This document shows positions 1 through 64,000 of a stretch of DNA of 64,000 nucleotides, piece by piece. The DNA is from Oscillospiraceae bacterium (GTDB taxonomy: Bacteria > Bacillota > Clostridia > Oscillospirales > Ruminococcaceae). Both the position numbers and the translations under genes were made by a program. Each line of letters starts with the position of its first letter. The stretch's first letter is position 1. The notes under the pieces were generated by a model, which ran no database searches, was not told where the DNA came from, and was given only the letters and a program-made list of their open reading frames with translations. The stretch lies in NCBI GenBank assembly GCA_031280965.1, contig JAITFZ010000015.1, forward strand, positions 78,323-142,322, in the 5' to 3' direction.

Positions 1-1
1 G

Positions 2-682
2 CGGGTTTCTTCACGGATTATCAGAGGTGTTAATCCTGAAACTTTTTCTGCCGGTGTTGTTATTCCGCATGGCGGAGAAAATCCGCACATAACGGAAACG
101 CGCCCTCTGCGTGAGGAGCGCTCTGTCCGGCGTTCTTCAAATCCGGCAAGCGATGAAGGCGTGAAGATTTACAGCGTTAAAACCAAGGAACCGGAAAAGC
201 GCGAAGAATACGTTAAAGTCTTTAAGCCTAAGAAAGCGCCGCGGAGTTCAGCACCTGCATCTCCCGTTATATCAACGCCTGACTATGCGCCGGCGCATGA
301 GCCGGTTTCTGTGCCGAAAAAGCGCGAGGAGAGCATACAGGAAAAGCCCCGTATACCCGCATTCACAGCGCCGCAGAGCCAGGCGGCATCAACTTCGGTG
401 CCGTCATTAAGTATTCCTAAACCGCCGGATAAGACTGAACCGGAAAGATTGCGTGATTATTCCGCACAAAGAACCTATGCGTCACAAAAAAATGAAGAAA
501 CGCAGGAAATAGGTTTTCACGATATACTTCGCGGTCTGGAACGCAGGGATGGTTTTTCAGATGATAATATTCCCACAGATTCGGAAGGTATGCCTGTTTC
601 GCACAAGACAAAAAGGGTTATGGACGCTATATTTAAGCAGTCGAAGCCGAGTCTTTTTGTGAATATAAACAAAGACGACTAA
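2..682 (+). CDS. hypothetical Pro/Ser/Glu-rich protein, 5' end outside the window
   Basis: The frame of ORF 161..682 is open back to position 2, so the listed GTG start is internal. Low-complexity, probably disordered; no family recognised. Confidence 0.7.
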   Translation, partial: RVSSRIIRGVNPETFSAGVVIPHGGENPHITETRPLREERSVRRSSNPASDEGVKIYSVKTKEPEKREEYVKVFKPKKAPRSSAPASPVISTPDYAPAHEPVSVPKKREESIQEKPRIPAFTAPQSQAASTSVPSLSIPKPPDKTEPERLRDYSAQRTYASQKNEETQEIGFHDILRGLERRDGFSDDNIPTDSEGMPVSHKTKRVMDAIFKQSKPSLFVNINKDD

Positions 683-701
683 AAGCGTAAAATTAAACAT
701 C

Positions 702-730
702 AGAGGGTATACATATTTTGTATACCCTCT
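702..730. terminator. hairpin between convergent genes, likely bidirectional terminator
   Basis: Perfect 12-bp inverted repeat AGAGGGTATACA-tattt-TGTATACCCTCT. Confidence 0.65.
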
Positions 731-761
731 AAATTTCTGCAATTTGCCGCTCTTTTCTGTA

Positions 762-842
762 TTATACTAAAATCCAATAAACGAGTTTATTGAATTTTAG
801 GGATGGCGCTGTTATCCATTTCTTAAATGGATAACAGTATTA
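762..842. repeat. modular intergenic repeat, copy 1 (TTATACTAAAATCCA...AACAGTATTA)
   Basis: First ~52 nt nearly identical to 16021-16072; both ends shared with 31421-31448; two internal hairpins. Confidence 0.75.
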
Positions 843-1472
843 ATACCTGTAAATCCTCTTTCTGTTATAATACTTAAACACGAACGGCGCCGCTGTTCCC
901 GCCCCTGCAATCAGCAAAATCAAGATAACGAGCGGAATTATACCCGCATTGGAAGGACTTCTGCCCTCGGAATCATCTGCGTTTTCGGGGCTGTCGCTTT
1001 CTTCCGGTGTATTATTGTCGTTGGGCGGGGTTGTAACGTTGGGCGGAGGTTCATCCGATGTATCATCATCTGTATTATTTATATCGTTTATATCGTTTGT
1101 GTCGCTATTATCGGGCGGTATCGGCGTGGTTGGTGCAGTTGTCGGAGATGTCGGCGTAGTAGTAGTAGTTGTTGTTGTCGTGGTTGTTGTATTGGGTGGC
1201 GGTGTGAAGTCGGGGGGCGGTTCAGGCTCCGGCTCCGGCTCGGGTTCCGGCTCCGGCTCGGGTTCCGGCTCGGGCTCCGGCTCCGGCTCGGGTTCCGGTT
1301 CGGGCTCCGGTTCGGGCTCGGGTTCCGGCTCGGGTTCCGGCTCGGGTTCCGGTTCCGGCTCATTATCAATCACCGGAGTTTCATTATCATACTCGCCATC
1401 GGTTGCATACGAACCGATAGTGAGTACTGTCAGCAGGATACAGATTAATATAGCCGAAATGATTTTTTTCAT
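840..1472 (-). CDS. membrane-anchored surface protein with (EP)24 and poly-Thr stalk
   Basis: N-terminal signal peptide [14 protein letters not shown]..., 24 EP pairs (1218-1361), Thr run, acidic linker, C-terminal TM helix and basic tail. Confidence 0.85.
1218..1361 (-). repeat. 6-nt coding tandem repeat (Glu-Pro)24
   Basis: GGCTCC/GGTTCC/GGCTCG/GGTTCG hexamer array on the + strand, varying only at synonymous positions. Confidence 0.95.
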
Positions 1473-1473
1473 T

Positions 1474-2916
1474 TTAATACGCCTTTCCCCAAATCACCAT
1501 ATTTACCGCCGGCTTCCCGCAACAGACGCAGGTATCGGAAACTTGCTCCTGCTGAATCGGCATACAACGCGAGCCCGCGCCTGTTTTTTCTTTTACCTCA
1601 TCTTCGCAGGCTTCTTCGCCGCACCACATAGCCTTGACGAAACCATCGCCTTTTTCCGTAAGCGCCGTGCTAATCTCATCAATATTTTTACATATATATG
1701 TCCGCACTTCTGTATTTTTAAGCGACTTATCGTAAATGCCTTTGGCGAGTGCGTTTATCAGCTCCGTTATTGAATCTTCAAGCTTATCAAGCGAAACGAA
1801 GGCTTTCTCTCTCGTGTCGCGGCGGACGATTACGCATTGGTTTTGTTCAATATCCTTGGGCCCGATTTCAAGACGCAACGGTACGCCTTTCATTTCGTAT
1901 TCCGCGAATTTCCAGCCTGCCGAATTATCGCTGTCGTCAAGTTTAACGCGCCGCCCCGCTTTTTTCAGCCGCGCTTCAAGCTCCCGCGCTTTTTCAAGAA
2001 CTCCTTCTTTATGCTGGGCAACGGGGATTATAACTACTTGAATCGGCGCTATTGCCGGCGGCAGAACTAAGCCGGAATCATCGCCGTGCGACATTATAAC
2101 CGCGCCGATAAGCCGCGTACTTACTCCCCACGAGGACTGATGAACGTATTCGAGTTTATTGTCCTTGCTTGTGTAGGTTATGTCGAAAGCACGGGCGAAC
2201 CCGTCTCCGAAGTCGTGGGTGGTTCCCGCCTGAAGCGCCTTTCCGTCATGCATAAGCGCTTCGATGCAATATGTCGCAACAGCACCCGCAAATTTATCGC
2301 TTTCGGTTTTTTTGCCTTTGATTACCGGCATATTAAGCGAATCCTCGCAGAAGCCCGCATAAACGTCAAGCATACGTTCGGCTTCTTCAATTGCTTCCTC
2401 GGCGGTTGCGTGGGCGGTATGCCCCTCCTGCCACAGGAACTCGCGTGAGCGCAGAAACGGGCGGGTGGTCTTTTCCCAGCGCACAACCGAACACCATTGG
2501 TTGTAAAGCTTAGGTAAATCGCGGTAGGATGAAACAATTTGCTTGTAATGTTCGCAGAACAGCACCTCCGAAGTCGGGCGTACACAAAGCCGCTCGGTCA
2601 GCAGTTCACTGCCGCCGTGCGTCACCCATGCGACTTCCGGCGCGAATCCTTCAATGTGGTCTTTTTCTTTGTTCAGCAAACTCTCCGGTATGAACATAGG
2701 CATATAAACATTCTCGTGCCCTGTTTCTTTGAAGCGGTCATCGAGAATTCGCTGTATATTCTCCCAAATCGCATAGCCGTAAGGCCGTATAACCATACAG
2801 CCCTTAACGCCCGAATAACCGATTAAGTCAGCTTTCAGAACTATATCGGTGTACCATTTGGCGAAATCTTCTGAGCGTTCGGTTATATCCTGTACTAATT
2901 TTTTGTTTTCTGACAT
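1474..2916 (-). CDS. proS: prolyl-tRNA synthetase (archaeal/eukaryote-like type, no INS editing domain)
   Basis: Motifs [45 protein letters not shown] and C-terminal Zn-type C...C..C..AY; start MSENKK at 2916 with GAAGGA RBS. Confidence 0.97.
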
Positions 2917-2950
2917 TGTTACAATCCTTCTTTTCTTTTTCTCAAAGAAT

Positions 2951-2992
2951 ATTATAGCATAATTGACAGCGGGTGTCAATTCATGCTATAAT
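2951..2992. promoter_or_regulatory. palindromic bidirectional sigmaA promoter (proS / ycxB-like gene)
   Basis: + strand TTGACA(2963)-18-TATAAT(2987); - strand TTGACA(2979)-17-TATAAT(2956); both with TGn extended -10. Confidence 0.85.
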
Positions 2993-3024
2993 AATTTATA
3001 GTATTTTCTTAGGGGGGAATCTTT

Positions 3025-3897
3025 ATGGCATTCGAGTCGCTTCCCGGAGTTAAGGTTGTTTCACACGCTACGGAGCAAACCTTCATAATCGGCGATTTTT
3101 TCGCTGTTTACTTAAAGGGCGATGAAATACCGACCATTTATCGCTGGGCTGAGGTTAAATCAATATCCGAAAGCAGAGCGGACTTCACGGTTTGTCTGAG
3201 CGGCATTACTTATAAAATAATGAAAACCTGTATTCCCGATGAAAAAAAGCAGCTTAATCTGCGCGGCGTATTTGAGGGCGCGGTTCATTTCAACCCCGCT
3301 ATCGAATATAATCACCCGAAACGCATTCTCCCGCCAAAATACCTTTATTTGAACGGAAACATGAACGAGGCGCCTTATATAGTCAACGGCGTTTACAGGG
3401 AACGGGAAATCAATTTCAGCAATGTTATACTGCTCAACACCCGCCTCGGAAGAATTTTTAAAATTGTCGCCTTTCTCTCAATTATAACTGTGTTCATTAT
3501 TTTGCACTTTACAATCGAGGGCGGAATAAGGCATAACTGGTTTTGGTTTATTCCCATTTCGGTTTTCTCGGGCGGGATTGCGGTTATGCTCATTTACTTA
3601 ATCTGCGCCATAATCGCGAACTACCACTTCGCCTACCTTTTTAAGAATGATGTCGCTATCAACGAGGAAATAACTTTTGCAGTCTCGTCGGACGGATTTT
3701 CCGCCGTGGAGAGCCACCTTCACACCGGCTGTGAATTTATACCGTGGATGGAAGCAAACTATTTTATAGAAACCAATTCTGTTTTTATAGTATATAAGCA
3801 TAAGAAGGCTGTTTTTTGGTTGCCTAAGCGGCTGTTTTCCAAGGAAATCCAGACCGAAATTTCCAACTTTATACACGCAAGGCTCGTTCAAAAATAA
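3025..3897 (+). CDS. YcxB-like membrane protein (two YcxB/PH-like repeats around two TM helices)
   Basis: C-terminal W...YFIET..VFIVY......FWLPKRLF pattern typical of YcxB; similar N-terminal RWAEVKSISE...KIMK segment. Confidence 0.65.
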   Translation: MAFESLPGVKVVSHATEQTFIIGDFFAVYLKGDEIPTIYRWAEVKSISESRADFTVCLSGITYKIMKTCIPDEKKQLNLRGVFEGAVHFNPAIEYNHPKRILPPKYLYLNGNMNEAPYIVNGVYREREINFSNVILLNTRLGRIFKIVAFLSIITVFIILHFTIEGGIRHNWFWFIPISVFSGGIAVMLIYLICAIIANYHFAYLFKNDVAINEEITFAVSSDGFSAVESHLHTGCEFIPWMEANYFIETNSVFIVYKHKKAVFWLPKRLFSKEIQTEISNFIHARLVQK

Positions 3898-3936
3898 AAT
3901 GTAAGGGCGTAAAGTACGCGCCCGAAAGGGAATCTT

Positions 3937-5403
3937 ATGAACCCCATTATCAATACTTATCAGATGAACGTCGGTAATCGTGAATTCCTTTTGGCTGATG
4001 TTTCAAGGACGCCCGGCGTAATCGGAACAACAAAAATAACCCACGCAACCGCCCATCCGCTGGAGCGCCCGCCTGTTACGGAATTGCTCTACGTCAGCGA
4101 TGAAGCAATCATTAACATGACAAGACCGGCAAAAGGCGATGAGTTCACAAATAAATTAATACATCAAATCAGCACGATTTCTATTTGTGATGATAATATA
4201 AAGACGATTCTTTCAACGGTAAGCGATAACTACTTCACTTACTCGCAAAGTATGGCGAAGTCGCTTCAGCCTTTCTTTGAGCTGTTGTCCGAGGGTATTT
4301 ATGTCTGTCATGAATCTAAGATGATTCCAAGCAACGGCGCCGGGAATTTTTTCTGGTCAGCTTATACAATTAGGCATGAATTCAGCGGAAGCGCGACTCA
4401 CAGCCGTGCAATGGGCAAGGAAAGTAATTATATCCCCTGCTTCCTGATTCCGACAAAAAACCCTTCCGAATTCACCGACTCTAAAGTTAAGGCTCAGCGG
4501 GAGAAGTTAATGATGAGTAAAAAAGTCGGCGGACTTGCCTATCACGTATCGGGTATGTTCTCGGCTTTGCTTGACGGTCATCATAGCGCCGCCGCCTGTC
4601 TTTTAAATGACACAGACTTCAAATGCTTAGTTATTGAGCCGCTGCGCGACTTTCTTTACGAAAGCCCGGAACAGGCGCTCGAATACGACAGGGAACCGCG
4701 TATTATCGCGCTTTCCTGCCCTTATGTAAAAATCCCTATAGAACAAATACCTCCCGCAATCCTTGAAAGCCTTCTGTTGCGAAGAAATGGCGTCCGTCCT
4801 AAGCATTACGCCGAACTAAGAAAAAAAGCGGGTAAATCCCTGCGAACCGTCAACAGAAAATCTATTCCGCGTGAAATATTGCTAAAGGCAGAGCTTCTCC
4901 CCGACAACGCCGCTGTTGAATCGGCTCATGCCGTCACGGAACTCACCGATGAGCAACTTGGCGCGCTTCTTGCCGGCGAAATTAAATATGAGGATAAAAT
5001 AATTATCTCGCAGAATTATTATAACAGCGTAATAACCGCCTGCAATTATCTGCAATACGAAGATTTTGACCGTTTCTTTAAGTTTGCGTTCGCTATTATT
5101 GATAACACTGACCTGATAGCTACGCATAAGTATATTATAGAGCGACTTTGCGGGATTAATAACAAAAAAATCCACGATTTCTTCGTAGCTTTGATAGAGC
5201 GGGACGACCCTATATATCAAAATTATGTCCCGCAATTAGATGTATATATCAAAAATTACGATAAATATATCAGCGATGCTTTAATTGATAAGGAAAACAA
5301 AGCAAAACAGCTTAACAGGGCAAAGAGCCTGCTCGGCGGGGAGATGGGCGAAGCGGGAATTGCTCAGATGGAGGCTATCGTGAAGGCTTCAAGGCGCGGG
5401 TAA
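3937..5403 (+). CDS. hypothetical protein, 488 aa
   Basis: Long ORF with AAGGGA RBS; contains ALLDGHH motif; no confident family. Confidence 0.8.
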   Translation: MNPIINTYQMNVGNREFLLADVSRTPGVIGTTKITHATAHPLERPPVTELLYVSDEAIINMTRPAKGDEFTNKLIHQISTISICDDNIKTILSTVSDNYFTYSQSMAKSLQPFFELLSEGIYVCHESKMIPSNGAGNFFWSAYTIRHEFSGSATHSRAMGKESNYIPCFLIPTKNPSEFTDSKVKAQREKLMMSKKVGGLAYHVSGMFSALLDGHHSAAACLLNDTDFKCLVIEPLRDFLYESPEQALEYDREPRIIALSCPYVKIPIEQIPPAILESLLLRRNGVRPKHYAELRKKAGKSLRTVNRKSIPREILLKAELLPDNAAVESAHAVTELTDEQLGALLAGEIKYEDKIIISQNYYNSVITACNYLQYEDFDRFFKFAFAIIDNTDLIATHKYIIERLCGINNKKIHDFFVALIERDDPIYQNYVPQLDVYIKNYDKYISDALIDKENKAKQLNRAKSLLGGEMGEAGIAQMEAIVKASRRG

Positions 5404-5442
5404 AACCATACCCGGCGCTGTCGGAAAGGGGACTATATAAGC

Positions 5443-6768
5443 ATGGACATAAAAATAACCCCGCAGAAATTAACGGGAGAAATCGCGGCGATTACATCAA
5501 AATCAGCGGCACACCGTGCTTTAATCTGCGCGGCGCTCAGCAAAGAAAAAACAAGAATAAGCTTCAGGGATAACTCAAAAGATATAAGCGCCACGATTGA
5601 CTGCCTTTCGGCAATGGGCGCGGGGATTACGGGCGGCATTGATTTTTTTGATGTTTCGGGAATAACACAAAAAAAGAACGCGCCTGTTATTGACTGTAAA
5701 GAAAGCGGCTCAACCTTTAGGTTTTTACTGCCTCTGTCTGCAATTCTATGCAATAACGCAAAGTTTATCGGTGAGGGGCGGCTTCCGGAACGACCTATTG
5801 CAGACTTACTGAATACACTCCGCGCTAACGGCGTGAATTTTTCAGCGGATAAACTGCCTTTTGAGGTTTCGGGCGAGCTTAAAAACGGCGAATATATTCT
5901 GCCCGGAAACATCAGCTCGCAGTTTGTGAGCGGATTGCTTTTCGCACTGCCGCTACTAAGCGGCGACAGCATAATCAGGCTTACTTCTCCGCTTGAGTCT
6001 AAAGCTTATGCCGACATGACAGTGAATATGTTAAAAAACTTTGGAATCGGAATAACTCAAAGCGAAGATGGTTACATAGTCAAAGGCGGTCAAAAGTATC
6101 AATCCTGCCCGGAACATGTTATTAAACAATCAACGGCACACTCGACAGAGGTTGAAAACGACTGGTCAAACGCGGCGTTTTTCTTAGCGGCGGGAGCGCT
6201 TTCAAGCGGGGGAAAGGGCGTTTGTGTAACCGGTTTAGACATGGATTCTGCACAGGGCGATAAAAAAATAGTTAAACTGTTAAAAGAATTCGGTGCCGAT
6301 GTTGAAATAACAGATATATGGTCAGGCAAAGATAAAAAAACTATGATTTTTGTCTCGCCGAATGAACTCGAAGGGCTCGAAACAGATGTTTCGGAAATAC
6401 CGGATTTACTGCCTATTTTAGCTGTAATCAGCGCATTTGCGAAAGGGCAGACAACACTTTATAATGCTTCGCGGTTACGCTTGAAAGAAAGCGACCGCTT
6501 ATCAAGCGTGTGCGAGATGCTTCGCGCCCTCGGCGCCGATGCCGAAGAAAAGCCGGACGCTCTTATTATAACAGGCGGCGGCAATCTCAAAGGCGGCATC
6601 GCCGATAGTAAGGGCGACCACAGAATCGCTATGTCGGCGGCTGTTTGCGCGTGTTTTTGTGAAGGCGAGGTCATAATTAAGGGCGCGGAAGCCGTGGAAA
6701 AATCATATCCGCGGTTCTTTGAGGATTTCGCGAAATTAGGAGGTAATTATGTCGTCTGTGTTCGGTAA
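5443..6768 (+). CDS. aroA: 3-phosphoshikimate 1-carboxyvinyltransferase (EPSP synthase)
   Basis: SKSAAHRALI, ESGSTFRF, ISSQFVSGLL, LRLKESDRL and DHRIAM motifs. Confidence 0.96.
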   Translation: MDIKITPQKLTGEIAAITSKSAAHRALICAALSKEKTRISFRDNSKDISATIDCLSAMGAGITGGIDFFDVSGITQKKNAPVIDCKESGSTFRFLLPLSAILCNNAKFIGEGRLPERPIADLLNTLRANGVNFSADKLPFEVSGELKNGEYILPGNISSQFVSGLLFALPLLSGDSIIRLTSPLESKAYADMTVNMLKNFGIGITQSEDGYIVKGGQKYQSCPEHVIKQSTAHSTEVENDWSNAAFFLAAGALSSGGKGVCVTGLDMDSAQGDKKIVKLLKEFGADVEITDIWSGKDKKTMIFVSPNELEGLETDVSEIPDLLPILAVISAFAKGQTTLYNASRLRLKESDRLSSVCEMLRALGADAEEKPDALIITGGGNLKGGIADSKGDHRIAMSAAVCACFCEGEVIIKGAEAVEKSYPRFFEDFAKLGGNYVVCVR

Positions 6769-7792
6769 CAATATAAAGGTTTCAATCTTCGGGGAATCGC
6801 ACGGAACGGCGATTGGCGCGGTCATCGACGGACTACCGGCAGGGGAGGAAATTGACGGGGATGAGCTTGCCGCCTTCATGGCGCGCCGCGCTCCCGGCAA
6901 CGCACTTACCACACCCCGTAAAGAAAGCGACACACCGGAATTTATGTCGGGTATTTACAAAGGTAAAACAACCGGCGCACCCGTTTGTGTAATCATCGGA
7001 AATACGAATGTGCGTTCTGAGGATTATAAGAAAATCAACAATATTCCGCGCCCCGGTCATGCTGATTATACGGCGCGGATAAAATATTCGGGTAACGCCG
7101 ATATGAGGGGCGGCGGGCATTTTTCGGGGCGGCTGACAGCGCCGCTTTGTGCGGCGGGGGGAATTGCGCTTCAGGTTCTGAAAAGGCGCGGAATAATTAT
7201 TAACGCGCATATAGTTTCAATCGGCGGGCTTGAAAACATCACGGAAGAAAATGTGAAGAAGCTGATTGAAAGCCTTGACGGCGATTCTGTCGGCGGAATA
7301 ATCGAGTGTTCCGCTGTCGGGCTTCCCGCAGGACTCAGCGCCGGAGCAGGCGGTATTTTCGGACTGGAAAGCGCACTTTCTGCCGCGATTTTCGGAATCC
7401 CCGCAGTCAAAGGCGTTGAATTCGGCTCGGGATTTGAGGGCAGCAGGAAAAAAGGCAGCGAGAATAACGATGCGTTTGTTATTAAAGACGGCAGTGTAGT
7501 TACCGCTACTAACAATCACGGCGGGCTTCTCGGCGGGATTACAACAGGGATGCCGTTAGTTTTCAGGGCGGCTTTTAAGCCCACGCCTTCAATTGCGCTC
7601 GAACAGGACAGTATAGACCTTGTCACTCTTGAAAGCGTTAAGCTTAAAATCGAAGGCAGGCACGACCCCTGCATAGTAATGCGCGCCGCGCCCGTTGTTG
7701 AAGCTGTTACGGCGTTGGTTTTACTTGATACAATGCACGGTTCGCCTGAAAGGAAGCAATATGGATTTACAACAAATCAGAAAAGAAATTGA
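6749..7792 (+). CDS. aroC: chorismate synthase
   Basis: FGESHG, RPGHAD, GGGHFSGRLTA, KPTPSI and GRHDPC motifs. Confidence 0.96.
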   Translation: MSSVFGNNIKVSIFGESHGTAIGAVIDGLPAGEEIDGDELAAFMARRAPGNALTTPRKESDTPEFMSGIYKGKTTGAPVCVIIGNTNVRSEDYKKINNIPRPGHADYTARIKYSGNADMRGGGHFSGRLTAPLCAAGGIALQVLKRRGIIINAHIVSIGGLENITEENVKKLIESLDGDSVGGIIECSAVGLPAGLSAGAGGIFGLESALSAAIFGIPAVKGVEFGSGFEGSRKKGSENNDAFVIKDGSVVTATNNHGGLLGGITTGMPLVFRAAFKPTPSIALEQDSIDLVTLESVKLKIEGRHDPCIVMRAAPVVEAVTALVLLDTMHGSPERKQYGFTTNQKRN

Positions 7793-8033
7793 TATACTTG
7801 ACGACCAAATCGCCGCGCTTTTTAATAAGCGCATGGAAGTTGTAAAGAAGGTCGCCTTATACAAAAAGCGGACGGGTACAGGCATCGCCGACAGCAACCG
7901 CGAAGCGGAAATCATCGGGCGTGTTTGCGCGGGTGAAAACGCCAAGCTTTTGCGTGATGTTTTTACGGCTGTATTTAAAGCAAGCAGGGACGAGCAAAGC
8001 CGGCTTATCGAAGCCGGCAAAAATAAACTATAG
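7761..8033 (+). CDS. monofunctional chorismate mutase (AroQ/CM_2 type)
   Basis: MDLQQIRKEIDILDDQIAALFNKRMEVVKKVALYK...REAEII; start at 7761 after AAGGAAG RBS; follows aroC. Confidence 0.9.
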   Translation: MDLQQIRKEIDILDDQIAALFNKRMEVVKKVALYKKRTGTGIADSNREAEIIGRVCAGENAKLLRDVFTAVFKASRDEQSRLIEAGKNKL

Positions 8034-8050
8034 TTTATGCTCGAAATCCA

Positions 8051-10033
8051 TTATTTACGCTTTTTTCTCAGCACGACAAATATTACCGCGCCTATTGTTG
8101 ACAGTGTGCATATTGTTAACAATATTATGATAAACGTGTTGCTTCCCTCATCATCGGGTTCTTGCGAAACAGGCAGGGACGGCTGTTCTTCGGGTTCGTG
8201 CGTTTCCTCTTCGGGTTCATGCGCTTCCTCTTCCGGTTCGCCGTCAACTGTCAATTGCTCGTCGGGAGGATTTAACGGGTCCCAAAGGAACATCACTTCG
8301 CCGTCGCTTACCCGCTCCATTTTAATCCAGTTAATGTCAAAAGCATTCCCGCCCTGAAAACCGCGTATGGCGAGGTTGCCCACAAGGTCGTCGGCAGGCA
8401 GACTGCCGTCCATTTTTATTTCGGTGACAACAGTGTAGGTTCCCGCGTTAACCATACCGTTGTTGAACAGCGCAGGCACCATAGTCGCTACGTCATTAGC
8501 CCTGAGCCCGGTGTTAAAAGGCGGGGTGTTGACGACCTGACCGTCTGTCGCAGTGTAACCGCCGTTAGTGTTATCATTTATCCAGCGCACACGAACGCCC
8601 GTAGTACCCAGCGCTGTATAGCTGAACGAAAGGCGGTATGTTTCGTCTTTTTCGGGTCGGAACGCCACCTCTCCGTCTATTATTTCCCCGTCTTCTTCGT
8701 AATAGGCTGCCGACCAGGGCCACTCGTCAGCGTTGTCGCCCAGTATTATGTTTGCGCCTGCCCAAATGTCGCCCCTGTTAAGGGAGTACACATAAACGCC
8801 CGGAATCATAAGCTTCATTCTGTCCTCATCGTTTTCGGGCGGGGGATGTAATTCAAGGTATTCGTCAGGAAACAACACCCCCAAAAGAGCCTCTTTCGCG
8901 GTAATTTGTCCGTCTGCGGGCGCGTTAAACAGCAGAGGTAAACTGCTGCTTTTCCAGCTTGCTCCGTCGTCCGCACCCCAAAAAGTCACACGTTCGATTA
9001 TTTTGGGGTTATCGGTAGTGTTTGCGGAACCTGCGGCGTAATTTTTGAATATTTGAAATAATTGTGCATAGATTTGTGCTTGTGCAATTTCCTGCTCCCT
9101 CGTTAATGTTCCCGTGTTGAGGAACTCTACATCAAGTTCGGTGAAACTAATGCTTACTCCCGGCAGTCTTGCGAATAATCGGACAGCTTCTTCAACTGCG
9201 CTCGGACGTGTGCTGCTGTTGAAATGCCCTTGTGAGCCTATGCCCTCAATTAACGGCTTGCCGTTCGGGCGGTGTCCTTCATATCTGTTGTTAATGTCGC
9301 GAACCATCGAAAATACCGCAAAGGCTTTATCGCCCTCTAAGCCGAAATCGTTGTAGTACAGCTTGCAATCCCAACCGTTTTTGTCAACAACCTCAGCCGC
9401 TCTGAGAAATGCCAGTTCAACCCACTCCCAGCCAAGAGCAAGGAACCAGCCTTCGCCCTTATCCAAAGCAGAACGCCAGTCGCCCGGAGTGTCCCAGCTT
9501 ACGGTTCCAATAGCTTCATTAACCACATCTATGGCTTGAAGCTCTCCGCCGAATTCACCGAGAACAGCGTCTATATGGGCATTCATGTTTTCAAGAGCAG
9601 TATCGCGGTCGAAGTCGGGCGCGTCCCACATCCAATTGGGCGACTGTGAGTGCCATGTCAGCGTATGTCCGATGATTTGCACATCCGGAATCAATGCTCT
9701 CGCCGCAACGATTGAACTATGCGCGCTGTTAAAAGTAAATGTACCCTTGTTGTTTTGCGTTAACGAGGGTTTCATGTTATTCTGATGCGTAACCGCGTTA
9801 TATGTATACGCCATGAAGTTATTTCGCAACTCACCCGTGAATATGTCTAATGTGCCGACAAGGAAGTAATCCTTATAAACTTCCCTGAGTGCCGGGTATC
9901 GGTCGTAGTTCAATCCGGCAGACGGAAGAACGAAAGCCTCCTCCGCGCCTGAACCAATCTGCAAAACCGGAACCGCCGAGCTTATAACCGCAATGCATAA
10001 AACTGCCGCCAATATACGTTTCACCATAATCAT
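8051..10033 (-). CDS. GH10 endo-1,4-beta-xylanase, secreted, C-terminally membrane-anchored
   Basis: Signal peptide; GHTLTWHSQ, IDVVNE (acid/base), YYNDF, GSQGH and FTELDV (nucleophile); extra C-terminal domain, acidic linker, TM helix plus KKRK. Confidence 0.93.
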   Translation of the reverse strand: MIMVKRILAAVLCIAVISSAVPVLQIGSGAEEAFVLPSAGLNYDRYPALREVYKDYFLVGTLDIFTGELRNNFMAYTYNAVTHQNNMKPSLTQNNKGTFTFNSAHSSIVAARALIPDVQIIGHTLTWHSQSPNWMWDAPDFDRDTALENMNAHIDAVLGEFGGELQAIDVVNEAIGTVSWDTPGDWRSALDKGEGWFLALGWEWVELAFLRAAEVVDKNGWDCKLYYNDFGLEGDKAFAVFSMVRDINNRYEGHRPNGKPLIEGIGSQGHFNSSTRPSAVEEAVRLFARLPGVSISFTELDVEFLNTGTLTREQEIAQAQIYAQLFQIFKNYAAGSANTTDNPKIIERVTFWGADDGASWKSSSLPLLFNAPADGQITAKEALLGVLFPDEYLELHPPPENDEDRMKLMIPGVYVYSLNRGDIWAGANIILGDNADEWPWSAAYYEEDGEIIDGEVAFRPEKDETYRLSFSYTALGTTGVRVRWINDNTNGGYTATDGQVVNTPPFNTGLRANDVATMVPALFNNGMVNAGTYTVVTEIKMDGSLPADDLVGNLAIRGFQGGNAFDINWIKMERVSDGEVMFLWDPLNPPDEQLTVDGEPEEEAHEPEEETHEPEEQPSLPVSQEPDDEGSNTFIIILLTICTLSTIGAVIFVVLRKKRK

Positions 10034-10197
10034 TTCGCTTATCTCCTGTTTAATAAAATTTCTTGTTTCTTAAAGTATAACGTATTGAAACCTTTTCGTC
10101 AATATGTTATACTAAATATAAATACACATATAATTCTTTTTTACGGAAAATAATTTATATGGTTTCGCTAAAATATTTAAACTAAAGGAGAATCTCT

Positions 10198-11988
10198 ATG
10201 AAACTAAACGGATGCAATCCATACCTGCCTTTGTGGGAACACCTGCCCGACGGCGAACCGCGTGTGTTTGAAGACCCCGATAACCCCGGAAAGGAACGGC
10301 TTTATATTATCGGCTCGCATGACGTCAGGAATGACAGCTACTGCGGCCCCGACATAAGAGCGTGGTCTGCGCCTGCGGAGGATTTAAGCGACTGGCGCGA
10401 CGAGGGAAGCATTTTTACTTATTATATAAATAATCAGTGGGACGTGATGTATGCGCCTGATTTGGTTGAGGTTAAGCGCAGGGACGGCACAAAGGATTAT
10501 TACCTGTACCCGCACAGCCGCGGCGGAAACAGGGAAGCTATGGTAGCAAAAGGGAGCAGCCCCGTCGGGCCTTTCACGCCTGTGAACATGACCGAGGACG
10601 GCACACGCACGGTTTCGGGAAGCTGTATGGGCTTTGACCCGGCTGTCTATATTGAGTACATCAGCGACCCGAACGACCCGGATTATGAAATAGGGTTCAG
10701 GGCGTATGGTTACTGGGGATTTCAAGGCTGTTATGCCGCCCAGCTTGACCAGAACACTATGTATTCCGTAAGACCGGGCACAGATATTATACAATATTTT
10801 ATACCCGCGAGCGCAAGCTACGGCGTAATTCACGACCCGGAAGGCACGACTTACCCGAACGTGTTTGCGGACGAAGACCTCGGAATGTTCAACTTTTTTG
10901 AAGCCGCGTCAATCCGAAAAATCGGGAATAAATATGTTTGGGTTTATAGCGGATATTCGGGGCCGGACTACGGGCTAAGCAGCACCAATTCCGCACTGCG
11001 CTATGCTTTCGGCGATACGCCGCTCGGACCGTGGAGAAGCGGAGGAGTGCTTGTAGACTCCCGCGCAGTTGTCGTAAATCGCAACGGCACTGCCTTGCAG
11101 ACGAGCTACTCCGGACATAACACCCACGGAAGCATAGAGTGCGTCAACGGTCAGTGGTATGCTTTTTACCACAGAGCGCCGAGAGGTTTCGGTTACATGC
11201 GTCAGCCGATGGTTGCGCCGGTTAAAGTCGCGTGGGATGAAAAGGCGGTTGCGGACGGCGGCAGGGTAACAATACGAGCCTACGACCCCTACTCGGAGGA
11301 CAACACATGGACAGCCAAAGCCGGCGGTTTTGAATACACCGGCGCGGAGGTAACTTCTGAAGGTTTCAACATACACGGCATGAACCCTTACGGGTATTAT
11401 TCCGCAGGAATCGCATGTTATCTTTCAAATGAGAAAACCCAAACAGATTCATGGGACATATGGGACAATCATGCGCCTATTGTCGGTATTACAAACGGCG
11501 ATATAATCGGCTACAAGTATTTCGACTTCAGAAACATTGAAAAAAACACTAAGTTTAACTTATTTTTCACGCCGAAAACTGCGAACGCTTTTAAGATTAA
11601 TATTTGGCTTGATTGTCCGTTTAAAGGCACAAAAATCGGCGAAATAAACTCCGCGCAGTCATCGGTTGATGTATCCGCTTACGCAGAAAACCTCAATAAA
11701 AAACACGCCCTGTTCCTTGTGGCTGAGGGCGGCGAAAGCGAACTGTTCGACTTGAACGGTCTCGGGTTCAGCTCCGATGAAACTAAAATCGCCCGCCCGT
11801 CCGTACCTATGGTGAGCATTACGGCTGACGGAAAAAAACTCACACCGCTGTTAACGCCCGTCAGGTCTACTGAAGCTAACGGCATTACAGGTTATGACTT
11901 TTTTGAGGTTAGGTCTGACAGCGGCATTGTCGATGTGAAAGTCGATTATAACGGGGCGGTTAAAACATATAAATTTATAATTAAATAA
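10198..11988 (+). CDS. GH43-like beta-propeller glycosidase with CBM6-like domain, no signal peptide
   Basis: NPYLP..EH.PDGEPRVF, FDPAV, FFEAASIRKIG and NTHGSI motifs; GDIIGYKYFDF CBM6-like segment. Confidence 0.8.
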   Translation: MKLNGCNPYLPLWEHLPDGEPRVFEDPDNPGKERLYIIGSHDVRNDSYCGPDIRAWSAPAEDLSDWRDEGSIFTYYINNQWDVMYAPDLVEVKRRDGTKDYYLYPHSRGGNREAMVAKGSSPVGPFTPVNMTEDGTRTVSGSCMGFDPAVYIEYISDPNDPDYEIGFRAYGYWGFQGCYAAQLDQNTMYSVRPGTDIIQYFIPASASYGVIHDPEGTTYPNVFADEDLGMFNFFEAASIRKIGNKYVWVYSGYSGPDYGLSSTNSALRYAFGDTPLGPWRSGGVLVDSRAVVVNRNGTALQTSYSGHNTHGSIECVNGQWYAFYHRAPRGFGYMRQPMVAPVKVAWDEKAVADGGRVTIRAYDPYSEDNTWTAKAGGFEYTGAEVTSEGFNIHGMNPYGYYSAGIACYLSNEKTQTDSWDIWDNHAPIVGITNGDIIGYKYFDFRNIEKNTKFNLFFTPKTANAFKINIWLDCPFKGTKIGEINSAQSSVDVSAYAENLNKKHALFLVAEGGESELFDLNGLGFSSDETKIARPSVPMVSITADGKKLTPLLTPVRSTEANGITGYDFFEVRSDSGIVDVKVDYNGAVKTYKFIIK

Positions 11989-12009
11989 AACAGAGCGGAG
12001 GTCGGCAAC

Positions 12010-13359
12010 ATGGCAAAAATAACATTCATGGGTGCGGGGAGTACCGTCTTTGCCCGCAATGTCCTCGGCGACTGCATGGCGTCGCCCGTACTGGCAGACA
12101 GCGAAATCGCCCTGTACGACATTGATTGGAAGCGGCTTCAGGAAAGCGAAACCATAATAAACGCCATAAATGAAGGACTCGGCGGCAAAGCGAGAATAAA
12201 AGCCTACTTAGGCGTTGAAAACCGTAAGAAGGCTCTGCTGAACGCCGACTATGCGGTCAACGCCATACAGGTGGGTTTATATGAGCCGTGTACTGTAACA
12301 GACTTTGAAATTCCGAAGAAATACGGTTTGCGGCAAACGATTGCAGATACTTTGGGTATAGGCGGCATAATGCGCGGACTGCGGACTATTCCGGTCATGG
12401 CGGATTTCGCCCGTGACATGGAGGAGGTCTGCCCGGACGCATGGTTTCTCAATTACACCAATCCCATGTCGATTTTATGCGGGTATATGCAGCGTTACAC
12501 GGGCATTAAGACCATAGGGCTGTGCCATAGCGTACAAGGTTGCTCGTATTGGCTTTTAAAAGACTTGGGAATGGAAGAAAAACTCGAAGGACGCAGGGAG
12601 TTAATAGCGGGAATCAACCATATGGGCTGGCTTTTGGATATTAGAGATAAGCAGGGCAAAGACCTCTATCCCGAAATCAAAAAACGCGCCGCCGCGAAAA
12701 ATGCGCAAGAAAAGCACAACGACATGGTGCGTTATGATTATATCGCGAAGTTCGGCTATTACTGCACCGAATCCAGCGAACACAACGCCGAGTATAACCC
12801 TTTCTACATCAAATTCAAATACCCCGAGTTAATTGAACGGTTTAATATACCGATAGACGAATACCCGCGCCGCTGTGTGGCGCAAATAAACGGCTGGGCG
12901 AAGGAATACGGGGAACTTTCACAGTCGGCGAAAGCCAAGCCGCACGAACGCTCACAGGAATATGCTTCCTATATAATGGAATCGCTTATTACAGGCGTGC
13001 CGCTCAAAATAGGCGGCAATGTACTTAACAGCGGCGGACTAATCGGAAACCTCCCTGCCGAAGCCTGTGTGGAAGTTCCCTGCATGGTTGATAACTACGG
13101 AATCAACCCCTGTCACGTTGGGCGTCTGCCCGTGCAGTTAGCCGCAATGAACATGACCCACATAAATGTACATTTAATCACAATTGAAGCCGCAGTCACG
13201 AGAAAGAAAGAACATATATACCAAGCCGCGATGCTCGACCCGCACACAGCGGCAGAGCTTTCGCCTGATGATATTTGCGCTATGGTTGACGAATTAATCG
13301 AAACGCACGGAAGCTGGCTCCCAAAATATATCGGAGGTAATCATAATGTCAAAAGTTAA
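12010..13359 (+). CDS. melA: GH4 NAD+/Mn2+-dependent alpha-galactosidase (or alpha-glucosidase)
   Basis: KITFMGAGS Rossmann motif, QTIADTLGIGG, NYTNPM, GLCHSV, GINHM and TESSEH. Confidence 0.9.
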   Translation: MAKITFMGAGSTVFARNVLGDCMASPVLADSEIALYDIDWKRLQESETIINAINEGLGGKARIKAYLGVENRKKALLNADYAVNAIQVGLYEPCTVTDFEIPKKYGLRQTIADTLGIGGIMRGLRTIPVMADFARDMEEVCPDAWFLNYTNPMSILCGYMQRYTGIKTIGLCHSVQGCSYWLLKDLGMEEKLEGRRELIAGINHMGWLLDIRDKQGKDLYPEIKKRAAAKNAQEKHNDMVRYDYIAKFGYYCTESSEHNAEYNPFYIKFKYPELIERFNIPIDEYPRRCVAQINGWAKEYGELSQSAKAKPHERSQEYASYIMESLITGVPLKIGGNVLNSGGLIGNLPAEACVEVPCMVDNYGINPCHVGRLPVQLAAMNMTHINVHLITIEAAVTRKKEHIYQAAMLDPHTAAELSPDDICAMVDELIETHGSWLPKYIGGNHNVKS

Positions 13360-15964
13360 AACATTGTCCGCACTTCTCATCGCAATGCTCGTAATAGGCA
13401 TGTTACCCGTTTTGAACGTAACGGCGCAAAATCCGTATCTGCCGCTGTGGGAACATCTGCCCGACGGCGAACCGCGTGTTTTTGAAGACCCCGACAACCC
13501 GGGAAAATACCGAATATACATAATCGGCTCCCATGACGTCAGATTTACCAGTTATTGCGGGCCCGACATAAGAGTATGGTCTGCGCCGGCGGACGACCTT
13601 ACAAACTGGCGCGACGACGGGGCGGTTTTTACCTTTCAAGACCCGCTGACTTTGCAATGGGACGTCATGTTTGCTCCCGATATGGTTGAAGTCCTCCGAA
13701 GGGACGAAAACGGCGACAGAACCATAAGAGAGTATTACTTGTACCCGCACAGCCGCGGTCCCGGCAGAGAAGCGATGGTAGCAAAGAGCAACCGTCCGGA
13801 CGGGTCTTTCGAGCCGATTAACCTTGCCGAAAACGGCAGGTCGTTACTGCCGGGAAGCATTATGGGTTTTGACCCGGCTGTGTATATTGATTATATCGAC
13901 GACCCGAGCGACCCAGATTATGAAATAGGTTTCAGGGCGTACGGCTACTGGGGTTTCCAAAGGGCTTGGGCGGCGGAACTCGACCAGAATACTATGTGGT
14001 CGCTCCGCCCCGGGACACAGATAATTAATTATTTTATACCCGCAAGTTCGGCATACGGGATATTACGCGACCCGGAAGGAACGGTTTATCCGCATATTTT
14101 CGACGACGAAGACCTGACAACGTTCAATTATTTTGAAGCTTTCTCTATACGTAAAGTCGGGAATAAATATGTAAATGTTTTCAGCGGTTATTCGGGGCCA
14201 GACTACGGGCTTGGCAGTACCAACTCGGCGCTTCGCTACATGTTCGCCGACCACCCGCTCGGACCGTGGAGGAGCGGCGGTGTGTTAGTGGATTCCCGCG
14301 CTCCGGTGCTGAATCAAGACGGTTCAAGGCTGCGGGAGTCCTATTCGGGTCACAACACTCACGGCGGGATTGAATACATCAACGGTCAGTGGTATGCATT
14401 TTATCACCGGGCGCCGAGGGGATTCGGATATGCGCGGCAGCCGATGGTTGCGCCGGTTCACATTCAATGGGATGAGAAATCGGTTGCGGACGGCGGAAGG
14501 GTTACAATAAAAGGCTTTGACCCTTATGCAGATGATAAGATTTGGACGGCGAGAGCAAGCAACGGCACGGAATATATCGGTGCCGAGGTTATATCCGAGG
14601 GTTTTCATATTTACGGACTGCCGCCTTATCAGTATTATTCGGCGGGTATTGCGTGTTATCTTTCCAACACGAGAAATCAAGCGAGCGCGTGGGATATATG
14701 GGATAACCACGCTCCGATTACCGATGCCGCAAACGGTAATATAATCGGCTACAAGTATTTCGACTTTAGGGAAACTGACAGGAACACGGCGTTTAATCTG
14801 TTTCTGACTCCGAAAACGGAAGACGAGTTTAAAATACAGGTGTGGTTAGACGGACCGTGGGAGGACGGCGCGTGGAACGGCACAAGAATGGGTGAAATCA
14901 CAGTTCCTGCGAATTCCGCGCAGGAAACAGCGCAATTTGTAATTGACGTAACGGAATTCATCGAGAATTTAGACAGAAAACATGCGGTTTTCCTTGTGGC
15001 AGAGGGCGGTTCGGGCGCGTTATTCGATTTAATCGGACTCGGATTCAGTTCTGACGCAAACAAAATCACCCGCCCTGTGATACCGACGGTCGGAATATCT
15101 CTTGACGGCATACCCATCGCCCTTCCGAGCATACCGGTAAGGTCTACGGGTGAAAACGGGATTGTCGGATATAACTACTATGAGATTGATGTTGCGCTTC
15201 CTGTTGATGCCGATATAATAACCACCGTAACGGCTTCCGCAAGCAGTTCCGATGTGAAAATAACCGTGAATCCGCTAACCGATGTTTTTGGCACGGCGGT
15301 TGTGGACTTTGATTATAACGGAATTGTTAAGACATACACCCTTAATTTTGCCCCTGTATCGAACCTGAGTGAACCCGTGGTGTTCCCCATTGTTGAATCC
15401 AACCCCGTTTTTGAAGGCTCTGCAAAAATTTCATGGGGTGATGTAATCGGCTTTCTTGACGCGGGCGACCCGCCGGGAGCGGTCAGCTTTACCATAAATG
15501 TCGCCGAAGCGGGAACATATGCAATGTCTGTCTTTCACACAACGCCCTGGGGTGCGGCTTCGCACTTATATCAAATAAATGACGGCGAGCCTATTGTTTT
15601 CAGTTATTCCGAGGGCGACTGGCTGACGAGTTCGTTCGGAGATATAGAGCTTAATGAGGGTACGAACACAATTAAGATTTCATTTAATTCAGGGATTACC
15701 GAGGTGCGCTGGATTGAACTGCAATCTTACCTGAGTGAAGAGGAGATGGGGCTTATAGTTCACGTGCCAAGACCGTATGACCCGCCGGAACAGGGAGATG
15801 TGCCGGCAGAGAATGAAGACCCGACAAGCTCCGAAACACTCGCTCCCGCAGAAAACAGTGAAGATGATTCGGGCGGCGGTCGGCTTATTTGGGTAATTGC
15901 AGGTGCGGCGCTTGTCGTAATCGGCGGTACTATTGCATTTATCTTATGTAAAAAGAAAAAATAA
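13346..15964 (+). CDS. secreted GH43-like glycosidase with CBM6/CBM35-like modules and C-terminal TM anchor
   Basis: Signal peptide; catalytic region closely paralogous to 10198..11988; extra C-terminal beta-sandwich (ELNEGTNTIKI) plus TM helix and KKKK. Confidence 0.82.
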   Translation: MSKVKTLSALLIAMLVIGMLPVLNVTAQNPYLPLWEHLPDGEPRVFEDPDNPGKYRIYIIGSHDVRFTSYCGPDIRVWSAPADDLTNWRDDGAVFTFQDPLTLQWDVMFAPDMVEVLRRDENGDRTIREYYLYPHSRGPGREAMVAKSNRPDGSFEPINLAENGRSLLPGSIMGFDPAVYIDYIDDPSDPDYEIGFRAYGYWGFQRAWAAELDQNTMWSLRPGTQIINYFIPASSAYGILRDPEGTVYPHIFDDEDLTTFNYFEAFSIRKVGNKYVNVFSGYSGPDYGLGSTNSALRYMFADHPLGPWRSGGVLVDSRAPVLNQDGSRLRESYSGHNTHGGIEYINGQWYAFYHRAPRGFGYARQPMVAPVHIQWDEKSVADGGRVTIKGFDPYADDKIWTARASNGTEYIGAEVISEGFHIYGLPPYQYYSAGIACYLSNTRNQASAWDIWDNHAPITDAANGNIIGYKYFDFRETDRNTAFNLFLTPKTEDEFKIQVWLDGPWEDGAWNGTRMGEITVPANSAQETAQFVIDVTEFIENLDRKHAVFLVAEGGSGALFDLIGLGFSSDANKITRPVIPTVGISLDGIPIALPSIPVRSTGENGIVGYNYYEIDVALPVDADIITTVTASASSSDVKITVNPLTDVFGTAVVDFDYNGIVKTYTLNFAPVSNLSEPVVFPIVESNPVFEGSAKISWGDVIGFLDAGDPPGAVSFTINVAEAGTYAMSVFHTTPWGAASHLYQINDGEPIVFSYSEGDWLTSSFGDIELNEGTNTIKISFNSGITEVRWIELQSYLSEEEMGLIVHVPRPYDPPEQGDVPAENEDPTSSETLAPAENSEDDSGGGRLIWVIAGAALVVIGGTIAFILCKKKK

Positions 15965-15968
15965 ATAA

Positions 15969-16006
15969 AAAGCCCCTCTGCAATTCAAACGCATAGGGGT
16001 TTTGTT
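15969..16006 (+). terminator. rho-independent terminator after the GH operon
   Basis: AAAGCCCCT...AGGGGTTTT stem followed by a T-rich tract. Confidence 0.6.
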
Positions 16007-16020
16007 ATGCTTTTGTCAGT

Positions 16021-16080
16021 TTATACTAAAATCCAAAAAACCGGTTTATTGGATTTTAGGGATGGCGCTGTTGCAACAGT
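16021..16080. repeat. modular intergenic repeat, copy 2
   Basis: TTATACTAAAATCCAAAAAACCGGTTTATTGGATTTTAGGGATGGCGCTGTTGCAACAGT, matching 762-813. Confidence 0.75.
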
Positions 16081-16110
16081 CCGGGCTCACATTTTTATCT
16101 GTATTTTTTC

Positions 16111-16139
16111 TTGACAAAACGGATAAAGGCGGTTATAAT
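16111..16139 (+). promoter_or_regulatory. sigmaA promoter of aspS
   Basis: TTGACA-17-TATAAT perfect consensus. Confidence 0.85.
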
Positions 16140-16215
16140 AGGAAAAAGGGCAATTCAGGCAATGCGGGGAGAGTCTTTTAAGCGATGAAAACAAAATGAA
16201 AGGTCAATAATAACC

Positions 16216-17970
16216 ATGCACTTCAAACCAAACAAATACCGCACCCACACCACAGCCATGCTCGGCGAAAATATATTAGGTGAGAAAATTCTCGCCGCCG
16301 GCTGGGTTGAAAATATACGCGACCACGGCGGAATAAAATTTGTAGATTTGCGCGACCATTACGGTATTGTGCAGATTACATTCCAGCAAAATGCTGAACT
16401 GCTCACCGGAATTCACCGCGAATCTTGTGTTTCGGTCGGCGGCGAAGCAGTTAAACGCTCGGAGGATACGATTAATACAAAAATCACCACCGGTACTATT
16501 GAAATAATGGCAGAGCGCCTTGAAATCCTCGGTAATATAAGCGAGAATCTGCCTTTTGAAATAACCTCTTCCAAGGAAACCAACGAGGAACTGCGCCTGC
16601 GCTATCGTTTTTTAGACCTACGGAATCCTGCGGTTCACGATGCGGTTATTTATCGCAGTCAGGTAATTTCATATATGCGCCAAAGCATGAACGAAATGGG
16701 TTTTTTGGAAATGAATACGCCGATTCTGTCGGCGTCTTCACCCGAGGGTGCGCGTGATTTCCTTGTGCCGAGCAGACGGCACCACGGGAAGTTCTACGCT
16801 CTGCCGCAAGCGCCGCAGATTTTCAAGCAATTGTATATGATAAGCGGCTTTGACCGTTACTTTCAGATTGCGCCCTGCTTCCGTGACGAGGATGCCCGCG
16901 CCGACCGTACGGCGGGTGAATTTTATCAGCTTGATATAGAAATGGCTTTCGCGGAACAGGAAGATGTTTTTACGGCGGGCGAAGCCGTTTTAAGCAGTGT
17001 TTTAAGAAAATTCGGAATTAACGCCGCTCCCGCGCCTTATCAGCGCCTGACCTACGCCGAAACTATGCTGAAATACGGCACGGACAAGCCGGATTTACGC
17101 AATCCGCTGTTCATAACAGAGCTTTCGGATTTATTCGAGGGAAGCGGTTTCAAACCGTTCGCCGATAAGACAGTTCGCGGAATCCGCGTCCCCGGCATGG
17201 CGGCAAAGTCAAAGTCTTTCTTCAAGAGTATGGAAGAGTTCGCGCTTTCTATCGGCATGGGCGGGCTCGGTTATGTGGAAGTTCAGGAAGACATGAGCTT
17301 CAAAGGCCCGATAGATAAATTCATATCAGAAGAAACACGAACGGAATTAAAAACACGCGCCGGGCTTGAAGCCGGCGATGTGCTGTACTTTATAGCCGAT
17401 ATTGGCAAAACTGCCGAGATTTACGCGGGGCAGATTCGCGCCGAACTCGGCAACAGGCTTGAATTAATCGACAAGGACAGGTTGGAGATTTGCTGGATTT
17501 ATGACTTCCCGATGTATGAGGAAGACGAAACCGGAAAACCCGCCTTTTCCCACAACCCCTTTTCAATGCCGAAAGGCGGACTTGACGCGCTTAACGGCGA
17601 CCCTTTCGATGTTATTGCTTATCAATATGACTTTGTAATCAACGGCGTTGAGCTTGCTTCCGGCGCGGTCAGAAACCACAGCAATGAAATTATGGTCAAA
17701 GCCTTTGAAATCGCGGGTTACTCCGAAAGCGACCTTAAACAGCGATTCGGCGCGCTTTACGGCGCGTTTAAGTTCGGTGCGCCGCCTCACGCGGGCATGG
17801 CGTTTGGCGTGGACAGGCTTCTTATGCTGATGCTTAAAGAGGACAGCGTGCGGGAGGTTATTGCGTTCCCCCTTAACGGCAACGCGCAGGATTTACTGCT
17901 CGGCGCGCCATCGGAAGTCACGGAACAGCAGCTTAGGGAAGTTCATATTAAAGTCAGGGAGAAGCATTGA
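16216..17970 (+). CDS. aspS: aspartyl-tRNA synthetase, probably non-discriminating (Asp/Asn)
   Basis: YRTH, RDHGG, ELRLRYRFLDLR, EGARDFLVPSR, PQAPQ.FKQL, CFRDED.RADR and GAPPHAGMAFGVDR. Confidence 0.97.
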   Translation: MHFKPNKYRTHTTAMLGENILGEKILAAGWVENIRDHGGIKFVDLRDHYGIVQITFQQNAELLTGIHRESCVSVGGEAVKRSEDTINTKITTGTIEIMAERLEILGNISENLPFEITSSKETNEELRLRYRFLDLRNPAVHDAVIYRSQVISYMRQSMNEMGFLEMNTPILSASSPEGARDFLVPSRRHHGKFYALPQAPQIFKQLYMISGFDRYFQIAPCFRDEDARADRTAGEFYQLDIEMAFAEQEDVFTAGEAVLSSVLRKFGINAAPAPYQRLTYAETMLKYGTDKPDLRNPLFITELSDLFEGSGFKPFADKTVRGIRVPGMAAKSKSFFKSMEEFALSIGMGGLGYVEVQEDMSFKGPIDKFISEETRTELKTRAGLEAGDVLYFIADIGKTAEIYAGQIRAELGNRLELIDKDRLEICWIYDFPMYEEDETGKPAFSHNPFSMPKGGLDALNGDPFDVIAYQYDFVINGVELASGAVRNHSNEIMVKAFEIAGYSESDLKQRFGALYGAFKFGAPPHAGMAFGVDRLLMLMLKEDSVREVIAFPLNGNAQDLLLGAPSEVTEQQLREVHIKVREKH

Positions 17971-18046
17971 GAAACAGATAAAGAAAAAAACCAATGAATA
18001 ATTAAATTATAAAAGTTCAAAATAAGGAAAAGGGGACTTTTATAAT

Positions 18047-18199
18047 ATGAAAAACAATATTTTGATTCCGGTCGCGGGTAACGAGCGCATCTATGAAGGC
18101 TTTATAAAAGTCGCAAAAGAAATTCTGTCACGTAAGGAATTGAACCACACACAAGCAGTTGGCGTACAAATTTTACCATCAGAGGTAAAGAGCGCATGA
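18047..18199 (+). CDS. small 50-aa protein upstream of the recombinase (not in the ORF track)
   Basis: ATG at 18047 after AAGGAAAAGGGGA; MKNNILIPVAGNERIYEGFIKVAKEILSRKELNHTQAVGVQILPSEVKSA; followed by a terminator. Confidence 0.6.
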   Translation: MKNNILIPVAGNERIYEGFIKVAKEILSRKELNHTQAVGVQILPSEVKSA

Positions 18200-18211
18200 A
18201 ATCAATAAATG

Positions 18212-18252
18212 AATAAAGCGACGAGCGATGTATACGGGCTTGTCGCTTTTTA

Positions 18253-29661: not shown

Positions 29662-30176
29662 GTTTTTCAAACCTCCGAACAAGAACCTTGCTCACAGTTT
29701 TCCGTTCACGATTTACCGAAGATTTAACGTTTCTGCTCGCAATTACGTTAGCGGCGGGATTCTACGCTTATGAAGCGCGATTGCCGCTTTCCGAATACCT
29801 TTCGCTTATAACAACGCTTTCGATGATTATGGCATGGATTTGGATTTCATTTGCGTCCGGATTCATGAAGCGCGGTGTTTTCGTTGTTTTTTCGCTTGCT
29901 TACTGGCTTATACCGCAATTTGCAATCACCTCTCACGCGGACACAATAGCTGATTTTAGTTATGACGTGAACCTTCACACGGTATCGAGATTTGCGGAAA
30001 TATTAGTGAGAGCGCCGCTTGACAGTGTTTGTGAAATACTTGATGTCAGTAAGTTTGTTGCGGGTATAGTGCTTCTTTTATTATGTGAAGTTGCTTTCTT
30101 CGGCGGTTTTATCTTTAGGGAAAAATGTAAAAACAGGCAATGGTACCGTAGCTTTTGCGAACGGTATAAGATATAA
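29658..30176 (+). CDS. hypothetical membrane protein
   Basis: 4-nt overlap with the epsG-like gene; 4 hydrophobic segments. Confidence 0.75.
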   Translation: MSFSNLRTRTLLTVFRSRFTEDLTFLLAITLAAGFYAYEARLPLSEYLSLITTLSMIMAWIWISFASGFMKRGVFVVFSLAYWLIPQFAITSHADTIADFSYDVNLHTVSRFAEILVRAPLDSVCEILDVSKFVAGIVLLLLCEVAFFGGFIFREKCKNRQWYRSFCERYKI

Positions 30177-30209
30177 CGATAAGCAAATAACAGAAAGGAA
30201 TCTGTAAAA

Positions 30210-31355
30210 ATGAAAAAAATCTGCGCGTTACTGATTGCGGCGGTGTTTTGCGTCGTTGGCGCCGTTCCCGCACTTGCAATCGACTATGTCCAAAACCCGA
30301 ACTATACGTTCAACGACAAGGCGGCGTGGACACCGCTTCCTTTCAATGAAAGCGGATTCACGCATTTAATCACGACAAACTCCGGCGATACTCCGATTAT
30401 TATTAACAACGCGGCTGTACTTACGTTAACGCATTTGAATGTAATCCTCAGCGAAACACTGAACCCGGGGCAGAAACCGATAGTATTCCGTAATACGGAC
30501 TTGAACTACTCGATTATAATTGACCCAAAATCAGTCGATAAAAACAATCTGCGTCCGATTTCGCTCGCTTTGCACTTTGAAGAAACCAAGAATGCGGCGG
30601 GAGATATCCCGGCGGGTGCGTTTGTGATTACGCCGGCGGCGGGCGGCGAGTTCGCAATGAAGCTTGACATAGTCATTGGCGGGGGAAACCTCGGCAGTTT
30701 CTCGGAAGCTGAAACACTGGCGCTTTATTATGTGAGCAATGCGGGCGTTGTCAGTTTTTTAAGGAATGTTACTTTTAATTCCGACGGTACGCTTACTGTT
30801 TCGATTGATAGAGCTTCGTCATATTTCCTTACTCCTGCTGTTGCGGGACCACAGGGACCGGAAGGACCACAAGGACCGCAGGGGCCGCAAGGACCTTCGG
30901 GCGGCGGAACAACTCCACCTTCGGGCGGCGGAACGACACCTCCTTCGGGCGGCGGAACGACACCACCTTCGGGCGGCGGGACAACACCGCCTTCAGGCGG
31001 CGGGACACAGGGACCGCAAGGTCCGGCAGGGCAGACCGGAGCTGACGGCAGAGATGGCTCTGATGGTCGGGATGGCAGAGACGGCATGAGCGGCTCTGAC
31101 GGTCGGGACGGTCGGGACGGTCGGGATGGTCGGGACGGAAGGGACGCAAGCGGCAACGCGGGCGATTCCGGCGGCAACAGACCTTCCGGTAACAACTGGT
31201 GGAATTATCAAAGCGACAACAACCCGTCCACAAACGTTGCTTTCGGTATAGCGGGACTTGTTGCGGCTACGGGAGCGGGAATTGTGATGTTCCTTTTTAA
31301 GCGGCGTAAGGCTGACGATTTTGATGACCGTGATGAGGACGATTTCGATAATTGA
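30210..31355 (+). CDS. surface protein with collagen-like and GGGTTPPS repeats and NPSTN-type sorting signal
   Basis: Signal peptide; (GPQ)n, (GGGTTPPS)4 and (GRD)n repeats; NPSTN + TM helix + KRRK, then an acidic tail. Confidence 0.85.
   Translation: MKKICALLIAAVFCVVGAVPALAIDYVQNPNYTFNDKAAWTPLPFNESGFTHLITTNSGDTPIIINNAAVLTLTHLNVILSETLNPGQKPIVFRNTDLNYSIIIDPKSVDKNNLRPISLALHFEETKNAAGDIPAGAFVITPAAGGEFAMKLDIVIGGGNLGSFSEAETLALYYVSNAGVVSFLRNVTFNSDGTLTVSIDRASSYFLTPAVAGPQGPEGPQGPQGPQGPSGGGTTPPSGGGTTPPSGGGTTPPSGGGTTPPSGGGTQGPQGPAGQTGADGRDGSDGRDGRDGMSGSDGRDGRDGRDGRDGRDASGNAGDSGGNRPSGNNWWNYQSDNNPSTNVAFGIAGLVAATGAGIVMFLFKRRKADDFDDRDEDDFDN
30841..31160 (+). repeat. coding tandem repeats: 9-nt collagen-like units and 24-nt GGGTTPPS units
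   Basis: GGCGGCGGAACNACNCCNCCTTCG x4; GACGGTCGG/GATGGTCGG arrays. Confidence 0.9.
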
Positions 31356-31382
31356 CAATTACGAATAAAAAAACTTTAAAAG

Positions 31383-31415
31383 AAATACGGGCTGTTTAAA
31401 AGCCCGTATTTTTTT
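31383..31415. terminator. bidirectional terminator
   Basis: AAATACGGGCT-7nt-AGCCCGTATTT followed by T tract. Confidence 0.85.
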
Positions 31416-31420
31416 AGCAT

Positions 31421-31448
31421 TTATACTAAAATCCATTTAACAGTATTA
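31421..31448. repeat. modular intergenic repeat, copy 3 (minimal, ends only)
   Basis: TTATACTAAAATCCATTTAACAGTATTA joins the left and right ends of copy 1. Confidence 0.6.
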
Positions 31449-31547
31449 CCACCATCCGCGTCTGCGATAACGGCAATTACGTTTTTGTGTTATACAGCCT
31501 GCCGTCCACCACGGAATGAACCGACCTCTTCTTGGGAAAAAAGGCAT
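31446..31547 (-). CDS. 33-aa Arg/Trp-rich peptide (not in the ORF track)
   Basis: GGGGGA RBS 7 nt before ATG; MPFFPRRGRFIPWWTAGCITQKRNCRYRRRGWW. Confidence 0.5.
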   Translation of the reverse strand: MPFFPRRGRFIPWWTAGCITQKRNCRYRRRGWW

Positions 31548-31618
31548 AACATGTTCCCCCTTGTAATTAATATGACGATTTATGTCGTATTACAGGTTAT
31601 GCTATTCGCGCTAAAAGT

Positions 31619-31648
31619 GACACCGACTTTTTTAAAAAGCATAATATG
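31619..31648 (+). promoter_or_regulatory. putative mother-cell (sigmaK/sigmaE-type) promoter of the cotJ operon
   Basis: GACA-17-CATAATATG versus sigmaK consensus ACA-16/17-CATANNNT. Confidence 0.5.
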
Positions 31649-31682
31649 AATTAAGAATTTAATTCAGAAAGGAAGGAATTTT

Positions 31683-31853
31683 ATGCACAATAAAATGAAT
31701 ACGGGACATCCGAGGGTCGGTTACGCATACGTTGTACCGCAACGGCTCGGCAAGGTTTATCCGCCGAAAAAGGCGCTTATGGCGGGTACTGTTTTCCCCG
31801 AATTAAACATAGGCATTCAAGACTATACAAGGGGGATTTGGAATGGAAAGTAG
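31683..31853 (+). CDS. cotJA: spore coat associated protein CotJA (not in the ORF track)
   Basis: 56 aa; YAYVVPQRLGKVYPPKKALMAGTVFPELN matches the CotJA pattern; AAGGAAGG RBS; overlaps the cotJB start. Confidence 0.88.
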   Translation: MHNKMNTGHPRVGYAYVVPQRLGKVYPPKKALMAGTVFPELNIGIQDYTRGIWNGK

Positions 31854-32130
31854 AATTACAAACGATTGTTGCAAACCTATACCGCAGGACTGCTCGCTGC
31901 TGATGGATAAGTTATGCGAGGCACACTTTTTTGCACATGACCTGAAGCTTTATCTGGACACGCATCCGGACGACCAAGCGGCACTTGATATGTATAGGGA
32001 AGCATGCAGGCAATACTGCGCCTGCGTTGAAGCTTTTGAAAGTTGCTGTTATCCTTTGCGTGAGTGCAGTGCGGGCGAAAACGGCGAGTGGGATTGGCTT
32101 TGCGGAGCATGGCCGTCGGAAAGGATATAG
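31843..32130 (+). CDS. cotJB: spore coat protein CotJB
   Basis: F..HDLKLYLDTHPDD..AL..Y, YPL and W.W...WP.E. Confidence 0.93.
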   Translation: MESRITNDCCKPIPQDCSLLMDKLCEAHFFAHDLKLYLDTHPDDQAALDMYREACRQYCACVEAFESCCYPLRECSAGENGEWDWLCGAWPSERI

Positions 32131-32138
32131 GTGAATGT

Positions 32139-32236
32139 ATGTTTATTTTTGAAAAAAGAACGCAGATGCCTGTCAGAATACATAATAAAAATCCTAAGCT
32201 GGCGGGGTTTATACTTACGCAGTACGGCGGACCCGA
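32139..32236 (+). pseudogene. cotJC: 5' fragment (32 codons) of CotJC manganese-catalase family gene, interrupted
   Basis: MFIFEKRTQMPVRIHNKNPKLAGFILTQYGGP matches the CotJC N-terminus (..YEK.LQYPV.I..PNP.LA..I..QYGG.DGEL). Sequence diverges after CCC GA and stops at 32285. Confidence 0.88.
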
Positions 32237-32299
32237 GGAGCCGCCTTGTTTTATTGCGCCCTGTGAAAAGCGCGGTTTAGCTTGAAAAAGATAAAATTA

Positions 32300-32328
32300 T
32301 TGACTTTTTATTTTCTGTATGTTATAAT
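32300..32328 (+). promoter_or_regulatory. sigmaA promoter upstream of flagellin
   Basis: TTGACT-17-TATAAT with TGn extended -10. Confidence 0.75.
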
Positions 32329-32393
32329 TATAGTAACAATTTTATACATTCATAGGGAAAGTGAAACAAGCAAGTGTTTTGGAGGGAAAAGCC

Positions 32394-33257
32394 ATGACAG
32401 TGAGAAACAGTCTTAATGCGATGGGTTTGGCAAACAGATTAAGCATCAACTCCAATCAAACAGGCAAAACTTCAAGAAATATAGCCTCCGGCTCCCGTAT
32501 TAACCGCGCCGCTAACGATGCGGCAGGGCTTGCCATTGCTATGAAGATGCAATCGCAGATTGGCGGAACGGGTCAGGCTGTTCGTAATGTCGCCGACGGC
32601 ATGAGTTTAATTCAAACTGCGGAAGGCGCACTCGGCGGAACACAGGCAATGCTCGGACGAATAGAAATGCTTTCTGTTCAAGCCGCAAACGGAACCCTTA
32701 CTGATACACAGCGCGGATTTATTCAAATGGAAATAGACCAAATAAAATCTGAAATCAACAGGGTTTCAAGCGCTACCAATTTTAACGGCATTAATCTGCT
32801 TGACGGTTCTGTTTCGGGCGAAAACGGCGGTTTAACCTTGCAAATCGGTGCAGATGACGCCGCCGAACAAAGATTCGACGTTAATATTGAGGCAATGAAT
32901 ACCCGCGCACTCGGATTATCCGGGCTTGATGTCAGAACTGCGGGCAGTGCTTTAAATGCTATTGGTGATGCAAACCGGGCGATTGGGTTGGTTTCCGAGC
33001 AAAGGGCATCTCTCGGTGCAATGCAGAACAGGCTCGAACATACTGTGAACGGCTTAACAAATGCTTCTGAAAATCTAACGGCGGCAAAATCAAGAATAGG
33101 CGATGCCGATATGGCGGCTGAAATGATTGCTTTGACGACGAACAATATTTTACAGCAAGCGTCAATTGCTATGCTGGCTCATAAAATCAAAGAGCCGCAG
33201 GGTGTGTTGAAGTTACTGGGACAAAATACCGCGCCGTCAATTAATTTTAAGGCTTAA
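32394..33257 (+). CDS. fliC: minimal flagellin (D0-D1 only), divergent
   Basis: ASGSRINRAANDAAGLAIA, IQTAEGAL, NFNGINLLDG, LQIGA, RASLGAMQNRLEH and SRIGDADMA; start at 32394 after GGAGGG. Confidence 0.92.
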   Translation: MTVRNSLNAMGLANRLSINSNQTGKTSRNIASGSRINRAANDAAGLAIAMKMQSQIGGTGQAVRNVADGMSLIQTAEGALGGTQAMLGRIEMLSVQAANGTLTDTQRGFIQMEIDQIKSEINRVSSATNFNGINLLDGSVSGENGGLTLQIGADDAAEQRFDVNIEAMNTRALGLSGLDVRTAGSALNAIGDANRAIGLVSEQRASLGAMQNRLEHTVNGLTNASENLTAAKSRIGDADMAAEMIALTTNNILQQASIAMLAHKIKEPQGVLKLLGQNTAPSINFKA

Positions 33258-33311
33258 GCAGTAAAACCGACTGCTCTGCATTGAGAAGCGCCCCGAAAAT
33301 CAAACGGAAAA

Positions 33312-34190
33312 CTACTCAATATTTTGTATCTGCTCCCTTATTTTTTCCAGTTCGCTCTTCAAATCCACCACGATTTTTGTCACCCTCAAATCCTGCGCTT
33401 TCGAGCCGATTGTATTAACTTCTCGGTTAATTTCCTGCACTAAAAAGTCTAATTTCCGTCCCACAACATCCTCGCCGTCCAACATTTCGCGAAGCTGTGA
33501 AATGTGGCTGTTAAGCCGTACAGTTTCCTCATCTACGGCGGTTTTCTCGGCGAAAACTGCTGCTTCAAGCAACACTCGCTGTTCATCTATTTGCATGTTT
33601 TCGAGAATCTCCCTGAGCTTTTCAAAAAGCCTGTTGCGATAATTCGCTGTGGTTTCGGGGGAGATTTTTTCAACTTCCGAAACTTTTCTTTCAATAACAG
33701 TGATTTTTTCAAGCAGGTCGGCTTTAATTTTTTGTCCCTCATTTTCACGCATAAGTATGAATTTATCAAGCGCCGAAGCCGCTACTGAAGCAACTCCGCG
33801 CCAAATTTCGTCTTCATCGGTGTCGGCTTTCAAAACATTAAATGCATCGGTCATTCTGAAAATGTCCGACAGAGAAAGGTCGTCAACAAGGCATAAATCA
33901 TCTTTTATTTCACGCAAAGCGGTGATGTAATTTTCGACCACAGGCAGATTCACGCTGATTTGCGTTTCTTTGCCGGCAATGTTGTAAATTGAAAGCGAAA
34001 CCTCGATTTTTCCGCGCCCTGTTTTGTCCTGAATAAGTTGCTTGAGCTTATCCTCCAGATAATTGTAGGAGCGCGGGAGTTTTGCAGAAAATTCAAAGTA
34101 GCGGTGGTTGACCGAGCGGATTTCAACTAAAATATCTCTTCCGTCAATCACCTCGCGCGCACGTCCGAAGCCTGTCATACTGCGAATCAT
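33312..34190 (-). CDS. yloC: YicC/YloC family endoribonuclease
   Basis: MIRSMTGFGR, EIRSVNHRY, EETVRLNSH and GRKLDFLVQEINREVNTIGSK. Confidence 0.95.
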   Translation of the reverse strand: MIRSMTGFGRAREVIDGRDILVEIRSVNHRYFEFSAKLPRSYNYLEDKLKQLIQDKTGRGKIEVSLSIYNIAGKETQISVNLPVVENYITALREIKDDLCLVDDLSLSDIFRMTDAFNVLKADTDEDEIWRGVASVAASALDKFILMRENEGQKIKADLLEKITVIERKVSEVEKISPETTANYRNRLFEKLREILENMQIDEQRVLLEAAVFAEKTAVDEETVRLNSHISQLREMLDGEDVVGRKLDFLVQEINREVNTIGSKAQDLRVTKIVVDLKSELEKIREQIQNIE

Positions 34191-34209
34191 TTTATATAGT
34201 TTCCTTTCG

Positions 34210-35457
34210 TTAGTTTGTCAAATTTAATATATTTTGCGCGGCGTTAAGTACGCCGATTTTTCCTGTCGCATAAGTCAGTCCGCCCTGAAGCCACACCGCG
34301 TAAGGTTCCCGCAAAGGCGCGTCGGCACTGAGTTCAATTGACGAACCCATTGTGAACGCACCTGCCGCCATAATTACATCATCAGCGTAACCGGGCATTG
34401 CCCAGGGTTCAGGTGAAGCATAGCTGTCAATCGGGCTTCCCGCCTGTATTCCGCGGCAGAAAGCAATTAATTTTTCGCGGTTTCCAAGCTTAATCGCAAC
34501 AGGTAAATCAACCCGCTTTTCGCTATAATGCGGAAAGGTCTCATATCCTGACAATTCAAATAAAGCGGACGCGAAAACCGTGGTCATCAAAGCGTTTGCG
34601 GTTATTTCCGGCGCGAGGAAAACTCCAAGCAAAATCTCTCTCGTCATGCCTAAAGTGCAGCCAGCTTCCATGCCGATTCCGACCGCCGAAAGCCGCTGGG
34701 CACATAAATCCGTCAAATCTTTTCTGCCTGCGATATAACCTCCGGTTCGCGCGATTCCGCCGCCGGGATTTTTAATTAAACTTCCGATTGTTAAGTCTGC
34801 ATCCGCATTTGCCGGCTCAGTGATTTCGCAGAATTCACCGTAACAATTGTCAACTATTATAATTGCGTTTTCATTGATTTTTTTTGTCAACTTGACAATT
34901 TCTTTGATTTCACTCACACTTAACGACTGCCTTAATGTATATCCGCGTGAACGTTGAATATAAGCGACTTTGCAAGCTTTTATAAGTTCTGCGTTTTCCT
35001 GCAAATTACTGCCGAAATCAAGCTCGGCATATTTTATTCCAAACTCTTTCAAAGAACCGCCGGAATCAGCGTGAATTACGCCTTTTAATGTGTCATATGG
35101 GCTTCCGGTCAGTGACAGCATTAAATCACCGGGACGTAAAACGCCGAATAAAGCACAGGAAATAGCGTGAGTTCCGCTTATGAAATTGTGACGGCAAATC
35201 GCACTTTCAGCACCGAAAACCGTTGCAAAAACAGCATCGGTTTTTTCTCTGCCGATGTCGTTGTAACCGTAACCGTCGGTGGGGTTAAAGTGAGATGTAC
35301 TGACTTTGTTTTCAATAAAAGCGCGAAGAACTTTTTCGCCGTTTATACGTGCGATTTCGCGTATTTCTGCGAACTTATTCGTGCATAAAGTCTCAGCTTT
35401 TTCAGCTAATTTTATTAACTTTGAATCAAAATTAAACGTCATATTACAACTCCGCAA
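34210..35457 (-). CDS. methionine gamma-lyase family / aluminium resistance (YnbB-like) PLP protein
   Basis: GYGYND.GRE, ISGTHAI, QRSRGY, VDNCYGEF, GSLIKNPGGG and MPGY.D.VIMAAG.F..GSSIELSAD. Confidence 0.93.
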   Translation of the reverse strand: MRSCNMTFNFDSKLIKLAEKAETLCTNKFAEIREIARINGEKVLRAFIENKVSTSHFNPTDGYGYNDIGREKTDAVFATVFGAESAICRHNFISGTHAISCALFGVLRPGDLMLSLTGSPYDTLKGVIHADSGGSLKEFGIKYAELDFGSNLQENAELIKACKVAYIQRSRGYTLRQSLSVSEIKEIVKLTKKINENAIIIVDNCYGEFCEITEPANADADLTIGSLIKNPGGGIARTGGYIAGRKDLTDLCAQRLSAVGIGMEAGCTLGMTREILLGVFLAPEITANALMTTVFASALFELSGYETFPHYSEKRVDLPVAIKLGNREKLIAFCRGIQAGSPIDSYASPEPWAMPGYADDVIMAAGAFTMGSSIELSADAPLREPYAVWLQGGLTYATGKIGVLNAAQNILNLTN

Positions 35458-36487
35458 TTTTATATGCCATTTTTTCAGCTAAAATGCGCATTTCAAATAA
35501 ATCATCTTCTTTTATTACACATGACGGCGAGTGCAAATATCTGCATGGTGCGGCAAGGCAAATTGTACGGATTCCGCCTGCTGTTTTGTGTATAGTTCCG
35601 CTGTCGTTTCCGCCTGCGATTTGAGTTTTGGTTTGACATTTTAAATTATTTTCGGCGGCTGTTTCAAATGCTAATTTGTAAAGTTGTTTGTCGTATACGG
35701 TACTTTTATCCATGAAAGGAACGACTGTGCCGTTTCCTATTTTACAAACCTGATTTTCATCCTCAACACCCGAAATATCACAGGCGGTTGTAGCCTCTAA
35801 AACCAGCGCGAAATCAGGCTTTACGGCATATGCGGCAACCCCTGCCCCGCGCGCCCCTATTTCTTCCTGCACTGTAAAAACAAAGTGCATGTCAATGTCA
35901 AGTTCTGATAAAATCATGTCAAGCATAACGGCACATCCAAGCCTGTCATCAAGCGCTTTCCCTTTTATATAATTATCGCCGAACTTGACAAATTCACTTC
36001 TGAAATAAGCAAAATCTCCGAGAGATATAAACTTTTCTGCATCATTTTTGCTGTTTGCGCCTATATCTGCATAAATCCCGGAAAGTTTAGGCTGCTTGTC
36101 TTTCTCGTCACCATCAAGGTGATGAATGGGCTTGCCGCCTATTACGCCGTATATTTCGGAATCCCCGCTTTTAAAGCATATATGACGCCCGAAAACCACA
36201 GAATCCGAAATGCCGCCTACCGCCGATAAAGAAATAAAACCATCAGAAGTTATACCGCGAACAACAAATCCGACTTCGTCCATGTGCGCGCAAATCATAA
36301 TTTTATTTTTAGGCTTTTTTTTATTTTTATCACGAACAATTAAATTTCCGAGATTGTCAAATGAAATCTCGCAAGAAGCGTCTTTTAGCGCGTTTACAAT
36401 GTATTTACGAATGTCAAGTTCGTCGCCTGAAACAGCGTTTAATAAACATAAATCTCTTAAAAAATTAGTGATTCTTTCCATGTTCAC
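35444..36487 (-). CDS. M42 family metallopeptidase
   Basis: AHMDEVG, KALDDRLG, FTVQEEIG, GGNDSG and RYLHS. Confidence 0.93.
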   Translation of the reverse strand: MNMERITNFLRDLCLLNAVSGDELDIRKYIVNALKDASCEISFDNLGNLIVRDKNKKKPKNKIMICAHMDEVGFVVRGITSDGFISLSAVGGISDSVVFGRHICFKSGDSEIYGVIGGKPIHHLDGDEKDKQPKLSGIYADIGANSKNDAEKFISLGDFAYFRSEFVKFGDNYIKGKALDDRLGCAVMLDMILSELDIDMHFVFTVQEEIGARGAGVAAYAVKPDFALVLEATTACDISGVEDENQVCKIGNGTVVPFMDKSTVYDKQLYKLAFETAAENNLKCQTKTQIAGGNDSGTIHKTAGGIRTICLAAPCRYLHSPSCVIKEDDLFEMRILAEKMAYKIAEL

Positions 36488-37491
36488 CTCAATATAAATT
36501 CTGCAATTAACTGTCCGGTTGCTTCGATATCAGAAAGTTGTAAAGTTTCCGCGGGTGTGTGCATGTTACGCAAGGGAATTGACAAAAGAGCGCATTTTAC
36601 GCCGTTTCGTGTGATTGAAACAGCATCGGCGTCAGTACTTGTTTTACCGCTCATAACCTCGATTTGGTGTGTTATGTTTTTTTCTTTTGCAATACACGTC
36701 ACGTCCTCAAATAAGCCGCGGTCAAGCGAAGGCGCGCTTCCAATCATTACGCCGTTTCCGAGTTTCCATGTACTGTTTTCTTTTGCTCCCGGATAATCGC
36801 CGAAACTTACATCAACAGCAATCGCCAAATCGGGATTCACGCTATAAGCCGCAATCCCCGCGCCTCGTTTACCAAGTTCCTCCTGCGATGAAAAAGTAAC
36901 GGCTAAATTATACTTTAATTTTTTGCCTTTTAATAAATATAAAGCATATAAAATCGCACAAACACCCGCCCTGTCATCAAGGGCGCGTGCGGTGATTCTG
37001 TCGTTTTGAAGCTCTGTGAACTGCGCGTCAATTGTTACCGGGTCGCCGAGTGAAACCAACTTGTCAAGTTCCTCTTTTGTGAAACCGCAATCAATTGCGA
37101 TTTCATCTTCTTTAATGGCTTTTACTGTATCTTTTATTACGTGCGGCGGAAGCGTACAGACTATACCTTTAATCGGCTTTTTACTCCATATTGTAACTTG
37201 AGAGGCGGGTAAAGCTCGCCTGTCAATTCCGCCCGCCCTGCCGACTTTGAGAAAGCCTTTGTCATCAATGAATTTGACAATCATTCCTATTTCATCAATG
37301 TGCGCATCAAGCAAGAGTAAAGGTAAGTTACCGTCAAATTTCATGCTGCCCGCAACTGTACCGAAATTGTCAATTTCTGCATTCGGTATGTGTTCGGAAA
37401 GCAACTCGCAAGCCGCTTCCGAAGCGGCGTTTTCACTGCCGGCTACACCGGCAGGTTCGCAGAGAATTTTTAATGTTTCTTTAAGGTTCAT
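36484..37491 (-). CDS. M42 family metallopeptidase (paralog)
   Basis: DAHIDEIG, RALDDRAG, QEELG, STDAD and RNMHTP; likely start MNLKETL at 37491. Confidence 0.92.
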   Translation of the reverse strand: MNLKETLKILCEPAGVAGSENAASEAACELLSEHIPNAEIDNFGTVAGSMKFDGNLPLLLLDAHIDEIGMIVKFIDDKGFLKVGRAGGIDRRALPASQVTIWSKKPIKGIVCTLPPHVIKDTVKAIKEDEIAIDCGFTKEELDKLVSLGDPVTIDAQFTELQNDRITARALDDRAGVCAILYALYLLKGKKLKYNLAVTFSSQEELGKRGAGIAAYSVNPDLAIAVDVSFGDYPGAKENSTWKLGNGVMIGSAPSLDRGLFEDVTCIAKEKNITHQIEVMSGKTSTDADAVSITRNGVKCALLSIPLRNMHTPAETLQLSDIEATGQLIAEFILR

Positions 37492-37542
37492 TAATTTTTT
37501 TCCTCGTATCATTAACATATTCCAAACATCGGCAAGCAACAG

Positions 37543-40179
37543 TTATTTTAACATCTCCAGCGAAATTTTAATTTTCTGCATTTTTTCTTCAGCTTTTTGG
37601 AGTTTTTCTCGCGCTTTTTCAACTTGTTCGGGCGGTGCTTTTACGATGAATTTCTCATTGTCAAGTTGCTTCTTTACAAAGTCAATATCAGACTGTGCAA
37701 GCAACATTTCTTTTTCAAGACGCCCGCGTTCTTTTTCGGAATCAACAAGCTCACCCATCGGCATGAAAATCCGCGCACTGTCTGTAACAACAACAGCTTT
37801 CCCGTCACTGCTCTCAACATTTTCAGAAAGAAAAACCCCTGAAGCCGAAGCAAGCCTTTCAAAGAAAACGGCAGAACTTTTAAACAAATCGAAATTGTCG
37901 CCCGACGTTTCAATTTCATATGAAATTTTTCTGCTCGGCGGGACGTTGAGTTCTGCGCGTTTTGCCCGAATTGCAGAGATTGCATTTACGACTTTTCCGA
38001 AATTTTCGCTTTCGTTTTTGAAGTTCAGTTCCTCGTTGGAAACAGGAAAATCCGAGACCATAATTGACTGAGCGCAGCCGGGAATTGCCGACCAGATTTC
38101 TTCTGTTATAAAAGGCAGAAACGGATGAAGCAGTTTCAACATTCCGCGCATAACAAAAACAAGAATATTCTGCGCGGAAAGCGCGGATTCGCCGCCTTCG
38201 GCTATTCTCGGCTTTGTCAGTTCGATGTACCAGTCGCAGTAAATATTCCAAATGAAATCCTGTATATTTCCTGCCGCTACGCCGAGTTCAAATTGCCCGA
38301 GATTATACGTTGCGTCCTTTACAAGCTTATTGTACAAAGTAAGAATCCACTTATCCTCTATTGTCAAAAATCCGGGAATTACCGCTTCGTTAAAATCATC
38401 GGGAAGATTTATAAGAACATAACGAGCCGCGTTCCAAAGCTTATTTGCAAAGTTACGGCTGGCAGATATTTTTTCTTCGCTCCAGCGCATGTTGTTGCCC
38501 GTCGCGTTACCGGAAACCAACATAAACCTAAGCGCATCAGTCCCGTATTTATCAATAATTTCAAGCGGGTCAACGCCGTTATCCAATGACTTGCTCATTT
38601 TCCGTCCCTGCCCGTCGAGAACAAGACCGTTAAACATAACAGTATCAAAAGGTATTTTTCCCGTGTATTCAAGCGATGAAAAAATCATTCTTGCGACCCA
38701 GAGGAAGATAATATCAGCGGCGGTAACAAGCGTTTGCGTAGGGAAAAAGCGGCGGAAATCCTCGGTTTTATTTTCCGAACCCCATCCGAGGGTTGAAAAC
38801 GGCCACAGCGCAGAGCTGAACCAGGTGTCAAAGGTATCTTCGTCCTGCTTCATTTTACTGCCGCACTCTGAACAGCGCAATACTTCATTTTCGTGAACTT
38901 CCATATGTCCGCAATTCTCATTTTGGCAATAATAAGCAGGTATTCTGTGACCCCACCAGAGCTGCCGCGAAATGCACCAGTCGCGCACATTTTCCATCCA
39001 TGAAAGGTAGCTGTTCTCAAAATGCTTCGGTATAAACTTTATTTTTCCGCTTGTTACAACATCTATCGCAGGCTGTGCAAGCTCCTTCATTTTCACGAAC
39101 CACTGCACACTTGCCCACGGCTCTATTACCGTGCCGCAACGCCCGCATTCACTGACATTGTGAACATGTTCCTCAACCTTGACAAGCAAGCCCGATTCTT
39201 CCAAATCCTTTACGATTGCTTTTCGCGCTTCATAACGGGATAAGCCTTTATATTTACCGCCGTTTTGATTAATCGTTGCGGTTTCGTCCATAACATTTAC
39301 AACCGGCAGGTTGTGCCGCGAACCAACCTCAAAGTCGTTCGGGTCATGCGCCGGGGTGATTTTCACCATACCGGCACCGAAATCTTTTTCTACGTATTCA
39401 TCGGCGATTATAGGAATTTCCCGCTCCATAAGCGGCAGAATTATAGTTTTTCCGACTATGTCCCTGTAACGCTCGTCGTCCGGGTTAACCGCAACTGCCG
39501 TATCGCCGAGCATTGTTTCGGGGCGCGTGGTTGCTATTTGTATAAATCCGCTGCCGTCCGCGAAAGGATATTTTATATGCCAAAAATGCCCCGCTCTCTC
39601 CTCATAATCACACTCAATGTCTGAAATCGAGGTTTTACATTCGGGACACCAGTTGACAATACGAAGTCCACGGTAGGCTTTTCCGTCCGCGTATAATTTA
39701 AGGAAAACCTTCTGCACCGCAGCCGAACAACCCTCGTCCATCGTGAAACGCTCGCGCTCCCAGTCACAGCTTGAGCCTAATTTTTTAAGCTGGTTTATAA
39801 TTGCGCCGCCGTACTTTTCCGTCCATTTCCAGGCTTCTTTCAAGAAGCCCTCCCTACCCAAATCTTTCTTTGTAATGCCCTGACTTTTGAGCGATGCAAC
39901 AACACGCGCCTCGGTTGAAATCGAGGCGTGGTCGGTGCCGGGAAGCCACAGCACTTCATAGCCCGACATACGCTTCCAGCGACATAAAATATCCTGATAA
40001 GTGTTGTTGAGCGCGTGACCCATGTGTAAAATTCCTGTAACGTTCGGGGGCGGAATCACAATTGTATATGTTTCTTTTTCGGAAGCGGCGTCGGCTTTGA
40101 AATAACCGCTTTCCTCCCAGTTTTTATAAATCCGTTCCTCGAAATCTTTCGGGGAGTAGGTTTTGGCAAGTTCTTTCAT
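37543..40179 (-). CDS. valS: valyl-tRNA synthetase
   Basis: PPPNVTGILHMGH (HIGH-like), DWCISRQLWWGHRIP, KMSKS and C-terminal coiled coil. Confidence 0.98.
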   Translation of the reverse strand: MKELAKTYSPKDFEERIYKNWEESGYFKADAASEKETYTIVIPPPNVTGILHMGHALNNTYQDILCRWKRMSGYEVLWLPGTDHASISTEARVVASLKSQGITKKDLGREGFLKEAWKWTEKYGGAIINQLKKLGSSCDWERERFTMDEGCSAAVQKVFLKLYADGKAYRGLRIVNWCPECKTSISDIECDYEERAGHFWHIKYPFADGSGFIQIATTRPETMLGDTAVAVNPDDERYRDIVGKTIILPLMEREIPIIADEYVEKDFGAGMVKITPAHDPNDFEVGSRHNLPVVNVMDETATINQNGGKYKGLSRYEARKAIVKDLEESGLLVKVEEHVHNVSECGRCGTVIEPWASVQWFVKMKELAQPAIDVVTSGKIKFIPKHFENSYLSWMENVRDWCISRQLWWGHRIPAYYCQNENCGHMEVHENEVLRCSECGSKMKQDEDTFDTWFSSALWPFSTLGWGSENKTEDFRRFFPTQTLVTAADIIFLWVARMIFSSLEYTGKIPFDTVMFNGLVLDGQGRKMSKSLDNGVDPLEIIDKYGTDALRFMLVSGNATGNNMRWSEEKISASRNFANKLWNAARYVLINLPDDFNEAVIPGFLTIEDKWILTLYNKLVKDATYNLGQFELGVAAGNIQDFIWNIYCDWYIELTKPRIAEGGESALSAQNILVFVMRGMLKLLHPFLPFITEEIWSAIPGCAQSIMVSDFPVSNEELNFKNESENFGKVVNAISAIRAKRAELNVPPSRKISYEIETSGDNFDLFKSSAVFFERLASASGVFLSENVESSDGKAVVVTDSARIFMPMGELVDSEKERGRLEKEMLLAQSDIDFVKKQLDNEKFIVKAPPEQVEKAREKLQKAEEKMQKIKISLEMLK

Positions 40180-40196
40180 TTTTATATGTCCTTTCT

Positions 40197-41972
40197 TTAT
40201 GTTTTTAGCTTATTGTATAATTCCTCATTCGGCGTAACATACAGCGTCTTATTATTTGTAAAAATTACCATTCCCGGTTTTGCGCCGACCGGCTTTTTCA
40301 CGAACTTAACTTCGGTATAATCCACCGGTACACGGTTTGAACTGCGCGCCTTCGAGAACCACGCCGCTAACTGTGCGGCCTCTTCCAATGTTTTATCGGA
40401 TGGCGCGTTATCTCTCACAATGACATGCGAACCTGCGATGTCCTTGGTGTGAAGCCAGATTTCATGCGGTTTTGCTGTTTTGAGTGTAAGAACATCGTTT
40501 TGCCTGTTGTTCATACCGACTAAAATTGTCGCACCGTCACTTGATGTAAATTTCATAGGTTCTGACGGTTTTTCCTGTTTCGCGCCTTTTTTAGGGTTCA
40601 CACCCGCCGACTTCAAGCTTGAAGCAAGATAGCCGGCTTCGATAAGTTCCCGCTTGATTTCAAGCAATTGCGATTCGCCGACCGCCCGTGAAGCGGCTTC
40701 AAGCACACTGTCAAGGTAAATAAGTTCATTTTCTCCGTCTTTAATTAATTCGGTCAGGGTTTTTTCGGCAGTCTGCATTTTTTTATACTCTGTGTAATAT
40801 TTTTGCGCGTTTTTTGCAGGTGTAAGCTTTCGGTCAAGCGGAACTTCAACATTTTCGCCCGTTTCAAAATCCTGCGCTATGAGCAGAGTTTTTCCTTTTT
40901 CCATAGCATGAATATTCGCACTGATTAAATCGCCCCACTTACGGAATTTCTCGCGTCCGGCGCAGGCGGCAAGGTCGTTTCGCCTTGCGTCGATTTTCCG
41001 TAAAACCCGCCCGTAACGGTTGCTGAGCGTCTTTAATATAGAACCCGAGCGTTGCTTCATACGCTCGGCATTGGCGCGTTCAGCGTAGAAGTTGTCAAGG
41101 AGCGCGTTTGCAGAAACATAAGGTCTTACTTCTATCTCCCCGCCGTATTGTTCAATATCAATAAAAGTAAAGCCGAAAGGCTTCTTCTCGCTGCTTATGA
41201 GCATGACAGGATTAGGCGAGTTAATAAGCGAGAAGCGGGCTTTTTCGAGGAATTTTAATAAACGCTCTGTTGATTCAACGGTTAAATCAACTGTAAGTAT
41301 ATCAATTTGCCCCGAAGAAACGAAAGCCGCTTCCCGCGCAAAAAGCGGACAGATTCCCTCAAATATTTTTATTAAAGCCTTGTTAAGCCGCTCTTGTTCA
41401 CGTTCTTTCAGAGCGTTCATAAGTTCTGATTTTGTGAAATTAATAAGCGATAAACGGGTTTCTCTTGGAGGCGGTTCATAAACCAGTCCGGGCAGTACCC
41501 GCCGCACCGATGAAACCTCGTCCGTTATGCGCTTTAGCGCGTCAATTATGCGAAGCGTGTTGTCTTTTTCAATCAGCAGAATTATATTATTGCTTCTGCC
41601 CATAATTTCAACCAAGAGTATAATACTCTCCTCATCGCCGATTTCATTACGGCAGTTAAATCTGAAGAGGATGATTCGCTCAAATCCATCCTGTGAGATT
41701 TCGGTTAGCCTGCCATTGCCTAACCGCTTTCGCAGTAATCGGCAGAACATAGGCGGATTTTGGGGATTTTCGGCATGCTTTGATGTAAGGCAGACCCGTG
41801 CGGAAGCGGGATTGGCAGACAATAAAAGCTTCTTCGAGCCGTTTTTAGTGTGAAGCGACAGGAAAATTTCCTCGCGTGAGGGCTGATGAATCTTCTCTAC
41901 GCGGGAGTTTATTAAGCCTTCGTTGAGCATTTCTGTTTTTACAATGTGTAAAAACGCGCCGGAAAGTGACAT
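40197..41972 (-). CDS. rqcH: ribosome quality control factor RqcH (NFACT / FbpA-like)
   Basis: RVEKIHQP, PPMFCRLLRK.L, VEIMGRSNNIIL, NAQKYY..YKK, WLHTKDIAGSHV and VPVDYT.VK.VKKP.GAKPG.VIF. Confidence 0.94.
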   Translation of the reverse strand: MSLSGAFLHIVKTEMLNEGLINSRVEKIHQPSREEIFLSLHTKNGSKKLLLSANPASARVCLTSKHAENPQNPPMFCRLLRKRLGNGRLTEISQDGFERIILFRFNCRNEIGDEESIILLVEIMGRSNNIILLIEKDNTLRIIDALKRITDEVSSVRRVLPGLVYEPPPRETRLSLINFTKSELMNALKEREQERLNKALIKIFEGICPLFAREAAFVSSGQIDILTVDLTVESTERLLKFLEKARFSLINSPNPVMLISSEKKPFGFTFIDIEQYGGEIEVRPYVSANALLDNFYAERANAERMKQRSGSILKTLSNRYGRVLRKIDARRNDLAACAGREKFRKWGDLISANIHAMEKGKTLLIAQDFETGENVEVPLDRKLTPAKNAQKYYTEYKKMQTAEKTLTELIKDGENELIYLDSVLEAASRAVGESQLLEIKRELIEAGYLASSLKSAGVNPKKGAKQEKPSEPMKFTSSDGATILVGMNNRQNDVLTLKTAKPHEIWLHTKDIAGSHVIVRDNAPSDKTLEEAAQLAAWFSKARSSNRVPVDYTEVKFVKKPVGAKPGMVIFTNNKTLYVTPNEELYNKLKT

Positions 41973-42050
41973 AAAGTATAAAAATCTCCTAAGTTTTTTT
42001 ACTTGTTTGGCAAAGCCTTTAAAAGCATATCAAAGCTCTGCCAATTATAA

Positions 42051-42815
42051 TTAAATATATTTGCAGAAATCTGCACTGTTTTCAGCGATGAATACAGGCA
42101 TCCGCGGGAATCGTTCATATAATCGCTTTTTAAGAAAATCACAGAAAAGAATTTCAGTGTGATAGTGTCCCGCTTCTATCAAAGTTAATCCGAAATTTTT
42201 CGCTTTAACTATATCGCTGTGCTTAACCTCGCCCGTAATCAAGGCATCCACATCTTTCTCAAGCGCAAAATCAATAATACTGCCACCCGAACCCGAGCAG
42301 ACCCCAATGCGTTTTGCGGCTTTCCCGCTGTCATAATAACGCACGACAAAGCTTTTAAAAACCTGTTTACATTTTTCGGCGAGTTTGTCAGCCGTGATAG
42401 GTTCGCTCAAGTCTGAAAATCTGCCGAAGCCCGCTCCGTCAGGGTTCACAACTTCAATAACAGAGCCGTTTTTAGGGAAATCAAGCAACTCAATCATCAA
42501 ATCAGCCATCACTGCGACATCAAAGTTAGTGTGGGCGCAAACCGCGTTTATGTTGTTTTTAATAAGTTCGTGAACCGGCGTTTTCGCTTTTATATCCGAA
42601 AGCGCCTTGAAAATTACGGGATGGTGCGAAATAATTAAATTCGCGCCTTTTTCGGAAGCTTCGTCAATAACGTCAAGCGTTATGTCTAAGCAAACGCAGA
42701 TTTTGGTGATTTCCGCGTTTTTATCGCCAATCAGAAAGCCGGAATTATCGTAACTCTCCTGATATTTGAAGGGGGCGATTTGCTCTAAAAATAAATAAAT
42801 GTCGTTTACTGTCAT
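42051..42815 (-). CDS. Nif3-like dinuclear metal center protein
   Basis: ESYDNSG, IISHHPVIF, HTNFD, GSGGS, TGEVKH and AGHYHTE. Confidence 0.94.
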   Translation of the reverse strand: MTVNDIYLFLEQIAPFKYQESYDNSGFLIGDKNAEITKICVCLDITLDVIDEASEKGANLIISHHPVIFKALSDIKAKTPVHELIKNNINAVCAHTNFDVAVMADLMIELLDFPKNGSVIEVVNPDGAGFGRFSDLSEPITADKLAEKCKQVFKSFVVRYYDSGKAAKRIGVCSGSGGSIIDFALEKDVDALITGEVKHSDIVKAKNFGLTLIEAGHYHTEILFCDFLKKRLYERFPRMPVFIAENSADFCKYI

Positions 42816-43429
42816 AACAGTTCCTTTATCTCGGCGGCGAGCGCACTGTAACGCGAATCGCCCTTTGCGAGTTTTATTATTTTTGATAGTTGCTTTTCTA
42901 TATAAAGCGGATTTTTCTGCTTACCGACAAAAGCGAAAACGTCGTCTGTTTCACGCTTTTCTCCGGTGTAACAGGCATGAATTATTGTGTAGATTTTTTT
43001 TGAACATTGTGTTAAAACCTCCGTGATAATTTCAAAGCCTAAGCGGTAAAGCTCGCGCCTCAGTGCTTCGTGGCGCGTCATTGGCTGAAGAATGAAGCGG
43101 GTGTCTGCACCCTTGTGCCTGCAACCCGAGAGTATTTCAACTATCATCTCGCCGCCCATTCCGGCGATGATTACATCGTCACAAGGCGGTAAATTCTCGA
43201 AGCCGTCCGACAGAATCAATTTAACATCGGAAATTCCGTGTTTTTCGAGTGTCCTGCGAGCGGAATCTAAAGGCCGCTCATTAATATCGGAAGCGATTAA
43301 ATCCGTCCAGCCGTTTTGCCACAGAAAAGCCGGCAGAAGCGCATGGTCGGAGCCTATGTCGGCGACACTGCTTCCTTGCCGCACAAGCGCCGCACACGTC
43401 GCAAGCCGTGCGTCAAGCCTGACTTTCAT
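42812..43429 (-). CDS. trmK: tRNA (adenine22-N1)-methyltransferase
   Basis: LDARL, VADIGSDHALLP, ASDINERPL, SDG, IIAGMGG and ILQPM. Confidence 0.92.
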   Translation of the reverse strand: MKVRLDARLATCAALVRQGSSVADIGSDHALLPAFLWQNGWTDLIASDINERPLDSARRTLEKHGISDVKLILSDGFENLPPCDDVIIAGMGGEMIVEILSGCRHKGADTRFILQPMTRHEALRRELYRLGFEIITEVLTQCSKKIYTIIHACYTGEKRETDDVFAFVGKQKNPLYIEKQLSKIIKLAKGDSRYSALAAEIKELL

Positions 43430-43477
43430 TTAATTAAAACCTCTGTAGTTATCATATTTCAATTCCGCATGACCCCA

Positions 43478-43506
43478 ATTATAGCATAATTTCCAAAGAA
43501 CGTCAA
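43478..43506 (-). promoter_or_regulatory. sigmaA promoter of trmK-nif3
   Basis: TTGACG-17-TATAAT with TGn extended -10 on the - strand. Confidence 0.75.
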
Positions 43507-43574
43507 CTCCCGAACTTTGTAAATATTTGCGAAAAAATCTTGAAAATGCGGGAGTTGCCTGCGCTATAATTTTG

Positions 43575-45257
43575 TCAATTCAGTATGAATGTCAAGCGTT
43601 CCTGTAAAACCCCGCACCGCGCCGCAACTTCTTCTTTGTTTTTCCCCGCCGCTCCGAGATAAAACTTAATTTTCGGTTCAGTTCCCGACGGCCGCACGGC
43701 AAGCCAGCTTTCGTCCGCGAATAAAATTTTCACGACATCGGCTTTAGGCAATCCGTATAAGCCTGTCAGATAATCCTCGGCGGCAATAACTTCCTCGCCC
43801 GGCATTAACGCCTTTGCGTCCGAGCGGAACATCTTCATAATAGAATTTATTTTTTTCATGCCGTCCGCGCCTTCAAGCGTCACGGAAATGAGTTTTTCAT
43901 CTGTGTAACCGTATTTTAAATATAATGCGTCAAGCGCGTCGTGTAAAGTGTGCTTGTTAACTTTATGGTATAGCGCCATCTCGCAAATCAGCGCCGCCGC
44001 AATTACTGCGTCTTTATCCCGCACGAAACCGTCCGCGAGATAACCGTAGCTTTCCTCGAAGCCGAATAAAAACGAATACTCGTTGTCCTGTTCCCACCCG
44101 CCTATTTTCTCGCCGATATACTTAAATCCGGTCAGCGTTTCAACAAGCGCGATGTTATTTTTCATGCAAATTTTTCGGGCAAGTTCGGTAGTTACAATAG
44201 TTTTAATTACAGCCGCATTTTTTTCAAGAGTTCCGGTTTCCTTTTTTGCCGTGATTAAATAATCGCAGAGCAGTGCGCCTATTTGATTTCCCGACAATGG
44301 TGCATATTCGCCGGAGCGTGTACGCGCCTGAACGCCTATTCTGTCACAGTCGGGGTCTGTGGCGAGGATAATATCAAAGTCTTTACCCTGCGCTTTTTGA
44401 AGTGCAAGCGTGAATGTTTCCGCTTCCTCGGGGTTCGGGTAAGGCACAGTCGGGAAATTGCCGTCAGGCAGTTCCTGCTCTGCGACAACGGATAAATTTG
44501 CAAAGCCCGATTCACCAAGCACACGGCGAACGGGAATATTTCCGGAACCGTGCAAAGGCGTGAAAAGTATGCTTAGTTTCGGCGCATGGTCAGCGACCAG
44601 AACACCGCGAACAATCAAAGATTTAACTTTTTCGTAATAAAGGGAGTCTGCCTCGTCCAAATCGCAAAGAAGCCCGCTTTCGCGAGCGTCTTCAAGTGAT
44701 ATTCGCGGTATTTCGGATAAAACATCGTAGCTGTTCATACGTGCCGAAACCGCGCTTGCCGCCTCATCGGTAATCTGCCCGCCGTCTGCGCCGTAGACTT
44801 TATAGCCGTTATATTCACGCGGATTATGTGAAGCGGTAATTACAATACCTGTGAAAGCCTGTTTTTCGCGCACGGCAAACGAAAGCATCGGCGTAGGTCT
44901 GACATCGGTAAACATAAAAACTTTAACGCCGTTTGCGCATAAAACTTCGGCGGCGGCGGCGGCGAAGTCCCGCGACATATTGCGGGTATCATAAGCAATA
45001 CAAGCGGACATTCCGCCGTTATCTTTAATGTAATCGGCAAGCCCCTGCGTCGCTCTGCGGACAACAAGCCCGTTCATACGGTTGATTCCCGCACCGATAA
45101 TGCCGCGCAAACCGCCCGTTCCGAACGAGAGGTGTTTGCGGAAGCGGTCGGTTATTTCAGGTTCGCTGTCTGCAATTTTATGCAATTCATCGCAAAAAAC
45201 ACCGCTTGAAATCCAGCGGCTGTATTCCGCTTTTATACTTTCATAATTCGCCGTCAT
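43575..45257 (-). CDS. phosphoglucomutase/phosphomannomutase
   Basis: FGTGGLRG, ITASHNP (phospho-Ser), DPDCDR, FGFEESYG and RPSGTEPKIK; likely start MTANYES at 45257. Confidence 0.94.
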   Translation of the reverse strand: MTANYESIKAEYSRWISSGVFCDELHKIADSEPEITDRFRKHLSFGTGGLRGIIGAGINRMNGLVVRRATQGLADYIKDNGGMSACIAYDTRNMSRDFAAAAAEVLCANGVKVFMFTDVRPTPMLSFAVREKQAFTGIVITASHNPREYNGYKVYGADGGQITDEAASAVSARMNSYDVLSEIPRISLEDARESGLLCDLDEADSLYYEKVKSLIVRGVLVADHAPKLSILFTPLHGSGNIPVRRVLGESGFANLSVVAEQELPDGNFPTVPYPNPEEAETFTLALQKAQGKDFDIILATDPDCDRIGVQARTRSGEYAPLSGNQIGALLCDYLITAKKETGTLEKNAAVIKTIVTTELARKICMKNNIALVETLTGFKYIGEKIGGWEQDNEYSFLFGFEESYGYLADGFVRDKDAVIAAALICEMALYHKVNKHTLHDALDALYLKYGYTDEKLISVTLEGADGMKKINSIMKMFRSDAKALMPGEEVIAAEDYLTGLYGLPKADVVKILFADESWLAVRPSGTEPKIKFYLGAAGKNKEEVAARCGVLQERLTFILN

Positions 45258-45600
45258 AATCAAACCGTACAATATCGCTTTCATCAAATTTATCGCCAAG
45301 CTGAACCTCGGTGAAATGCAAATCCGTTATACCGGCAATTTTATGCTTTTGACCTCGGTTTATTTTCAGCACGTCGCCGACTGTGACTGTCCGGGTTTTG
45401 TCGTCAAGCGTAAAACTTCCCTCACCTGATGTAATAACCCAAATTTCGTCACGGTATTCATGCGTTTGCAGGCTGATGGATTTTCCCGCCGCAATGAATA
45501 TATGCTTGACAAGGGAATGTTCGTAATGTGCGAGTACTGTATACTCACCCCAGCGGCGTTTTTCGTACATGGGGCGATTTTCATTAAATTTATTCTGCAT
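45241..45600 (-). CDS. stand-alone cupin, type II mannose-6-phosphate isomerase C-terminal domain
   Basis: RPMYEKRRWGEY.VL, SISLQTH..RDEIW...GEG, H.I and EVQLG...DESDIVR. Confidence 0.8.
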   Translation of the reverse strand: MQNKFNENRPMYEKRRWGEYTVLAHYEHSLVKHIFIAAGKSISLQTHEYRDEIWVITSGEGSFTLDDKTRTVTVGDVLKINRGQKHKIAGITDLHFTEVQLGDKFDESDIVRFDYDGEL

Positions 45601-46733
45601 TAAATCATTCCTTTCTTTATAATTTCAAAACACATTCTGCCGTTATGGTACGGGCATTTCCACAGGTCGGCGATTGCTTTCTCTTTTATGGGAGTGTTGT
45701 CTTTGCGCAGTTCATTAAACCATTCGGAACCGGGTCTTGAATCAATCATGTGCTTTTTTATATAATTTAATGTTTTTCCGGCTGTTTCCGGGTAGCCGGC
45801 GTTAAGAAAACCGAGGACGGCTTCGGCTTGAACCCACCAAACTTTTTTAGTGTCTACATTTCGCTCAACGTCTTCATTGAAAACAGAGCCGTCTTTATCC
45901 AATGCGATTTCATGAATACGGTCTGCGATGATTCTCGTGAAAGGAACCCGGGGAACATCAAGCACATCTGTTCCGCGGTCAATCAGCCACGAGGCTTCAA
46001 TATCATGACCATAAGAAGTAAGGTCGATTAAAGGCTTATAATCAAGGTCGAAGAACACATCAAGCCTTTTCTTTTCGGGGTTGTAAATTTTCTCTGCGAA
46101 AAGGTCAAGCATACGCTCTAAAGCTCCCTTGAAGAAACGACACTTGTCTGCACGATAAAGCTCTGTGTAAGCTTCAAAAACATGCAAAAGAGTGTTCATG
46201 GTGCGATGTGCGATTACGCCGTTTTCGGAAAGCTGCTCGTTTTCGATTGGCATGAAATCACGGGAGAAGGCTTCTAAGTAACCGCTTTCATCACTGCATT
46301 TTTCTTCTATATCGTGTGCAAGTGCATTCGCTAATTTAAGCACATTCTTGTCCTTGCTCGCGTCATAATAGGAAGCGAGGGCATAAACAGCGAACGCAAA
46401 ATTGTATGTATATTTTCTGTCGTCTTTAACGTTACCTTTATAATCGACCGACCAGAAAATGCCGCCATACTTTTTATCATAAAAAGCTTCTTTTAAAAAT
46501 TCGCAGGCATGTTTTGCGTATTCAAGGCAACTTTCATCGCCGAGAGTCAGGTATGCGTTTGAGAAAAACCACAGTATTCTGCTGTTGAGAATACCGCCTT
46601 TGTCTGCCTGTTTGTTTATATTCAGCGCATAATCCACCTCCCCGTAAAACCCGCCTGATTCCTCGTCTCTGAGGTTCTTCCAAAAAGGTATAATGCAATC
46701 TGTAAGGTGCGCTTTTATTTCTTTAATATTCAT
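45600..46733 (-). CDS. AGE-family cellobiose/mannobiose 2-epimerase
   Basis: IIPFW..LRD...[44 protein letters not shown] and WKCPYHNGR. Confidence 0.92.
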
Positions 46734-47719
46734 ACTTGCGAATTATTGTCAAGATAGTCTATAACATCGTCTGCGGTCGTGAAGCAAATACCCGTGTGAG
46801 TATCGGCGCAACCGTAATAAATGGCGATTCTGCCCGTGTCTGCGTCAACTAAGTTAGCGCAGGGGAATACAACGTTCGGCACATCGCCGGCGATTTCATA
46901 AAGTTCCTGCGGGCTCAGAAGATACTCGTTACCCCGCTTCAGCACCTTCCACGGCTCGTCAATATCAAGCAGAGCCGCCGAGAAACTGTAAACAAAGCCG
47001 TTGCAGGACGTAAGAACCCCGTGATAGAACATGAGCCAGCCCCTGTCTGTTTCTATCGGAATAGGCCCCGCGCCTATTTTAGTGGATTCCCAGCCCCTTG
47101 AGGGGCCCATGACGTGCCTGTGCTTGCCCCAGTATGTCATATCCGGCGACTGCGAAATGTAAATATCGCCGAACGGCGTATGTCCGCTGTCGGAAGGGCG
47201 GGACATCATCATAAAGTTCCCTCCTATTTTACGCGGGAACATAACACCGTTACGGTTAAAGGGCAGGTATGCATTTTCAATCTGAGTGAATTCCTTGAAA
47301 TCATAAGTATAAGCAACGCCGATAGTCGGCTTGTATTTATAGGAGTTGCACCAGGTTACGTAATACCTGTCTTCAATAAAGCAGACCCTCGGGTCATAGC
47401 CGTATTGAAACGCCGCCATTTCGGGAATATCGGTTTTGAATTTAATCCGTTCGGGGTTTATGTCCCAGTTAAGCGCGTCTTTTGAAAACCCCGCGTGAAT
47501 ATTCATGTTGCGTGACTTGTCGTCCGCTCTGAACACTCCCGCGTAGCCGTCTTCAAAAGGCACTACTGCGCTGTTGAAAATCGAATTGGAGCAGGGTATA
47601 TGGTTTCTCCTGATTACGGGGTTTTTGCTGTACCTCCATATTACCTCGTTGCTGTCTTTTGGTTTTTCTTCCCACGGCATATTGGGGAGGGCTTTTTCGC
47701 CTATTATTTTTACTTTCAT
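46730..47719 (-). CDS. GH130 beta-1,4-mannooligosaccharide phosphorylase
   Basis: [46 protein letters not shown] and GDVPNVVFP. Confidence 0.92.
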
Positions 47720-47792
47720 AATAAACAGAACCTTTCATTATATTTTCTACTTACTATTCTTTCATTGCTTCCATAAAAAGTCAATAAGAAAA

Positions 47793-47860
47793 TGCACATT
47801 CGTATAAAATTTGTATACTTTATACAGATTTTGCACATGCATATATGCACAATGCATAAA
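47793..47860. promoter_or_regulatory. candidate operator array in the divergent mannan promoter region
   Basis: TGCACA x3, TGCATA x2 and the perfect palindrome TGTATA-ctt-TATACA (47812-47826). Confidence 0.45.
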
Positions 47861-47894
47861 CTTCTTGCGATTTTTATTTTTTACCTTAGTACAA

Positions 47895-47924
47895 TTGACA
47901 CGAGGGGGGTAGTTATGATATAAT
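47895..47924 (+). promoter_or_regulatory. sigmaA promoter of GH26
   Basis: TTGACA-18-TATAAT with TGn extended -10. Confidence 0.7.
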
Positions 47925-47960
47925 TTTACCATAAATGTCATATTTAAGGTTGAGGTGTAA

Positions 47961-49463
47961 ATGTCAAGATTTTTATGGGGGATTGGTATTTTGGCGGCTG
48001 GGATTGCTTGTTTTTCGGGTTGTACAGGAAACGATGTTCCCGACAATACAGTAAATACGCCGGATTTACCTGCGTTGTCGGTAACCCCTCCGGCGCCTGT
48101 GGATATAATAATTCAGGCAGAGGATGCCGAAATTTTCGGCAATGTAAGGCTGACGAGCGGCGGTTATCTTGAAGGTTTTGAGCAGGATGACGATTATTGC
48201 GTATTTACAGTGGAAATACCGGCGGACGGCTTCTATGACCTGAATTTCGTTTCCGCAGGCATAGGCGGCTCTAAGGAGAACCACGTATCAGTGAACGGTG
48301 AAAGGCTCGGCACTGTTTTTGTTCCCGGAAGTGATTTTACAAACTCTGTGATGGAACGGGTTTTTCTCACAGAGGGAACGAATGAGATTGCCCTTGAAAA
48401 ATACTGGGGCTGGATACGGCTTGATTATCTGCATATAACCAACTCCGAACCTGTTGACCCGTCTATATTCGATGTTTCCGCACGGCTGATTAACCCGAAT
48501 GCGTCGGAAAACGCAAAGCGTCTTATGAGTTACTTAGCCGATTCCTACGGCAGAACAATTTTAGCCGGTCAGTACAGTGACGACGGGCTTTTGGCGGGGG
48601 AAAGCGGTATTATTTTTATGAACACGGGCAAGCACCCTGCTGTCTTGGGTCTTGACCTGATGGATTACACCCCGTCACGAGTAGAACGCGGAACACAGTC
48701 AAGAGCGGTTGAACACGCCGTAACCGCCGATGAACACGGCGCGATTATCACGTTATGCTGGCACTGGAACGCTCCGGCAGAATACATCACCGGAACATGG
48801 TACAGAGCCTTTTATACCGAACACACCAACATTGACCTTAAGAAAATCATGGACGGCGACGACCCCGACGGCTACGACCTGTTAATGAGCGATATAGATG
48901 CGATTGCCGCACAGTTGAAGCGGCTGGCGGACTTAGACATACCGATACTGTGGAGACCGCTTCACGAAGCAGCAGGCGGCTGGTTTTGGTGGGGGGCAAG
49001 CGGAGCGGAAGCCAATATAGCGTTATGGAAATTACTATACGAGCGGCTGACTTTTGAACACGGGCTGAACAATCTTATTTGGCTTTGGAGCGGAGAAGCT
49101 GCGGATTGGTATCCGGGCGATGAATACGTTGATATTATCGGTGAGGACGTATATGCCGCAGAACACTCTTACGCTTCACAGATTCAAAGATTCCTGCAAG
49201 CGGTGGATTATACCTCGCCGCCAAAGATGGTGGTTCTGGCGGAAAACGGCGTTCTGTTCGACCCCGACTTAGCGGTTCGCGACGGCGCGATGTGGGGCTT
49301 TTTTGCCACGTGGGGCGGCGAATTCGTGCGGGAACGCAACCTTCTGCGCTATTCCGAAAGATACACCGAACTCGAAATGCTTCTGAAGGTATACGAGCAT
49401 GAAATCATAGTCACATTAGATGAACTGCCCGACTTAAAAACATATCCTATCAGAGAAGACTAA
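47961..49463 (+). CDS. GH26 endo-beta-1,4-mannanase lipoprotein with CBM35-like module
   Basis: Lipobox FSGC; IIIQAEDA...YWGWIRLDYL CBM35-like; WHWNAP, WRPLHEAAGGWFWWG and LAENG. Confidence 0.93.
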   Translation: MSRFLWGIGILAAGIACFSGCTGNDVPDNTVNTPDLPALSVTPPAPVDIIIQAEDAEIFGNVRLTSGGYLEGFEQDDDYCVFTVEIPADGFYDLNFVSAGIGGSKENHVSVNGERLGTVFVPGSDFTNSVMERVFLTEGTNEIALEKYWGWIRLDYLHITNSEPVDPSIFDVSARLINPNASENAKRLMSYLADSYGRTILAGQYSDDGLLAGESGIIFMNTGKHPAVLGLDLMDYTPSRVERGTQSRAVEHAVTADEHGAIITLCWHWNAPAEYITGTWYRAFYTEHTNIDLKKIMDGDDPDGYDLLMSDIDAIAAQLKRLADLDIPILWRPLHEAAGGWFWWGASGAEANIALWKLLYERLTFEHGLNNLIWLWSGEAADWYPGDEYVDIIGEDVYAAEHSYASQIQRFLQAVDYTSPPKMVVLAENGVLFDPDLAVRDGAMWGFFATWGGEFVRERNLLRYSERYTELEMLLKVYEHEIIVTLDELPDLKTYPIRED

Positions 49464-49528
49464 ATTTATATTGTTCATTAGTTAATTATTAAACCTCCAC
49501 GGAAACCCTATAAATTTCAGAAAAGCAC

Positions 49529-49557
49529 TTGACGGTAGCGAATTTTAGTGGCATAAT
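49529..49557 (+). promoter_or_regulatory. sigmaA-like promoter of the IS remnant
   Basis: TTGACG-17-CATAAT. Confidence 0.55.
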
Positions 49558-49575
49558 TAGGTCAGGGCGTTAAAA

Positions 49576-49712
49576 ATGTCAGTATATGAAAAATCAAAGA
49601 GATTAAGCGATAAAGATTTCAAGCAACTCATGGGGGTGAAACGAGAAACTTTTGCAGAGATGGTTGCGATTTTAACGGAGGACTACCTTAAAAGGCACAT
49701 TAACGGCGGGGG
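49576..49712 (+). mobile_element. IS5-family transposase N-terminal remnant
   Basis: MSVYEKSKRLSDKDFKQLMGVKRETFAEMVAILTEDYLKRHINGG resembles IS5-family transposase N-termini (LSD..F.RLTGVKR.TF..MV..L); the ORF stops at 49755. Confidence 0.7.
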
Positions 49713-49923
49713 AATGGCGAACCAAAAACCCCGACAAATCGGGAAATATCCGTGACTATGCAACACTTGAACAGCTTGTAGTTTTATCAAACATGGAAAG
49801 CATAAACGCCCTTTTATTCGTCAAGGAATACAGCAAGGCGAACGGCTTGTACAGCTTAATAATACGGCTATCACTCAATTAAAATCGCTTGTCAATAGTG
49901 GCTTGCAAAAGCGATTGAAATAA
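49712..49923 (+). pseudogene. C-terminal fragment of a KilA-N domain protein, frameshifted
   Basis: EWRTKNPDKSGNIRDYATLEQLVVLSNMESINAL / IRQGIQQGERLVQLNNTAITQLKSL; one base missing at the CCCTTTTATT run. Confidence 0.65.
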
Positions 49924-49964
49924 ACCCAAACAACCAAATATAATACTTACAGGAGCAAAATAAA

Positions 49965-50399
49965 ATGAAAAAAACTGCTTTCCATTATTGTATAATATCA
50001 GTTGTTATATTTTTATTACTGACAGCTTGTAACAATTATAATTGCGATATTTGTGGCGACCAGCACAGCCGTCGTTCTGATGTCGGTGGCGAAGCATCAC
50101 CACTGGAGTATTTTGAATTGTTTGCTCTTGATTCAAACGATTATCTGCGTATATACGTTAAAAGCTGTTGGAGTAGGTCGGTTCATTCACATTATCGAAG
50201 TGCGTTTTATTCACGACATAATATTTCCGAAATGTATGAGGTTATTTCTGTTGCCGAATCCAATGTTCCTTTTGAAGTGGAATTTGACGGCGAAACTATT
50301 ACATTGACCACTACCATTTTAGGATTGGAAGAAGTGCTTATTACAAGTGAACAGCGTGATAAGGGGTTTACTTACAGAATGAAACGAAATAACGAATAA
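49965..50399 (+). CDS. hypothetical lipoprotein
   Basis: Lipobox LTAC; CDIC...H motif; AGGAG RBS. Confidence 0.7.
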   Translation: MKKTAFHYCIISVVIFLLLTACNNYNCDICGDQHSRRSDVGGEASPLEYFELFALDSNDYLRIYVKSCWSRSVHSHYRSAFYSRHNISEMYEVISVAESNVPFEVEFDGETITLTTTILGLEEVLITSEQRDKGFTYRMKRNNE

Positions 50400-50419
50400 G
50401 TTGAACAGTATAATCAATT

Positions 50420-53400
50420 TTGAAGCACGGATTTAGGTTTCCGTGGAGGTCTATTTTAAAGGGGGGCTTGGGCTTGAGAAAAAGAATAGTTTCCGTTCTG
50501 CTTATTCTCGCGCTGTTTCATCAGTCGTTCATGACAGCGTCAGCCGAATCAGAAACGAGCCTTACCCGTGAAGAAATAGACAATGTATTATGGGGTTATA
50601 CAATCGACCCGTCCATACCGACTTTCGGAGAATACAAGAGCGCGAACCCGTCGAACAGACCTGATAAAGCATATAATATAGATGCCGCTGATTTTTCGCG
50701 TTATCTTGAAGGCGACGAAGCGGCAGAACCGGAAATCATGTCCGGTTATATGGGCATGGACGGCGATTCCGTGCTGACTTCCGAAAACTCGGTTATTGAA
50801 TACGAGATTTACATAGAGGAGGCGGGTCTTTACGATATATCCCTTCTCTATTACCCTGTCGAGGGCAAGAGTTCTGCAATTCAGCGCAGTTTTTTCGTGA
50901 GCGGTGTTCTGCCGTACCGCGAATTAGCTTTGATTGAGTTTGCGCGGATTTGGCAGAATGCGATTGCAAAACAGGTTACAGAACCCGGTTATGTTGCGCT
51001 TGTGTGGGAAAAGGATAATCAGGGCAACGATTTAAAACCGAGAATGTTTGAATCGCCCGAATGGATTAATTCTTATCTGCGCGATGTAGACGGTTATATC
51101 ACGTCACGCCTGCCCGTATATTTTGAAGCGGGCTTGAACACCCTGACTATAGCCGCTTTGCGTGAGCCTATGCTGCTTCGCGGTATATCGCTGGATAATC
51201 CCCCGCCGCCCGTTGCATACGCCGATTATAAAGCCGCTCATGACAAAGCGGGCGCAGAGCCCGTATCGGGCGTGAGCGTTGAATTACAAGGACAGTACGC
51301 CATACGCACATCATCGCAAATGCTTTATCCCGTTCAGGATTCATCGTCGCCCGCATTGACGCCGGTCAGTCCGCGGTTGTTGCTTAACAACACCATTGGC
51401 GGACACTCGTGGCGTTTTTCGGGGCAGTGGGTTGAATGGGACTTTTCTGTGCCGGAAAGCGGGTACTACAGCATAGGTCTGAATGTCAGGCAGAACTTCA
51501 GGCGCGGCGCGTACACCTCCCGTAAAATAAGTATTAACGGCGAAGTGCCGTTTTTAGAGATGGAGGATTATCTTTTCGCCTATTCGCAGAACTGGAGGAA
51601 CGAAACACTGTCCGACTCCGACAACGAGCCGTTTTTGTTTTACATAGAAGCCGGCGTGATTAACACACTGCGCTTTGAAACTGTACTCGGCAGTTTCGCG
51701 GAAGTGATTTCCGAAGTGCGTGAATCTATATACGAACTCAATTCCATATACCGTAAAATCATACGGCTGACCGGCGTAAAACCCGACAGATACAGAGATT
51801 ATCAAATCGAGCGGAGTCTGCCGGAACTGAAAGGCGAAATGGAAGCTGTGCGCGACAGGATTGAGCAGGCTATAAACGAAATACGCCGCATAGACACAAG
51901 AGGAGGCGGGCAGGAGCGCGTCTTGGTGGCAATGCGCGACCTTTTAAATACGCTAATCAATAACCCCGAGCGGTTTGCGCGTGTTTTAGAAACCTACAAG
52001 GCTTCCGTGCGTGCGTGCGGTACCTGGCTCAATGAAGCCATGCTTCAGCCGTTGCAATTGGACGCTGTTCAAATATCCGCGCCCGATGTTGAGCATAAGC
52101 TGAGAAACAACTCGATTTTCCATAGAATCTGGTTTGAATTATCGCGCCTGTTCTTCTCGTTTTTCATTGATTACAGCCGCATAGGCAACGTTTCCGACTC
52201 GGACGAAGGCGACACCATAACGCTTTGGGTCGGTTCGGGGCGCGACCAGGCGAACGTTATAAAGTCGCTGATTGACGAGAGGTTTACATACGACACCGGA
52301 ATTAATGTAAACGTAATGCTCGTAGATATGAGTACGCTTTTACAGGCGACGTTAGCGGGGCAGGGACCGGATGTAGCCTTGCAGGTGGCGGGCGACCTGC
52401 CGATGAACTTCGGCTTGCGTAATGCCGTAACCGACCTCAGCAGGTTTGAAGACCTGCCCGAAATAAGAGAGCGCTTCGACCCGAGCGCGATGGTTCCGTT
52501 TGAATTTAACGGCGCGACTTATGCCCTGCCGGAAACGCAGAGCTTTCCCATGCTGTTCTACCGCAAGGATATTTTGGCTGAACTCGGACTTGAAGTGCCC
52601 CGCACGTGGGACGATGTAAAAATCGCAATGGCGGTGCTTGCAAACGATATGATGGAATTCGGTATGTTGCCGAACGAGCTTTTGTTTGCGACGCTTCTCT
52701 TTCAAAACGGCGGGGAGTATTATAACGAGGATGCGTCGCGTTCGGCGCTTGACAGCGAAGAGGGTATTAACGCATTTAAAATCTATACCGAGTTTTACAC
52801 GGATTATAAATTAGACAGGTCAACTAGTGTGGAAGAGCGCTTCCGTACCGGTGAAGCGCCTATGATAATCGCGGATTACACGACATATAACAACTTTCAG
52901 GTGTCTGCGCCGGACTTGCGGGGAATGTGGGGTTTCGCGCCCGTACCCGCTACGATACAGCCCGACGGTACGCTGAACGGCGTCGCGGCAAGCCATTCGG
53001 GCGCGTGTATTATAATGGAAATGTCGAACAAGGAAGCCTCGTGGGAGTTTTTGAAGTGGTGGACTTCGACTGAAACGCAGGTAATGTTCGGGCGTGAAAT
53101 GGAGAGCCTTATGGGCTCGGCGGCACGTGTACCGACCGCTAACCTTGAAGCGTTTTCGATGTTGCCGTGGCCCGCCGCCGACTATGCGGCGCTCAGAGAG
53201 CAGTTTAGCAGAATCAGGGGAATACCGCAGGTTCCGGGCGGATATTTCAGCTTCCGTAACGTAAACAACGCATTCTATTCGGTAACTACGCCGTTTGAAG
53301 AACTTCCCGCGAGAGCAAGAATTGAGAGGTCGCCGCGTGAGGAGCTGACCGACAAGGTTATTCTAATTAACGATGAAATCCGGTATAAGCGTTCTATATT

Positions 53401-53425
53401 CGGACTGCCGCTTTACGGTGAATAA
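50420..53425 (+). CDS. large extracellular solute-binding protein (N-terminal beta-sandwich domains + SBP_bac_1)
   Basis: Signal peptide (start may be the TTG near 50473); C-terminal QGPDVAL, ALPETQSFPMLFYRKDIL and SWEFLKWW SBP motifs. Confidence 0.88.
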   Translation: MKHGFRFPWRSILKGGLGLRKRIVSVLLILALFHQSFMTASAESETSLTREEIDNVLWGYTIDPSIPTFGEYKSANPSNRPDKAYNIDAADFSRYLEGDEAAEPEIMSGYMGMDGDSVLTSENSVIEYEIYIEEAGLYDISLLYYPVEGKSSAIQRSFFVSGVLPYRELALIEFARIWQNAIAKQVTEPGYVALVWEKDNQGNDLKPRMFESPEWINSYLRDVDGYITSRLPVYFEAGLNTLTIAALREPMLLRGISLDNPPPPVAYADYKAAHDKAGAEPVSGVSVELQGQYAIRTSSQMLYPVQDSSSPALTPVSPRLLLNNTIGGHSWRFSGQWVEWDFSVPESGYYSIGLNVRQNFRRGAYTSRKISINGEVPFLEMEDYLFAYSQNWRNETLSDSDNEPFLFYIEAGVINTLRFETVLGSFAEVISEVRESIYELNSIYRKIIRLTGVKPDRYRDYQIERSLPELKGEMEAVRDRIEQAINEIRRIDTRGGGQERVLVAMRDLLNTLINNPERFARVLETYKASVRACGTWLNEAMLQPLQLDAVQISAPDVEHKLRNNSIFHRIWFELSRLFFSFFIDYSRIGNVSDSDEGDTITLWVGSGRDQANVIKSLIDERFTYDTGINVNVMLVDMSTLLQATLAGQGPDVALQVAGDLPMNFGLRNAVTDLSRFEDLPEIRERFDPSAMVPFEFNGATYALPETQSFPMLFYRKDILAELGLEVPRTWDDVKIAMAVLANDMMEFGMLPNELLFATLLFQNGGEYYNEDASRSALDSEEGINAFKIYTEFYTDYKLDRSTSVEERFRTGEAPMIIADYTTYNNFQVSAPDLRGMWGFAPVPATIQPDGTLNGVAASHSGACIIMEMSNKEASWEFLKWWTSTETQVMFGREMESLMGSAARVPTANLEAFSMLPWPAADYAALREQFSRIRGIPQVPGGYFSFRNVNNAFYSVTTPFEELPARARIERSPREELTDKVILINDEIRYKRSIFGLPLYGE

Positions 53426-53448
53426 GCGGGGAAGGAGGAACATGTTAA

Positions 53449-54360
53449 GTGGATAAACGAGAAAGAACAAGCTTTTTCAAGTACATAGCGCAGAACAGAG
53501 CAACCTATTTATTACTCGCGCCGTTTTTTACGCTGTTCTTCCTGTTTACGATTCTGCCTGTGTTAGCGTCAATGACGCTGAGTTTTACATATTTTAATAT
53601 GCTTGAGTTTCCTAAGTGGGTTGGTTGGGGAAATTATACCAAGTTATTATTGGAAGACGACCTGTTCGTGCTCGCGTTGAGGAATACGTTAATCTTCGCG
53701 TTTATAACAGGTCCGGTCAGTTATATCCTTTGTCTGCTGTTTGCGTGGATAATAAACGAGTTTCAGGGGAAACTCCGGGCATTTTTAACTTTAGTCTTTT
53801 ACGCGCCGTCAATCAGCGGGCAGGCGTATTTAGTATGGAATATTATCCTGTCCGACGACCGTTACGGATACCTCAACGGTTTTTTGTTAAACTTTGGTTT
53901 TGTGCAGGAAGCCGTGCTTTGGATGAGGTGGGAGAAATATATACTGCCGGTATTAATCGCCGTGCAGTTATGGCTGAGCCTCGGAACAGGATTCCTTGCG
54001 TTTATCGCGGGGCTTCAAACCGTTGATAAATCCTTGTATGAAGCCGCCGCCTTAGATGGTGTAAAAAACCGTTGGCAGGAGCTGTGGTTCATTACACTGC
54101 CCGCCATGAGACCGCAACTTATGTTCGGCGCGGTCATGCAAATTACGCAGTCGTTTGCAATTGCCGACATTTCAATTCAGTTAGCGGGCAACCCGTCTGT
54201 TAACTATGCGGGTTCGACCATAGTGACGCACCTGTTAGATTACGGAAGCGGTGTGCGGTTTGATATGGGTTACGCCGCGGCAATCGCGACAATCCTGTTT
54301 ATCATGATGGTGGGAACGAATAAATTTGTGCAGTGGATGCTTAAAAGGATAGGGAGATAG
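53449..54360 (+). CDS. carbohydrate ABC transporter permease
   Basis: LYEAAALDGVKNRWQELWFITLP EAA motif. Confidence 0.93.
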   Translation: MDKRERTSFFKYIAQNRATYLLLAPFFTLFFLFTILPVLASMTLSFTYFNMLEFPKWVGWGNYTKLLLEDDLFVLALRNTLIFAFITGPVSYILCLLFAWIINEFQGKLRAFLTLVFYAPSISGQAYLVWNIILSDDRYGYLNGFLLNFGFVQEAVLWMRWEKYILPVLIAVQLWLSLGTGFLAFIAGLQTVDKSLYEAAALDGVKNRWQELWFITLPAMRPQLMFGAVMQITQSFAIADISIQLAGNPSVNYAGSTIVTHLLDYGSGVRFDMGYAAAIATILFIMMVGTNKFVQWMLKRIGR

Positions 54361-55302
54361 GTGATAAGTATGGACGGCACAGTTTCAATAAAAACAGAAG
54401 AAGCGCTCACGGCACAAACGTCAAAACCCCGCATCATAAAGAAACGCTTTATTCGCCGTCAGCGGAAAATCAACCGTTCGGCGGCAGGAAACGGGCTGTT
54501 ATTTTTATTGATGGCGATTTGCGGCGTGTTCATGGCTTTACCGCTTGTTATGATAATTAATAACGCGCTCAAGCCGCTTGATGAGATTTTCCAGTTCCCG
54601 CCGCGAATCCTTGTGCGTAACCCCACGCTTGAAAATTTCAGCGACCTGTTCGTTCTGATGAGCGATTCATGGGTTCCTTTTTCGCGGTATATACTCAATA
54701 CAATTATAATTACCGGTTGCGGTACGGTAGGTCATGTCATTTGTGCTTCGATGGCGGCGTATCCGTTGGCGAAGCATAAATTCCGCGGCCAGAAGGTGCT
54801 GTTTTCATTAGTTGTGCTTTCAATGATGTTCTCGTGGACGGTAACGCAAATCCCGAATTACATGATAATAACATACTTAGGAATCAATAACACGCATTTA
54901 GCTTTAATTCTGCCCGCCAGCGCTTTTGGTATGGGGCTGTATCTTATGAAGCAGTTCATGGAGCAAATTCCCGATTCTATTATTGAATCGGCGCGGTTGG
55001 ATGGCGCGGGCGAATTCAGGATTTTTTGGCGGATTATAATGCCGAACGTTAAACCCGCATGGCTGACATTGGCAATCTTTCAGTTCCAGCATCTTTGGGG
55101 CAACACCGGACACTTATTCCTTCGCAGTGAGGAACTGAGACCGTTGCAGCACGCCATGCAGTTCATTACTCACGGCGGGGTTCAGCGGGCGGGTGCGTCG
55201 GCGGCTGTAGCGTTCATTATAGCGGCTATTCCCATTACATTTTTCTTAATCTGCCAGTCGAATATCCTTGAAACCATGACAACATCGGGCATGAAAGACT
55301 AA
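54361..55302 (+). CDS. carbohydrate ABC transporter permease
   Basis: IIESARLDGAGEFRIFWRIIMP EAA motif. Confidence 0.93.
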   Translation: MISMDGTVSIKTEEALTAQTSKPRIIKKRFIRRQRKINRSAAGNGLLFLLMAICGVFMALPLVMIINNALKPLDEIFQFPPRILVRNPTLENFSDLFVLMSDSWVPFSRYILNTIIITGCGTVGHVICASMAAYPLAKHKFRGQKVLFSLVVLSMMFSWTVTQIPNYMIITYLGINNTHLALILPASAFGMGLYLMKQFMEQIPDSIIESARLDGAGEFRIFWRIIMPNVKPAWLTLAIFQFQHLWGNTGHLFLRSEELRPLQHAMQFITHGGVQRAGASAAVAFIIAAIPITFFLICQSNILETMTTSGMKD

Positions 55303-55321
55303 AGGGAGGGAGGAACCGCTT

Positions 55322-56782
55322 TTGAAGAAAATCACGTCGCTTGCGCTTGCCTGCATGTTATTTGCATTGGCGGTTTTTCCCGTGTCGGCAAGCGGGAACC
55401 TGCCGTATGACTCGTATATTTACGACTATTGGGAAAACATAGTACTCACGCCCGCGCCTTACGTTCCCGGCGGCAGTGTATCGGGTGTATCGCTTGGTGT
55501 GGGGGCGTTTTCAAGACCGCAGGACATGTGTGTCGGTCCCGACGGCTTGGTTTATGTAGCCGATACCGGCAACAACCGCATTGTAATACTGAATGAGGAA
55601 ATGACGGAACCCGTGGGTATAATCGACAGCTTTTACAACAACAACTCACCCGACACCTTTAACGCGCCTTTCGGCGTTTCGGTGTCCCCGGATAATCTGC
55701 TTTATGTTGCGGACTCACAGAACATGCGGGTTATCGCGTTAGACGGCGACAAGGTTGTGCATACCGTCAAAGACCCGCAGTCGGAAATGCTGGACGAGGA
55801 GTTCATATTCACGCCGCTGAAGGTAGCTGTGGACTTCGCGGGGCGGGTTTATGTCATAGCGCGCGGCATGACTCAAGGCATAATGGTTTTTAATCCCGAA
55901 GGCGAATTCACGGGCTTTTTCGGCACAATCAATGTACAAATTACTCCGTGGGAAATTTTTTGGCGCGCAATTTCAACAAGGGCTCAGCGGGAGAGACAAC
56001 AGCTCTTCATCGCTACCGAGTTCACGGGGATTGATGTTGATTCGAGGGGCTTCATATACGCATCAAACATTGACAGTGACGGCTTGCGGGCTGTGCGCCG
56101 CCTAAACCCTACCGGCGAGGATGTAATCCGTACAGGCGAGAACGAACATCTCGGCGGTGATTTGGTTTGGGGCGGGTTCACCCCGTATGCCGGACCGTCT
56201 CAAATAGTAGATGTGGTATATCGCGGAAAGGGAATCTATTCGCTCCTTGATTCACGGCGCGGGCGCGTTTTCACATATGACCGCGAGGGTAATTTACTGT
56301 ACATTTTTGGCGGGCTCGGCTCACAGGCGGGTACGTTCAGGCAGCCGGTGTCAATCGAAGCGCTCGGGAGCCGCATTGCTGTCTTAGACGCCGCCCGTAA
56401 CGAAATCATGATTTTTGAAGAAACACTGTACGGGCGGCTCATCAATGAAGCTGTCGCTTTACGCTACGACGGGGATGAATCGCAGGCGGTGGAAAAATGG
56501 CGGCAGGTGTTGCTGTTGAATGAAAACCTTGAAATAGCGAATATTGGCATCGGAAAAGCATATCTGACTTCCGGCGATAATTTAAACGCAATGAAATATC
56601 TCAGATTAGGGCAAAGCCGTACTTATTATTCTATTGCATACAGACGATACCGCAACGAGGTGCTGAAAGCTAATTTACCGTGGGTATTAACGGGAGTTTT
56701 AGTTCTTGCGGCGGCGTTGCCCGTAACCGTCACACTGAGAAAACGCCGACGTGCAAAGCTTAAAGGGGGTGCAGACGGCTGA
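55322..56782 (+). CDS. NHL-repeat beta-propeller surface protein with TPR-like segment and C-terminal TM
   Basis: PQDMCV...VYVADTGNNRIV, PFGVSV..LYVADSQN and PLKVAVDFAGRVYV repeats. Confidence 0.85.
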   Translation: MKKITSLALACMLFALAVFPVSASGNLPYDSYIYDYWENIVLTPAPYVPGGSVSGVSLGVGAFSRPQDMCVGPDGLVYVADTGNNRIVILNEEMTEPVGIIDSFYNNNSPDTFNAPFGVSVSPDNLLYVADSQNMRVIALDGDKVVHTVKDPQSEMLDEEFIFTPLKVAVDFAGRVYVIARGMTQGIMVFNPEGEFTGFFGTINVQITPWEIFWRAISTRAQRERQQLFIATEFTGIDVDSRGFIYASNIDSDGLRAVRRLNPTGEDVIRTGENEHLGGDLVWGGFTPYAGPSQIVDVVYRGKGIYSLLDSRRGRVFTYDREGNLLYIFGGLGSQAGTFRQPVSIEALGSRIAVLDAARNEIMIFEETLYGRLINEAVALRYDGDESQAVEKWRQVLLLNENLEIANIGIGKAYLTSGDNLNAMKYLRLGQSRTYYSIAYRRYRNEVLKANLPWVLTGVLVLAAALPVTVTLRKRRRAKLKGGADG

Positions 56783-57414
56783 TGAGAAAATACTTTTCAA
56801 AAGAGCGCATGTTTTATTTCCGCAGAATATTAATGCACCCGCTTGATTCTTTTTATGAAATCCGCCACCGCGAATACGGGAGCGTACCTGTTGCGTTAAT
56901 CTGCGTACTGCTGTTCGGGCTTGTATTTACTATGAACCGTATTTTCGCCGGTTTTATAGTAAACGAAGTAAACCCCCGCACAGTCAACGGACTGACCGAA
57001 ATAGGAAGTGTGTTTTTGCTGTTTATGCTGTTCTGTATAGGTAACTGGTCGGTGACATGCCTTATGAACGGCGAGGGAAGGCTGAAGGACATAATAACGG
57101 TAGTCGGTTATTCGCTCACGCCTTTGATTGCCGTATATATACCCGCCACGCTTTTGTCGCATGTTGTGGCGGCGGGAGAAGAAGTTTTTTATTACTTTGC
57201 CATAGGTGCGGGTTTGGTGTGGTTCGGGCTTCTTGTGCTTATGGGCATTATGACTGTCCATAACTACTCCCTGCTTAAAACAATTGTCACATTAGTGCTG
57301 ACACTTCTTGCCATGTTTATATTGATTTTCCTCGCTTTGTTAATCTACGATTTAATCAATCAGGTATACATATTCATATACAGCATTTATACAGAACTTA
57401 TATTCAGATATTGA
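56782..57414 (+). CDS. Yip1 family membrane protein
   Basis: HPLDSFYEIR, NWSVTCLMNGEGRLKDI and HNYS..KTI. Confidence 0.85.
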   Translation: MRKYFSKERMFYFRRILMHPLDSFYEIRHREYGSVPVALICVLLFGLVFTMNRIFAGFIVNEVNPRTVNGLTEIGSVFLLFMLFCIGNWSVTCLMNGEGRLKDIITVVGYSLTPLIAVYIPATLLSHVVAAGEEVFYYFAIGAGLVWFGLLVLMGIMTVHNYSLLKTIVTLVLTLLAMFILIFLALLIYDLINQVYIFIYSIYTELIFRY

Positions 57415-60008
57415 GGCGGGCTATTATGAAGAAGAAGCAGAAGCTGAGACTGGGAACAAAGCTAATCCTTTCTATATTGGGTACCGCGTTATTAATCACG
57501 CTGGCTTATCAGGGGTACCTGACTTTGCGTTACCGCCTGCACAGGGATTACAGAAGTGTGCTTTCGGACAATGCGGATAATTGGGAATTTGAGGAGGGAA
57601 CGCCGTTTCTCGGCACTAAAGACCCCGATTCGCCCGACGGCATGGTTTTAGCCGCCCGGAATAATATCCTCAAGCTTTTCGTAAACCCTGATACAGCCGA
57701 AGCCGCTGTATTAGATAAACGAACGGGCGTCATGACTTATACCAACCCGCCCGAAGCGGCGAACGACCCCGTAGCAATCAGCGATATTAACAGGTCAATT
57801 CTGCAGTCGCAATTAATCGTGGATTACTTCGACACTAACCGCAGGGACGGCAGGTTCAACTCGTTTGACTTATCAACTTCGCTCGGGCAGTTTGAGCTTG
57901 AATCACTGAACAACGGCTTCCGTTGCACCTACACTATCGGCGATATGTCATATGAGTACGGCGTAGTGCCGTTATACATAACCCGTGAGCGGCTGGATTA
58001 TTTCCGCGAGAAAATGAGTACCAACGGCGCAAGAATTGTTGCCGGACGGTATATAGAATCAACAGAAGCTCCGGGTTTCCTTACACTGACCCCGGAAGCA
58101 CGCATCGGAAACCTTACCACCAACCAAACGCTTCGCACACTCAACGGGCATTTCACAGACGCCGGGTATAGCGAAGAAGATTTAAACGCGGACATGTCAG
58201 CCTCCGGCGTAGAAGGAGCAGTACCTCTCGGATTTGTCGTGCCGCTTGAATATCGGCTTGACGGCGACAGCCTTGTCGTCAGCATACCCACAAGCCATAT
58301 TACCGAAAAAGGCGGAGGCAGAATCAGCCGCATAGAACTTCTGCGTACATTCGGTGCGGGCGGTTCCGAAGAAGAGGGTTATATGATGGTTCCGAACGGT
58401 TCGGGTTCAATCATATATTTTAATAACGAGAAGACTTTTGCGGAGGAATACAGGCAGTATGTTTACGGATTAGACCCTATGATGTCCGAGTATATAATTT
58501 TAGGCAACAGTGAGCCGGCGCGGATGCCGTACTTCGGTATACAGCGTACCGGCGAAACAGCGCAGGGGATTTTAGCCGAAATCCAAGCCGGCGATACATT
58601 AGCTGATATTACCGCCGATACTGCCGGCAGACTAAATTCATACAATTATGTTTTCCCGGCGTTCACGCTGCGCGGTTCTATTTCGCTCGCGATGTTCGGC
58701 ACTACAGGCAACGAAGCTACGCTTCCCGTTGTTGAGGCGAATATGGCACAGGTCAATTTAACGGTACGGTATAATTTTCTTACAGATGAATACGAAGGCT
58801 ACTCCGGCATGGCGCGTTACGCTCGCGAACAGCTTATAGAGCGTGGTGTGCTTACCCCGAAAAGTGAAGCGGGAGATATTCCTTTGTACATGTCAATTGT
58901 GGGCAGTGCAGGGGGGCAAAGGCGCTTTCTCTCTGTCAGTTATTGGGGGCAATACCCCATGACGACTTTCGCGCAGGCTTCGGAAATCACCGATGTTCTC
59001 GCGGAAAACGGAATAACTAATCAGGTAATAAATTATCAGGGCTGGTTCAACCGCGGCTATTATAACGAAGTACCCGACAGAATCCGGCTCGTGCGTCAGC
59101 TCGGAAGCAGAAGAGAATTGGAAGCGTTGTCGCAGAGAGTTGAATCACGGGGGGGGAAGCTGTTCTTAGATACAACTTTCCAGCGCGTTTCATTTGCGTC
59201 AAGACGCTATAACTGGCAGCTTGAAACATCGCGTTATTACGGCGGCGGAATGGTAGCCGTACTCGGGCAGACCTGCCCCGATTGTTACAGCAACAGGGCG
59301 TCTTTAGGTTACGTAGAAACGTTGTATAATCTGCTGTCACCAAAGTTTCTGGGACGGTATGTCAATAATTTCATCAGGGCATTCAACAGTTATGATGTTA
59401 CGGGCGTTTCGCTTCGTGATTTAGGCAGCGACCTGCACTCAGACCGCAAGCGCACGGAGATGATTACACGCGAGGAAGCGAAAATAATCGTTTTAGACAG
59501 CCTCGGACGTTTGGAAGCGGCAAGTCCGCTGATGATTTCGGGCGGCAACTCATACTCCTTCGGGTTCGCTTCTGATTTCATAAACGTGCCAATCGCTCAT
59601 AATGAGTTTTACATAGTTGATGAAGAAATACCTTTCTATCAAATGCTTCTGTCGGGTTCTGCCGATTATGCCGGTCCGCCCATTAATTTAACCGGCGGGC
59701 TTGATGAGGAAGCTGTAATAGTCCGGCTGATTGAATTCGGCGCGTCACCGCATTTCGCCTTTACCGCAGAAAACTCAAGCGGCTTAAAGTACACCGGATT
59801 GAATCATGTGTACAGCGCGACTTTCAGCAACTGGTCTGATACTGCTGTAAGAATATACAACGCTGTTAACGAAGCGCTTTCGCAGGTGTCTGACAGCTTT
59901 ATCGTGAAACACGAAATTCTGCCCGGCGGGCGGCGCGTAACCTACGATAACGGCGTAGTCTTTGAAATAAACGGAAACAGCTTTACTGTAAGGGAGGCGG
60001 CTTGGTGA
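57411..60008 (+). CDS. DUF5696-type large membrane-anchored protein (possible glycoside-hydrolase-like fold)
   Basis: GYMMVPNGSGSII, MPYFG and YQGWFNRG; position between Yip1 and permeases is typical of this cluster. Confidence 0.7.
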   Translation: MRRAIMKKKQKLRLGTKLILSILGTALLITLAYQGYLTLRYRLHRDYRSVLSDNADNWEFEEGTPFLGTKDPDSPDGMVLAARNNILKLFVNPDTAEAAVLDKRTGVMTYTNPPEAANDPVAISDINRSILQSQLIVDYFDTNRRDGRFNSFDLSTSLGQFELESLNNGFRCTYTIGDMSYEYGVVPLYITRERLDYFREKMSTNGARIVAGRYIESTEAPGFLTLTPEARIGNLTTNQTLRTLNGHFTDAGYSEEDLNADMSASGVEGAVPLGFVVPLEYRLDGDSLVVSIPTSHITEKGGGRISRIELLRTFGAGGSEEEGYMMVPNGSGSIIYFNNEKTFAEEYRQYVYGLDPMMSEYIILGNSEPARMPYFGIQRTGETAQGILAEIQAGDTLADITADTAGRLNSYNYVFPAFTLRGSISLAMFGTTGNEATLPVVEANMAQVNLTVRYNFLTDEYEGYSGMARYAREQLIERGVLTPKSEAGDIPLYMSIVGSAGGQRRFLSVSYWGQYPMTTFAQASEITDVLAENGITNQVINYQGWFNRGYYNEVPDRIRLVRQLGSRRELEALSQRVESRGGKLFLDTTFQRVSFASRRYNWQLETSRYYGGGMVAVLGQTCPDCYSNRASLGYVETLYNLLSPKFLGRYVNNFIRAFNSYDVTGVSLRDLGSDLHSDRKRTEMITREEAKIIVLDSLGRLEAASPLMISGGNSYSFGFASDFINVPIAHNEFYIVDEEIPFYQMLLSGSADYAGPPINLTGGLDEEAVIVRLIEFGASPHFAFTAENSSGLKYTGLNHVYSATFSNWSDTAVRIYNAVNEALSQVSDSFIVKHEILPGGRRVTYDNGVVFEINGNSFTVREAAW

Positions 60009-60925
60009 AACTGAAAAAGCTTACATTGTCACAGAAAAAATCATTAAAGGGATTCCTGTTCGTTTCGCCTTTTGTCATAGGGTTTACAGCGTTTTACCTT
60101 CGCAGCTTAATCATGACAGTTCAGTTCAGCTTTTCTGAAACGATTATGCCCGAGGGTGCGGCGGCGGGACATTCGCTTTCGTTCGTGGGTTTCAGGAATT
60201 TCATCTTCGCGCTTACGGAACACGGCTCATTCACGCAAGATTTAACCGTTTCGGTTTTTAACATGAGCTTTGATGTTCTGCTGATTATATTTTTCAGCCT
60301 GTTCATGGCAATATTACTGAACCAGAAATTCCGCGGCAGAACACTAACGCGAGCGATTTTCTTCCTGCCGGTTATACTCAATTCCGAGGCAATCAACGAC
60401 GCGATTATTATGGCGAGGGCGATGATGGTGGGCGGCATGAGCCCTGTTTCAGCCGATGTTATGGAAGCTTCGGGGACGGCGGGAGTTAACGTGATGTATT
60501 ATATATACATGCTCAATGAATTAGGTCTGCCGGCGGGCTTGCTTGATTATGTGGTGGGCGCGGTGTCTCGCATAAACCTTATTATCACATCATCGGGCGT
60601 TCAAATGATAATTTTTATCGCGGCTCTGCAGTCCATCTCGCCTTCATTGTATGAAGTGGCGAAAATTGAGGGCGCGACGACTTATGAAACCTTCTGGAAG
60701 GTCACATTCCCGATGGTGTCGCCGCTAATCATCACCAATATAGTTTATACTGTTGTCGATTCGTTTATCAGGAGCCCTGTGGTTACGCTGTCCTACGAAA
60801 CAATTTTCACGCACATTAACTTCTCGCTCGGCTCTGTGTTCAGTTTGCTGAGCATGATGGTGGTATGCTTACTGCTGTTTGTCGTTTGTGCAATTATATC
60901 AAAGCGCACGTTCTATCATAATTAA
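60002..60925 (+). CDS. carbohydrate ABC transporter permease
   Basis: LYEVAKIEGATTYETFWKVTFP EAA motif. Confidence 0.92.
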   Translation: MVKLKKLTLSQKKSLKGFLFVSPFVIGFTAFYLRSLIMTVQFSFSETIMPEGAAAGHSLSFVGFRNFIFALTEHGSFTQDLTVSVFNMSFDVLLIIFFSLFMAILLNQKFRGRTLTRAIFFLPVILNSEAINDAIIMARAMMVGGMSPVSADVMEASGTAGVNVMYYIYMLNELGLPAGLLDYVVGAVSRINLIITSSGVQMIIFIAALQSISPSLYEVAKIEGATTYETFWKVTFPMVSPLIITNIVYTVVDSFIRSPVVTLSYETIFTHINFSLGSVFSLLSMMVVCLLLFVVCAIISKRTFYHN

Positions 60926-61954
60926 TTGAGGGGAAAAGCTATGCGGGTTTCTAAATTCAAGAAAAAAATACAAATAATATATGCCGAGAAGCAGTTAGGC
61001 AACGAGAGGCATCGCGTTGTGCGGCAATTCAAAGGTTTCTTAATGGCGATTTTACGCGCAATTCTCATAATAGGGCTGAGCTATGTCATTTTAGGGCCGC
61101 TGATTGGTATAATCGCAAATTCGTTTTTTTCAAACTCTGACAAGTATTCACCTATTATCTACCTCATACCGCAGAACCCGACGCTTGAACGTTACAGGAT
61201 AGCACTTCTTCGCATGGATTACTGGAACGTTATGCGTAATATGTTAATCTATGTAGCGGGCTTGACTGTTATTCAGCTTTTTATTTGCTCAATGGTGGGC
61301 TACGGTTTTGCGCGGTACACTTTTCCGTTTAAGAAATTACTTTTTGCCTGCGTTGTAATAATGATAGTTATACCCTCGCATACAGTCATGCTTCCGCTCT
61401 TTACGACATTTCGGGAATTCAACCCGTTTGGGTTAGTGGGACTGTTCAATGACGGGGAAAGCATTAATCTGCTGGGCGGTGGCTCCGCAATTGCGGGAGG
61501 AGTCCTTCCGATGTTCATTATGACCTTGTTCGGGTGCGGGTTGCGTGCGGGGCTTTACATATACATATTCAATCAGTTTTTCCGCGCTCTGCCCAAGGAG
61601 ATAGAGGAAGCCGCCGAAATTGACGGCGCGGGTACGTTTTATACGTATATGTTCATTATGATGCCGAACGCCAAACCGTCAATTATCACGGTGACAATTT
61701 TTTCAATCGTTTGGCAGTATAACGACACTTTCTTCACAAGGCTGTTTAATATAAACGACAACATCGCGCTGAGCAAGCAAATAACCTCGCTTTGGGCAAA
61801 CGTTGAAAACATAGACCGGGTGATGGACAGGTCGATTATTCAGTTATACGTGAACGCGGGTATAGTTTTAGTAATAATTCCCGTAATTGTTCTTTATGTA
61901 TTGTTGCAAAAACAGTTTATTGAGGGGGTGGAGCGTAGCGGAATAGTCGGTTGA
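60926..61954 (+). CDS. carbohydrate ABC transporter permease
   Basis: EIEEAAEIDGAGTFYTYMFIMMP EAA motif. Confidence 0.92.
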   Translation: MRGKAMRVSKFKKKIQIIYAEKQLGNERHRVVRQFKGFLMAILRAILIIGLSYVILGPLIGIIANSFFSNSDKYSPIIYLIPQNPTLERYRIALLRMDYWNVMRNMLIYVAGLTVIQLFICSMVGYGFARYTFPFKKLLFACVVIMIVIPSHTVMLPLFTTFREFNPFGLVGLFNDGESINLLGGGSAIAGGVLPMFIMTLFGCGLRAGLYIYIFNQFFRALPKEIEEAAEIDGAGTFYTYMFIMMPNAKPSIITVTIFSIVWQYNDTFFTRLFNINDNIALSKQITSLWANVENIDRVMDRSIIQLYVNAGIVLVIIPVIVLYVLLQKQFIEGVERSGIVG

Positions 61955-62001
61955 TTCAGTAACATTAAACCAAAAAAATTAATAAGAAAAGAGGAATCGA
62001 T

Positions 62002-63195
62002 TTGAAAAAAACAGCAAAAATCTGCGCGATGCTGCTTGCTTTCGCGTTGCTTACCGGTATTTTGGCGGCGTGCGGGGATTCGGCAGAAAGTTCCGACACA
62101 CCGAAAAATTTTGAAGGCATAGACTTCTCGAACGGGAACATAGATTTTCTTGCGCTCCACTATAAACCGTTTGACTCTTCGCCCGACGCGAAACTTGAGT
62201 TAGCGCAGTGGGATGGCGCTAACGCCGCTAAAATCACGCCCGACGGAAGTGCCCGCCCCTATATCGCCATCGATGCATGCAGCCTGCTCGGCGACCGCAT
62301 TTCCGATGTTGCCGTTATAGAGGTGCTTATGGGCATTGAAAACCCTGACGGCACTTTCCATGCCGTACAAGGTGAAATCTTAGCGTACAGCGGAGCAGAC
62401 CGCGTTGAATCCAAAAGCCCGTGGTCAGTCTTCATTGAAAGAGCAAACCCAAACACGCTTCGCATGGAATTGGAAAGCAATCGGCGCATGGTATCGGGCG
62501 AATACAACATGTTCATTATCAGGCGTGTTGAAGACAGCGCCTTAAAAACCGCGCTCCGGCTTGTAAAAGAAGCGGAAAACGAAGACGAGGAAGATGAATA
62601 CGAAACCATTGATGTCGGAACAGCCAGCAATCTGTACATTCTTAGTATAGGTTTCCTTGACGATGCGGGGAATTATTTGCCCGTTGATGCCGACGCGAAG
62701 TTCAACGAACCGGAAGGCTTTAACGAATCTTCGGTCAGGTACATTGAACTCGGCGAAATGAACAACATAAACAGCCCGACTCAATCAGGCTGGCTGACGG
62801 ATGGAACCGACAACAAAGAATCCCCATACCTCAGCGAAGACGTATCTGCGGCACAGCAGCTTGTCTTAGAATTTGCGTCGCCTCCGCGCGGAGAGATTCA
62901 GATTATTTGGCACGGTAACGGAAACGGCTGGGCTTGGCGCGAAATGGTTGTTAACCCCGGCGGCGATTTAACCGAAAGCACAATCACAATTAATCTGACC
63001 GAAATGGTCGAATACGATGAGTTCAAAGAAAGCGAACAAATCAAGCTGTATATAGGTTATTTCGGCTTCTCCGACCCCTGCACCAACTGCGATGATGCAA
63101 GCTGTGACCTGTGTAACAGAAATAACATGGTGGTAACCTCATTAACCGTTGCAGACCTTGGGATTACAAGGGCTTACCTTGTAATCAATGAATAA
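62002..63195 (+). CDS. hypothetical lipoprotein, two predicted beta-rich domains
   Basis: Lipobox LAAC; Trp-rich second domain; CTNCDDASCDLC insert. Confidence 0.8.
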   Translation: MKKTAKICAMLLAFALLTGILAACGDSAESSDTPKNFEGIDFSNGNIDFLALHYKPFDSSPDAKLELAQWDGANAAKITPDGSARPYIAIDACSLLGDRISDVAVIEVLMGIENPDGTFHAVQGEILAYSGADRVESKSPWSVFIERANPNTLRMELESNRRMVSGEYNMFIIRRVEDSALKTALRLVKEAENEDEEDEYETIDVGTASNLYILSIGFLDDAGNYLPVDADAKFNEPEGFNESSVRYIELGEMNNINSPTQSGWLTDGTDNKESPYLSEDVSAAQQLVLEFASPPRGEIQIIWHGNGNGWAWREMVVNPGGDLTESTITINLTEMVEYDEFKESEQIKLYIGYFGFSDPCTNCDDASCDLCNRNNMVVTSLTVADLGITRAYLVINE

Positions 63196-63222
63196 CCCGC
63201 TCTTTGAAAGGAGGAAAATTAA

Positions 63223-64000
63223 ATGAAAAAGAAATTACTTTGTTTATTATTTGCGGCGTTTATGATGCTCGCTATGGTGGGGACAGGGTGTAACGGCGAT
63301 AAACCCGACAGCCCGGGCGATGACGGCTCACCGCGCAGAATCACTGTCGGTACATGGTTCGATGTATATTATACGTCCGCTCATACCAGCCCTTACGACA
63401 ATCCGGAAGTAACCGACCCCGACTTAGCGCAGATGCAGATTGACAACATGCGCGCTATCGAAGAACGGTACAACGTAAGGTTTGAATTCGTTAACCTTAC
63501 ATGGAACGGCGTACAGGAGAGCATAGCAACCTCTATTATGGCGGGTATGCCGGACTGTGACATTTATCAGGCAGACTTGCAATTCGGTATACCGACTGTG
63601 CTAAGCGGTCTTGCAATCGGGCTTGAATCCGAGGCAATCGGGCTTGACCAAACCGCCGATGTGTTTAGCGACATGCAGGTTATGCGGGCGCTGAACCTCA
63701 ATCAGCCGGAAACATATTTGTTCGCCAGCTCGTTAGTCACAGCCTTAGACGTTTACCCGCTGTCATTCAACTTGGATATGATAAAGGCAAACAACCTCGA
63801 AAACCCGCAGGACCTTTGGGACCGCGGCGAGTGGACATGGGACAAGTGGCGCGAATATCTGCGTGTGCTGACCGATACGGACAGGGGTATTTACGGCTGG
63901 AGCGGCTACTGGAACCGCTTGCTTGAAAATCTGCTGTTCTCTAACGATACTACGATTGCTTCCGGTCCCCGTACAACCGTCACAGATTCCCGCACGATTC
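63223..64000 (+). CDS. extracellular solute-binding lipoprotein, truncated by the window end
   Basis: AAAGGAGG RBS; MKKKLLCLL...VGTGC lipobox; IEERYNV.FEF, PDCDI, FNLDMIK and GEWTWDKW. Confidence 0.85.
   Translation, partial: MKKKLLCLLFAAFMMLAMVGTGCNGDKPDSPGDDGSPRRITVGTWFDVYYTSAHTSPYDNPEVTDPDLAQMQIDNMRAIEERYNVRFEFVNLTWNGVQESIATSIMAGMPDCDIYQADLQFGIPTVLSGLAIGLESEAIGLDQTADVFSDMQVMRALNLNQPETYLFASSLVTALDVYPLSFNLDMIKANNLENPQDLWDRGEWTWDKWREYLRVLTDTDRGIYGWSGYWNRLLENLLFSNDTTIASGPRTTVTDSRTI

Follow-up and report, generated by a model that had tools for sequence, protein, structure and literature searches.

That sporulation genes can contain intervening elements is textbook knowledge for sigK and a small number of others, and such elements are regarded as discrete domesticated prophages. 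The kind is already known from skin, SPbeta, vfbin, vrin, gin and yin (PMC4191935, PMC5595907, PMC5025042, PMC10747680). Prophage-like intervening elements were described in Bacillales and C. difficile, namely skin in sigK, SPbeta in spsM, vfbin in spoVFB and vrin in spoVR (PMC4191935, PMC5025042, PMC5499854), and gin is a non-prophage gerE-intervening element of B. cereus ATCC 10987 (PMC5595907). A skin-like element in cotJC of Laceyella sacchari was mentioned in one line by Galperin et al. (bioRxiv 10.1101/2022.02.25.481979).

The DNA analyzed here is a stretch of 64,000 nucleotides (the window) on contig C27 of the Oscillospiraceae genome G000 (36 contigs, 2.01 Mb, 98.8% complete). The frame of a sporulation gene, cotJC of an otherwise intact cotJA-cotJB-cotJC operon, was found to be interrupted in it after codon 32. 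As for skin, SPbeta, vfbin and vrin, a mother-cell sporulation gene is interrupted, a large serine recombinase (LSR) lies at one end by an att site, and precise attL x attR recombination would restore the frame. Those elements are discrete units of 14–134 kb with dispensable cargo, whereas core chromosome including valS lies beside the predicted attL in G000; besides, two unrelated LSRs have each cut cotJC of G000 once, with the partner junction on a different contig. Minimal cargo, a recombinase and a small accessory gene, is shared with gin, for which the rearrangement is sporulation-specific (PMC5595907), but gin is compact and leaves the chromosome as a small circle, whereas at least 37 kb of chromosome separates the module of recombinase rec1 and its att site in G000 from the partner att. 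The L. sacchari element has the same target gene in a Bacillales species; compared with what that one line holds, the present case differs by several distinct sites, two dedicated LSR lineages, genus-wide prevalence and an Oscillospiraceae/Ruminococcaceae-type genus. The fdxN element of Anabaena heterocysts (recombinase XisF) is also a case of LSR-mediated developmental excision in a terminally differentiated cell, although it is a discrete 55-kb element with a different target in a different phylum; the other LSR of the window scores on the XisF model. In the literature searched, no description was found of multi-site, genus-wide targeting of cotJC, of double splitting by convergent LSRs, or of att partners separated by essential chromosome.

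The interrupted cotJ operon and its reciprocal junctions

In B. subtilis, cotJ is expressed in the mother cell. Both cotJA and cotJB of the window are intact, as the original prediction had stated, with the PF11007 and PF12652 models matched over their full length (Table 1), and they are preceded by a promoter-like consensus match that may be used by sigma-K. The cotJC gene starts with ATG at 32139; codons 1–32 read MFIFEKRTQMPVRIHNKNPKLAGFILTQYGGP and end at 32234, after which GA (32235–32236) is followed by the divergent GGAGCCGCC, at the point where intact relatives read CCC GAC GGN GAR (DGE). Sequence and intact relatives agree with the earlier claim of a gene that is family-like up to QYGGP and then broken in place of DGE. 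The short dyad claimed to lie over the break is also present, straddling it as GGCGG-N10-CCGCC. The resulting in-frame fragment of 48 aa is too short for a Pfam score of its own. The Glu of DGE was aligned with the conserved GEL of the solved Mn catalases 4R42 and 1JKU, and it is a residue that binds the metal (Glu35 in the enzyme from L. plantarum). An unrelated sigmaA promoter and flagellin had been noted about 60 bp further on, and a promoter-like site was found 64 bp past the GA, followed by the flagellin gene. No recombinase gene adjoins the junction within the window, also as stated there.

Just 5′ of cotJ, the window encodes a 381-aa secreted protein (30210–31355) that contains GPQ and GGGTTPPS repeats, weakly matches collagen repeats and has a C-terminal segment resembling a membrane anchor. 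This may be an exosporium or surface fibre protein.

Table 1. Features of the split cotJC locus of G000; plain positions are those of the window, and C5 positions those of the second contig.
Feature	Position	Strand	Basis
Promoter-like site 5′ of cotJA, GTGACA-17-CATAAT	31617..31645	+	consensus scan
cotJA, intact	31683..31853	+	PF11007 full length, E 2e-11
cotJB, intact	31843..32130	+	PF12652 full length, E 5e-20
cotJC 5′ piece, codons 1–32 to QYGGP	32139..32234	+	31/32 residues identical to uninterrupted relative P0001
Predicted attL, cotJC half-site and element-derived arm GGAGCCGCCTTGTTTTATTGCGCCCTGTGAAAAGCG	32215..32280	+	junction comparison
GA, predicted 2-bp crossover core common to attL and attR	32235..32236; C5:3133-3134	+	junction comparison, predicted cleavage position
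Read-through tail of cut cotJC ORF, 16 residues EEPPCFIAPCEKRGLA and stop	32237..32285	+	sequence; stop 32283-32285
Flagellin promoter-like site, TTGACT-17-TATAAT, sigma-70-like	32300..32328	+	11/12 matches, with TG
Flagellin, first gene past attL	32394..33257	+	PF00669 and PF00700
Core block: yloC/yicC, Met-gamma-lyase-like PLP enzyme, two M42 peptidases, valS, rqcH	33312..41972	-	NCBIfam
Conserved 55-aa ORF just 5′ of rec1	G000:C5:1376-1543		no Pfam match
rec1, 520-aa LSR	C5:1544-3106		Resolvase, Recombinase and Zn-ribbon, all three above cut-off
Predicted attR, partner of attL	C5 about 3105-3160		directly after rec1
cotJC middle piece, codons 33–125, DGELGASLRY...MQSKGDP	G000:C5:3135-3413		Mn_catalase search
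rec2, second LSR, convergent on cotJC middle piece	C5:3434 to about 4876	-	LSR domain matches

A Pfam Mn_catalase search of the 36 contigs of G000 found a second piece of cotJC on contig C5, starting 28 bp past the stop of rec1. Searching the genome for the 3′ part and a neighboring serine recombinase, as the original prediction had proposed, thereby yielded both, with codons 33–125 directly after rec1. The predicted attL ends in ...GGACCCGA and attR resumes with GA-CGGCGAACTG, with zero bases lost or duplicated. A shared core of 2 bp is the size expected of a serine recombinase. The attL arm GGAGCCGCCTTGTTTTATTGCGCCCTGTGAAAAGCG and the C5 arm GTCATAAATTCAGCGGTGCA form an imperfect dyad around GA (about 11/19 by eye), and by eye the attL arm is also similar to those of the rec1-family elements from L080 and L084 (TTTAT..CCTG.AAA.GC). 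Recombination of attL and attR would give an attB product reading ...CAGTACGGCGGACCC-GA-CGGCGAACTGGG... and an attP product reading ...TTCAGCGGTGCA-GA-GGAGCCGCCTTG.... The 125-aa frame joined from the window and C5 matched PF05067 (3e-29) and aligned to 4R42 and 1JKU across the GEL and EELxHLE motifs. It reads QYGGPDGEL and is 95% identical to the metagenomic protein P0001, whose codons are contiguous. These comparisons support the conclusion that the window carries the attL of an LSR event in cotJC, which supports the original interpretation: the left junction of an interruption whose recombinase was expected at the other junction is matched by rec1 and the 3′ part on C5, with breaks reciprocal at GA.

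For a draft of 36 contigs with contig ends that lack links, an artefact has to be weighed, in which the cotJC–flagellin join is chimeric or C5 is from another organism. However, Logan contig L077 (run SRR14710903, independent assembly, 9042 bp) was 100% identical across the window junction, so that this second assembler's contig agrees over 9 kb across the join. No repeat was found at the cotJC-to-flagellin junction. Reproduction in an independent assembly together with the lack of a repeat makes a mis-join unlikely, and a repeat-driven mis-join was rejected. Between C27 and C5, the break points match reciprocally down to single bases, and in the nucleotide divergence comparison the C5 cotJC piece stood at 79% to relatives, close to the 75% of the window region. 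An artefact is thus extremely improbable. Look-ups with CotJB and flagellin returned one other contig only, identical to the window, and the start of the cotJC middle piece, scanned as an exact pattern, had no match among JGI metagenome contigs.

From about 45 bp past the core, the DNA beyond attL consists of flagellin, yloC, valS and rqcH and not of a discrete element with dispensable cargo. Flagellin is single-copy in the genome, the flagellar export gene flhA was found on C32, and the gene order from yloC to rqcH is the same in the relatives G035, G039 and G040. A flagellin-carrying mobile element was therefore rejected, the flagellin being single-copy, the flagellar apparatus present and the downstream genes syntenic core. 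The prediction had allowed for an intervening element or a rearrangement; no self-contained element lies between the junctions, and flagellin, yloC and valS fit a rearrangement best. Core genes such as yloC and valS beside attL suggest that the att partners were separated by chromosomal rearrangement, and at least 34 kb of C27 and 3 kb of C5 lie between them. By contig-end overlap some contigs share 119-bp ends, and no link was found for C27, C5 and C36. GC skew along C27 tracks gene orientation and does not resolve inversions, and the region upstream of flagellin is too diverged from the nearest relative for placing a rearrangement breakpoint. A two-inversion history that places rc(C36) beside C5 is compatible with the junctions and is mentioned as a sketch, not as a claim. 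The closest relative of this cotJC (95% aa), L078 (ENA ERZ27257304 k141_1694996), was broken only at AAE|QKAR, with a housekeeping-type gene within about 100 bp of the break, so that core DNA lies directly behind the att arm there.

The second break and the two recombinase lineages

The C5 piece of cotJC stops at KGDP where relatives go on with IADL (KGDP|IADL); past this point it reads NYQW and a stop, 17 bp from the end of the convergent rec2. Judged from these sequences, cotJC is predicted to be in three pieces or more. One decamer, GCGGACCCGA, is present at both break sites in intact relatives. The last 60 codons were absent from the G000 assembly by tblastn with a relative, and the last third was absent by a profile of 76 C-terminal thirds searched against all six frames (best E = 1). 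This missing part is the one with the last two metal ligands of CotJC. The 3′ part on whose presence the original prediction depended is consequently there for codons 33–125 and missing from the assembly for the last 60 codons. An IS1 transposase gene adjoins rec2 and may have truncated the rec2 element.

The frames of rec1 and rec2 are both open, with the catalytic serine motifs YLRLSKEDE and YIRVSTDDQ, respectively, close to the N-terminus. No ATG, GTG or TTG lies upstream of the catalytic serine of rec2, which would need an ATT after a good ribosome-binding site. Homologues of rec1 (61–69% identity) directly abut a cotJC piece broken in the QYGGPDGE stretch, in elements that carry a MobA/MobL relaxase or TraG and in assemblies labelled Defluviitaleaceae and Oscillospiraceae. 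The NCBI record L084 shares the architecture of C5, with a recombinase gene pointing to a short cotJC piece and a second LSR convergent on it: cotJAB and the cotJC 5′ part are followed by a 10.5-kb element ending in a small ORF and the recombinase, a 26-codon cotJC piece and the opposing LSR. A conserved 53–56-aa ORF was present just 5′ of the recombinase in all rec1 homologues examined, and the corresponding 55-aa ORF of G000 is a candidate directionality factor. The rec1 lineage is thus predicted to target specifically the QYGGPDGE-coding stretch of cotJC; the comparison with interrupted cotJC in related Clostridia that had been suggested placed its homologues at this same site. Within the genus, no close orthologue of rec1 was found (best 40% identity), and the unoccupied attP was for this reason not recoverable.

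A homologue of rec2 with 87% identity (L085) abuts cotJC(1-125) with an identical junction, GGGCGACCCTAATTACCAATGGTAG, in an element with a relaxase. By these comparisons, the rec1 and rec2 lineages are both tied to these cotJC sites in other Clostridia, inside mobilisable elements. More distant relatives of rec2 abut fragments of other genes, such as GH18. In the JGI metagenome contigs L087 and L090, rec2 relatives (68–72%) abut truncated GH18 genes near spoIIP and spo0A, and the rec2 clade may target several sporulation-associated genes.

The 12-mer ATATAGTTTACA was found exactly twice in the whole genome, at C5:1351 and C5:5027 (minus), about 160–190 bp 5′ of each of rec1 and rec2 and oriented alike; it was noticed post hoc and may be a shared regulatory site. 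The region upstream of rec2 (C5:5100-5165) contains direct repeats of about 23 bp, TTCCGATATTGGCGCTATATTAA, in roughly 2.5 copies.

The mobilisable context of the rec1 relatives bears on a further explanation, in which rec1 and attP are resident in the chromosome and a large segment, invertible or excisable, serves vegetative phase variation, with the cotJC/flagellin junction as one of its states. Such a reversible switch would account for the strong flagellin promoter directly behind the att arm and for att partners embedded in core DNA, and LSR reactions are reversible with a directionality factor (SprA/SprB, PMC5499854). However, the relatives of rec1 are in ordinary mobilisable elements inserted in cotJC and not in resident switches, the second form was unseen in both assemblies of the same run, and the flagellin gene lacks flanking invertase-type inverted repeats. 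We consider a switch quite improbable.

Split sporulation genes in the genus and in this genome

The survey of the genus covered 69 genomes of at least 90% completeness, 59 of them with a Mn_catalase match. One uninterrupted cotJC was found in 24 genomes, and about 35/59 contained pieces only. The gene is split at about three or four hot spots, which by Pfam position are 23–31 (the site of the window; 13 genomes), 61–65 (approximately 12) and 143–151 (approximately 10); the second site of G000, near position 140, was unique among the surveyed genomes. The pieces are nearly always open frames, and pairs of them were found 3–23 kb apart on one contig in G026, G036, G111 and G106. In G039, one contig carries both parts, with the 3′ part 36 kb upstream of the 5′ one. 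The four closest relatives inspected were all broken in QYGG, 5–6 bp upstream of the G000 break and with unrelated flanks, which points to independent insertions into one hot spot; for the same reason the base-exact fit of the two G000 junctions is not trivial. The genome of G017 is closed, and in it 675 kb separate the two parts of cotJC, which share a strand and are permuted in order; their attL and attR are perfectly reciprocal, and the non-cotJC arms rebuild a perfect attP dyad, GGGATCATTCC...GGAATGATCCC. Thus, distant att partners are real in this genus.

An intact cotJC together with a second copy of its last 43 codons was observed in L015 (G014:C14; 8498-8626, 13134-13688) and also in G078. 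In L015 this copy is 91% identical, 4.5 kb downstream, and begins at the AAE|QKAR hot spot, and the partial copies look like what remains of an element by which the cotJC 3′ end was carried or duplicated.

Approximately 21 LSR genes are present in G000 (2.0 Mb), several of them at contig ends. Three LSR genes in a row are located at C28:22952-27805, and another (C20:83407-84909) lies directly upstream of spo0A. Two more sporulation genes are cut beside an LSR. In the window (18301-20421), spoVAD is cut at codon 202 (19815) beside a convergent LSR of 485 aa, and its 3′ half was found on C36 (G000:C36:11804-12250, L032) next to a thioesterase gene. In the relative G043, aspS and the thioesterase gene that flank the two spoVAD junctions of G000 are direct neighbors, so that the spoVAD halves are now on the two sides of what was an intergenic site in the ancestor, and this site holds the recombinase. 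The spoIVA gene (minus strand) is cut in its middle domain exactly at the stop of a convergent LSR of 568 aa (G000:C18:2535-4850), and the C-terminal domain (SpoIVA_C) was found nowhere in the G000 assembly. Spo0A is present and, like spoVAC and spoVAE, intact, a point in favor of the rejoining considered below.

A repeat of about 90 bp was observed at the 5′ ends of many genes (C36:13000-13100, C5:10022-10484 and more than 20 other places), where several ORFs begin with LVKKGLYENMK. The repeat resembles a dispersed leader or a MITE-like element.

A possible relic or a possibly repaired gene

The split gene may be a dead relic, in which real LSR insertions were followed by rearrangements (IS1, inversions) that scattered the pieces and by deletion of the last third, leaving cotJC a permanent pseudogene; spores would then be made without CotJC, or sporulation would be lost. 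Both the last third of cotJC and the SpoIVA C-terminal domain are missing from an assembly that is 98.8% complete, which makes loss of gene ends possible. The IS1 transposase beside rec2, the ATT start that rec2 would need and the core genes, not element genes, adjoining attL fit the same reading. Absence from 36 contigs is, however, weak evidence, since short or mobile contigs are often lost from binned assemblies. Both cotJC pieces and both LSR frames are open, and the same split states with open pieces recur in dozens of species.

Substitution patterns also speak against a relic. Compared with L078, in which both G000 sites are uninterrupted, the 125 codons of G000 differed synonymously at 64 and non-synonymously at 6. 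In comparison with L085, which shares the codon-125 split, dN/dS was 0.074 for the cotJC middle piece (dS 1.27) and 0.078 for rec2 (dS 1.22), a signal of purifying selection that is an average over a long divergence and is blind to very recent inactivation. The nearly equal dS values fit long co-inheritance of a functional recombinase with what would be a functional, though split, gene. We regard a dead relic as somewhat unlikely, and selection of this strength (dN/dS about 0.07) favors rejoining during sporulation.

In the reading that we consider reasonably probable, attL is a working substrate, which rec1 would rejoin with attR at GA during sporulation while rec2 acts at the second site. 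A rec1-bearing element would have entered cotJC and later been broken open, or its att sites moved, by chromosomal rearrangement. In the sporulating mother cell, rec1, probably helped by a small directionality factor for which the 55-aa ORF is the candidate, would recombine attL and attR at the GA core and restore CCC-GAC and the cotJC frame; rec2 would rejoin the gene likewise at codon 125. Because core DNA lies between the att sites, rejoining would mean a large excision or an inversion, with the orientation of the contigs deciding whether a large circle is excised or a segment inverted. No feature supporting repair by an intein or by trans-splicing was found.

A wider version is a programmed 'unscrambling' of the chromosome in the mother cell, in which several serine recombinases would rejoin the halves of cotJC (two sites), spoIVA and spoVAD across essential chromosome. 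As the halves are tens to hundreds of kb apart, this would mean large inversions or a chromosome split into circles instead of the loss of a parasite-like insert, and we put it forward tentatively, as a rather doubtful possibility. In model species, spoVAD is a forespore gene. Its split is hence hard to square with repair in the mother cell only, a point that speaks for a relic.

In this gut or fermenter-type clostridial genus, cotJC is hit at several sites and is a major target: more than half of the genomes that carry the gene have it split. Recombinase lineages are dedicated to particular cotJC codons, and att partners can have essential chromosome between them, even in a closed genome. Annotation pipelines would call such split genes pseudogenes, which affects the prediction of spore formation from genomes. 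If the split genes are not repaired, the genus would be a natural series in which recombinases erode sporulation genes. If they are still repaired, mother-cell site-specific recombination would work at the scale of the chromosome, and the genus would also supply a set of natural LSR/att pairs that are orthogonal and have targets already known.
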